Below, piece after piece: positions 1 through 64,000 of a stretch of DNA of 64,000 bases. The notes below the pieces were generated by a model. That model worked only from the letters and a program-made list of their open reading frames with translations, did no database searches and was not told where the DNA came from. Source of the DNA: Eledone cirrhosa (lineage: Eukaryota); NCBI GenBank assembly GCA_964016885.1, contig OZ024757.1, positions 29,202,001-29,266,000 on the forward strand, given 5' to 3'. Within the stretch, counting starts at the first letter, position 1, and each line of letters opens with the position of its first letter. Both the position numbers and the translations under genes were made by a program.

Positions 1-430
1 CCACTACAACTACAACAATAGCAACAATTGCAACGATATAAACCCCTACAACTATTACAATAGCATGTTAGCAACGATATAAACCTACAAATACAGTAAT
101 AGCAACGATTGTAACGATATAAACCACTACAATAAGCCACAACAATAGCAACAATTGTAACGATATAAACCACTACAACTATTACAACAGTAGCAACAAT
201 TGTAACGACTGCAACGATACAAACCACAACAACTATTACAATAATAGCAACGATTGCAACGATATAAACCACTATAACTATTACAACAGTAGCAACAATT
301 GTAACGATTGCAACGATACAAACCACAGCAACTATTACAATAATAGCAACGATTGCAACGATATAAACCACTACAACTATTACAACAGTAGCAACAATTG
401 CAACGATATAAACCACAAAAATAGCAACAA
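1..430. repeat. CAA/CTA-derived minisatellite with alternating 54/45-bp units (99-bp higher order)
   Basis: AAACCAC recurs at 167, 221, 266, 320 and 365 (spacings 54, 45, 54, 45). Confidence 0.85.
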
Positions 431-806
431 CTTAAAACTCTCACCACAATTATAGCAACAACAAAGTCCAAAACAGTAACTTCAATAATACAAACAGCAT
501 AAACTACAAAATCAGCTTCAGTACCAGCAACTAATGGATGTGACACATTGGATAATGTAGTCATATATACACTTATCCAGCCAGAAGAAGGGGCTAGCCA
601 GTCACGGCTAAAAAAATGTTTGGGGCACTGTTCCGCCGCCCAGTGAAAGTTTACATGCGGTTAAACGTGTACAGCAATAATTGGTGAGGCTATTGCAAGT
701 AAAAATGTTGCGTGGAATCAAACATGTGTGACATCTTGGTCAAATGTCTTCTACTGAAGCCTCACGTAGACCAGTGTGATGTGAGTGAAATGTAGTAGCC
801 TGTTGA

Positions 807-846
<40 letters not shown>

Positions 847-981
847 CCACACATATACATATATATCCACACACATATAAATATATACGGCTATCTTAAA
901 CTTAACCCAAAATCCCGATGTCTAAATATTAGAAACAACTTTTAAAATTAATATATATATATATATATGTAAAAGGTAAAC

Positions 982-1023
<42 letters not shown>

Positions 1024-1311
1024 TTATATATATATATATATATAAAATAGCAGGAGGCTGGACTGGTGTAATTCCTTAAAGGTTTATTATACCAACAACA
1101 CAAACGAAGACGGGTGAGTTGCATTACGTTGAGTGCTCTCCCTAATATTACATCAAGGTTGACTATACAGAATGACCAGTTCTATCCAGTGGTGAACCAA
1201 CAAACCTAAATGAATATATATATATATATATATATGTAAAAGGTAAACTGATATATATATATATACGTATTATGTGTGCGTGCGCTGTGTATGTATGGAT
1301 ATATATACTTA

Positions 1312-1374
<63 letters not shown>

Positions 1375-1375
1375 T

Positions 1376-1546
1376 CTAGGGCGGGTAAAATTCCCGAGAT
1401 CCATGGACGAGTTCTCTCCAGCGGACGCTGTCCCTCATTATCGCTGCCATGTCCTGCGTCTCCAACAGACCAGTGTCTGTCCTTATGGCATCAACATACG
1501 TTAACCTTGGTCTTCCTCTTCCAGTGTATCCATGTAGGGGCTCCCA
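1376..1546 (-). mobile_element. 3' fragment of RTE-like LINE
   Basis: Near-identical to part of 19320-19572, whose minus strand encodes a typical LINE C-terminus (GRGRPGLTYVEIL...DRDRWRELV); flanked by (TA)n. Confidence 0.7.
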
Positions 1547-2019
1547 CATATATTATGTGTGTATATGTGGATGTGTATACGTGCATGTATGTGTGTCTCC
1601 ATGTCTGTAAACGTGTTTATGACCCATAATTTAGTAGTTGTACTAACTATAAAAACAATAACTACTGAGGTCAATATCACCCACTAAATCTCTTCAAAGT
1701 TGTGCCCCAGTTTAATAACTGAAACTAGTAAAAAAAATACGACTAAAAGACTAAACAAATATGACAGTGTGATGTCTCAAGCTGCTAGTAATAGCTGCTA
1801 AACTCCCTTTAAAATTACACTTAATCAACTTTAAACAGGAAGGATCATGGAATCATGTTGGATAATGTAGACTTAGATAAGCGGAAACAGACGGAAGGGT
1901 GACGTCTGGAATGTGGTATGGTCAAAGGTTTGCTTGATTACAGATGATCTGGTGGGAGGAGGGGAGTGGAGGGTAGAGAAATAAAGTCAGTACTGGAACA
2001 CAGGCAACAAAACAAACAA

Positions 2020-2093
2020 ACACCACCACCGCTACAACCATAACAAGAACAACAACAATAACTACTTACTACTGCTACTACTATTGCTGCTGT

Positions 2094-2127
<34 letters not shown>

Positions 2128-2187
2128 GCTGCTGTTACTACTACTATTGCTGTTGCTGCTACTACTACTACCACTATTGCTGCTCTG

Positions 2188-2219
<32 letters not shown>

Positions 2220-2495
2220 GAAATATCTAGGAACAACTACATCTGCATTATAAGCTGCAGTAGCAGCAACAGTAGTAGTAGCAACAACAATAACAACAAC
2301 AACAGTAGTAGTAGTACATGAGGGCGATGATGATGGTGGTGGTGGTGATGATGGTGATGGTGGTGGTGATGTTGATGGTGGTGATGTTGATGGTGATGGT
2401 GCTGATGATGCTGGTGGTGGTGGTGATGGTGGCGATGATGATGGTGGTGATGGTGATGATGATGATGGTGGTGATGATGATGGTGGTGGTGGTGG
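2020..2495. repeat. Mixed trinucleotide low-complexity tract (CAA, CTA, GAT/GGT)
   Basis: Direct reading. Confidence 0.9.
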
Positions 2496-2691
2496 GAGTA
2501 GATAGAACGTTATGGTGAAGAAAAGCGGTAAACAAGATGGCATTTGGCGCACGGTGGTGCTACAACTGTGCATTGTGCACTGCAAACAAAGGCTTGCATT
2601 ACTTGCATGCCTTTAACTGCAGATTTATAAACACACACACACATGCACACACGCATATATATATATATATATAGGAAAGAATCTCTGAATT

Positions 2692-2739
2692 GAGAGATCA
2701 CTGCTCCGATACTATGGACATGTGGTTAGAATGTCTCAG
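2692..2739 (+). mobile_element. Short RTE-LINE fragment
   Basis: GAGATCA..GCTCCGATACTATGG..TTAGAATGTCTCAG matches 35180-35216 of the RTE relic. Confidence 0.55.
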
Positions 2740-3068
2740 TGTGTGTGTGTATGTGAGTGTGTGTGAGTGTGTGTGTGTGCGTGTGTATTTATGTGTGTGT
2801 GTGTATGTGTGTGTGTGTGCGTGTGCGTGTGCGCATGTGTGTGTGTGTGTATTTATGTGTGTGTGTGTGTATGTGTGTGTGTGTGCGTGTGTGTGCGTGT
2901 GCGTGTGCGCATGTGTGTGTGTGTATGTTTGTGTGTGTGTGTGTGAGAATGGGTAAGTGCGTGAGTAAATATTCAGACATAAATATGTGTAAATACATTC
3001 ATATATGTAAAATTTAAAATTTATTGCACGACAATTGGTCCAAAGTTTATGTGAAAGGCTGACGCTAC

Positions 3069-3126
3069 AATCACGCTGAAACACTCATGCACACATACGT
3101 CCATATATGTATGCGTTTGTATATGC

Positions 3127-3161
<35 letters not shown>

Positions 3162-3295
3162 TATACATATATATACACACACACACATATATATATATAC
3201 ATATCATATATACAAATATATATATATATATGCATATGTATACACAAACGCATACATATATGGACGTATGTGTGCATGAGTGTTACAGCGTGATT
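3069..3295. repeat. Inverted repeat (about 52-bp arms) enclosing TA/CA microsatellite; foldback or MITE-like
   Basis: AATCACGCTGAAACACTCATGCACACATACGTCCATATATGTATGCGTTTGT recurs as reverse complement with 1 mismatch, ending at 3295. Confidence 0.8.
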
Positions 3296-3367
3296 ATCTT
3301 TTTTATGTGTATATCTATGTGTTTATTTAATGATCCAAAATAGATACACACACACACACAGACAGAC

Positions 3368-3412
<45 letters not shown>

Positions 3413-3477
3413 TGCCTCAGCATGTCCTCAGGCGGATGGCTGGAACAGGTAAAGAGTAAAAGTGTATCTATGAGTGA

Positions 3478-3635
3478 GTCCCGGGTTCAATCGGGGATAA
3501 CAACAGTACATAATGTAGTCAATGCATTAGTAAAGTGTATACAACATATTTAATATAGAAATGGCTTCTACAATACTAGAACTGTTTCATTCGAAAGATA
3601 TCATCTATTCCTGTAGAAACCATTTCTATATGAAA
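3478..3635 (-). mobile_element. Family-B hammerhead-bearing PLE-like remnant (degenerate core) with short inverted tail
   Basis: Shares ATAGAAATGGCTTCTAC..CTAGAACTGTTTCATTCG and CCCGGGTTCAATCGGGG with the other family-B copies. Confidence 0.7.
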
Positions 3636-3783
3636 TTTATTAAATTTATTATATATATATATATATAAATTTATTATATATATATATATATAATATATAT
3701 ATATAATATATATATATATATATAATATATATATATATATAATATATATATATATATATAATATATATATATATATAATATAT

Positions 3784-3815
<32 letters not shown>

Positions 3816-3872
3816 ATATATATAAATATATATATAATATATATATATATATAATATATATATAATATATAT

Positions 3873-3937
<65 letters not shown>

Positions 3938-3947
3938 ATATATATAT

Positions 3948-4079
<132 letters not shown>

Positions 4080-4364
4080 TCTCTCGTCCACGATTTCACA
4101 GAACTAATATTCATTGATTTCAGGGACTTGACTATTTCTTCCTCACTTTTCGTTGCATTACCATCTTTGATTGTTTACTGTCTCGATCGTTCCCCTAATT
4201 TACGTGTCCCAACGGCTTTCTTTAGCTGTTGCTCGCTCCAACCAGAGGTATATGGTCTTTAAAACGATGAAATACCAATGACGGTTGGAAGATCACTGAT
4301 GAATGACTAAATTTATTCATATGTAACCCATTTGCAACCACGCAGCACGTCTTGTTTTCATATT

Positions 4365-4420
<56 letters not shown>

Positions 4421-4504
4421 AAAGGTAAACAGAAATAACAACACAATCGGTACAGTATATGGAAGGGATATATTAGGTTAACGCTTGATATAGCAGGAAG
4501 AGGG

Positions 4505-4540
4505 TCTTAACGTTTCGGATGCTAGTCCTTCATCAGAAGA
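4505..4540 (-). ncRNA. Minimal type I hammerhead ribozyme (PLE type)
   Basis: Minus strand UCUU-CUGAUGA-AGGACUAGCAUCC-GAAAC-GUU-AAGA; stem I UCUU/AAGA, stem II GGA/UCC, palindromic AACGUU in place of stem III. Confidence 0.75.
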
Positions 4541-4586
4541 AAGAAAGAATGAGAAATAAGATAGATTGAGGGGGCGGGCGGGTTGG

Positions 4587-4625
<39 letters not shown>

Positions 4626-4685
4626 CCAAGGCTCTGATACCATCAACACTATAAACACAGAGCTGGCATATCTAAGAACTGACTA

Positions 4686-5030
4686 ACTGCCTGATGAGGT
4701 CATAGCCATTCAATGGCTATCAAATACCGGTCGCTCTCCGACAGGTTTGCGGTCGTTCCTCTGGCAGTGGAAACTTCTGGTGTCCTCGGCCCCAGGGCTA
4801 CCTCCTTACTCACCACCATAGGCGCTGAGCTGGCCAGCCGTAGGTGTGAGCCCCGCGAGTTGGAGTGGCTTTTCCAGCGCGTCTCCCTTGCCGTCCTCCG
4901 GGGAAACGCCTTCTCCATTCAGTCCGCCGAGGCTGTGGGTGGGCCCCATCGCGTACCATTACATTAGTTAAATAACATTCTTTCATCTCATACATATAAA
5001 TAACATACATATCGAAATATATATAGCAGT
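4686..5030 (+). ncRNA. Hammerhead ribozyme split by a CRE-like LINE insertion (halves 4686-4721 and 5011-5030)
   Basis: ACUGC-CUGAUGA-GGUCAUAGCCAUUCAAUGGCUAUC|AUC-GAAA-UAUAUAUA-GCAGU; uninterrupted paralog on minus strand at 36057-36200. Confidence 0.8.
4722..5010 (+). mobile_element. 3' fragment of CRE-clade-like non-LTR retrotransposon (restriction-like endonuclease C-terminus)
   Basis: KYRSLSDRFAVVPLAVETSGVLGP...LFQRVSLAVLRGNAFSI; paralogs at 34050 and 59820. Confidence 0.8.
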
Positions 5031-5148
5031 AAATAAAGGATTATGAGTTCATGCAATTGACTTATGTTTCGTCACTATATATATAAATATATATAAATAT
5101 ATATATATATATATGTGAGAAAAACCACAGACCCTCCATCTCAACTCA

Positions 5149-5186
5149 CCTTTTGAAAAGCAGAAGAACTGCGAAACCGGTAAAGG
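5149..5186 (+). ncRNA. Degenerate minimal hammerhead
   Basis: CCUU-UUGAAAA (two changes from CUGAAGA)-GCAGAAGAACUGC-GAAAC-CG-GUA-AAGG; all three stems present, followed by AATAAA. Confidence 0.55.
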
Positions 5187-5317
5187 AACCAAATAAATAT
5201 ATATATTTTAAAAAAAAATAAGACTTCAGTTGCATTTTCGATTTCATCTCTTTTTCTTTATACTTTCACTCGTGTAGGACACCTCGGTTATTTTTCATTT
5301 TGTAAAAAAAACCTCAC

Positions 5318-5365
<48 letters not shown>

Positions 5366-6333
5366 ATATGTATATATACCTATATATATATATATACCTA
5401 TATATATATATACCTATATATATATACACACATATATATACATATACATTAGAAATTCGTAAATAACCAATACGACAAGCATTTCAGCACATTTACCCAA
5501 ATATCTGAAAAGGTTGCGCTTGGTTTAATTGTCAAAACATACATAGTAAATATTTAAGAGAAAAAAAAAATGACTATTTAAACTATCCACACACTGTATT
5601 TGCGTACGTGCTTGTATTTGCATACCCATGGCGAGTGTTTTCGCGTATGCTTGTGTATGTACGTATATGGATGCGTGTATGTATATATTTAATTTCAATT
5701 ACCTGTGTATTTTATTTACTTTATTCTTAACTCTGAAGCTGAGAATCATTCGGTTTCCTAAATAGAATTTTAGTGTACGACTTCAGTTGTCTTGGCGAGT
5801 AATTGTTCTCAACGCACCACATAATGACGTACTATGTTCGTTTTTTTCTTTCATTGCCAGAGAACGTCTCCATGAACCACCTATAGTCTACGACTTCATT
5901 TATACCATAAACGTGGTTTTGTCTTTGCGTGTAATTGTTTTCAACGCACAAGCTTCTATATCATACATATAAAAAATACTTTATCAATACAACCCCCATA
6001 ATACTCTTGATTGCCCGCTTAAAGTGCTTGTATTACATATAACACCCTGCCACACTATAATCTTATATAAATAAGACACACGTGCATGCCCCACGTGTAA
6101 CTATTTCATACACTAACTACTTCAAACTATCCTCTTGCTTTATCTTCGTAAACTGCCAATGTTGTATTTTAACTTTAATTTTGTTCTTTAATATGACTTT
6201 AATCTTTGAATGTAAATTGCCATGCTAAAATATTATAATGGATGTCAACCCACTGTGCGTCAATATATACATATGTTTCTGTATGTCTCTTGTGTTGAAA
6301 TGGAGGTCATGTATGTAAACAATCATTGAAAAA

Positions 6334-6382
6334 TTGCTCCGAAGACTGCAAACCTCGGTTTGGAAGAAACAATTGTAAGCGA
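6334..6382 (+). ncRNA. Hammerhead-like motif with one core change
   Basis: UUGCU-CCGAAGA-..CAAACC UC GGUUUG..-GAAAC-AAUU-GUA-AGCGA; palindromic stem III ACAAUUGU. Confidence 0.6.
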
Positions 6383-6424
6383 ATAAGTGGTTTAAACAGA
6401 ACTTTGATTCATGTAATTTCTATA

Positions 6425-6465
<41 letters not shown>

Positions 6466-6483
6466 ATATTATAATATAATATA

Positions 6484-6520
<37 letters not shown>

Positions 6521-6845
6521 CTATATGTAGATAAATCTACCAAGAGTTTACGGTAGTGTCCAATCCGTATGAAGAACTCAATGTATTCCGGATATCATGG
6601 AAAGAAGAGATGTAATGAAAAACCACTTTCGGTGAAAGATAAACGGTATACAGAGTCAAGATAAAATATTAAACAAATAATGAATAATCTTGATAATTTG
6701 TATAATTTTGTATAATTTTGTACATAGATCTGTTGAATATGCATACCAATTATAACACATATATATCCTAGAAACGATCGTTAAATAATGAACTTTTTTT
6801 GTTTAATATAAGGAATTGTTTATTCATTATTTGTTTAATATTTTA

Positions 6846-6895
<50 letters not shown>

Positions 6896-7216
6896 AAAGA
6901 ATAGAGGTGTAACACACAAGTTATTATATATTGGTAAACGGAATAGAATATGCTGACAAATTGTTCACAGTTGAAAAATGGTTTAATTAGGAATAAAAGA
7001 GTATTAGTGATTGTATGGGTTAGTATTCAGTTGTGGTTTTAAGTTTTTAAGTTTTTACCGGTTGCGCATTTCTAAATGCTTTTCAAAAATAATTTTGAGA
7101 TAGAGTGTCCGTGTTGTTTGCTCAGATCAGAGCAAACGACACGGACAGGTGGTGCTATTAAGTTAGACATGGCCTGGGCCAATACTGGCCAAAACATTTC
7201 AAAGTTATTCAAAGTT

Positions 7217-7289
7217 ATATATATATATATATATTTATATATTTATATATATATTTATATATATATATTTATATATATTTATATATATA

Positions 7290-7339
<50 letters not shown>

Positions 7340-7370
7340 TATATATATATTTATATATATATATATATAT

Positions 7371-7420
<50 letters not shown>

Positions 7421-7428
7421 TATATATA

Positions 7429-7515
<87 letters not shown>

Positions 7516-7529
7516 TATATATATATATT

Positions 7530-7565
<36 letters not shown>

Positions 7566-7631
7566 ATTTATATTTATATATATATATATATTTATATATA
7601 TTTATATATATATTTATATATATATATATAT

Positions 7632-7690
<59 letters not shown>

Positions 7691-7735
7691 TTATATATAT
7701 ATATATATTATATATATTTATATATATATATATAT

Positions 7736-7766
<31 letters not shown>

Positions 7767-7789
7767 ATATATATATATTTATATATATT

Positions 7790-7820
<31 letters not shown>

Positions 7821-7898
7821 ATATATATTTATATATATATTTATATATATATATATTTATATATATATTTATATATATATATATATTATATATATATT

Positions 7899-7929
<31 letters not shown>

Positions 7930-7995
7930 ATATATATTTATATATATATTTATATATATATATATTTATATATATATTTATATATATATATATAT

Positions 7996-8026
<31 letters not shown>

Positions 8027-8079
8027 ATATATATATTTATATATATATTTATATATATATATATATTTATATATATATT

Positions 8080-8128
<49 letters not shown>

Positions 8129-8173
8129 ATATTTATGTATATATATATTTATATATATATATATATTTATGTA

Positions 8174-8254
<81 letters not shown>

Positions 8255-8279
8255 GTATATTTATATATATATTTATGTA

Positions 8280-8310
<31 letters not shown>
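7217..8310. repeat. (TA)n microsatellite, about 1.1 kb
   Basis: Direct reading. Confidence 0.95.
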
Positions 8311-8313
<3 letters not shown>

Positions 8314-10096
8314 AATATAGACATAGAATATTCGAAAATATTCTGTATGTTTATAATAAACATTTTGAAGACCTAATCGCTATAGAATAGAATACGTCAC
8401 GTATTACAATTAGATTCTCGATAAAAGCAAGGGAAGTAAATCTACGCGTTTCATTCTCGTTAGAAATCGTCAGGACTACATATCCAGTGCTTTTATCGAG
8501 AATGACACAGCTAGAGACTTATAGAATACTTAGCTGTGTACAGGAACTGGTTTGAAAGAGCGGTTGCCGGTCCGGCAGAAATTAGAAATTGGAATAAATG
8601 CTCTGAAATAGCGATATATATGTGAATATAGACATAGAATATTCGAAAATATTCTGTATGTTTATAATAAACATTTTGAAGACCTAATCGCTATAGAATA
8701 GAATACGTCACGTATTACAATTAGATTCTCGATAAAAGCAAGGGAAGTAAATCTACGCGTTTCATTCTCGTTAGAAATCGTCAGGACTACATATCCAGTG
8801 CTTTTATCGAGAATGACACAGCTAGAGACTTATAGAATACTTAGCTGTGTACAGGAACTGGTTTGAAAGAGCGGTTGCCGGTCCGGCAGAAATTAGAAAT
8901 TGGAATAAATGCTCTGAAATAGCGATATATATGTGAATATAGACATAGAATATTCGAAAATATTCTGTATGTTTATAATAAACATTTTGAAGACCTAATC
9001 GCTATAGAATAGAATACGTCACGTATTACAATTAGATTCTCGATAAAAGCAAGGGAAGTAAATCTACGCGTTTCATTCTCGTTAGAAATCGTCAGGACTA
9101 CATATCCAGTGCTTTTATCGAGAATGACACAGCTAGAGACTTATAGAATACTTAGCTGTGTACAGGAACTGGTTTGAAAGAGCGGTTGCCGGTCCGGCAG
9201 AAATTAGAAATTGGAATAAATGCTCTGAAATAGCGATATATATGTGAATATAGACATAGAATATTCGAAAATATTCTGTATGTTTATAATAAACATTTTG
9301 AAGACCTAATCGCTATAGAATAGAATACGTCACGTATTACAATTAGATTCTCGATAAAAGCAAGGGAAGTAAATCTACGCGTTTCATTCTCGTTAGAAAT
9401 CGTCAGGACTACATATCCAGTGCTTTTATCGAGAATGACACAGCTAGAGACTTATAGAATACTTAGCTGTGTACAGGAACTGGTTTGAAAGAGCGGTTGC
9501 CGGTCCGGCAGAAATTAGAAATTGGAATAAATGCTCTGAAATAGCGATATATATGTGAATATAGACATAGAATATTCGAAAATATTCTGTATGTTTATAA
9601 TAAACATTTTGAAGACCTAATCGCTATAGAATAGAATACGTCACGTATTACAATTAGATTCTCGATAAAAGCAAGGGAAGTAAATCTACGCGTTTCATTC
9701 TCGTTAGAAATCGTCAGGACTACATATCCAGTGCTTTTATCGAGAATGACACAGCTAGAGACTTATAGAATACTTAGCTGTGTACAGGAACTGGTTTGAA
9801 AGAGCGGTTGCCGGTCCGGCAGAAATTAGAAATTGGAATAAATGCTCTGAAATAGCGATATATATGTGAATATAGACATAGAATATTCGAAAATATTCTG
9901 TATGTTTATAATAAACATTTTGAAGACCTAATCGCTATAGAATAGAATACGTCACGTATTACAATTAGATTCTCGATAAAAGCAAGGGAAGTAAATCTAC
10001 GCGTTTCATTCTCGTTAGAAATCGTCAGGACTACATATCCAGTGCTTTTATCGAGAATGACACAGCTAGAGACTTATAGAATACTTAGCTGTGTAC
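8311..10096 (-). mobile_element. 311-bp tandem array (about 5.7 copies), one hammerhead per monomer; non-LTR retrozyme-like
   Basis: Monomers start at 8311, 8622, 8933, 9244, 9555, 9866; minus-strand HHR at 8436-8479, 8747-8790, 9058-9101, 9369-9412, 9680-9723, 9991-10034. Confidence 0.9.
8436..8479 (-). ncRNA. Type I hammerhead ribozyme, first of six array copies
   Basis: GUAGUC-CUGACGA-UUUCUAACGAGAAU-GAAAC-GC-GUA-GAUUUAC; predicted cleavage between 8443 and 8442. Confidence 0.9.
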
Positions 10097-10111
10097 TTAT
10101 AGAATACTTAG

Positions 10112-10330
10112 CTCGATAAAAGCACTGGATATGTAGTCCTGACGATTTCTAACGAGAATGAAACGCGTAGATTTACTTCCCTTGCTTTTATCGAGAATCT
10201 AATTGTAATACGTGACGTATTCTATTCTATAGCGATTAGGTCTTCAAAATGTTTATTATAAACATACAGAATATTTTCGAATATTCTATGTCTATATTCA
10301 CATATATATCGCTATTTCAGAGCATTTATT
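10112..10330 (+). mobile_element. Inverted partial copy of the 311-bp monomer with intact hammerhead (10133-10176)
   Basis: Reverse complement of array sequence; CTGACGA 10139-10145, GAAAC 10160-10164, GTA 10167-10169. Confidence 0.9.
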
Positions 10331-14002
<3,672 letters not shown>

Positions 14003-14566
14003 TGTTTGAAGTTTTGTCTCAGATTTTGCTTATAGACCTAAGAATTTTTAAACCGAGCATGTGGTCATTTTTTTTACACATTATAGATATGTGTCTCATT
14101 CATGAATACTGGTATTTACATTATAGTGCCTAATTCATAAAAATTGATAATTCAAATGGATGAGACATAATTTATTTTTAATATATTTTAAATATATCAT
14201 CTTTCTTTCTTTTTCTCCTATACACTAATCTAACTGTATCCCTTCCCTTAACCTCTCACATATACGATGAGCATCTGTCAAAATGCAGCCTACTATGTTT
14301 TTTTTTTCACCATCAATGTATTTCTCTCTATCCTTGTCTCTCTATCTCGTTCCGTTGTTTTTCTTTACATACATCTCTTTTCTCTTTGCATACATCTCTT
14401 CATCTTCTTTTTTATTTACATACATCTCTTCACCTTCTTCTTCTCATCTTCGTTTTCTTTCTATATAACTATCATAACAGTTTCACTACCAAATCAACTT
14501 TTTTAAAAGGAAGTTGCATTCTCAAAAGGTATGTCACTAATTATTTATAAAACAGCTTATGTATTG

Positions 14567-14632
14567 TATTTTGTCTGAGGAAGGCATAACATATTTTTAA
14601 TATGATATCCCAGAAATATATATAACGAAATA
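14567..14632 (+). ncRNA. Family-C hammerhead (CUGAGGA)
   Basis: UAUUUUGU-CUGAGGA-long stem II-GAAA-UAUAUAUA-ACGAAAUA; element homologous to 45040-45260 and 61000-61210. Confidence 0.75.
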
Positions 14633-14674
14633 AATATGGTTTTATAAATATAGTTTCCATTTGTTTAATATCGT

Positions 14675-15977
<1,303 letters not shown>

Positions 15978-16177
15978 NNNNNNNNNNNNNNNNNNNNNNN
16001 NNNNNNNNNNNNNNNNNNNNNNNNNNNNNNNNNNNNNNNNNNNNNNNNNNNNNNNNNNNNNNNNNNNNNNNNNNNNNNNNNNNNNNNNNNNNNNNNNNNN
16101 NNNNNNNNNNNNNNNNNNNNNNNNNNNNNNNNNNNNNNNNNNNNNNNNNNNNNNNNNNNNNNNNNNNNNNNNNNNNN
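15978..16177. other. Assembly gap (200 N)
   Basis: Run of N. Confidence 1.
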
Positions 16178-16198
16178 TATATACACATATACATATAC

Positions 16199-16245
<47 letters not shown>

Positions 16246-16246
16246 C

Positions 16247-16295
<49 letters not shown>

Positions 16296-16975
16296 AACAC
16301 TTTAATACATGAATACACTTACATCTAACTATACACATCAAACATATATATATATTTACTTATTTATATACATTTTCACATATATATACATACTTATGGA
16401 CGTGTATATATGTGTATGTATGTATGTGTATATGGATGTGTATGTATGTGTATGTGTGTACACATGGACTAGAGTATGTATGTATATATGTGTGTGTCTA
16501 TACGTGTGTATATATAAAGATAAGTTGAGTATGAAAATGTATACACATGAGCGCGTATGTATGTACATGAATACATGTGTGTATATATATGTGTATGCAT
16601 GTGTATATATATGTAAGTATGAATATGTGAATTGTGAGTATATGTATTTTGTAGAGGTGTGCAAATATATTTGTGTGTGAATGCGTGGGTGAAAGAATAC
16701 GTACACTTGAAAGAAAAATTTAAGTCTGAATGTTAAGTGCAAACACAAAACCAACCACGCATATCTTTACTATCTCTAATCCTTCTATAGATTTAGAAAA
16801 ATAACCAATAATATATTCTATAAAAAATGTCAAAACAACAGATGGGAATCTAATTAATCACTGCCACCAAGAATTCTCACTGCTATCGAAAAACCACTCC
16901 TTCAACTATTCTTCTAACAACTTCACCCCTTCCTCCTAATATTCTCTATAAAAACTAAATAGGTCCTCAGTAATA

Positions 16976-17092
16976 TTATTCTGATGAAATGACAGTAAAC
17001 AATAACATTGAAATATTGAATGTCTGCATAACTAAAAGTTTGTAGATAGCTGTTTTAGGTTATGTAACTGTTATAGAAACACGTGTCAATAA
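16976..17092 (+). ncRNA. Hammerhead with very long stem II
   Basis: UUAUU-CUGAUGA-(about 88 nt, AUGACAGU/ACUGUUAU at base)-GAAAC-ACGU-GUC-AAUAA. Confidence 0.7.
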
Positions 17093-17292
17093 ATTCCTTT
17101 CAACTAAACTGTATCCATTCAAATCTTTCTATTTTTCTCCGGATTACTTTTGGAACTACAACTGGAACCGTCGAGCAAACTCTACGTGAGCTGATAATCT
17201 ACTGTGTGTAATATTTATATTACAACACAACGGAAAAAACTGTATATATATATATTTATATATATATATTTATATGTATATATATATTTGTG

Positions 17293-17324
<32 letters not shown>

Positions 17325-17341
17325 ATGTGCGCAGTAAAACG

Positions 17342-17356
17342 GTTGCCCATGGCAAC
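17342..17356. promoter_or_regulatory. RFX X-box-like palindrome
   Basis: GTTGCC-CAT-GGCAAC fits GTNRCC-N0-3-RGYAAC; second half-site GTTGCTAAGATGG near 17476. Confidence 0.35.
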
Positions 17357-17966
17357 AGACAGCTACATCTCTAGAGTTCTTCTTCAGCAATCTACTGGCG
17401 TGCAATTTCGCGCATAAAAGTGGGATTGGATTTGCAACGCCAGCTGGTGCAAAGTATTAGTTAGAGAACAGTTTTGTTGCTAAGATGGTGAGAAGCGTGT
17501 GAAAAAATACCAGAACCAAGAAATGGACAGAATAATTACGAGATAATTACATAAATATATTACAACTGGAAAAGAACAAAATAACAGACTTGTGATAGAA
17601 TTCAAAACGAAAGATATTGCAAGATGTGCAAGATGTTAATGCGGGGAAAATGGACAGACTTGGCAGAGTTAAACAAAACTGGTCTATTAACTAGCAAATC
17701 TAAGAGATGAAAGACAGTAGGATTGGCTGACGAGGAGTAATAAGAATGAAGAATATATATAAACATGTGTATGTGTGTTTTACTGTATGTGTATGTGTGT
17801 ATGTATTTGTGAAATGTATCCTTCATTTTCTGTAACATTTGATGGATTGGTTACAATCTCCTGCGATAGAGAGACAATGGCAGCTCCAATATTTGTCTCA
17901 TGAAACTACATTAGCAAAGACATTCTTGAAAATTAAAAAAAAAATAAACAGCATCATTATTCTATT

Positions 17967-18155
17967 TGGATTGGCAGTATCAGTAGAGAGTCGGACGCCA
18001 TGCTTTCCAGCATAGTTATGTTCCTTTACGGTCTGAGTTCAAATCCCGCCGAGGTACACTTTGCCTTTCATCCTTAGGGGGTCGATAAAATAAAGTACCA
18101 GTAATGTACTATGTAATTGCTGGCCTTGTGCCAAAAGTAGAAACAATTATATTAT
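17967..18155 (+). mobile_element. Octopus-type tRNA-derived SINE
   Basis: A-box-like TGGCAGTATCAGTAG, B-box GAGTTCAAATCC, body TTTGCCTTTCATCC..GGGGTCGATAAAATAAAGTACCAG, (ATT)n tail. Confidence 0.85.
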
Positions 18156-19149
18156 TTAAGTATTTAGATTACTTGAAATGTTCATAATGATCTGTTCAAT
18201 AATATAGATACCATAAACATACCTGTTTTACTTTACCTTTTGTCCAAACATTGCAGGATGATAAGAGTTAAATTTTAACATCTTTATTCGACTACATCAA
18301 CATTTTACAATGATCTATTGACTAGTAAAGACACTATACATTTTGAATTAACAAACTTGTTTTTCAGATATTTTTTGCTAAATAATTACAGGGTTTTAAG
18401 ATTTAAATATTTAAGTTTTCATTCTATTCAAAATTTCCAATATTAAAGTTTTTGTAGATATTTGAATTAACAAACTTGCTTTTAGTAAATTTCTGTTAAA
18501 TCAGTGCAGGTTTTTTAAGAGCTAATGTATTGATATGTTGTGTGAAGCTGGAAGATAAATAACCAAATTTAGTGCATTTGCCAACAAGAATAATATTTAA
18601 AAAGAGGCATCTAGGTTATAGAGAAAGTAGAACTCGGAAAATGTAGATATAGTCTTCTTGTTAAAGAATCAATTTGCCCTACTGAGAGTTACGATGTTTC
18701 AGAGTTCATAGAATCTCGCAGGCTTTGTGTGGAAATGAGACAATATTTGTTTCTTCTTCGTATTTGAAAGAAAGAACAAACGACGCAGCACCTATCGCAG
18801 AGTTTTTATATTTCATTCACATACTGCAAGCTAATGATAAAGTGAAAGCTATCTCTTCTGTATACATTACCTGGTTACACACGTACAATACAAACGTATT
18901 CATATATACGTATTTAAGGCGGAATATATACATGTATGCATACACACATGCTTACACAAACACTCAATTCACACACACACACACAGACACACATTTATAT
19001 GTATGAAAGGATCGGTATCCCGACGGCTGCGCTCTTGCTGTTTCAACAGCTATATGAGAATAGACATAACTAAAATACTATATAGGCTAAAAACTATGAT
19101 TTATAGAGCTTCATTTCCCTAAATTATATTTAAGTGGTATATATATATA

Positions 19150-19305
19150 AGTTTATCCCGGGGTCAATCGGGGTAGCCATATTAAGTAAGTTACTCAATA
19201 CATAGAGGAAATTATTTAATATAGAAATGTCTTCTACAGGACTAGAACTGTTTCATTCCAGATGATTTCTCCCGAATGAAACAGTTCTAGTCCTGTAGAA
19301 GCCAT
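19150..19305. mobile_element. Family-B hammerhead element with inverted arrangement
   Basis: Minus-strand 3' half (19226-19258) fused to plus-strand CAGATGA..GAAACAGTTCTAGTCCTGTAGAAGCC. Confidence 0.75.
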
Positions 19306-19319
19306 GTATATATATATAT

Positions 19320-19572
19320 CGATGGCGAGTAAAATTCCCGAGATTCATGGACGAGTTCTCTCCAGCGGTCTCTGTCCCTCGTTATGGCTGCCATATCCTG
19401 CGTCTCCAAGAGACCAGTGTCTGTCTTTAGGATCTCAACGTATGTTAACCCCGGTCTTCCTCTTCCAGTGTGTCCATGCAGGGGCTTCCATAGGTGCACT
19501 GAGTGCAGTGTCAACTCTGGATTCGGTGAGCATGTCCAGCTAACCTCAGTCTCCTCTTTGTCACTCTCCAGC
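19320..19572 (-). mobile_element. 3' fragment of RTE-like LINE
   Basis: LWKPLHGHTGRGRPGLTYVEILKTDTGL...DRDRWRELV. Confidence 0.75.
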
Positions 19573-19792
19573 ATATATATATATATATATATATATGCAT
19601 TTTTTGCATGCTTTTATCTTGATGCTTATAACGACATTTATATTCCTGAAGATATGTCAAATAGCAAACTAATGCCCAATATATATATTCAGGTATGGCC
19701 GGCTGTTATACATCGAAAGGTACATAGAGTAAAATTATGTTGTAAGTCAAAATTGGTTATTCATCGTTATATCTATATATGTGTGTGTGTGT

Positions 19793-19834
<42 letters not shown>

Positions 19835-20419
19835 TGTGTGTGTGTTACTTAATCTACAAGGCAAATATGCATATAATTTCGTCAGTACTCAGAGTTTCAT
19901 AATGGTATCCGATATAAATCTCAGGCGCAACAATTAATCGGTTTCAAAAAGTAAAGAAACAATCTTACTCCAAGAGTGAAGGGACAGAAAATACAAGAAA
20001 GAGAACCAGATAGAATACAGTAAAATTTGCGAAAAGACTAGGTTAATGCTCAGATGTTATAAAGACACAACCCATCATATATCGGATTATGACTATTATA
20101 AAATGGTAGAAAGAAAAGAAGAAATATAGTAAGATACACAAGCAGCTAGAGTTTTGGCATCAAAACACCCCTAAACATGTTAAGACAGATTTCAAATGGG
20201 TGCTAAGATAGGCTGTTTGATATTGGAGAAAGAGAAATAAGTTAACACAATTTGATGTGGAAAGAAGCAGTTGTGTATATGCTGCATACGATGCAAGCGT
20301 GAAAAGGATGGTGTTGGTGCTGGGATAGAATATTCCAGGCTGCATAAGGGCACTGAGTAGCTTTCCAACTGCATTGTGATTCGTATCTCTGTGAATCACC
20401 AGTAATCAAACAGTCACAC

Positions 20420-22268
<1,849 letters not shown>

Positions 22269-22437
22269 ACAAAATCATGTAAAAAATGTCTGCTGAATTA
22301 TTCAACATACATAAAGAAGTTCTGAAGTGTGCAAAGCATGTTTAACAAGTCTACATAAGAATAACAATAAATGATTAAGAATATGTAAGGCAAAGCTCAG
22401 TTAACTATGTATGTATGTATGTGTTATGTATGTATGT

Positions 22438-23356
22438 AATCTCTTTCTCTTAATTTCGAGTATATTTTTTTGACCGGCCACCTTCCTGGTGGCAAGGTTG
22501 TAAAAGAAAAGAAATTGTCATCCCTTGAATCGCAAGAATGTTTTGCAAATTTTGAAGGTGCCAGCTATCGCAGCCATTTGTAGACTATGAATTAGGGAGC
22601 TGCGCTTTTTGTCCGCAAATCCAAGTTCAGTCATACTTTGCTCCAAGCGGGTTGGTATATAACCCGTAGCACCAATAATGATGGGTATGAAGCTAAACGT
22701 GTATCTTGGATACTGGATTTGTAAACTCCTCATCAATGGTCCGTAGATGTCCTTCTCCTGTATTTTTCTGACAACGTTTACATCAAGTGGGCAGCTGATC
22801 TCCACAACAGAACACGTTTTCAATGTGTGGTCCCAAACAACAATATCAGGCCGGTTGTGCTTTAATTTGGTGCCAGTTTTTTATTTTCAGGTTCCACCAG
22901 TATTCCTTAGTGCCATCTATCTCAATATATTCTTCCTCGTTTGTTGTTAATTTTATTTTCCGAAGTGCGTTCCAGTTGGTTCTAGCTATCCCATCGTGTC
23001 TCATGGGGAGGTAGTAGCGAGATGACATTCTTTCGCAGCTGGCAACAATGTGGCTTACATCCTCGATCTTTGTTTTACATAGCCTACATTTATTGTCAGC
23101 TGCTGGCCTTCCTCTTTTGTGCAGCAGATATTTGGTAGTGAGTTCTTGTTCCTGTATTGCATAGAGATATCCCTCAAGGTGTGATGTCATAAACTTGTCG
23201 GAACTCCATACCAGGCTTTTTGAGTGGTTTATCTCCTCTATGGTCTGTGTTTTACGTCTCAAGTATCCATGCACAACTTTTTCTGTAAATTGGTCAATTT
23301 TTTCATCTTGTTTGAACATTGAATAGGATCTTCCGATTTCTCTGGGTGAGAGATTT
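22438..23356 (-). pseudogene. 5'-truncated R4/Dong-clade-like non-LTR retrotransposon (CCHC knuckle plus restriction-like endonuclease)
   Basis: AIQEQELTTKY, CRLCKTKIEDVSHIVASC, RHD, RPDIVVWD..VEISCP, IPIIIGATG motifs; one frameshift near 22880. Confidence 0.85.
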
Positions 23357-23465
23357 ATGTATGTATGTATGTATGTATGTATGTATGTATGTATGTATGT
23401 ATGTATGTATGTATGTATGTATGTATGTATGTATGTATGTATGTATGTATGTATGTATGCATATA

Positions 23466-23866
23466 TGTTTCTCTTTCTTGTAATTTCGAGTACATTTTGA
23501 CCGGACACCTTCCTGGGGGTAAGGTTGTAACAAAAAAGAAATTGTCATCCCTTGAATCGCAAGAATGTTGTACAAATTTTGAAGGTGCCAGCTATCGCAG
23601 CCATTTGTAGCCTATGAATTAGGGATCTGCGCTCTTTTTCCACAAATCCAAGTTGAGTCATATTTTGGTCCAAGCGGACTGGTATATAAACTGTAACTCC
23701 AATAATGATGGGTATGAAGCTGAAGATGGTACTGGAGCTACAAACTCCTCATCAATGGTTTGTAGATGTCCCCCACCCCCTATTGTATTTTTCTTACAAC
23801 GTTGGCATCAAGTTGGCAGCTGATCTCTACAACAGAGCACGTTTTCAATATGTGGTCCCAAACAAA
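23466..23866 (-). mobile_element. Second, shorter and more decayed copy of the same R4/Dong-like element
   Basis: Colinear similarity to 22440-22840. Confidence 0.85.
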
Positions 23867-24509
23867 TTTGTATGTATCATGTGTCTTATGGGTTTATGTA
23901 TGCGTATATGTATGTAACGACTCTGCCAATTCGCCGCCTATCCATACATATATATATCTATATATTAAACAGAGAGATAGATAGACAGATATATAGATAG
24001 AGAGATAAAGAGAGACCATTGCTCAACCTGAGGGTATGGTTCAACCAAGATATTGAGCCTACTCGAAACAATGTAATAACCATATATACAAGACCTGGAG
24101 AGGGTTGGGCACCGCCAGGTTTAAAGATGCCCTAGACACGACGTATGACGGTGCCTCTAGAAGGAGTCATGGGATCTTTATCCTTATCCCTATATACATA
24201 TATTAAGAGTTTAACTTATTTCTGCATAACTGTGGTTTCAAAGAAGGAAAAATACATTTGTATAAACACATCTGAAGGAATTTACGTCTACGAACTTCCA
24301 CATTATATCTTAATTGCTCTGCTCAGTGGTTAGTACTCATACGTAGCAAATAAAGAAATCTCTCTATATATCTATATATTTGTCTCTCTCTCCACTGTAT
24401 ATGCAACAAACATATATGTACGTATAGATATATTTATATACATATATATATATATATATAACATGTACATACATAAAGAAATATATGCGTATACGTACAT
24501 ATATGTTTG

Positions 24510-24557
<48 letters not shown>

Positions 24558-24801
24558 GTGCATAAAAAGTGAGGAAACGAATGAGTATATAACAATAGAG
24601 GACGTTATAGGTGTGTTTTGCTACACAACATAATTGATAAATCATTGACTATACTGTCAGATCGATAAATAGAGGAATAGTGAGGAGCATGGAAGTAAAT
24701 AGGGAACACAGATAATACAGAGATTACTATAACTGTATTTGGGTATTATATAAATGATATATATATATATGTATATATGATCATCATCTGGTAGAGCTTG
24801 C

Positions 24802-24838
<37 letters not shown>

Positions 24839-24879
24839 GTGTGTGTGTATGTATATGAGTATATGAATATATACATATG

Positions 24880-24910
<31 letters not shown>

Positions 24911-24936
24911 ATGTATATGAGTATATGAATATATAC

Positions 24937-24984
<48 letters not shown>

Positions 24985-24998
24985 ATATATATGAATAT

Positions 24999-25093
<95 letters not shown>

Positions 25094-25159
25094 TATACAT
25101 ATGTACATATGTGTGTGGATATATAAATATATACATATAGATATATATAAAAATATACA

Positions 25160-25190
<31 letters not shown>

Positions 25191-25412
25191 GCGTGTATTA
25201 TGTAGAAATGACTTCTACATGACTAGAACTGTTTCCTTTGAATCCTTATATTCAACCAATGTATCGTGTACCTCCCCTATTTGAGGTTACCTCCCCCCGA
25301 CAGCACTCGGGAACCTACAGATATATATGTTCTCTCATCACCCCCTCTCTCTCTCTGTATATACATATATATATATCTACACTCATATATATATATATAT
25401 ATATATGAGTGT

Positions 25413-25453
<41 letters not shown>

Positions 25454-26085
25454 TATATATATATACACACTCATATATATATATACACACTCATATATAT
25501 ATATATACACACACACACTCATATATATATACACACACACTAATATATATAAATATATATATATATACACTAACACATATTATGCATATATATATATACA
25601 AATAATATATACTCATATATATATATATATATTAATATATACTCATATATAAATATATATATATTAATGAGTATATATATAAATACATAAATACAGAGAG
25701 AGAGAGAGAGAGGGAGAGAGAGGGAGAGAGGGAGAGCATGATAGATAGATTTTCTATCATCCGTTGGTTTCAGTAAATGAACTTGGACCATGGTAGATAC
25801 GTAAATTCTCATTTATTACACTAGTTTATGTCGTATTTACACACCATGTTGATAGATAGATAAATAAATAGACAGTCAGACTCAGAGAGATATCTGTATA
25901 TAGATATATATCATTAATAGATATATATCATTAATAGATAGATCCAGGTATAGATATATCTGTATCAAAATATTTATGTGTTCATATACAAATATAGAGC
26001 CATAGAGAAAACGATTGACAAATAAATCTATACTGGTATCTTTTGAATGAAATTTAGCCAACACACACACACACATATATTTACG

Positions 26086-26132
<47 letters not shown>

Positions 26133-26745
26133 CTAGGTAGCCCGACACACCTCTTTAGTATAAATGGATAGAAAGACAAACATATATCACTATATCATTT
26201 TATGGACATTTCTCTCTGTCACAGTTGGTTGAGATGTGTGAATTACGTATATCTACAGGGTGCCGCCATATTAGAAAATGGCGAAAATTTGTAAACTGCA
26301 ACAGTTTATAATTTCAATGGAAATACTACAGATAAATAAGCGCAGAAAGAAAAAAAAAAATGGATGATGAAAATAATATGTAGAAATAGGGAATATTTAA
26401 TCGGAATCCATGAATGATTTACTGAGAGATATCTGCAATATATCAGCATTTCCATGTTTCTTCGTGCGGAATATCAAAGCTGAATGTATCTGGTTATAGA
26501 AAGGAGAAGATATAAAGTTTACAATGCGGTTTCTTGCGTATTTGTTGTGGCATATTGCTGGAAATAATACTAGTCCTTGTTCTGTATTTACTTATATATA
26601 GTTATATATAGTGTTATTTGTTATTTGAAAGGAGAATGTGAAAGATAGATATACGCATAGAGGATCTGACAGGTCGCTATGTATGTGTGTATGAATATAT
26701 GTATAATTCTATACATATATGTATATATATGTTTGTGTGTATGTC

Positions 26746-26793
<48 letters not shown>

Positions 26794-26794
<1 letters not shown>

Positions 26795-26850
26795 GAATAG
26801 TGCAGTTTTAAATCAACATATTATATGTTGATTTAAAACTGCACTATTCA
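26794..26850. repeat. Perfect 57-bp palindrome (28-bp arms, 1-nt loop)
   Basis: TGAATAGTGCAGTTTTAAATCAACATAT-T-ATATGTTGATTTAAAACTGCACTATTCA. Confidence 0.9.
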
Positions 26851-26883
26851 CATGTGTTTTTTAACCTTCATATCATGTCTCCC

Positions 26884-26954
26884 TATTTTATCTGACGAAA
26901 ACGCAAATGTTATCGCATGATGATATTTGTTTTTGAAATGCGCATAATAAAATA
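26884..26954 (+). ncRNA. Hammerhead (CUGACGA), family-C-like
   Basis: UAUUUUAU-CUGACGA-stem II CAAAUGUUAUC/GAUGAUAUUUG-GAAA-UGCGCA-UA-AUAAAAUA; perfect 8-bp stem I. Confidence 0.85.
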
Positions 26955-27077
26955 CATGGAACTCTTTTAACCATCTTTTGATCTTATATATTATTTATAC
27001 TCCAGTCCTACAAACTGTAGAGTGCTTCTTATCCGATATCTGCATTGCTTTATTGTACTACAATAAAACTCACCTCC

Positions 27078-27139
<62 letters not shown>

Positions 27140-28352
27140 ATGTGTGTGTGTGTGTGTGTGTATGTGTGTGTTGATAATTTATAATTGTCAGATCATGTTG
27201 AAAGACACTGTTTATCACTTGGGTAAAATAATACAATAAACATTTGTTATAGTTTGAATCTAACACTTTCGTCTTTCGTGCAATTTATCTAAACCTATAT
27301 TTAGTTGTTATTAAAAAGTCACATTAGAAGTTCTGCTTATTTAATAAAAACTAAATATATATCATGATAAATCTAATAAAACACGAAAGCGATAGTTTCA
27401 AACTATACAAAACTTTTTATTATATATTTTTGTAAAACAGTGTCTTGTTCTTCTGACAATTATTCTGAAAATTACCAAATACAAATTTGTAAGGCAGATT
27501 AACCACTCTACGTAGAATATACTGTTCTATAGATAATATTGGTCCTTAAAGGTTGGTAAACGAGGGAGTATATACTATATATTTAGCAACAAAAATATGA
27601 TGCTTTTGGAAATCATATACGCATAGAAATCTAAGTCCATCTTAAACCGTCGTCAGCGAAACTTCGAAAGGGAAGTGAAGTGTGATGTTGATGATGATAT
27701 ATACCATAGAAAGCCATACTGCACAGAAATTGCCGACATATGAACACAAACGCACAGAATTTGCTAAGCATATTTCATAGCTTTGCGAGAATGGCAGAAT
27801 CAATGATATAAACAATAAAAATATACCATAAAATTAACTTATATAGAAATAGGCTATTCCAGAAACTATATGGATAAATGCTGAGTATTTAATAAGAAGA
27901 TACGTTTTCCTAGCAAATGACTAGTATTTGAAAGTATATAGCAAGAGGGGTAAATATGAAAATCAAAAATCAAATTTAGATCCATAATATATAAACAAGA
28001 ATGACATGCACGTATAACTAATAGTAGAGATATTGAATCTAGAAACAGGCCACACAATGAAGTATATCTATATACAATATACTCTAGAGAAACAATACAC
28101 ACAGAAGTCTATGTTCATCGGAAAATATCGTGTCTTAGTATAAGCTGTGCTTATATATCTTTATATATATTATCACTATAAATCTGATTATTTTCACTTT
28201 TAGTAAGCCCTTTCGCTAATCGCTTTACACGGAAAAAGTATTTTCTTTTTAAATACGAATATTTTTATCCATATATTTGTTATGACAACCCATTTCTGTA
28301 CGATAAAGTATATTTTACGTATATATATGAATAGTCACACACACACATATAC

Positions 28353-28548
28353 AATATAGAAATGGCTTCTACAGGATTAGAACTGTTTCGTTCGAAGAAA
28401 ATCATCAGGAAACCACTTTGCTGATGATTTCAATCGAATGAAACAGTTCTAGACATGTAGAAGCCATTTCTATATTAAATATTTGTATATACTCTACTAG
28501 TGTATTGAGTATCTTACTGTGTTTACCCCTGATTGGACCCAGGACTCA
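28353..28548. mobile_element. Family-B element with two back-to-back hammerheads (minus 28364-28414, plus 28417-28465)
   Basis: TCATCAG at 28402 and CTGATGA at 28421, each followed by GAAACAG..GUA-GAAGCC on its own strand. Confidence 0.8.
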
Positions 28549-28833
28549 TATATTATATATATATATATGATTTGCGTTGTTCGTTTCGGCTGTCTGGACT
28601 CTGAGTTCAAAACCCGCCGAGGTCAGCTTTGCCTTTCATTCTTTCGAGGTCGATAAAATAAATACTAGTGGAGTACAGGAGTCAGATCTTCCTCTATCTA
28701 TCTATATATATACAAATGAAAATAGAGAAATTAATGTGAGCAAGAAGCCAACAGTATTTCATAATATTTAAGTGACTATAACGTCAAGATGGAAAATATT
28801 TAACGTAAGATATGGAAAAATAATTCAAACTCA

Positions 28834-28890
<57 letters not shown>

Positions 28891-29588
28891 CAGAAGGGAT
28901 TGTTTTGGTATAAACAGGAGCAAGCAGGAGAAATCTCTCAAAATTCGTCGTTTGTAGTTACGATGGAGATTTTTTGTAAACATAACTTTTGTTATATATA
29001 TATATATATATATAATATATATCATTCACTCTCTCACTTTCACATTCTGGAAGAAATCAGTTGTGTTGATACATGGAAAGGTGATGGGCTCTACCAGATT
29101 TTAAAATTACCAAGACACATCATATATCACTACGGTAGCAATAGAACTTCATCAGGAGTTACAAGTTCATCCACCCATCCATTCATCCATACGTGTTATT
29201 ATTGAAGCTTCTACATTTAAAACGTGAGTGGTCCCGGTTTTCTGTTAGCATCATCATATTGCCAATCTGTTTTTGCTCAAATTGGTTATTGATTTCCCCA
29301 TAAATGGCCTCGAAAACGACGAGCTACTACATGACTTAAAGTAACCAATTTTCATTTCAAAAATACGGCTTTTCAAGCTTCATGTGTTTATGTGAAACTT
29401 CGAAGATTAAGAGGAAAATATGACAGCTTCTAAAGATATAAAAAGGTGAACTGATATGTGTAACGTAACTTGCAGATTTTTTCATACACTTAGCTAGATA
29501 AGCAGCCAAGCTCATAAATGTTTAATCTTCCATTATCGATGCCGCCTCATACTATGCCTAGCTAACGTGCATGCAGGATTCTCTACGC

Positions 29589-30073
29589 CATAGGTTCCTA
29601 AGCTTTTTGGGCCACCGCCCGCCTTCAAGGTCACGTAATACGCTCAGTGCCCCAACCCTAATTCCAGAGAGACCTACACGCAAATTGTAAATAATATATA
29701 ATAAATAAAATCGTTAATTTATATATAACAAATAATATAATATATACTATGTATAAATAAATATAATATATTTTTAAATATAATATATTTTTAATTTTAC
29801 TATATTTATAATATGTATCATTTGATATTTAATAATATATAATAAATAAAATCGCTAATTTATATATAGTAAATAATATAATATATACTATGTGTAAATA
29901 AATATTATATATGTTTTATTTTACTATATTTATATACAATATGCATCATTTGATATACTATTATATCATGTCTACCGCCCCCTCCTTCACCGCGCTCTCA
30001 AACCCCAGCGCCCCCTGGACCTTCTCAACGCCCCCCCCCCGCGGGGCAGTAGTGCCCATTTTGGGAACATCTG
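29589..30073. mobile_element. hAT-like non-autonomous DNA transposon (MITE)
   Basis: Degenerate TIRs CATAGGTTCCTAAG / TTGGGAACATCTG; flanking 8-mers CTCTACGC and CTCTACTT resemble an 8-bp TSD; internal AT-rich duplication of about 135 bp. Confidence 0.65.
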
Positions 30074-30377
30074 CTCTACTTCATCGGTTGATCTACTAGA
30101 ATTAGTGCCTGGTTAAATATGTACTGTAGCTCGAATGCTTTTGATAACAGATCTCTTCAAGTATTAGCAGGCATATCGCCGGCAGCAAATCATACCAAAC
30201 CATCTAAGACGATGTTGTAAGTGGTAAAATATGTACTGTATGGTCCCGTAACTCCTGATAGAGTTGCAGAGGCACCGTATTTACATACGGCATGTCTTGG
30301 GCATTTTAAGCCTGACGGAGCCCATCCCTCTCCGGGCCTGAGTACAGCAGATTTCTTCTAGAGAGAGGAAGAATGAA

Positions 30378-30528
30378 CTCCAGTACTAGAACGGTACTTT
30401 TTTATCGACCTCGAAAGGATAAAAGGCAAAATTGACTTGGCGGGATTTGAATTCATAGAGAAGATAGAATGCTTTATGGTATCGTTCCGGCTATCAGACG
30501 TTCTAACGCCTTTGCCAATTCACCGACT
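30378..30528 (-). mobile_element. Octopus-type SINE (diverged)
   Basis: Reverse-complement SINE body GGTACTTTTTTATCGACC..AAGGCAAA..GGCGGGATTTGAA. Confidence 0.75.
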
Positions 30529-30659
30529 TATATATGAACTATACCTCAGGGATAAAGACTTAGTAGCCACAGCTCAAATGTTTTTGATCATAGGACTTCT
30601 CGATCAGAATTGATTTGCGGCTAACCAACAAGAATAAAATCTTGAACTCGAAAGTTGAT

Positions 30660-30850
30660 TTAAATCAAGGGTCAAGCTTATGGATGACGCCAGATACTCC
30701 AGCTGATGTATTCTGATACTATGTTTTGTTAACATTTGTACCCCCTAATTCATATCCCCTTCTTGAGATTTTATCAGGGAAAGGTTTGGTTCATGTGTCA
30801 CAGTGAATGACATAAATGTGAACGTCACTTGCAAAACAGATTGTTCAATT
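30660..30850 (+). pseudogene. Second fragment of Transib-like transposase
   Basis: DFIRERFGSCVTVNDINVNVTCKTDCSII duplicates 31831-31916. Confidence 0.55.
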
Positions 30851-31214
30851 ATTGTTTCTAGCTCGTTGGAAGCATTTTGGCAAGCTGCAACTGATGGAGT
30901 TACAACTATTCATAGATATAACCTGATTTCTTTTTCTGGCATTTGCTGCAAAGATTGACAAATTGCCGTGATTTGCGGTAGGTGGAAAAATAAATATATT
31001 AGATTTGTAAATTGTATCAGTTACTTCATATGGATGGATTTAGCACACATAGAGAAAGAGTGTCACTCTATGGTAAAAAAGACCTCATTTATTTTAATTG
31101 AATTTTTTTTCGCTAAACTCCGCCATTTGCAGACTGCGCATCAACATGAGATATCACTCTCCACAAAGTTCGATCACCAGCAGCAGAGTTCAAAGAGCAA
31201 AGATCAAGTCCAGT

Positions 31215-31690
31215 TCATAAGTTGACATTGTTAAGCCATCGTTTTGGCTGTCGGCATTTGCTTCTCTTACCAGCCAACCTTCCTTCCAGACATAACCTAC
31301 TCACACCACAAGTTGATCTTTTTATATGACCGTATAGTTTGAGTACTCTTGACTTGACAATTGATATAATTGGTCTAAGTTTGTTAATGTTGAGCAGCTC
31401 ACTGATACAGATACGGTTGCTGAGCCGCTTACCAGTCATAAGTCTCATGATGTGGTTCTGGAATGTATAGAACTTTTGACGTGACCTTGTCGTCCAATTA
31501 ACACAGTCAAGACCATAAAACACTACTGGTAGGATGTAAGTATCAAAGATCTTAGCTTCCAAATGGTAGGAAACTCGTTTTGATGTTTGTACTTCCTTAC
31601 TTCCTTATTCTTGTTGAAAGCTGCCCAAACTAGAGCGATTCTATATTGCGCAGCAACCATTCCATTGTCATTTATATTGTCGTGTTATTA
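31215..31690 (-). mobile_element. RTE-clade LINE 3' fragment
   Basis: RIALVWAAF..KIFDTYILPVVFYGLDC..LKLYGHIKR..LEGRLAGKRSKCRQPKRW. Confidence 0.8.
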
Positions 31691-31699
31691 CTCATTAGA

Positions 31700-32440
31700 A
31701 TTACGGTTCGCTATTCACGTTATTTGGACTAACCCTCTTCCAAACAGCCCTGTGTTTGCTCGTCCAGTTTCATTGATACGAAGTGCAGAGGAACAAGATA
31801 TGATGTTTGTAGAACTTGAGCATTCTTTGGATTTTATCAGGGAAAGCTTTGGTTCATGTATCACAGTGAATGACATAAATGCGAATGTCGTTTGCAAAAC
31901 AGAGTGTTCAATGATTGATGGTAAGATGGTATCTCTTCTTTGAGGTGACCGTCGTTCAGTCTGTTATTTATACCACCCACACGAACTGATGCAAATTATA
32001 CTCCATTAATACTTAATGAATTCCAGATAACAAAGGATTATAATTCCTGCTTGGAAGCATGGAAAAAATTGGGTGCTGGCAAGATATCATATTCTAGCAA
32101 TGAAAGGCAGGCTCGGTGCCATGAAAACATTATAAAAGCAGATTTGCATTGTTTCTCAGACCTTCACTTCAAACTGAGATCATTAGATTTTGCTCAAAAG
32201 ACTTTGTATCACTTGGTTGCTAGTCACAAAACATGGGGTGAAGCTTGACATCTATTGCAGTTTATTCAGCATGCCAAACAAAAGTGCATTGACAATATCA
32301 GGTCAACCACCGGACTGCTAATGGACTCACCCAGTGGAATATGTGAGGACACTTATACGGGACCATTGGCTGAATGATGTTTCTGTCCGAAAAACCACCA
32401 AAATATATATTCTCTCATTCTTAACCAGGAAGTCAAGGAT
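31700..32440 (+). pseudogene. Transib/RAG1-core-like DDE transposase relic
   Basis: Ordered motifs IWTNPLPNSPVFARPVSL, CSMIDGKMVSLL, CFSDLHFKLRSLDF, IRSTTGLLMDSP..TYTGPLA; stops and a frameshift. Confidence 0.7.
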
Positions 32441-32463
32441 AATTATAAAATACTATTGTCTCT

Positions 32464-32652
32464 GGTGAATTGGCAGTATCGGTAGAGCGCTGGACGCCAT
32501 GCTTTGCGACAAAGAGTTACGGCCCTTTCGGTCTGAGTTCAAATCCCCGCCGAGGTTAACTTTGCCTTTCATCCTTACGGGGGTCAATAAAATAAAGTAC
32601 CAGTAATGCACTGAGGTAATTGCTGGCCGTGTGACACAAGTAGAAACAATTA
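32464..32652 (+). mobile_element. Octopus-type SINE
   Basis: Full head-to-tail match to the 17967 and 53409 copies. Confidence 0.85.
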
Positions 32653-32845
32653 CTGTCTTTGAGCAACGTTATGTTCCATGTCAAACAATCAATGAACAAG
32701 AAGAAGGTAATGGTCAAACAGACTGAAAGCACTTAGGATAGATTTAATTTCACACCTAAAAAAACATATTTCTTGATGAGAGAGGCTTCTCATGGGTAGT
32801 TATAATCGAATCATTCCTTTAAATGTGAGTTCACAGCTGAAATGA

Positions 32846-33352
32846 TAATAATTTCTACTATAGGCACAATCCTATAGTAGTTTGGGGAAGGGAAAGCCGA
32901 TTAAATCGACCCCAGTGCGTTGCTGGTACTTTATTTTATCAACTTCGAAATGATGAAAGGCAAAGTTAACCTCGACGGGATTTGAACTCAGAACATAAAG
33001 GGCCGTAACTATATGCCACAAAGCATGTTTTCCGACGCTCTACTGATTCTGCTAATCCACCGCCTTCAATAATAATAATTGTTTCTAATTTTGGCACAAG
33101 GCCAGCAATTAGCCAGTGCATTACTGGTACTTTATTTTATCGACCCCGTAAGAATGGCAGGCAAAGTTAACCTCGGCGGGATTTTAACTCAGACCATTAA
33201 GGCCTATAATAATAATTGTTTCTACAATAGGCACAATTAGTGACCCCGTAAGGATAAATGGTAAAGTTTAACTCGACGGGATTTGAACTCAGAACTTTAA
33301 AGGGCCGTAACTCTATGCTGCAAGACACTACCAATTCCGCCAATCCACCGCT
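32846..33352 (-). mobile_element. Cluster of three Octopus-type SINE copies
   Basis: Three reverse-strand bodies with (AAT)n tails near 32850, 33075 and 33215. Confidence 0.8.
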
Positions 33353-34049
33353 CTTAATAATAACAATAATGATAAACGTTACAACATCCTGAAGTTAAAA
33401 TGGATTTCTATCTCTTCAATTTAAAAGACACTTTAAATGTCAGACCACTACACAACAGGAATGTATTATGAGCTGCATACCCTCTATTTATTTATATCCC
33501 TTAATCTCTTTCACTAAAATGTGAATGGTGAAAAACTTCAATACTGATAAAGACCTGTGTTGCTGTCTGATGAGGCACTGCAGATATGAATAATTGAAAA
33601 CATCGTTCGCTTTTTATAAGAATAAGAATAAAAATTATAAAAATTGAGAAGGAAATTGACGTCATATTTGTAATATTTCATTCCAAAATTGTTGAATTAA
33701 AGACAATAATAATCAATGATTTACTAAACTGTTCCGTACTTTAAATTTTTCCTTCTTATTTGAAAAAAACAACAACAAAAAAAACCCAACACAAACAACA
33801 AAAAGAAAAGTGAAAATATAATTAAGATAACATCATAAGAGAATTAATTTTTTTTTCTTCAAATATGTCGGAATATTAAAATCATTAAAGTTGAATATAA
33901 TTCATTGAAATATTTAATTACTTCATTTACAGAACATATTATTTCATCGAATATTATCACAGTGACTGATTTTTCTGTAGATAAACATCATGTCTGAGAT
34001 GGTTAGTAGCGAAAAAATACCGCTGTGATGTTCATGACTTTCTCACATG

Positions 34050-34420
34050 TTCCGCGGTGGCAAACCCCTCGTCGGGATGCCACTTGCAGCGACACATTCT
34101 CCAGCCGCAACCTGGTGCAGTCTGCAGCTAACCCAGGTTCTGTGGCACGTCGAGCTGAGGGGAGCAAACTCTCCAAGTGCCGATCGCTCTCCGACAGGTT
34201 TGCGGTCGTGCCCCTAGCAGTGGAGACTTTTGTTGTCCTTGACCCTAGGGCTACCTCCCTACTCACCACCATAGGCGCTGAGCTGGCCAGCCGTAGATGT
34301 GAGCTTCATGAGATGGAAAGGCTCTTCCAGCGCATCTCTCTTACCATCGTCCGGGGAAACGCTTTCTTTATTCTGCCCGCCGGGTCTGTGGGGAGGCCAG
34401 CATGTGGGACCCCATTTGCT
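34050..34420 (+). mobile_element. CRE-like non-LTR retrotransposon 3' fragment
   Basis: DATCSDTFS..AE.SKLSK..FAVVPLAVET..FQRISLTIVRGNA. Confidence 0.8.
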
Positions 34421-34664
34421 CACCATACAGATAGATGGGGAGGGCGAGAGAGGTGGAGGCGATGACAGTGGGAGTTCGGCTCTTCCACTTTCGGACCGTA
34501 TCGTTGTGGTTGTGTTTATTATCAATATAGAAAATTATTTATTTCCCTTTTTGTATATATCTCCCTTATTAGCAAGTATATCAGTAGAATCTGATCTGTT
34601 TTATTAATATCTAGAATATATATAATCCCCATGTATTGGTTATATTCACTATATTTTGGATGTA

Positions 34665-35270
34665 TATTTGGCGGGTGTAAAATCAGTCGGCTGAAATTTG
34701 CAGACGACATTGTGTTACTTAATTCAACAGAAGATGATCTTCGACTTGCACTTGATAGATTTAACGCCGAGTGCTGCATGGGTGGAATGAAAATCTCAAG
34801 GATGCCAGTGCAGTGAAAGGAGTTCCACTGAAGCAGGTAGAGAAGTTCAAGTATCTCGGGGCCATGTTCGCGAGTGATGGAAGGCAGGAGTCTGAATTTA
34901 GTGCAAGAATTGCAAGAGTGTGTGCATTAATGCGACAGCTTCAACATTCAGTATTCAGAAGAAGGAAGCTAGGTAGGCGTAAAAGCCAAACACACTATCT
35001 TCAATTCGGTATTCCTGCCAACCCTTACTTGGGTAATGAGCAAAAGAATACGATCGCGAATATAAGCGGCCGAAATGGGATTCCTCCGAAGGGTCTTTAG
35101 AGTAACGTTACTCGATAAAGAGTGTAACTCGGAGATCAGGGAGTCACTCAAGGTAGCGCCACTACTTCTCGGAATTGTGAGATCAGAGCTCCGATACTAT
35201 GGTTAGAATGTCTCAGAAAAGAATCGCTGGACAGATTTTACAGGCAAAACCAACCGTCAAGAGACCCTTT
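34665..35270 (+). pseudogene. RTE-clade LINE reverse transcriptase fragment
   Basis: LKFADDIVLL (catalytic motif), LKQVEKFKYLG; frameshifts. Confidence 0.85.
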
Positions 35271-36056
35271 AGAATTTTAAACTCGGTGGAGCCCATTCCT
35301 CTCTAGTTTTGAACAAAACCGATTTCTTCCAGAGAGAGAGAGAGAGGGAAAAAGAGAGAGAGAGAAAGAAAGAGATAGAGAGCGAGAGAGAGGGAGAGAG
35401 AGAGAAGAGCGAGAGAAAGAAAGAGAGATGGAGATAGAATAAGAAAAATAATTACAAGATTTATAAGTATAAAACAACGTTAAATAATATGAAGAGAAAT
35501 TGACAAACAAATGAAAGAAAAACAGAGAAAGGAAAGGAAAGAAAGAGAGGTGAAATGAGAAAGAGATATAGAAGAAGAATCGATCACAGTACGAAACTGC
35601 ACAGCGAGATTTTGATCTCAGAGAACACAGAGACTCGGAACGAATGCCGTAAAGCATATTTTACATAAACTACTTTTAAAGACTTACTGAAACTCCAGAT
35701 ATTCTGGGAAAGTTAATCCACTCAGTATTGTTGCATCCAAACAATTCAGAAGATGGCTCAAGTTGAGCTTCATAAAAATGTGCAAAGAAATAGGCATGGT
35801 TGTGTAGTTAAGGATTTCATTTCGCAACAATGTGGTTTTGTGTTTCTAATGTAATACAGGTTATTGATATATAGGGATGGACTTTTGTAAGAGCAACATA
35901 GAATATAGGTCCATGCCTTTATCAATAGTGTGCATTGCATCAAAAATAAATTACATAGCAAATATATTACCTAATATTCTGTCTGAAGAACTCGTATGAG
36001 CGATTGCGTAATTGCAGCATTACGTAACAAATGAATATATATATATATATATATAT

Positions 36057-36200
36057 AGTGACGAAACATAAGTCAATTGCATGAACTCATAATCTTTTAT
36101 TTATAGCTATATATATTTCGATGATAGCCATTGTATGGCTATGACCTCATCAGGCAGTTAGTCAGTTCCTAGATATGCCAGCTCTGTGTTTTTGGTGTTA
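36057..36200 (-). mobile_element. Uninterrupted hammerhead-bearing PLE-like remnant
   Basis: Minus strand ACUGC-CUGAUGA-GGUCAUAGCCAUACAAUGGCUAUCAUC-GAAA-UAUAUAUA-GCUAU; stem I partly decayed; flanked by (TA)n. Confidence 0.75.
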
Positions 36201-36802
36201 AATATATATATATATATATACTTTTTTATCTTCTTGTTATTGAATACGTTGCTGGTCAAACTAAAACTCTAAAATTATAAGTAGGAAGGAACACACCACA
36301 CACATTCACACACATACACGCACACACACACTCTGACATACATACACACAGACAAACACAAACGCCCGTGCACACTAATTTGCAAGGTATGGTATTATAA
36401 ATAAAAGAATATTAACTGTTAACGTTCTGCAACGCATGAGACCTCCTTCGTAAGATATTTTTGAAAAGTATATATACAACAACACTATGATTACACCACT
36501 TTAAAAGACAACTACAACAACTAAAGTCAGTATTCTACTAGTGGAAATTCTCACAACGTTTTCTCTTCTATTAAAGATACTATAAACATTTGAATCCGCA
36601 GACTCCATTTAAAAATATGTTCTGCTAAATCATTACAGGGTGTTAAGATGTAATGTTGGAGATATCTAATTCTAATACACCGCTACGAAAGTGGGAGGAA
36701 TGGCAGCGAGTGGTGGGTGGAGGAGAGGTTACTTGTTTCTGGGGAGGTCTTGTGTTGGTGTAGGGTGGAGTGAGAGGAAAGGAGATGGAAGTGAGAGGAA
36801 AG

Positions 36803-36840
<38 letters not shown>

Positions 36841-37268
36841 AGTAAGTAGGTTAGGGTACTAGCTGTTGGTTTTCGGGGGTGGGCGTGGGGGATTGGGGTG
36901 AACCTGTTGGTAGTGCAGGGTGGATTGAGAGTAATGGTGAGAGGCAAGGAGGTGTAGGAATGGGTGGAGGCGGATTAGAGGAAGGTACTTGTTGGTGAGG
37001 GTGGAGTTGTCTGTTGGGGTATATAGGGTGGAAGGAGAGGAAATAAGAGAAAGAATGAGGAAGGGGAGTAGAGTGAGTATAGTTATTGGGGTGTCAATTG
37101 AGGTGCAGGGTGGACTGAGGGGAAAACGAAGGACGTGAGGAGGGTACTCATTGGTGGTGTTGGGTAGAAGGGGGCCGAAAAAAGTATGAGGAGGAGTAGG
37201 AGTAGGAGGAGGGGGGTAAGAGAAGATGGAAGAGAGGTGGAGTGAGAGAGAGAGAGAGAAACAAAGAC

Positions 37269-37336
<68 letters not shown>

Positions 37337-37679
37337 AAGAGAGAGACAGAGAGAGAGCGAGAGGGGGAATTACATAATTTAGCAGCAGCATCAGGAGCAG
37401 CAGCAGCAACGAGTAGTAGAGGGAGGAGGAGTAGATGGGAAGTAGCAGCTTCAGTAAGAGGTGTGTAGACAACAAAGACTGCCAAAAATAAATGGACCCC
37501 TCCCTTGCCCCCCTTAAACAACAACAGCAATAACACTAACAACAACAACAACAATATATTAACAACTAATATAACAACAACAACACTAACAACAACACTA
37601 TATTAAGAACTAATATAACAACATTAACAACAACAACAGCAACATCAACAACAACGAAATCAAGTCTATGTTGTTTGTC

Positions 37680-38050
37680 CCTCTCTTTCTCTCGACCTGC
37701 TAGAGACAGTAGCTAAATCTTCCTCAAAATGACACCCAATCGTCATACTTAAAGACATAACAACTAATATAACAACAACAACAACAACAACACTAACAAC
37801 ATCAACAACAGCAACAACAAGTAAGGAGCCCTCTATGATATTTCTCTCTCTCTCTCTCTTTCTCTCGACCTGCTAGAGACAGTAGCTAAATCTTCCTCAA
37901 AATGACACCCGATCGTCATACTTAAAGACATAACAAGCTAGACAATGTTGTCAGCTCCTTGATAGCCTCACCTCCAAAGGGGCAGGGCATGGATGGAACG
38001 CCTTTGTCACTATTGCTGGGAGGGGGGGGGGGGGTCAGCACTATCGACTA
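37680..38050 (+). repeat. Second dispersed repeat family (GCTAG..AGCTAAAT..), with local duplication of about 90 bp
   Basis: 37680-37770 repeated at 37850-37936; related decayed copies at 1765-1950 and, reversed, 51560-52345. Confidence 0.55.
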
Positions 38051-38779
38051 GTTGTCACGTGGGGGTCAAAACTACACCAGTAGTAACAACAACAACAACA
38101 TCAACAACAATAAAAACACCACCAACAGGAACAGCAATATTAACCCTACACCAACAGCAACAGTAGCAGCAACATCAATACCATCATCAGCAGCACCATC
38201 AGTAGTAAAAACAGTTGGAACCCCCCCCCCCCCCTCCCCAAATCTGTAGCAACAGCATCAGCAGCAACAGCAACAGTAGTAACAACAGTTACAACCCTTC
38301 CACTCCCAAAATGACCACCATCACCAGCAAAAACAGCAGCACCATCAGTAGTAACAACAGTTAGAACCCCCCCCCCAATATGTAGCAGCAGCAGCATCAA
38401 CAACAGCAGCACCAGTAGTAACAACAGTCACAACCCCTCCACTCCCCCCAAAAAATCAACAGCAACAGCATCAACTACAGCTGCAGCACCCTCAATAGTA
38501 GCAACAGTTACACGCCGCCAAATTTGTAGCAGCAGCAGCAGCAGCAACAGCAGCAACAACAACAACAACAACAGCAGCAGCACCATCTATAGTAACAACA
38601 GCTACACCCAGCTGTAGCAGCAGCAGCAGTACCACCACCACCACCACCATCAATAATAACAAGAGTCACACCCCGCCAAATCTGTAGCAACAGCAGCAAC
38701 AGCAGCAGCAACAGCAGCAGCAACAGCAGCAGCAGCATTAGTAGCAGCACTAGCAACAACAACAGCAGCAGCAGCAACA

Positions 38780-38969
38780 ATAATAATTGTTTCTACTTTT
38801 GGCACAAGGCCAGCAATTACTCAGTACATTACTGGTACTTTATTTTATCGACCCCGTAAGGATGAAAGGCAAAGTTAATCTCGGCGGGATTTGAACTCAG
38901 AATGGCAAGGACCGTAACTCTATGCGTCAAAGCATAGCGTCTGACCCTCTACCGATACTGCCAATCCAC
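38780..38969 (-). mobile_element. Octopus-type SINE
   Basis: Reverse complement of full SINE. Confidence 0.85.
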
Positions 38970-39461
38970 CAACAGCAATACCACCTTGGACTGTTACAAC
39001 TTTCCAAGTACTTGCTGTTGAGTACATCTTTGTCTCTTTCACTCCTCTCTCTCTCTCTTTCTGTATATATATATATATATATATATATCTGTGCCTCTCT
39101 CTCCAGTTCTTTCTTTTTACTTTCTGTCTGTCGTTTTTTATTTGGTTGTTAGTTTTGTTTATTTTTGTCTCTATTTCATTTGCTTTTTCCTTCCTCATTT
39201 GTTCCTTCTTCATTCTTCCTTTTTCTCTCTCTCTCTTTCTTTCTCTCTCTTTCAGGTGCATTTGCATTTCTATACACCACACATACACGCATAGAAAATT
39301 GCGTAGCACACAAACACACATTCATCTATACAGGCATACGTACACCCACACATTTACAACCACCCACACCCACACACACATTACATACATACAGAAAGAG
39401 AGAATGAGATAAACGTATAAAAACTCTCTCTGTCTCTCTCACACACGCATACATACTCACA

Positions 39462-39526
<65 letters not shown>

Positions 39527-41039
39527 CGATAGGAGAAATCTGGTATATATATATATATATATATATCAACGGTGGGAGAAATTTGGTATATATATATATA
39601 TATACATATATATAATATTTCGTTATAGGTGTTGGTGTATGTAACTTCCACCAAGAGAGGAGAAAAATCCCATAAAAACACCACAACCTTCACCAACAAC
39701 AACAACGACACCAACGAAAACAACAGCACCAACAGTAGCAACAGCGGCAACACCACGATCACGACGACCACGACCATGACCACCAACAACGATAATAACA
39801 AAAATAACAACAACAACAGCAGTAACACAGAGCGACAGAAAACGAAACTGCGGCGGTCTTCAAGCTGCACATGTCCCTTGTGCATATTTCTTCCTACGTA
39901 TCTTATAACAGATAGAGGGCTCATGAGAGACACATAGAAGACAACAGGGATTTACTACTACTACTACCGCTACCACCACCACCACTACTACTACAACAAC
40001 GACGTAGGTGATTTCGAAGTAGAAAAAAAACAAGAAAAAAGAAAACCAAACAAACTAAAAGCTATAGAATAAAAATAACATTTAAAAAAAAAAAAAAAAA
40101 AAAAAAAATCAGCAATAAAAAAGGGAAAAACACGGTGAAGTACAGGAAAGAAAAAATAAAGTACAGAAGCTAAAGAGAAAGAAACGAAGACGAAGCAGAG
40201 AAAGAAGAAAAAAAAAGCAAAGAATACGAGAAGAAATTGAAGGACTTAATAAAAATGATATAATACAAATTGCACACAAATATAAGATAATGACACAACA
40301 AAAACCTTGAATGATCACAAGCACTACAACAACACCTCCCCCACATTTACTTCAGTTACAGTAACAATGACAATAGGTAATTACGTATAAATATAATTAA
40401 GACAACAAACACCGACAACGTAAACATCAGCAGCAAGAAGAACAAGAAGAAGAAAAAGAAGAAAAAGAAGAAAAAGAAGAAAAAGAAGAGCAGCATCAAC
40501 AACAATAACAACACTAGTATGTTGTACTGTTTAATGGTAACGGCCTAGCATTATCAGTACTAACAACTAGAAGAAGAAAAAAGAAGAAAAGAGAAGAAGA
40601 AAGAAAGTAGTAGTAGTAATAGTTGAAAAAGAAAAGAAAAGAAATGTAATAGTTAAAGAAAAGAAGGAGGAGAAGAAAAATAAGAAGAAGAAGAAAAAAA
40701 GAAAACAGAAATCGTAATAGTAGTAACAGTAGTAGTAGTAGAATAAGAAAAGGAAGTGAAAGAAAGGAAGAACAGCAAGGGAATAAACAACAACAACAAC
40801 ACCAACAACAAAAATTTTCGATAGGAACAGCAATAACAACACCACCATCACCGCCATCACTGGGAACCCAATGGCGCTAAAAGGGTTTTAAGAAGAAAAT
40901 AAAACCCCAAAGGAGTGCATTATTAATAAAAATAATAATATTTGAAAAAGGAAGAAAGAGAGAAAGAAAGAAGAAGAGAAAAGATTGGAAAAAGTTTCGT
41001 GATAAAAAAATAAATAAACGACAAAACTAATTACGTTAA

Positions 41040-41950
41040 GCTGCAACAACAGCAACAACAACGTCAGTAACAACGACAATAACAACAACGACAACAACAA
41101 CGACAACAACAACGACAACAACAACGACAATAACAACAACAACAACAACAACAGCAACAACAACAGCAACAACAACGATAACAACAACAACAACAACGTC
41201 AATAACAACGACAACAACAACGACAACAACAACGACAATAACAACAACGACAACAACAACGACAATAACAACAACGTCAACAACAACGACAACAACAACG
41301 TCAATAACAACGACAATAACAACAACAACAACGACAACAACAACGACAACAACGACAATAACAACAACGATAACAACGACAATAACAACAACAATAACAA
41401 CAACAATAACAACAACGATAACAACAACAATATCAATAACAACATCAATAACAACACCAATAACAACAACGGTAATAACAAAACCAACGACATCATCACC
41501 ATTGAGATCAACAGCAACAACAACAACAAAACAGCAATAACAACAACAACATCAACAACCACATCGACAATAACAACAGCAACATCAATAACAACAACAA
41601 TAATACAAACAGCAGTATTAGTGACAACGACAGCAACAAGTACGACGTGAACAATAACAACAACGACACTATAAATACCACCACCACTAACAACAACAAC
41701 AATTACAATAACAACAACAATATCAACACTAACAACATCAACAACAACAAGTATAACAACACTATAAATACCAACAACAACATCAATAAACGACAACAAT
41801 AACAACATCAACTACAGTAACAGCTTCGCCAATATATACAACAACAATAACAGCAACAACAATAACCACAACGACAATTATAACAATCACAACAACAATA
41901 ACAGGTTTGACAATACGGCCAGTATCAATAACATTAGCAGCAACAAGTAA
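41040..41950. repeat. (CAA)n-rich tract
   Basis: Direct reading. Confidence 0.9.
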
Positions 41951-43096
41951 GCAGGTGTATGTGTATGTCTATAAGTGAGTGTGTGTATGTGTGAGAAAAA
42001 CTAACACACAGTTTCCCCAACGACCATCTGTGACACTATAATACATAGCTTTAGAGCACAATACATCACAACATATCACAACACAACACAACAGAACATA
42101 CATAACAACACAGCAAAACAAAACGAAACAGGTCTCGTATATAAATATAATATTTAAAAAAAATTACTAGCGCTACACAGACTACAACATATACAACACA
42201 AACACACACGTGTACACGCGAGCATTGATACACTGCCCACCCATCCATCCATCTATACTTACATACACATACACTAGAAGCACAACACGGACATAACACA
42301 ACTAAATATACAAACAACACAAGAGCACCAAAACACAAACACTATACAACACACCCACAACAGACAGGACGCAACGCAATATATATATACACCGCATCAA
42401 CAAAAACAATAACAAACAAAAAAAAACCAATAACCAAAAAATACAGAAAACAAACAAAGACTATCGCAAAATACAAAACAACATAGACAGCAAAGTAAAA
42501 CACACACACACACTATATATATATATATATATATACAACAGAAGAAAATATATAATATATATATACAAGACAGTAGAAAAAGAATAAAGAGTAACAAAAT
42601 AAAGGAACAACAGAAAAAAATAACACCGAAAGCAAGTGATCACACTATTGACACCATAAATAACGCATAAGGCCCACAAAGACAACAACGCCACAATAGT
42701 AAAGAACTGAAGCAAAATACAGGTGGAAGAGAAAGACAACCAATAGCTTCTCTCTGGTTGTGTCATTTGTTTTATTGTCAACGACAAGAACCAAAACAAG
42801 GCCAACGTAACCACCACCACCACTACTACTACTACTACTACCATTACTACTACTACTACTACTACTACCATTACTACTACTTCAACTACTATTACAACAA
42901 CAACAACTACTACTATTACTATTAGAACAACAACTACTGCTGCTATTAGAATAACACAATAAAATTACTGCTGCTGCTGCATTGTCAACAACAACAGCAA
43001 CAACAAAATCATTGTCAACAACAGTCACAAGAACACTAGCATCAGAAAAAATAATAAAAAAAATAGAATAAACCTACAAAACAAACTTAAGGAATA

Positions 43097-43131
<35 letters not shown>

Positions 43132-43365
43132 GTGTGTGTATATGTATGCATACATATTAACGACAACGACGACATCAAAACCAGCAAGGACAACATCAAC
43201 GACATCTAGCGGAAAGGCAAAGAGATACTACTAGCATCAAAAAGAAACGTGGTACCCCCACCACTACCACTACAGCTACCACCACCACCACCACCACCAT
43301 CACGACGAACTGCGACAACAACAAAAACAACAACAACCAACACCAACACCTTTACGACAACTAGA

Positions 43366-43398
<33 letters not shown>

Positions 43399-43619
43399 AT
43401 CAGCAACATAACAGAACAAACACCAATACAAACAACTACGACAACACCAACAGCAACAACAACAGCACCATCACTAGTAGCAGAATAAGGAGCAACAGCA
43501 GCAACAACAGAAGCAGCACACGGCAGCAGCAGTAGTAGCAATAAAACTACTCCCAGCACCACCAACAGCAGCAGTAGCAGCAAGAGCCACAACATCAGTA
43601 GCAGCAGTAGTAGCAGCAC

Positions 43620-43667
<48 letters not shown>

Positions 43668-43792
43668 CTGCATCGTCATCGCCGCTACCATCACCGTGGT
43701 TGTTTGTTGTTTGCAACGCCAGCAATACCGACAAAAGGATAGCAGGAAGAGAGATAGCATAATCAGAAAAGCCGGTACCGCAACAAATAAAC

Positions 43793-43862
43793 ATGTCCCC
43801 ATCATCGCAGACACTCTTTTTCGCCTTGTTCATCTCCTGCTGGCTTCTTCTTCTTCTTCCAG
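43793..43862 (+). CDS. Probable first coding exon encoding a signal peptide of a secreted or membrane protein
   Basis: TAAACATGT start context; MSPSSQTLFFALFISCWLLLLLP followed by strong phase-1 donor CAG|GTAAGG. Confidence 0.55.
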
Positions 43863-44400
43863 GTAAGGTCCAATTTATTTTACTTCTTCATTTTATATCT
43901 ACACCTTAAATTCCTTCGTCGTCGGTTTTTTTTTTTTTAGAATTATTATTTCGCGCTTTGTGTCCATCTTCAATTATCTCTCTGACTCTCTCTAGCTCTC
44001 TCGTTCTGAATTTCTTTGATTCTTTCACTTTCACTATAAGTCTCTCCCACACCTGCGTTTCTTTTTCAGCGTCACCTTCTCTTTGATCCACCCACCACAC
44101 ACTCTCCACCCTCTCCTCCTTTCTTTCTCTTTCACACATTTTTATTTTCTAGTTTGTCAGAATTTACTTTTTTAAAAAAAATTTCTTCTTCATATTATGC
44201 GAAAAAGACTTTTAACATATTTCTATTATTCTATATATATATATATATACCTTTTATTTTCTATCTATTACATATATATATATAGTCGGGTCATCTTTAT
44301 TTTTACTTTTATTATGACAGGCTGAATGAGTTGGGGTCCAGAACCCAACGAAACTTAAGTACCTGTTTATGTCACTGTTGTAATTATATATATATATATT

Positions 44401-44476
<76 letters not shown>

Positions 44477-44795
44477 TCTATATATATCTATATATATATA
44501 TATAAATATCTGTCTCTTCCCCTCATTCACTTTTACTTTATATTAGTTTGAACAATAATATTTGTTATACTTTTTCCATATATTTCTTCTCTACTTACTC
44601 TCCCTTATACTCTCCCATCTCTACTTGCATTTTGTTTGTATTACTTTAAATAATTAAAGAAGAGAAAATTCTTTCACCCTTCCTTACTACTTACCTCTCA
44701 CCCCATCTCTTTCGCTCCCTCGTTCCTCTTTATCTCCTCTCAATGTTTATGATTCCAATGAATTAAAATTTAACACGAACCTTCTCACCACACAC

Positions 44796-44824
<29 letters not shown>

Positions 44825-44832
<8 letters not shown>

Positions 44833-44972
44833 AAAGGCTTCCAGATGATTTCTCCCGAATGAAACAGTTTTAGTCCTGTAGAAGCCATTTCTATATTAAA
44901 TATTTATAGTCTGATTTGTATTGAGTACCTTACTTACTGTGGTTACTCCCGATTGAACCTGGGATAAACTTT
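44825..44972 (+). mobile_element. Family-B hammerhead element (core CAGAUGA)
   Basis: GGCUUC-CAGAUGA-UUUCUCCCGAAU-GAAACAG..CUGUA-GAAGCC plus shared 3' tail. Confidence 0.75.
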
Positions 44973-45060
44973 ATATATATAAAATCCAGGAAGCTCCAAC
45001 CGTTAAGGTTGTCTTTTTTCAGGGTATGTCAATATTTATTTATAAAACTAATCTGTATTG

Positions 45061-45127
45061 TATTTTATCTGATGAAAGCGCACCATAATTTTGCCTTAGT
45101 GGCCCTTGAAATATGTATAATAAAATA
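45061..45127 (+). ncRNA. Family-C hammerhead (CUGAUGA)
   Basis: UAUUUUAU-CUGAUGA..GAAA-UAUGUAUA-AUAAAAUA. Confidence 0.75.
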
Positions 45128-45256
45128 AATATGGTTTTATAAATATAGTTTCCATTTGTTAATATATTGTATATTTACTCCACCCTGTTGAGTGCTTTAT
45201 ATCAGTTATAAACAATTTTTAAGCTTGCTGAATCCCAACAAATTAAATATAACCTC

Positions 45257-45304
<48 letters not shown>

Positions 45305-45314
45305 ATATAGAAAT

Positions 45315-45365
45315 GGCTTCTACAAAACTAGAACTGTTTCATTCGGGAGAAATCACCAGGAAGCC
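45315..45365 (-). ncRNA. Family-B hammerhead (core CUGGUGA)
   Basis: GGCUUC-CUGGUGA-UUUCUCCCGAAU-GAAACAG..UUGUA-GAAGCC. Confidence 0.65.
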
Positions 45366-45481
45366 GACTGTCCAAGTAATATGGTGGTATTTATACCTTC
45401 TCTGGTCATGGGAGAGGGTGGTGATTGGAATGGGTGGAGGTCATTGGTTGATGGTTTTAAAGAAAAGGGAATTCTTTAAAA

Positions 45482-45520
<39 letters not shown>

Positions 45521-45598
45521 TCACATACATACTTTAAACAATATATATCCAAGTACCTTTGAATTGTGGATCTCATCGTCCAACCATTACGGTTTCTA

Positions 45599-45652
<54 letters not shown>

Positions 45653-45653
<1 letters not shown>

Positions 45654-45817
45654 AGTTTATCCCGGGTTCAATCAGGGGTAACCACAGTAAGTAAGGTACT
45701 CAATACAAAGCAGAGTATATATATTTTATATTTAATATAGAAAGGGCCTCTACGGGACTAGAACGGTTTCCTGATGATTTCCCCCGAATGAAACAGTTCT
45801 AGTTTTGTAGAAGCCTT

Positions 45818-45822
<5 letters not shown>
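45653..45822. mobile_element. Family-B element; plus-strand hammerhead 45765-45815 joined to inverted 3' half
   Basis: GGUUUC-CUGAUGA-UUUCCCCCGAAU-GAAACAG..UUGUA-GAAGCC. Confidence 0.8.
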
Positions 45823-45868
<46 letters not shown>

Positions 45869-46025
45869 CTTATGTCTTGAATAGGTAGAATAACTTTATT
45901 ATTTTCATTGTTAATTTAATATCGTTATATATATATATTAAATAGTTTCCCCACAAGCGTGAAACTAATTACATTTTGCGCAACTGTTCTGTGTTAAAAT
46001 CTTGATCTATCTATCTATGTGTATG

Positions 46026-46128
<103 letters not shown>

Positions 46129-46129
46129 G

Positions 46130-46204
<75 letters not shown>

Positions 46205-46237
46205 ATATGTGTATATATATATGTATATATGTATATA

Positions 46238-46282
<45 letters not shown>

Positions 46283-47483
46283 ATGTATGTGTGTGTGTGT
46301 GCATTAGTTTAAATGTATTTGATATTTTTTTCCACACTTTCATTCTATAATTCCTATATTTACCTGTTCCCTAGTATGTGTTGGTGTGTGTGTGTGTGTT
46401 AGTGTGTGTTAGTGTGTGTTAGTGTGTGTAAATATGTGTCTGGGTTGGTGTGTTGGGGTGTGTGTGTTAGTGTGTGTTGGTGTGTGTGTTAGTGTATGTT
46501 GTTGTGTGTGTGTGTTTGCGTGTGGTGGTTGATGTGTATGTTAGTGTGTGTGTTAGTGTTTGTTGGTGTGTGTGTGTATTTGTGTGTGATTTATATTAGT
46601 TCGAATCCTTAGCAAAAAAAAAAAAAATGTTCCCATTTCATTTTTTCTTTTATTATCTCTTTCACTATTACTTTCATTCTTTAAACTCTTTCGCTATTTC
46701 ATTCAATCTCTCTCCTTCATTAAACTTCTTCCTTCTTTCGATCTTCATTCATCTCTCTCCTCCTCTCTTTCATTAAACTTCTTCAATACTATTACCTTCG
46801 TTCCTATTTCATTCATGTTTCTGTATTAGTTTTGAATGATTTAAGAAATAATTTTACAACTCATTCTTCTCCCCTCCTCACTTGGTTTATCCTCCCAATA
46901 TACTTCTCTTCATTTCTCATTTTCCTCATTCAAATCTTTCACTTTGTTTCCCTCTTTCTTTTTCATTCCTTTCTTCAATCCTTCTCTTTTTTACTTTCAT
47001 TCATTGAAATCTTTCATTCATATTTCACTCATTCATTTTCCTTCTATTCTTTCTTCTCCTTCACTTCTGTCTCTTTCTTTCTCCCATTGAAATCTTTCAA
47101 TCATATTTTACTCATTCATTTTCCTTTCTTTCCATTCTCTTTCTTTCTCCACTTTTTACACCTCCAGCTTTTTCATTCTAGTTTTTCTCATTGAGCTCCT
47201 TCCTTCCTTCCTCTTTTTTTAATCTTTCTTTTATTTTCACAAATTCTCCTTCATGCCTCACATTCTTTCACACTTGCTTCCCGCTATTTTTTCTCTTTCA
47301 TTCCTTCTCTATCCAACACTTCCACACAGTTTTCTCAATCTCTCTCGTTCCCTATTTCGCGCTCTTTCGTTTTGCGCACATTTTCCATTTCTTAATTTAA
47401 TTTTCTGTTCTACATTTTTTTTTTTTTTACTATTTTTCCAATTTTGTTCCAGATTTCAGTTTCGTTCTTTTCTGCATACCACC

Positions 47484-47715
47484 TTTCCCTTTCTTTTATA
47501 TTTTGGTAATTAAATTCGTTCGTCTCTAAGTGTTAAATGGGTATATATATACACACACAGACATATATATTTAAACATATATATATATATATATATATAT
47601 ACACTCACACACGTATATAGGAATTTCCCTTTCTTTTATATTTTGGTAATTAAATTCGTTCGTCTCTAAGTGTTAAATGGGTATATATATACACACACAC
47701 AGACATATATATTTA

Positions 47716-47752
<37 letters not shown>

Positions 47753-47773
47753 TCACACACGTATATAGGAATA
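47484..47773. repeat. Tandem duplication of about 140 bp
   Basis: TTTCCCTTTCTTTTATATTTTGGTAATTAAATTCG... occurs at about 47484 and 47624, differing only in microsatellite length. Confidence 0.85.
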
Positions 47774-47873
47774 TACTATTATTAATAATAGTAACAACAA
47801 TATTATTATTAAGTTGAAACTTTACCAGAAGGTTATAAGCTCGATGTAGTGGGGGGTAGTGATTATTTGGCTG

Positions 47874-47908
<35 letters not shown>

Positions 47909-47936
47909 CTGTGTGTCTGTGTGTCTGTGTGTCTGT

Positions 47937-47988
<52 letters not shown>

Positions 47989-48506
47989 GAATCAACCATA
48001 AGTTTTGTACAAATAAATAAACTACTACTACTATACATTCAAACATATATATGTATACACTCACACACACACATATATATATATATATGGCTGGGTGTAT
48101 ATATATGTATGTATATATCTATCTATCCATCCATCTATCTAGCTATCAAGCTGTCTATCTATCTAGCTATCAAGCTATCTATCTAGCTATCAATGTATCT
48201 ATCTATCTAGCTATCAAGCTGTCTATCTATCTATCTAGCTATCAAGCTATCTATCTAGCTATCAATCTATCTATCAAGCTGTCTATCTATCGATCTATCT
48301 TCCTTCACTGTATCTGTTTCGCTCATTCTGGATCGCTCATTCCAATCATATTTTTTACATTCCTCAGTAAATCAGTCTTCTCTCCATCAGGCACGTGTTT
48401 AGCCTCCCCGCCACCCCACACCAATATTCATCACACTTACTACCGTGCTGTGTGCGACTGTTTGCAACTATGCATGTCTCTAAGTGTGACAATGCGTGTG
48501 TGTATG

Positions 48507-48543
<37 letters not shown>

Positions 48544-48627
48544 CGAAGGAAGTGTGGTAAGGAACCAGATGGACCATAACGCACCAGAGTACTCAATACT
48601 TAGGTTAGTAGAGTGGGTAATAGGAAC

Positions 48628-48718
48628 ATGTTTAACCCCGACGGCAGAGCTCAAGCCGTTTCGACAGCTATTTCTGGAGTCCAGAAACGGCTCGAGTTCT
48701 CCCGTCGGGGTTAAACAT
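48628..48718. repeat. 35-bp-arm inverted repeat made of hammerhead 3' halves
   Basis: ATGTTTAACCCCGACGG..GCCGTTTC / GAAACGGC..CCGTCGGGGTTAAACAT, 3 mismatches. Confidence 0.75.
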
Positions 48719-48722
48719 TTTC

Positions 48723-48753
<31 letters not shown>

Positions 48754-48810
48754 CATACATATATACATGTATATATATATACATATACATATATATATAT
48801 ATACATATAC

Positions 48811-48842
<32 letters not shown>

Positions 48843-48856
48843 ATATATACATATAC

Positions 48857-48947
<91 letters not shown>

Positions 48948-48948
48948 C

Positions 48949-49015
<67 letters not shown>

Positions 49016-49376
49016 CATATATACACATATATATATATACATATATACACACATATATATATATATATATACATGTGTATATATGTGTGAGTATCTCTGT
49101 GTGTGTATGTACGAATGACTCATAAGTTTTGAACAAATAAATAAACTCTACTACACGTATTGAGTACTCTTTTGATGTTTAGCTATCCAAACGTATATAT
49201 GTACTCATACACACATACATATATATGTAGGCATACACATACATATATGGACATATATATATATGTGTATATATATATATATATATATGGATATATATAT
49301 ATATATGGATATATATATATATATATATGGATATATATATATATGGATATATATATATATGGATATATATATATAT

Positions 49377-49438
<62 letters not shown>

Positions 49439-49503
49439 ATATATATATATGGATATATATATATGGATATATATATATGGATATATATATATGAATATAT
49501 ATA

Positions 49504-49536
<33 letters not shown>

Positions 49537-49853
49537 GTATAAATATATAAATATATATATATATGAAAATGTATATATGCATATATATATATATATGTAT
49601 GTCAATACATGTAGGTTTATAAATACAATTATATTCTTGGTGTCATTACTACTCAGAGGTATCCATCTATGGGTGACCAGTCTTTCCCATTATATAAAGA
49701 GGGCAATGATCGATGATTTTGATCTTAATACGCGATTGATTATTATGTTTTCCTGCGCAGAGTGATAAGAATGGAAAAATTCTAAAAAGGCGGGATTTGA
49801 GCTGAGAACCTAATGGAGGGTAACAAATATATCGCAAAGTATATATAAATAGA

Positions 49854-49902
49854 GCTTCCTGATGATTTTTCCCGAATGAAACAGTTCTAGTCCTGTAGAA
49901 GC
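49854..49902 (+). ncRNA. Family-B hammerhead, intact core
   Basis: GCUUC-CUGAUGA-UUUUUCCCGAAU-GAAACAG-UUCUAGUC-CUGUA-GAAGC; tail extends to about 49988. Confidence 0.85.
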
Positions 49903-50717
49903 CATTTCTATATTAAATATTTATACTCTGCTATGTATTGAGTACCTTACTTACTGTAGTTACCCCCGATTGAACCCGGGGTTAACTTATATATATATAT
50001 ATTTATCGCAAAAAATATATATATTATATATATATTTGTGTCTATTTGTGTGTCTATATATATATTATATATATATTTGTGTCTCTATATATATATTATA
50101 TATATATTTGTGTCTGTTTGTGTGTCTATATATATATTATATATATATATGTCTGTTTGTGTGTCTATATATATATATAGGTGTGTGTGCGTGTGTGTGC
50201 ATGTGTATATGTGTGCGTGTAGTGTATGCTATAGTTCCTTGTGTATATGTGTGTGGCTATTGTGCGACAATTATTCTAGCATTACAACAAACAACAACAA
50301 AAACTACTACAACAACTACTACTACTACTACTACTACTACAGCAGCAGCAGTAACAGTAGTAGTAGTAGTAATAGTAGTAGTAATAGTAACACTAGCAGC
50401 AATACAACTGGTATTTATAGTACTAGCAGTAGTAACTGTAGCATTATCAGCAGCAGTGGTACTAGTAGTAGAAGTTCTAGTAGTGCAGCAGCAGCACAAT
50501 AGCAGGAGCGACATAAGAACTACTACTACTACTACTAGTATTAATAGTAGTAGTAGTAGTAGTAGTAGTAGCAGCAGCAGCAGCAGCAGTTGCTTTAACG
50601 TGTTGTTGGCGTTAACAACGTGAATGCTAGTCTGCTGTTTGTGTTGCGATATTAGCGTCGTTGTTGTTGATGTTGCGATTGTTGATGTTGCGAATGTTTA
50701 TGTTGTGAATGGATCGT

Positions 50718-51010
50718 TTGTTGTTGTTGCGAATGTGTTTTGTTGCGATAGTTGCGTCGTTGTTGTTGCGAATGTCTTTTGTCGTGATAGTTGCGTCTTT
50801 GTTGTTGCGAATGTGTTTTGTCGTGATAGTTGCGTCGTTGTTGTTGCGAATGTCTTTTGTCGTGATAGTTGCGTCTTTGTTGTTGCGAATGTGTTTTGTC
50901 GTGATAGTTGCGGCGTTGTTGTTGCGAATGTGTTTTGTCGTGATAGTTGCGGCGTTGTTGTTGCGAATGTGTTTTGTTGTGATAGTTGCGTCGTTGTTGT
51001 TGCAAATGTT
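50718..51010. repeat. 39-bp minisatellite, about 7 copies with decaying flanks
   Basis: Unit TTGTTGTTGCGAATGTGTTTTGTCGTGATAGTTGCGTC(G/T). Confidence 0.9.
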
Positions 51011-52424
51011 GATGTTGTGAATGGATGGTTTGTTGTTGTTGTTGCGAACCTTTGTGTTGTGATAGTAGCGCCGTTGTTGTTGCTAATGTTTTATGTTGTG
51101 AATGTATCGTTGTTGTTGCTAAATCTTTTTTGTTGTGAACGTTTGTGTTGTGATCGTTGCGTTGTTGTTGCTAATGACGTTCTCTTTGAGACAGCTGCAT
51201 CGTTGTTGCAAATGTTTATATCACGATAGTAACACCGTTGTTGCTAATGTATTTTTGTTGTTGCTGTTGCTAATGTTTTTGTAGTGATAAAGGCCTTATT
51301 GTTAGTGTTGTGATAAAATAGAGTCGTCGCTGTCGTTGTTGCTATTGATGTATTTGCTGGTGCTGATGTTGTCTACGTTGTAATAGTAACATTGTTGTTG
51401 TGATAGCAGTGTGGATGTTGCTTGTGGTGTGGTTGTTATCAATGTTTTGTTGTTGTTGTGACAGTGGCGTGGCTGTTGCTAATGTTGTTAGTGCTGTTAA
51501 CAGCATTACAGTAGCAGCTACTGTTATGGTCTTTGCGCGTTTATTGTTGTTTATTCTCTTCGCCGTTTGATTAAGCAGACTTATGATAAAAAGACGACAG
51601 CCGTGCCCACCCCAGAATATTTCTATGTACAGGAAACTCAAAATCACACTATCTAATATGTTCTGTTTTAAGACGGTTGGGAAAATGTGGCAAATTTAGC
51701 TGCTATTTCTACGAGATAAGACGGCCACATGTAGGTTCTTTTATTGGCTCGAGAACCTTATTGGGGTTGTTTTTGTAAAATGTTTGTTCTTAGCAGATAA
51801 GCTGCTATTTCTAGGATATAAATAAACCACATATAGGTTCTCTTACTGTCTATTAGTGTATTTTTATTTTGGCAGATGTTTATTTTGTTGTTTCTTGTTT
51901 AGCCCTAGGCCAACTCTGATCAAGCAGACCTATGATCAATAATGTTTTAGGCGTGACTTCCTCCTTTTCTGTTTATTTAGGACTAAATTTGGCAATGGTT
52001 CTACCTTTAAACAAGACCGCTGAGTGTAACTTTAATGAATTTAACTGCTATTTCTAGCTGGTTTAGTTACCATGTAGAGGCTCTCGTGTTGGCTCATCAT
52101 TGGCACCGTTGTTGATAATGCTGCTGTTATTGTTTTTTTTGTTTGTTTAACCGCAGGTCAACCCTGTTCAGGTAGGAAGATGATCAAAAGCGTTCCAAAC
52201 ATGACTACTCCGTCATTTTATGTATATCTAGTAAAATATATTATCTAATGTTTCATTCAAATTTTAATTAGAGTGGAGTGTGGTTTGAAGAAGGATTAGG
52301 CTGCTATTTCTAGCAGCTCAAGTGACCATACTGAGGCTCGTTCCTGGACTCGATTGTTGTAGCTATTGTTGTTGATGTTGATGTTGCTCTGGTTATTAGG
52401 GTTGTTGTGACTCTTCTTCACTGC

Positions 52425-52614
52425 CATCATCATCATCATAATGGACATCATCATTCTTATCTCAATATTCATTTTCATCATCATCATCATCATACTCATC
52501 ATCATCATCATCTCATTGTGATACATCATCATCGTTATCATAACCATCATAATCACCATCATAATCACCATCGTCATCGCCATCATCACTGTCATCATCA
52601 AACTAATCATCACC

Positions 52615-52646
<32 letters not shown>

Positions 52647-53068
52647 CATAACCATCACGATCATCATTAGCAGCAAAGTCATAATAACCATCATCATCAT
52701 CACCATCATTAATCATCATCATTGTCCTCCTCATCAATATCACCATCATCATCATCATCGTCGTCGTTTTCATCATCAATAGCATCACCATCATCATCAT
52801 CATCATCGTCGTTTTCATCATCAATAGCATCATCATCATCATCATCAATAGCATCACCATCATCACCATCAACATCATCGTCGTTTTCATCATCAATAGC
52901 ATCACCATCATCATCATCATCATCATCGTCATTTTCATCATCAATAGCATCATCATCATCATCATCAACATCATCGTCGTTTTCATCATCAATAGCATCA
53001 TCACCATCATCATCATCATCATCGTCGTTTTCATCATCAATAGCATCATCATCATCATCATCATCATT
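52425..53068. repeat. (CAT)n tract with higher-order repeat
   Basis: Recurrent TCGTCGTTTTCATCATCAATAGCATC. Confidence 0.9.
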
Positions 53069-53264
53069 GTGCGCCTGCTGTAACTGACGGATACGATTAC
53101 AACTTTCGCAGTCAATTGTGGTCTCATGGTCAGTCAGGTGGTTCGATTTAGCTTTAGCAAATCGGCGGGATTCGAACTCACGACTCAAAAAGCCGACACA
53201 ACTACCGCAAGGTATCTCGTCTTGAACGCCGTAACAATTCTGCCAGTCGATTATCTTAGAATGG

Positions 53265-53603
53265 AACTTTATTCATCGACCCTGGGAAGAGGATAAACCA
53301 AGTTGACACTGGCAGAATTTGAACTCACAGCGTCATGTAATGAAACAAGTACCGCAAGGTATTCAGAATTCTTTCCGACGTTATTTCCTAATATTCTTCT
53401 TCTTGATTGGGCGGTGGATTGGCAGTATCGGTCGAGGGTCGGACGCCATACTTTGACGCAAAGTGTTACGGCCCTTTCCATTCTGAGTTCAAATCCCGCC
53501 GAGGTTAACTTTGCCTTTCATCCTTACGGGGTCGATAAAATAAAGTACCAGTAATGCACTGGGATAATTGCTGGCCTTGTGCCAAAAGTAGAAACAATTA
53601 TTG
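53265..53603. mobile_element. Head-to-head SINE pair (diverged minus copy 53265-53382, intact plus copy 53409-53603)
   Basis: B-box on both strands; full SINE body in the plus copy. Confidence 0.8.
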
Positions 53604-54189
53604 TTCTTGATTGGGTTGTTGTTAATGCTGCGGTTGTTGTTATTATTACTGGTGTTGATGTTGAAGCTATTTGTAGTATTAGTAGCATCATCAGCACCAT
53701 CAGCACTACTACTACTACTAACTAGGCTGATGATGTTATATCAGATGTTCTCTGCTGCTGTACGTGTGTCTACTGATGTTGATGTTGATGTTAATGTTAG
53801 TTTTGCTGGTGTTGTTGTTGCTGCTGCTGTTGTTGTAGCAGCTTATTTCGCTACTGCTGTTGCTGCAGCTGCTGTTAGTTTTCCTGCTGCTCTTGTTAGT
53901 TTTGCTGCCGTTGAATCTGAGTATTTTACTATTGCTGTTGCTGTTGTGTTTCGTTTTACTGCTGCTGTTGTCTTTAGTTTGTATGTTGTTATTGCTGCTG
54001 CTATATTTACTGTTAGTTTTGCCTCTGCAACGGTTGTGCCAGACTTTTCTTGCTGCACACATTTCTATAGTAGCTCCTTTAAAAGTTATAGCGATTACTG
54101 TTATGATGCATTAGCTATAGTAGTATTGTTATTACTTAAAGAGTTAATTCAGTTTTTAATGTTATTGCAGCAGTTTTGCCATTGTTGAA

Positions 54190-55960
54190 CCAGCTACAAC
54201 AGTTCTTATTGTTGAAACAGTTGTTGCTGTTTTTCTTCACTCTGTAACAGTTACTGCAGCTTTTTTTTAATTTTTCTTTGCAATTATTACCATTCTTGCT
54301 TTTACTGTAGTAGTTCTTGCATTTTCTGTTATTACTGTAACAGTTATTACAGTTTTTGCTGAGACTGAAACAACTATTTTAGTCTATGTTGTGTAATAGT
54401 TACTGTTTTCTTGTAGTTACAAATGTTATTTCAGTTTTCCTTGTTACTAGTGTAATTATTGCAGTTTTGTCTTAGTTTCAACAGTTATCGCTGAAACATA
54501 TATTTCATGTTTATGTTTTTGCTGAAATAGTTATTGCAGTTCTTATTACAGAAACAGCTTTTTCGTGCAGCCTTTCTTCACTCACTTACAGTTTTTACAG
54601 TTATAATTATTGCAGTTTTTGCTATTAGTGTAGAAGTTGTAGTTTTCGTCACTACTAAGCAACTATTGCAGTCATTAAAGCTGCAGAAACAGTTATTGCT
54701 GTTTTTGCTGTTACCCAAACAATTATTGCAGTTACTGTTGCTGAAAACATTATTTCAGTTTGAATTGTTGGTGTAACAGTTATTACAGATTTGTTCTTGG
54801 TTGAATCATTTTTACAGTTTTTATTTTTGCTGAAACAGTTAGGGCAGTTTTTGTTGTGGAAATAGTTATTGCAGGTTTTTGTCTTCCTAAAACAGTTGTT
54901 TGAATTTTTTGAAATATTGTTGGAATTATAGCAGTGTTTGCTATTAGTGTAGAAGTTATTGTAATTTTTGTTATCACTGTAGCAGTTTTGTATTTCTTAA
55001 GACTGCAACAACAGATATTGCAGTTTATGCTATTGCTTAAATAAGTAATGCAGTTTTTGTTGCTGCGACAGTTGTTACAGTTTCGATGTTGCTGCAAAGT
55101 TCTTGCAGTTTTCCTAATTGTAAATCGGTTGTTGTAGTTTTTATTGAAACAGATATTTCTGTTTTTCTTGTTGATACAGTCATTGCAGTTTTTCTCCAGC
55201 CTGTAACAGTTTCTTTAGTATATCAAATAATACAACCTTTGCAGTTTCTTTTATTACTGCAACAGTTATTGCAGTTTTTTCTGCTGCTCAAACAATGATT
55301 GTAGCTTTTAATGTTGCTGAAACAACTATTTAAGTTTCAACAATAGCTATAACAGTTATTGGAATTTTGTCGTTGCTGCAACAGTATTGCAGTTTTGTTG
55401 TTGCCGAAGCCATTATTGAAGTTTTTAAAGAATTATTGTAGTTTTTGATATTGCAACAAACGTCATTGTAGTTTTTTGTTATGGCTCGCAAAGTTATTGC
55501 GGTTTTCCTTACCACTCACATAGTTATTGCAGTTTTTGTTAGCGTTCCACTAGTTATTTTGGTTTGTTGTTGTCCTGCAATATTTATTGCAGTTTATGTC
55601 GTTGATGAAACAGTTATGTTAGTCTTGGTTATTGTTAAAACAGTTATTGCAGGTCTGTTGTTCGTGCAATAGTTATTGCAGTTTTTGTCGTTCATGAAAC
55701 AGTCATGTAAGTCCTAGTTATCGTTGAAACAGTTATTACAGGTTTATTGTTTCTTCAACAGTTATTGCAGTTTTTATCATTAACGAACCTTTTGTTACAG
55801 TTTTTAATTATAAACTTTATAATGTATCTTTATTCGCCGTTGCAGTTTTTTCTTATTGCTACAAATATTATTACATTTCCAGTTACTGCAGTAAACGTTA
55901 CCGCAGTTTTCAATTTTTCGTGAAAAAACACTTTTAATTTCGTTGCTGTTTTTTTTTAAT
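54190..55960. repeat. Degenerate minisatellite of about 30 bp
   Basis: Recurrent AAACAGTTATTGCAGTTTTT motif. Confidence 0.75.
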
Positions 55961-56559
55961 GCAAGTATACTGGTGTTTATTCTCGTTGCAAAGACGTTAG
56001 ATTTACTGTTGCTGCTGCAATGTTTCATGCAGGTGTAGTAGTTGATGCAACTTACTCCCAAGCAGCACGCTACCCACGCATATAACAACCTTTCCGACGC
56101 AAATTATCACCATCATAGAAAATGAACAGCATAGAACTACCACCAGAAGTCTCACTATTAGCGTTATCACTGCAACCTACAGCACTACTAACACCATCAC
56201 CACTTTTACTATAGCCACCTCCCAGCGCCACTTAATGGAGGAGATCGAAGTTCGATCACGACTACCACCATCATCATCATCATCGGCATCATCATCATCA
56301 TCATGACCATCATTATCATAGTCGTCATGAGGATAATGATCCTTATCATCATCATCATCGCTACGACAACCACCACAATCATCATCACTATCATAGTCAC
56401 CATCATCATCATAAACAACAGCAAACATGTGCAGCACCAACAGCAACAAACATTACTACTACTACTACTACTAACACGAACAACAACTACGGTAATAGCT
56501 ACTACTACTACTACTACTACTATTACTAACAACAACAACAACTACTACTACAAGCACCA

Positions 56560-56574
56560 GCACCACAACTACTG

Positions 56575-56607
<33 letters not shown>

Positions 56608-57530
56608 AATCACCACCACCCAACCACCACCACTACTATTACTAGCAGCAGCACAGCACAACTACTACTACTACCAATACAACCACCACCCACACCACGA
56701 CCACCACCTACACCACAATCACCGCAACCCAACCATCCCACTACCACCACCACCAAACCAACCACCCTACTACCACCACTACCACCACCACCAAACCAAC
56801 CACCCTACTACCACCACTACCACCACCACCAAACCAACCACCCTACTACCACCACCACCATCATCTCAACTACTACTACCACTGCTACCACCACCACCAA
56901 ACTAACCACCCTACTACCACCACTACCAGCACCACCATCATCTCAACTACCACTACTACCACCACTACCAGCACCACCATCATCTCAACTACTACTACCA
57001 CTACTACCACCACTACCAGCACCACCATCATCTCAACTACTACTACCACTGCTACCACCACCACAAAACCAACCACCCTACTACCACCACTACCAGCACC
57101 ACCATCATCTCAACTACTACTACCACTACTACCACCACCACAAAACTAACCACCCTACTACCACCACTACCAGCACCACCATCATCTCAACTACTACTAC
57201 CACCACCACAAAACTAACCACCCTACTACCACCACTACCAGCACCACCATCATCTCAACTACTACTACCACTACTACCACCACTACCAGCACCACCATCA
57301 TCTCAACTACTACTACCACAAAACTAACCACCCTACTACCACCACTACCAGCTCCACCATCATTTCAACTACTACTACCACTACTACCACCACTACCAGC
57401 ACCACCATCATCTCTACCACTACTACCACCACCACCAAACCAACCACCCTACTACCACCACTACCAGCACTACCATCATCTCAACTACTACTACCACTAC
57501 TACCACCACCACCAAACCGACCACCCACCC
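56560..57530. repeat. CAC/CTA low-complexity repeat with higher-order units
   Basis: Recurrent ACCAGCACCACCATCATCTCAACTACT. Confidence 0.9.
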
Positions 57531-58116
57531 CTATCTAACTTATCCCTACCACTCACCCCCGCCACACTACGACATCGTCTCGTTGCCGTTCGTTTACGTT
57601 CCATCGTTGCGAAATACTTAGAGAAATGTTCGCGTTGTTAATGGAAAAATGAATAAATATATAGAAGACAGTAGGAATATATACATATGTATGGGTGTGT
57701 GTGTGTGTGTGTGCGTGTGTGGGTAAGGACGAGTGTGTGTGTGCGTGTGTGGGTAAGGACGAGTGTGCGTGTGCGAGTGTGTGTGTGTGTGAACGTGCGT
57801 GTGTGCGTGTATGTGTGTCTATGTGTGCATGTATGCATAGGGCGTGTGAGCGAGTATCACTGTGTATGTATGTGTGTGTGAAAATGTGTCTGCGAGGACG
57901 TGTGTATGAGTGTGTGTGGACGTGTGTATGAGTGTGTGTGGATGTGTGTGTGTGAGGACGTGCGTATGTATGTGTCTATGTATGCATGTCTGTGTATGGG
58001 CATGTAAGAATGTATCAGTATATGTGTATGTATGTATGTAAGTATATATGTATTGATGCATGTGTGCATGCATGCATGTATGTGTATGGACCTGTGAGTG
58101 TGTATCAGTGTGTACC

Positions 58117-58163
<47 letters not shown>

Positions 58164-58478
58164 TTTGATTATGTGTATGGTCGTGTGTGCATCTTTGCCC
58201 AAATATTTGTGAGTATGTATGTGATTTTGTGCATGTGGATGTGTGTGCGTCTTTGCCCAAATGTTTGTATGTAGTTATATAAGTATGTATATATATGTAA
58301 GTATGTGTGTCTGGCTCTGTGCATGGTCATGTGTGTCTATGCCAAAATGTTTGTGTGGGTATGTATGATGTGTGCGTGTGTTTATGACCGTTTCATCGCC
58401 TATGAAGAAACTACTAGATATTATAAGGCATTGAACTTGCCTATAAAAATACTATATGTATTTAGCAATATTATTTCT

Positions 58479-58647
58479 CGGTAGAGAGTCGGACGCCATG
58501 CTTTCAGCATAGTTACGTCCCTTTACGATCTGAGTTCAAATCCCGCCGAGGTTGACTTTGCCTTTCATCCTTACGGGGTCGATAAAATAAAGTACCAGTA
58601 ATGCACTGGGTATTTGCTGGCCTTGTGCCTAAAGTAGAAACAATTAT
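58479..58647 (+). mobile_element. Octopus-type SINE (5'-truncated)
   Basis: SINE body and tail. Confidence 0.85.
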
Positions 58648-59267
58648 TTCTTTCTTGTATACACCTTAACGCAAAGATACATTCATGCGTACATAGAGAC
58701 AAACACACACACACACACACCAACACACACCTACACACACATACACATACGCACACATATGTACATATATATATATATAAACTGAAAGTTGCTCAACCAT
58801 TACCCTTTTCGTTTCACATAACCGATTTTTGAAAGGATTGACGTGCTGAATCAAAATGACAACACAGGCCAAAATATATTCGGAAACACATTGAAATATG
58901 AACGCTGTCAGTATATAAAGACATTCGACAGATTTTAGAATAACAGCAATAAATAACATTTAAAAAAAAAAAACATGAAAATGTGTGACGCCTTCATCAT
59001 TGAAGTTTCATGCACAGAATACTTGGTATTTTCCTCTATTGGTGGTTCAAAAGAATTTTATTGTAAAAAATGCAAGTGTCTTTTGTGGTTATGGAAACGG
59101 AAAAGGAAGGGATAACGAGGGCTGTAAACCGGTGGTTCCCAACCTTTTATGCCTCATGTCCCACCTCAACAATCAAACATTTTTATGTCCCACTTTGATA
59201 TAAAAACAGTGATGATCAACTACAAAGTGGAAACAAATTGGTGATTGGTTGATGCTAGAGGAACAGT

Positions 59268-59588
59268 AACATGTGTTGAGGAGGTGATACAGGAGTTTCT
59301 GACAGTAATGTCTACCAAAGTTACCTTGGTATAGGTGATGTCAGATGTACAATAACATGTGTTGAGGAGGTGATACAGGAGTTTCTGACAGTAATGTCTA
59401 CCAAAGTTACCTTGGTATAGGTGATGCCAGATGTACAATAACATGAGTAGAGGAGGTGAGACAGGAGTTTCTGACAGTAATGTCTGCCAAAGTTACCTTG
59501 GTATAGGTGATACCAGATGTACAATAACATGTGTGGAGGAGGTGAGACAGGAGTTTCTGACAGTAATGTCTACCAAGGTTACCTTGGT
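59268..59588. repeat. 86-bp tandem repeat, about 3.7 copies
   Basis: Units start at 59268, 59354, 59440, 59526. Confidence 0.95.
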
Positions 59589-59599
59589 GTAAAAGTAAT

Positions 59600-59820
59600 A
59601 AAGTAAAACCTGAAGTTTGCTCTCACTAATATCGTTTTCAAAATGCCCCCTTGAATATTCAAATCGCTCCCCTGTGCGGCTTATGCCCCACGTTGTGAAT
59701 GACTGCTCCAGGGTCACAGAAGAATGGGAGGGGAAAGAGGAGGGTGATGGGCTCTAGGTCCAGGGTGCGACGGTTTGGGGGCTGCGCCAAGCGGACAAGA
59801 CCGCGAAAGCATTCCCGCGG
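59600..59820 (-). mobile_element. Extreme 3' end of a CRE-like retrotransposon
   Basis: Minus strand begins RGNAFAVLSA, matching the RGNAF C-terminus of the other CRE-like copies; GC-rich. Confidence 0.55.
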
Positions 59821-60449
59821 AAATCCTAAAATATGATCATTATCAGTAATAATAAAGTACCAGTAATGTACTGGGTAATTGCTGGCCATGTGCCAAAAGT
59901 AGAAACAATTATCAGTAATATACTGGGATAATTACTGGCCTTGTGCCAAAAGCAGGAACAATTATTTCAATGTTACACGTATAAAACACGTGTAAGCCAT
60001 GAAGGATGCGATGGTTAATTTGTTAAAGGTGTTTTAGTGTTAATGAATAAATTAAAGATCTTTTTAGTATATGATTTTCATCTATTATGTATCAATAAAT
60101 TATTTCTTAGCAGCTAGTTGTCAGAATGTCCTCAGTATTAGCAATAATTCATCAATTCCGATCTTTTGTTCAAATTGGAAACGTGTGTATTATAATGTTA
60201 TAGTTTTCCGAGAAACAGAGACTGAACTTACTGGAACCAATAACAAAGCGTCTTTTTGAATATTTGAATATATACATATCTTGCAAGAATCATTTCATTT
60301 TTCAAGGGAAATATCAGCAAGCTTGTATAGTTTTATTATTTTAATCCAAACAAACCAATGTTAACAAAACACAAACACATCTCACGGAGAGGAACGATAA
60401 AAACCTAATCGGAGATTACCATGTAAAAAAAAGCGTAGCGTCTGACGCT

Positions 60450-60624
60450 CGGTAGAATGTCAGCCGCCATGATTTGCAACATAGAGTTATGGCACTTTGC
60501 GTTCTGAGTTCAAATTCCGCCGTGGTTAAGTTTGCCTTTCATCCTTACAGGGTCGATAGAATAAAACACCAGTAACGCACTGGAGTAATTGCTGGCCTTG
60601 TGCCAAAAATAGAAACAATTATTG
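60450..60624 (+). mobile_element. Octopus-type SINE
   Basis: SINE body and tail. Confidence 0.8.
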
Positions 60625-61027
60625 TTCTGTATGCAATGTAGTTAATCTTTGAAGACAAAATCTTGCACGTTTAAAGAATTCCTCATTAGAGGATAAGAGT
60701 TTTCTTCTTTTAATCTTTTCATCTTCTCGAAGTCTACAAAAAGTACAAAATCCAGTATTATGTCAGATTCTATTTGGAAAGAATCAATTGTCTTCAGACA
60801 TATTGCAGGGATTGGCTCCACCAGGTTTAAAGAAAAATGGTCAACACACGATGTACGTCTCCGTCAGAACTTAGGTTTTCATGGGTCCAAATATATATGT
60901 ACACACACACATATATATATATATATACTCATACATATACACATACATATATATAGACTTGTAGCTCATAAAAGTTGATCAATATTTATGGTACGTCAAA
61001 ATTATTTATAAAACTGCTTATATATTG

Positions 61028-61093
61028 TATTTTATCTGAAGAAGGCATGCCATATTTTTAATATGGTATCCCCGAAATATGTATAATGAAATA
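61028..61093 (+). ncRNA. Family-C hammerhead (CUGAAGA)
   Basis: UAUUUUAU-CUGAAGA-stem II AUGCCAUAUU/AAUAUGGUAU-GAAA-UAUGUAUA-AUGAAAUA. Confidence 0.85.
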
Positions 61094-61223
61094 AATATGG
61101 TTTTATAAATATAGTTTCCATTTGTTTAATATCGTATATCTACTCCAAAACTTGTTGAGTGCTTTATATCAGTTATAAAATATTTACTTGTTGTAACCCA
61201 ACAATTTTAAATAAAACTTTTGC

Positions 61224-61392
<169 letters not shown>

Positions 61393-61403
61393 AATATATA
61401 TAA

Positions 61404-61438
<35 letters not shown>

Positions 61439-61475
61439 AATATATATAAATATATATATATAAATATATATAAAT

Positions 61476-61560
<85 letters not shown>

Positions 61561-61562
<2 letters not shown>

Positions 61563-61661
61563 TAGTACCACAAGAGTTAATTCAGCATTTCCGAGAATAA
61601 TTGTTTCAGTTTACTCGGATCATCAGTTCGGAAATGGTGAACTAACTTTTGTGGAACTACT
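61561..61661 (-). ncRNA. Long hairpin (34-bp imperfect arms) enclosing a weak hammerhead-like core
   Basis: Arms 61561-61594 and 61628-61661; minus strand GAA-CUGAUGA-UCCGAGUAAACU-GAAAC-AA-UUA-UUC. Confidence 0.5.
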
Positions 61662-61726
61662 TCTACCAAACGCGTACCATAGATTGAGTACTCTACTTCT
61701 ACGGATATAACCCACCAGTATTCTAC

Positions 61727-61763
<37 letters not shown>

Positions 61764-61769
<6 letters not shown>

Positions 61770-61862
61770 GTCCCCACCAAAATATATACGCACTGTGATT
61801 ACCTGTATGGGCAATATTTATTAGAATGATTTTGAAGTGCGTATACATTTTTTTAGGACACA

Positions 61863-61865
<3 letters not shown>
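61764..61865. mobile_element. Tc1/mariner-like MITE in (TA)n
   Basis: Imperfect TIRs TAGGGTGTCCCCACCAAAATATATACGCACT / AGTGCGTATACATTTTTTAGGACACACTG flanked by TA. Confidence 0.65.
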
Positions 61866-61904
<39 letters not shown>

Positions 61905-62077
61905 GTTGTAGAGTTGCAATTCAATGCGTCCGTAGGTGGTATGCCCTTTGAGCACTCGACGGCACTTGAGTCGGGTTGACCTGTAACAGATCCACCCTTG
62001 GGCTGATCGACGGGGAAGCATATGTAATATGTTAATGAATTGTGTTTTGATGTATCACTGATTCCTCGTTATCTATA

Positions 62078-62233
62078 ATAATTGTTTCTACTTTTGGCAC
62101 AAGGCCAGCAATTACGCAGTGCATTACTGGTACTTTATTTTATCGACGCCGAAAGGATGAAAGGCAAAGTTAACCTCGGCGGGATTTGAACTCAGATCGT
62201 AAAGGGACGTAACGATACTGCCAATTCACCGCC
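62078..62233 (-). mobile_element. Octopus-type SINE with internal deletion
   Basis: Reverse-complement SINE. Confidence 0.85.
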
Positions 62234-62250
62234 CTATATCTATCTATATG

Positions 62251-62284
<34 letters not shown>

Positions 62285-62359
62285 ATAATATATATATTAT
62301 ATATATATATTATATATATATATTATATATATATATATATTATATATATATATATATAT

Positions 62360-62393
<34 letters not shown>

Positions 62394-62395
62394 AT

Positions 62396-62429
<34 letters not shown>

Positions 62430-62564
62430 ATATATATTATATATATATATATATATTATATTATATATATATATATTATATTATATATATATATATTATA
62501 TTATATATATATATATTATAGTAGAAACAATTATATATATATATTATATATTATATATATATAT

Positions 62565-62619
<55 letters not shown>

Positions 62620-63244
62620 TATATATATATTATATATTATATATATATATATATTATATATAAAGATCAGACACTTTTGCATTGACATTCGTGGGAGAAC
62701 TCGTGCTTAGACCTGAATGAAGAGTACTACAAGAAAACCATAGAAAATCAACATTAAATGTAGTAGTGAGTATTAAAAAGTTAGAGGAGTGTGTATTATT
62801 TTAAAATCGCATCCACCCACACATAAACCAGCACCACTACCACCATCATCGCCACCACATACATCGCCATCGCCATCACCATCACCACCCTATTCACAAC
62901 CACATACACCACCAGCACCTCCACCATCATCATTAATTTCATTCTCCAAAAGAAACCATATTAAAGCATTTTCACTTACGTTAAAAAAAGAAACACACAC
63001 ACACACACAGACACAGAGGCGCATGTACATACGCACACACACATAGACACAGCCACACACCCACACACAGGTGCATACACACACAAGTGCATACACAGAC
63101 ACACACATACTCTCAGACATGCACATTCATGTCCCACACTCGTACACTCACATAAGTACGTAGGTTATTTCAACACGCAAACGTATGTGTATATGTATGT
63201 ATATATATATCTATGTATGTTTATATATATATATATATATATAT

Positions 63245-63442
63245 AGTTTTAATATAGATGAGATTCTACAAGACTAGAACTGTTTCATTCATTTGAAATC
63301 ATCAGGAATCTCTGATTCCTGATGATTTCAAATGAATGAAACAGTTCTAGTCCTGTAGAATCTCATCTATATTAAAACTGTTATACTCTGCTATGTATTG
63401 AGTACCTTACTTACTGTGGTTACCTCCGATTCAACCCGGAAT
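63245..63442. mobile_element. Family-B element with two divergent hammerheads forming a 66-bp-arm palindrome
   Basis: Arms 63245-63310 and 63314-63379, one mismatch; GAUUC-CUGAUGA-UUUCAAAUGAAU-GAAACAG..CUGUA-GAAUC. Confidence 0.9.
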
Positions 63443-64000
63443 AACGTATATATATATATATATATTTGTATGTATGTATGTTGGCATGTATGTATATATA
63501 TAGGTTGATGGATGTATGTACTACAATGTATGTATGTATGTATGTATGTATGTATGTATGTATATGGATATATGTATATATATATATATGAATGTGAATA
63601 TATGCTTCTATCAAAATAAGTATAAGTGTATGGTTATGTTGTGTCTGTATCTCTGCTTAATCGTGTGTGCATTTGTGTGTGGATGTATGCCTATTTTCTT
63701 GTGCGTGTGTATGTATGTATGTATGAGTTTTAAATTGTGTGTGCATGTCTGAATTCTAATGTGTGTCACCGAGCGCCTACACGTCTGTATGTGTATGTGT
63801 CTGTTTTTGTGTGTTTCATGAAGTGTGGCGCAGTTTGTGCGTATGAGCGTGCATATATGTGCGATGTGTGTGTGTCTTAATGCGCCACTATTTGAATGGG
63901 TGTGTGTGTGTTTGTGTGTTTGCATGTATATGTTTGTGCGTGCATGCATATGTTCGTGTGCGTGTCTTAATGCGCCACTGTTTGAGTGTGTATGTATATG

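Follow-up and report, generated by a model that had tools for sequence, protein, structure and literature searches.

A tandem array of a 311-bp unit carrying a hammerhead ribozyme motif lies between two (TA)n tracts in the window, the whole 64,000-nucleotide stretch of DNA analysed here, and raises the question of what kind of element it is and how it was inserted. A preliminary description, made from the letters alone, had read it as a young non-LTR retrozyme with Penelope-like elements (PLEs) as its proposed mobiliser. The most informative feature is the inverted second arm of the insertion together with its two fixed end sites.

Structure of the insertion

The tandem part (arm 1) occupies 8303–10096 on the minus strand, which is the RNA sense, and consists of 5.77 copies of a 311-bp period at 100% identity, as determined by Tandem Repeats Finder and by an unbroken identity at a lag of 311. 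The unit has a G+C content of 34.7% and no coding capacity, the longest Met-started frame being 30 aa and the longest stop-to-stop frame 59 aa. The earlier account of about 5.7 identical monomers without an ORF was thus right. Unit positions were numbered from the predicted ribozyme cut site. The cut-to-cut monomer at 8443–8753 (−) has position 1 at 8753 and position 311 at 8443, and five complete monomers lie between the six motifs of arm 1.

The array had been placed at 8311–10330, but the tandem arm ends at 10096 and the stretch 10112–10330 is an inverted arm that was overlooked. The outer end of arm 1 is at unit position 140 (the short site, 8303) and its inner end at position 213. The central junction (10097–10111) is a 15-nt insert duplicating the arm 1 sequence just upstream, that is, a templated insertion. 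Arm 2 (10112–10330, plus strand) is an inverted 0.70 copy running from unit position 254 to 161, and its outer end is the tail site. With ends at positions 140 and 161, the insertion in the window has a tail of 21 nt. A structured module containing both end sites is located at 10224–10330 (+), and its hairpins are kept in sister subfamilies.

The left (TA)n tract, the target, spans 7216–8302, with the TTTATGTA unit confined to its final 170 bp; the right tract spans 10331–15977, with the same unit confined to its first 180 bp. The right tract stops at a 200-base assembly gap (15978–16177), so its length is a lower bound.

The predicted hammerhead ribozyme

A type I hammerhead core (CUGACGA...GAAAC-GC-GUA) was located at 8443–8473 (−), with a predicted cut at 8443/8442. 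Further cores follow every 311 bp on the same strand (8754–8784, 9065–9095, 9376–9406, 9687–9717 and 9998–10028), six in all, in agreement with the core and the cut site that the preliminary description had assigned to each monomer. A seventh core lies in arm 2 at 10139–10169 (+), with a predicted cut at 10169/10170. The core residues C3 U4 G5 A6 N7 G8 A9, G12 A13 A14, A15.1-U16.1 and H17, compared with the consensus of PMC3088659, are present in all seven copies. No hammerhead core was found on the opposite strand, and an Rfam scan, proposed at the outset as a check, gave no hammerhead match at the gathering threshold or at E ≤ 10.

The whole ribozyme domain (8416–8500, minus strand) comprises an outer stem, an internal loop, stem I, the core, stem II and stem III. 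Stems I to III close the core and stem I is open-ended, as in type I. The stem I described earlier (GUAGUC/GAUUUAC) is present with one bulged U and, by fold prediction, is extended by the internal loop and a 13-bp outer stem; a U·U mismatch at the base of stem II had been missed. Stem II has 4 bp above this mismatch (10.1 and 11.1 unpaired). The 10.1-11.1 pair is absent in the window, while 7 of 61 insertions have A-U at this place. A U·U at the base of stem II is a known natural hammerhead variant (PMC3088659) and is described for axolotl Amex2, and axolotl Amex1 has a palindromic short helix III like that of the 311-nt unit (both PMC7229834). Stem III has 2 bp and a 2-nt loop within the palindrome ACGCGU, a dimer-type arrangement that would fit cleavage as a dimer (cf. 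PMC4209133). As modelled, stems II and III of the window haplotype are weak. The unit fold was stronger than 100 of 100 shuffles (z −4.4), and the lowest-energy fold of the monomer is not the active ribozyme fold.

The ribozyme was also compared among sister subfamilies, which are approximately 70–94% identical and have a common layout. When 12 sister sequences were placed on the fold, 91.6% of cells paired and 17 of 25 pairs had changed on both sides; the structure was specified by the analyst, and the 12 sequences belong to three to five related subfamilies and are not independent. The paired changes include C3-G8 to U3-A8, known as an active natural hammerhead variant (PMC3088659). Within the family, the common variants affect N7, loop II, the bulge of stem I and position 10.1, where a change from U to A restores the pair. 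No variant is fixed among the 11 invariant core letters, a sparing that is not significant by itself (p 0.054). The data are supportive of a ribozyme that may have been kept by selection.

Family size and dispersal

A search of the species' own genome (3.0 Gb) gave at least 409 unit matches from 39 scored of 113 candidates, and a 20-mer of the unit occurred 16,657 times. The exact ribozyme haplotype of the window is in the minority, with 154 occurrences against ~16,657 units, and most sampled insertions have a unit of 310 nt. Exact junctions of a unit end with (AT)n numbered 1,013 for the tail site (position 166) and 1,242 for the short site (position 140), and reversed controls gave 0. Dividing the 16,657 units by a sample mean of 10 per insertion, together with recapture between the two junction patterns, we infer a family of about 16,700 units in roughly 1,500–1,900 insertions.

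The units of 310–311 nt fall within the retrozyme range (150–450 bp, G+C below 50%, one type I motif each). The genome-wide search that had been suggested thus placed the unit at well over a thousand sites, and near-identical copies across the genome, with ribozyme covariation across sister subfamilies, bear out the early view of a young non-LTR retrozyme. On sequence grounds, the feature in the window is a real and young element of this kind, recently inserted. About 5 Mb of near-perfect palindromes were recently added to the genome by the family.

Two arms and two end sites

Ends were paired within 218 Mb of contig 1, using the 100 short-site matches listed and those 78 of the 100 tail-site matches listed that lie in this stretch. 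Among these, all 54 outward-facing pairs were mixed (one tail-site and one short-site end), and 70 ends were unpaired. These pairs and single-anchored loci were fetched as 79 stretches with 81 insertions, a sample enriched for paired ends, in which 73 insertions were two-armed and 8 single-armed (one of these at a gap). In all 73 two-armed insertions, 54 of which were preselected as pairs and 19 were not (a local duplicate, L079, is counted twice), one end lay at 138–141 and the other at 164–173 (166 in 59). The same rule held for 14 of the 16 readable two-armed loci chosen by identity, the exceptions being L041 and L037. The two arms of L041 (G000:C1:281386900-281396899) end at 199 and 234, 35 nt apart, in TA. 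The family tail is therefore 26 nt (~140 vs ~166), compared with 21 nt in the window.

Alternating AT was present at both ends in 69 of the 73 two-armed insertions. Very long (TA)n flanks, as noted earlier, do occur at the window (7216–8302 and 10331–15977) but are not a trait of the family, most sampled ends having pure TA for only tens of bases. We considered whether the element itself generates the long TA tracts and discarded this as a rule, most flanks being short. At short-site ends, 42 of 73 carried T in place of the unit's C132, as expected for a trace of a TA primer paired over a mismatch. Words shared between the flanks were direct in 31 and inverted in 24 cases (18 and 22 in the control), in a (TA)n target that hides any target-site duplication.

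The arms reach up to 45 units, and their inner ends are scattered over the unit. Central junctions (n = 73) showed an overlap of at least 2 nt in 43, were blunt or overlapped by 1 nt in 15, and held inserts in 15. Run-off of the template at the cut site was considered and rejected: only 1 of 146 inner ends fell at unit positions 1–10 (4.7 expected), and 14 fell at positions 11–25 (7.0 expected, p 0.018), a post hoc contrast that coincides with a stem. In one insertion, a 272-nt unrelated, GC-richer sequence separates the arms (L068:2599-2870), possibly captured during joining.

In sister subfamilies, 4 of 26 pairs of the end-site module show compensatory change. The module at 10224–10330 is likely the site recognised by the PLE protein.

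One haplotype per insertion

To compare the two arms, haplotypes were called in the 61 insertions in which both arms had at least 1.1 copies. In 58 of the 61, the arms did not differ at any called site, while control pairings of arms across loci were concordant in 476 of 3,660 (13%). The 61 insertions carried 24 haplotypes, each fixed over both arms, and 17 of these were seen once. For an allele to be fixed over both multi-copy arms, a single unit must at some step have been amplified. Assembly expansion, the alternative raised in the preliminary description, is unlikely because the identical layout recurs at many loci, each with its locus-specific haplotype.

Alternatively, the family might be a satellite that was amplified and spread as DNA, or it might reflect an artefact of assembly, with the hammerhead as a passenger. 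Partial variant sweeps in long arms do indicate some DNA turnover (L068, L088/L089), the right flank of the window stops at a gap, and Rfam gives no match. Against this stand more than a thousand loci scattered over the genome, the pairing of two fixed end sites in TA, the inverted arms, the locus-specific haplotypes, and compensatory changes in both the ribozyme and the end module, which together leave this explanation extremely improbable.

Passes over the predicted cut site were unchanged in 724 of 726 cases and 140 of 146 arms crossed it, and the template was thus continuous at the cut site. A ligated circle, the route proposed in PMC4209133 and PMC7229834, would explain the arm concordance, the fixed alleles and the continuous cut site most simply.

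Two insertions carried an ordered series of variants. In L200 (G000:C1:136718700-136726700), the two outer units of both arms have one haplotype and the inner units another; in L191, with 2.2 units in each arm, only the outer unit carries a variant, again in both arms. Both arms were therefore copied in one register from an RNA of several ordered units. L200 and L191 are better accounted for by such a template than by a monomer circle. They also strengthen the case for one RNA with two primers, speak against fold-back, and mean that some templates are multimers. Such register-shared variants were found in 2 of 73 insertions. Of the minor-allele cells with a counterpart in the other arm, 14 (those of L200 and L191) were shared between the arms and 73 were not, some of the latter being junction artefacts; a further 72 lacked a counterpart. 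In L082, one arm only switches allele part-way. Fixed variants showed no skew (5 A>G vs 4 T>C sites), and scars of A-to-I editing were rejected on this count.

Under fold-back, a single enzyme would produce a single cDNA, and this cDNA would act as its own primer and so give the inverted arm. Self-priming has been proposed for inverted PLE structures (PMC3846280), and this route would give identical haplotypes in both arms and is in keeping with the 43 of 73 junctions that overlap by at least 2 nt. The copied arm, however, cannot be the longer one, yet among the 73 insertions the longer arm was the short-site one in 31 and the tail-site one in 42. Furthermore, both ends lie at fixed sites, and the variants of L200 align from the outer ends and are not mirrored about the centre. 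We regard this route as already largely refuted and very unlikely.

A more serious rival keeps the same PLE twin priming and differs in the template, which would usually be a linear, uncleaved multimer transcript of a genomic array, with circles as by-products and the ribozyme serving another step. It accounts for the clean passes over the cut site as well, and the same ordered variant series read from the outer end in both arms of L200 and L191 speaks for it, as do the weak stems II and III and the finding that, in vitro, the Poseidon protein acts mainly on unprocessed RNA (PMC11167929). On the other hand, arrays copied in this way could only shrink per generation, yet arms reach 45 units, and alleles fixed over both arms (24 haplotypes in 61 insertions) demand amplification from a single unit. 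DNA turnover would give arm-specific fixed differences, which were seen in at most 1–2 of 61. Variants shared in register were confined to 2 of 73 insertions, although few would be expected from young, homogeneous sources as well. We consider a usual linear template unlikely on balance.

It has also to be considered that multimers are made by viroid-like, RNA-to-RNA rolling replication of the circle and are then reverse transcribed linearly by the PLE. RNA-to-RNA replication is raised as a possibility in PMC7229834. This scheme would account for array-wide private alleles together with the ordered templates of L191 and L200; the opposite strand, where no hammerhead core was found, tells against it. 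No host polymerase for such circle replication is known in these animals, and we give the scheme very little credence. The usual template was probably a monomer circle, as suggested by the haplotype data.

Three sequencing runs labelled as other organisms each contained one 340-nt cyclic contig of the unit. These contigs were discounted as proof of circles or of host range, since the same contig would arise from a tandem array in DNA, and traces of DNA could account for it.

Penelope-like elements in the genome

Insertions of endonuclease-bearing (EN+) PLEs have, as standard features, an inverted 5′ copy and a tail of 30–40 bp on one side (PMC8557442, PMC3846280). In the present family, an inverted 5′ copy was observed in 73 of 81 insertions, a one-ended tail in 73 of 73, and alternating AT at both ends in 69 of 73. 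A search of the genome for the GIY-YIG domain gave 10,597 candidates, of which 150 were scored. PLE frames of 636–1096 aa matched reverse transcriptase (RT), and two of the three tested also matched GIY-YIG. By their CxxC linker, these PLEs look Neptune-like (cf. PMC8557442). Three coding copies (L152, L155 and L164) have an inverted arm, tails of ~38, 62 and 55 nt, respectively, and TA flanks. The proposal of a PLE as mobiliser is strengthened accordingly, with PLE-type ends on the insertions and PLEs present in the genome.

No coding PLE with a terminal repeat that convincingly matches the 311-nt unit was found in 50 GIY-YIG loci (of 150 scored, from 10,597 candidates), and the weak BLAST matches in those loci were microsatellites or independent insertions. 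Of 20 loci with the end module, 19 were covered; none of these was coding or had an RT plus GIY-YIG ORF, and no such ORF was found within the 311-nt element. Protein-like fragments are present in the window at 22518–23544, 31215–31604 and 34010–34465, all on the minus strand; they resemble proteins of non-LTR retrotransposons, namely C-terminal parts with a restriction-like endonuclease and RT.

Proposed mechanism of insertion

Mobilisation by a PLE with priming from both strands is very likely. In its fuller form, in which a PLE protein wrote the two-armed insertion into (TA)n from both cut strands on one RNA, usually a monomer circle, the reading is a probable one that we favour. The arrays would be transcribed, and the ribozymes would cut the array RNA, probably as dimers, the monomers then being ligated into circles. 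The PLE endonuclease would cut both strands of TA DNA, and each 3′ end would prime at its own RNA site, the two sites being adjacent. The two enzymes would pass repeatedly round the unit with strand displacement, and the two cDNAs would anneal end to end, each serving as template for the second strand of the other. The insertions themselves record two multimer arms whose 3′ ends face outward into (TA)n, ends near 140 and 166, a shared haplotype, and a central join made by microhomology or templated insertion.

In vitro, purified Poseidon protein cuts AT-rich DNA and extends both strands, and it begins synthesis at two neighbouring internal positions of the RNA, between which the tail lies (PMC11167929). 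Other results count against the fuller form. The same protein, the one PLE tested in vitro, did not need ribozyme cleavage (PMC11167929), and eight of nine Xenopus retrozyme dimers were not cleaved in vitro, according to a preprint (10.64898/2026.07.22.740005). The tail is shorter than in published PLEs, and no autonomous PLE with a matching terminal repeat was found in the 50 GIY-YIG loci or in the 19 loci with the end module.

The odds are about even that, in the germline of an animal, a telomerase-related PLE RT performs rolling-circle reverse transcription in twin form, using one 310-nt circle per insertion. If this is true, each insertion is the record of a single RNA molecule.

Comparison with known systems

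The metazoan non-LTR retrozymes of coral, mussel and axolotl likewise have a non-coding tandem unit of ~300 nt with low G+C and one type I hammerhead per unit, and PLEs are present in the same genomes (PMC7229834; 10.64898/2026.07.22.740005). In contrast to the published elements, nearly every insertion here consists of two inverted multimer arms with paired fixed ends in (TA)n. Expression and circles have been demonstrated in the published species, whereas the 311-nt family is known from the genome.

The insertions of EN+ PLEs (Penelope/Poseidon, Neptune and Naiad; PMC3846280, PMC8557442, PMC11167929) share with the present family the inverted 5′ copy, the one-ended tail, the AT-rich or (TA)n target, and a hammerhead in a repeated unit upstream of two reverse-transcription start sites. 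The 311-nt element differs in having no ORF and in iterating a unit the size of a terminal repeat up to 45 times per arm. Its tail is 26 nt (21 in the window) against 30–40 bp in the published elements, and in the 50 GIY-YIG loci it had no sequence match to a coding PLE.

In LINE-1 twin priming, both target strands prime on one RNA, and the result is an inversion joined by microhomology; the starts are the poly(A) end and a variable internal site, and each part is copied once. The likeness lies in the two primers on one RNA and in the inversion joined by microhomology. In the present family, unlike LINE-1, the two starts are at fixed internal sites next to each other, and each copy is a multimer.

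Movement of animal retrozymes through circular RNA and PLE enzymes has been proposed since 2014–2020, and the 2026 preprint adds phylogenetic support. No insertion footprint was found in the papers proposing this route: the word "inverted" does not occur in the main text of PMC7229834, and in the preprint (10.64898/2026.07.22.740005) "tail" is absent and "inverted" appears only in the title of a reference. We found no published octopus retrozymes or two-armed retrozyme insertions, with the proviso that the supplements of PMC7229834 and of the preprint may list relatives. The family supplies a genome-scale footprint, namely two start sites, an RNA module, a target and an expected product, and makes the proposed PLE-and-circle route directly testable. 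It also bears on how PLEs make inverted repeats and the second strand.

Related elements in the genome

Retrozyme-like sister subfamilies, ~320 nt in size and sharing the end module, were observed at L055:690-872, L113, L174 and L058:8970-9320. One ~320-nt sister subfamily combines the U3-A8 core variant with a 12-nt palindromic stem III, and one has 1,201 candidates in the genome. Coding PLE families (L152, L155, L164, L150 and L153) have long frames, two arms and tails that are specific to each family; in the L153/L164 family, the terminal repeat contains a U·U-based hammerhead motif.

Another dispersed family with a hammerhead-like motif (CCUGAUGAUUUC....GAAUGAAACAGUU), with U·U at the base of stem II, is present in the window at 28347–28600, 45771–45860, 49859–50000 and 63250–63470. 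Its ribozyme region is ~70% like that of the 311-nt unit over 80 nt and its 3′ part differs; two copies form head-to-head pairs, mostly ending in TA. Single minimal hammerhead-like motifs were also observed upstream of TA tracts at 4509–4536 and 61599–61626, both on the minus strand, and are likely the ends of other PLE-related elements.

What the first reader, a model, noticed from the sequence alone, without database searches (positions are those of the whole stretch)
10097..10330. Inverted copy crosses the monomer junction: footprint of a circular or multimeric template and two-ended insertion
Seen: the inverted segment 10112-10330 reads through the monomer boundary into ...CGCTATTTCAGAGCATTTATT, which exists only as the end of the preceding monomer. 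The junction has a 17-nt local duplication (TTATAGAATACTTAGCT, 10097-10113). Both ribozyme-sense 3' ends point outward into (TA)n, and the left end stops in the monomer's own ATATATAT run. Established: inverted, 5'-truncated partner copies are characteristic of PLE insertions. Inference: both ends of a break in (TA)n primed reverse transcription on circular or concatemeric RNA by microhomology, and the products were joined by template switching. This also argues that the head-to-tail junction is real.
Basis: partly seen in the sequence, partly recalled or inferred. Interest (0 to 1): 0.75.

Follow-up and report, generated by a model that had tools for sequence, protein, structure and literature searches.

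The report
Two-armed ribozyme repeat with Penelope ends
This is one copy of a young, abundant non-coding repeat carrying a predicted self-cutting RNA motif; its insertions are back-to-back arms that almost always end at two different fixed sites about 35 bases apart, likely because a Penelope-type jumping-gene enzyme copied one repeating RNA (a circle or an uncut multimer) from both sides of a DNA break.

Summary
In detail: 10112-10330 is an exact 219-base inverted copy of the 311-base array 8303-10096, joined through a 19-base local duplication. The predicted RNA boundary is the hammerhead cut site (10169/10170), which the arm also crosses.

The family has about 15,600 exact cut-site matches. 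Of 87 complete two-armed inserts, 83 pair one end at site A (monomer 157-173) with one at site B (121-143); none is A/A or B/B. This is the Penelope 'tail' and two-start-site signature, so ends are fixed, not set by microhomology.

Both arms share the locus haplotype. Two inserts show the same variant order in both arms, pointing to a multimer template; private variants fixed in both arms favour a circle. Circle versus multimer stays open.

The window's own junction was not covered in the read sets tried, and the partner Penelope element was not found. Verdict: a non-LTR retrozyme, likely mobilised by Penelope machinery. This scan has noted the same family and reading several times in this genome and a similar family in another.

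The parts
7216..8302 (.). Left (TA)n-rich target array
   Evidence: interrupted motif in the same orientation as in the right flank
8303..10096 (-). Left arm: 5.77 identical 311-base units with six complete predicted type I hammerheads; 3' end at 8303 (unit position 140, site B), 5' end at 10096 (position 213)
8303..8310 (-). Unit's internal AUAUAUAU run (positions 133-140); site B end, merging with the target
10095..10113 (-). Junction filler: repeat of 10072-10090 (unit positions 219-237), 2-base overlaps at both sides; inferred backward slip or templated insertion
   Evidence: short fillers at 8 of 49 junctions
10112..10330 (+). Right arm: 219 bases, unit positions 254 to 311 then 1 to 161; 5'-truncated; ends in site A
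10112..10195 (+). Predicted type I hammerhead with extended stem I: CUGACGA 10139-10145, GAAA 10160-10163, 2-bp stem III with palindromic ACGCGU, GUA cut site 10169/10170
   Evidence: read from the sequence; stem I fold z = -4.6; core invariant among fixed variants; Rfam gave no hammerhead hit
10310..10330 (+). 'Tail': bases between site B and this arm's site A end (21 here; the modal end at 166 would give 26)
10331..15977 (.). Right (TA)n-rich target array

Best explanation
The locus is a two-armed insertion of a 310/311-base repeat with a predicted hammerhead (a non-LTR retrozyme), likely made when a Penelope-like RT-endonuclease cut both strands of a (TA)n tract and reverse-transcribed one repeating RNA from both cut ends. 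Shown by the sequences: the layout (TA)n, antisense array, sense array, (TA)n; one arm ends at site A and the other at site B, mostly 26-40 bases apart; both arms carry the same haplotype; 5' ends are scattered and joined by short microhomology, fillers or small insertions. Inferred: a protein dimer holds one RNA near a conserved hairpin region and places one active site at A and the other at B. Each cDNA runs upstream through uncut hammerhead sites for 0.1 to 19 or more units. The two 5'-truncated products are joined head to head by template slip or host end joining. The template has no reachable 5' end. A monomer circle is the likelier source of uniform arrays (about 50%); uncut multimers serve in at least some events.
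For: Ends: 83 of 87 complete two-armed inserts are A+B, 0 A/A, 0 B/B. In the first 16 loci listed by an end-independent pattern, 12 are A+B, 3 one-armed and 1 cut by a gap. Genome-wide, 1003 exact site-166 ends and 1164 site-131/140 ends abut (TA)n; the exact pattern for an end at the cut site has 0 matches. A coding Penelope-like family in the same genome (CxxC-linker plus GIY-YIG) shows one tailed and one untailed arm in 5 of 7 two-armed loci. PMC11167929 (main text read): a Penelope protein cuts and extends both strands, starts at two internal sites that bound the 30-40 nt tail, needs no homology to the target, uses uncut RNA, and is predicted to be a dimer. One template: 35 haplotypes among 103 inserts, yet 13 of 15 private fixed variants are in both arms; arm lengths correlate (Spearman 0.39, p=2e-4, n=86). 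No template end: 5' ends within 5 bases of the cut site 7 of 172, about 6 expected. Circle: minor variants are mostly singletons, 54 unshared at the same copy in the other arm versus 7 shared. One 11-15 base target duplication at a non-microsatellite site (L132).
Against: Against a pure monomer circle: in L165 both arms read the same two haplotypes in the same order (two copies of one, then the other), and L099 has one variant at the same copy in both arms. These imply a multimer read in register, or a joint template switch. L140 changes haplotype in one arm only, and L151 is a scattered mosaic. Minor variants (3.4e-4 per base) could be later mutations or assembly errors, which would void the 54-versus-7 argument. 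'Private' means unique among 103 of probably more than 1000 loci. 4 of 87 two-armed inserts have other ends and 11 of 98 complete inserts appear one-armed. No autonomous element sharing this unit's sequence was found among 27 GIY-YIG loci. PMC11167929 saw no start-site difference between strands and did not test coupling per event. Cleavage, circularisation and expression are untested.
Confidence: 0.8

Rival explanations
1. Same two-ended Penelope-type insertion, but the template is normally a linear uncut read-through transcript of an existing array; circles are rare or play no part, and arrays grow or homogenise afterwards at the DNA level.
For: In-register mosaics in L165 and L099. PMC11167929 found unprocessed RNA the dominant substrate and hammerhead cleavage unnecessary in vitro. 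A 2-bp palindromic stem III is described as weak as a monomer (PMC4209133 passages).
Against: 13 private variants fixed across all copies of both arms need a one-unit bottleneck. Only 2 inserts show in-register variants against 54 unshared sites. The arms do not stop at a common template end: 5' positions within 10 bases of each other in 8 of 86, 5.8 expected.
Confidence: 0.35
2. One primed cDNA; the inverted arm arises by self-priming or fold-back, as proposed for rotifer Penelope elements with palindromic junctions (PMC3846280).
For: Would explain the shared haplotype and head-to-head orientation; a few junctions are near-symmetric.
Against: No excess of palindromic centres (8 of 86 within 10 bases, p=0.22). 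Neither arm is systematically longer (medians 1223 and 1047). 54 minor variants are not mirrored. The second arm would still have to stop at the other fixed site.
Confidence: 0.08
3. Satellite arrays rearranged after insertion (inversion by recombination or break repair), or assembly or chimeric-read artefacts.
For: The window's own junction is uncovered in three read sets. Some loci show later rearrangement (L049, L068, L151).
Against: Strict A+B ends, direct-orientation flanks, non-palindromic centres, and many other left-to-right joints plus (TA)n loose ends at unit positions 140, 168, 171 and 173 in independently assembled contigs of runs X1 and X3 (library type not on record).
Confidence: 0.03

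Closest known systems
Metazoan non-LTR retrozymes (Cervera and de la Pena 2020, PMC7229834: passages and Discussion read; Li, Clavereau and Pollet 2026, 10.64898/2026.07.22.740005: parts 1-3 of 5 read)
   Same: Tandem non-coding units of about 300 bases, one type I hammerhead each, dispersed in thousands of copies; Penelope mobilisation and circular templates are proposed there.
   Different: Neither text as read describes two-armed head-to-head insertions, fixed start sites or tails ('inverted' has 0 occurrences in PMC7229834). Those papers show circRNA or test cleavage; here there are no RNA data. Supplements were not seen.
Penelope-like element insertions: inverted 5'-truncated partner and 30-40 bp tail at one end (PMC8557442 and PMC3846280, passages read)
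   Same: Head-to-head layout, tail at one end only, (TA)n preference; multicopy head-to-tail non-autonomous Chlamys elements are mentioned.
   Different: No ORF; both arms are multimers of the whole element; junctions are not palindromic; the one-tail rule is nearly strict (83 of 87).
Anolis Poseidon (PAc) in vitro mechanism (Frangieh et al. 2024, PMC11167929; main text read, supplements not)
   Same: Both strands cut and extended, two internal start sites downstream of the hammerhead bounding the tail, AT-rich target, little homology.
   Different: There the sites lie in the ORF start of an autonomous element, and coupling of the two sites in one event, inverted products and circular templates were not examined.
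LINE-1 twin priming (recalled, not from a call)
   Same: Two primers from one break give an inverted 5' segment joined by microhomology.
   Different: There the second primer anneals at variable internal sites by homology; here both starts are fixed and adjacent, and both arms copy the same repeating sequence.

Membership tests
Non-LTR retrozyme | Tandem units each with a type I hammerhead motif | tested here: met
   Core, stems I-III and GUA site read from the sequence; stem I fold z -4.6; no fixed variant in core positions across 103 inserts. Motif level only; Rfam found no hammerhead; position 10.1-11.1 is U-U or A-U rather than G-C.
Non-LTR retrozyme | Non-coding, no LTR, dispersed multicopy | tested here: met
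   No frame of 150 aa or more within the array; 14,929 plus 697 exact cut-site matches, listed rows on C1 and C2, and unit matches on many contigs
Non-LTR retrozyme | Self-cleavage of the transcript | not testable with these tools
   needs an in vitro assay
Non-LTR retrozyme | Expression as linear and circular monomers | not testable with these tools
   no RNA holder listed
Penelope-type insertion | Inverted 5'-truncated partner, head to head | tested here: met
   87 of 98 complete inserts
Penelope-type insertion | 30-40 bp tail at one end only | tested here: met
   83 of 87 A+B; modal offsets 35 and 26 bases
Penelope-type insertion | AT-rich or (TA)n target | tested here: met
   median pure TA tract 20 and 25.5 bases beside the two arm types, n=46
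Penelope-type insertion | Target-site duplication | tested here: inconclusive
   masked by (TA)n; informative repeats in 6 of 52 inserts versus 6 of 308 control pairs; one clear case, L132
Penelope-like element (autonomous) | Encodes RT and GIY-YIG endonuclease | tested here: not met
   The insertion is non-coding; RT plus GIY-YIG ORFs exist elsewhere in the genome
Non-autonomous derivative of a specific PLE | Sequence homology to an autonomous element's pLTR | tested here: inconclusive
   27 of 10,596 GIY-YIG candidate loci compared; the only strong match was a nested sister repeat

The most novel reading that the evidence does not exclude
Each insertion records one asymmetric Penelope dimer that seats its two reverse transcriptases at two fixed sites 26-40 bases apart on a single small RNA circle and runs both round it at once from the two ends of one break. 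The Penelope tail and inverted partner are then the obligatory product of this coupling, and these arrays are direct genomic fossils of rolling-circle reverse transcription.
Probability: 0.45. Interest if true: 0.75.

Novelty: new variant of a known kind. Interest (0 to 1): 0.57.

Why it matters
Two open questions meet here: how Penelope elements make their inverted, one-tailed insertions, and whether animal retrozyme circles are really reverse-transcribed into the genome. The papers read propose both steps but do not show them. More than a thousand very young copies give per-event statistics that single elements cannot: the two ends almost never use the same start site, and both arms come from one template. 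That yields exact predictions for an existing in vitro system, with a 310-base substrate. The element class itself is known, and the circle step is not proven here.

Tried and rejected
Rfam: no match at gathering score in the window; at E up to 5 only miRNA-hairpin matches to the inverted junction. An 81-base genome search returned nothing (common words skipped). No RNA holder listed. The window junction has no cover in X1, X2, X3; nothing was laid from X7 or from 1.9 Gb of X24 raw reads. Partner search: 27 GIY-YIG loci, no homologous pLTR; weak 72% matches of the hammerhead region belong to other small repeats; flanks of 7 one-armed inserts and L037 showed no shared partner. Empty-site search among fetched loci gave one unconvincing pair. 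Fold-back or self-priming rejected. Ends at the cut site rejected: 0 exact matches for a 3' end there, no excess of 5' ends. Literature: 7 searches listed no paper whose title or abstract start describes two-armed retrozyme insertions or per-event coupling of start sites; subscription papers and supplements were not searched. Host taxon was not tested; earlier notes call it a cephalopod.

Full report
Observation. The array 8303-10096 has an exact 311-base period, and 10112-10330 is its exact reverse complement over 219 bases. The 17-mer at 10097-10113 repeats 10074-10090; it is part of a 19-base filler with 2-base overlaps at each side. Both flanks are long (TA)n arrays that carry the same interrupted motif in direct orientation (4 left, 6 right, none reversed), which a fold-back read would not give.

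The unit. On the minus strand of the array, and the plus strand of the inverted arm, each unit holds a type I hammerhead motif: CUGACGA, a 4-bp stem II, GAAA, a 2-bp stem III with palindromic ACGCGU, a GUA cut site and a long stem I (fold z -4.6). PMC4209133 (passages) describes this short palindromic helix III as typical of animal hammerheads that work as dimers. Rfam did not detect it. The commonest family variants fall on N7, loop II, position 10.1 and stem I; no fixed variant lies in the core. I number the unit from the base after the cut site. The left arm runs from 213 (5') to 140 (3'); the right arm from 254 through the cut site (10169/10170) to 161.

The family. Exact cut-site patterns match 14,929 (310-base type) and 697 (311-base type, this window's) places. 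I examined 105 loci: the window, 18 picked by similarity, the first 60 hits of a site-166 end pattern, 20 hits of a site-131/140 pattern with no listed 166 partner and 6 more from the cut-site list. One end was therefore fixed by selection in 80 loci; the partner end was free. They gave 107 inserts of 150 bases or more. Nine cut by an edge or gap were dropped, as were two shorter inserts (L084, which has a site-B arm plus an 11-base site-A arm, and L163, one-armed). Of 98 complete inserts, 87 are two-armed head to head and 11 appear one-armed.

The ends. Of the 87, 83 have one 3' end at site A (157-173; 166 in 63) and the other at site B (121-143; 131 in 40, 140 in 26). None is A/A or B/B. Three pair A with another position (81, 119, 257) and one is 199/229. 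Among the first 16 loci of the end-independent list, 12 are A+B, 3 one-armed and 1 cut by a gap. The window is B140 + A161. The modal ends share only 1-2 bases with (TA)n, and other ATAT/TATA words in the unit are unused. Position, not microhomology, sets the ends; homology only shifts site B. A diverged sister repeat nested in L070 has the same A/B layout and shares two hairpins upstream of site B, with a few compensatory changes among 7 related sequences (weak evidence). A coding Penelope-like family here also has an internal TA run followed by a tail, with one tailed and one untailed arm in 5 of 7 two-armed loci.

The centre. 5' ends are scattered: 7 of 172 lie within 5 bases of the cut site, about 6 expected. 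Of 86 junctions, 30 have inserted bases; of the other 56, 36 overlap by 2 or more bases against 18% by chance. Short templated fillers like the window's occur at 8 of 49. They may be slips of the RT or host polymerase-theta joining (recalled, not tested). Centres are not palindromic more often than chance (8 of 86 within 10 bases, 5.8 expected), and arm lengths correlate (rho 0.39).

The template. 156 of 166 arms cross the cut site, and in 66 of 83 inserts both arms exceed one unit. There are 35 haplotypes among 103 inserts, but arrays are internally uniform (94 minor sites in 275,752 bases), and 13 of 15 private fixed variants occupy both arms. Jumps between random monomers from the cell's pool would give mosaics, so one molecule served both arms. 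Fixation of new variants across whole arrays needs a one-unit bottleneck, which a circle provides, and 54 minor variants are not shared at the same copy of the other arm. Against a pure circle, L165 has two known haplotypes in the same order in both arms and L099 has one in-register variant; L140 switches in one arm only and L151 is a mosaic. Multimers were therefore read in register at least sometimes. The minor variants may partly be later mutations or assembly errors; a strand bias (G>T 11, C>A 2, p=0.003 uncorrected, six comparisons) hints that some arose on one strand.

Reads. Twenty listed runs hold half or more of the sampled words; none is on record as RNA. Contigs of X1 and X3 show many other left-to-right joints and (TA)n loose ends at positions 140, 168, 171 and 173, but their library type is unknown. 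The window's own junction is uncovered in X1, X2 and X3, so it is not verified in reads.

Comparison with print. Non-LTR retrozymes and their proposed Penelope-driven copying from circles are published (PMC7229834, Discussion and passages; preprint 10.64898/2026.07.22.740005, parts 1-3 of 5). The inverted partner and one-sided tail are known Penelope marks (PMC8557442, PMC3846280, passages). PMC11167929 shows cutting and extension of both strands and two non-homologous start sites bounding the tail. In what I read, two-armed retrozyme insertions and strict per-event pairing of the two sites are not described; supplements were not seen. It works like a Penelope insertion. It is filed as a non-LTR retrozyme on motif and layout, with cleavage and circles untested, and it is not itself an autonomous Penelope element. 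The partner was not found.

Earlier notes of this scan give the same reading for this family and its relatives. I had the A/B result before seeing them; they are not independent evidence.

Verdict. A real and well-supported two-ended, two-site Penelope-type insertion of a retrozyme (0.8); circle as the main template about even. New variant of a known kind, interest 0.57.

Noticed in passing
L070:2430-2900: A diverged sister hammerhead repeat (about 78% alike over unit positions 60-155) sits as a small two-armed insertion, with the same A/B ends, in the TA run at the 3' end of a coding Penelope-like element; further sister copies in L036, L048, L054, L081.
   Followed up: partly
L119, L133-L138: A coding Penelope-like family (90-94% identical copies, 6798 search candidates) with an internal TA run and a tail; one tailed and one untailed arm in 5 of 7 two-armed loci.
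   Followed up: partly
L165:2609-9001: Two family haplotypes in the same order in both arms (two copies of one, then up to 16 of the other): the clearest case of two RTs reading one multimer in register.
   Followed up: yes
window:9790-10332, runs X4-X20: Runs of 17 other coded organisms hold 53-66% of the sampled words. X17 has one 280-base contig at depth 5; raw reads of X24 (same organism code as holder X8) gave none in 1.9 Gb. Cross-contamination by a very abundant repeat is likelier than horizontal transfer; not resolved.
   Followed up: partly
L132:3467-6271: Insertion outside a microsatellite with an 11-15 base target-site duplication.
   Followed up: yes
L049:4883-5060; L068:1-407 and 1910-3468: The central junction occurs twice within one insert (L049); a near-duplicate insert with the same junction lies 3 kb away (L068), suggesting later local duplication.
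   Followed up: no
L151:1010-9900; L061:1910-8779: Linked variant pairs recur at irregular (L151, 6 of 29 copies) or 7-unit (L061) spacing within one arm.
   Followed up: partly
all inserts: Minor variants show G>T 11 versus C>A 2 on the ribozyme strand.
   Followed up: partly
L101:3809-6622, L102:4488-7019, L103:3275-6562: Open RT frames of 844-1096 codons at GIY-YIG hits: candidate intact Penelope-like elements; no canonical hammerhead core found upstream of them.
   Followed up: partly
window:22846-23544: Fragment of a non-LTR retrotransposon ORF (Pfam zf-RVT).
   Followed up: no
window:10331-15977: An unusually long (5.6 kb) TA-rich array followed by an assembly gap near 15980-16177.
   Followed up: no
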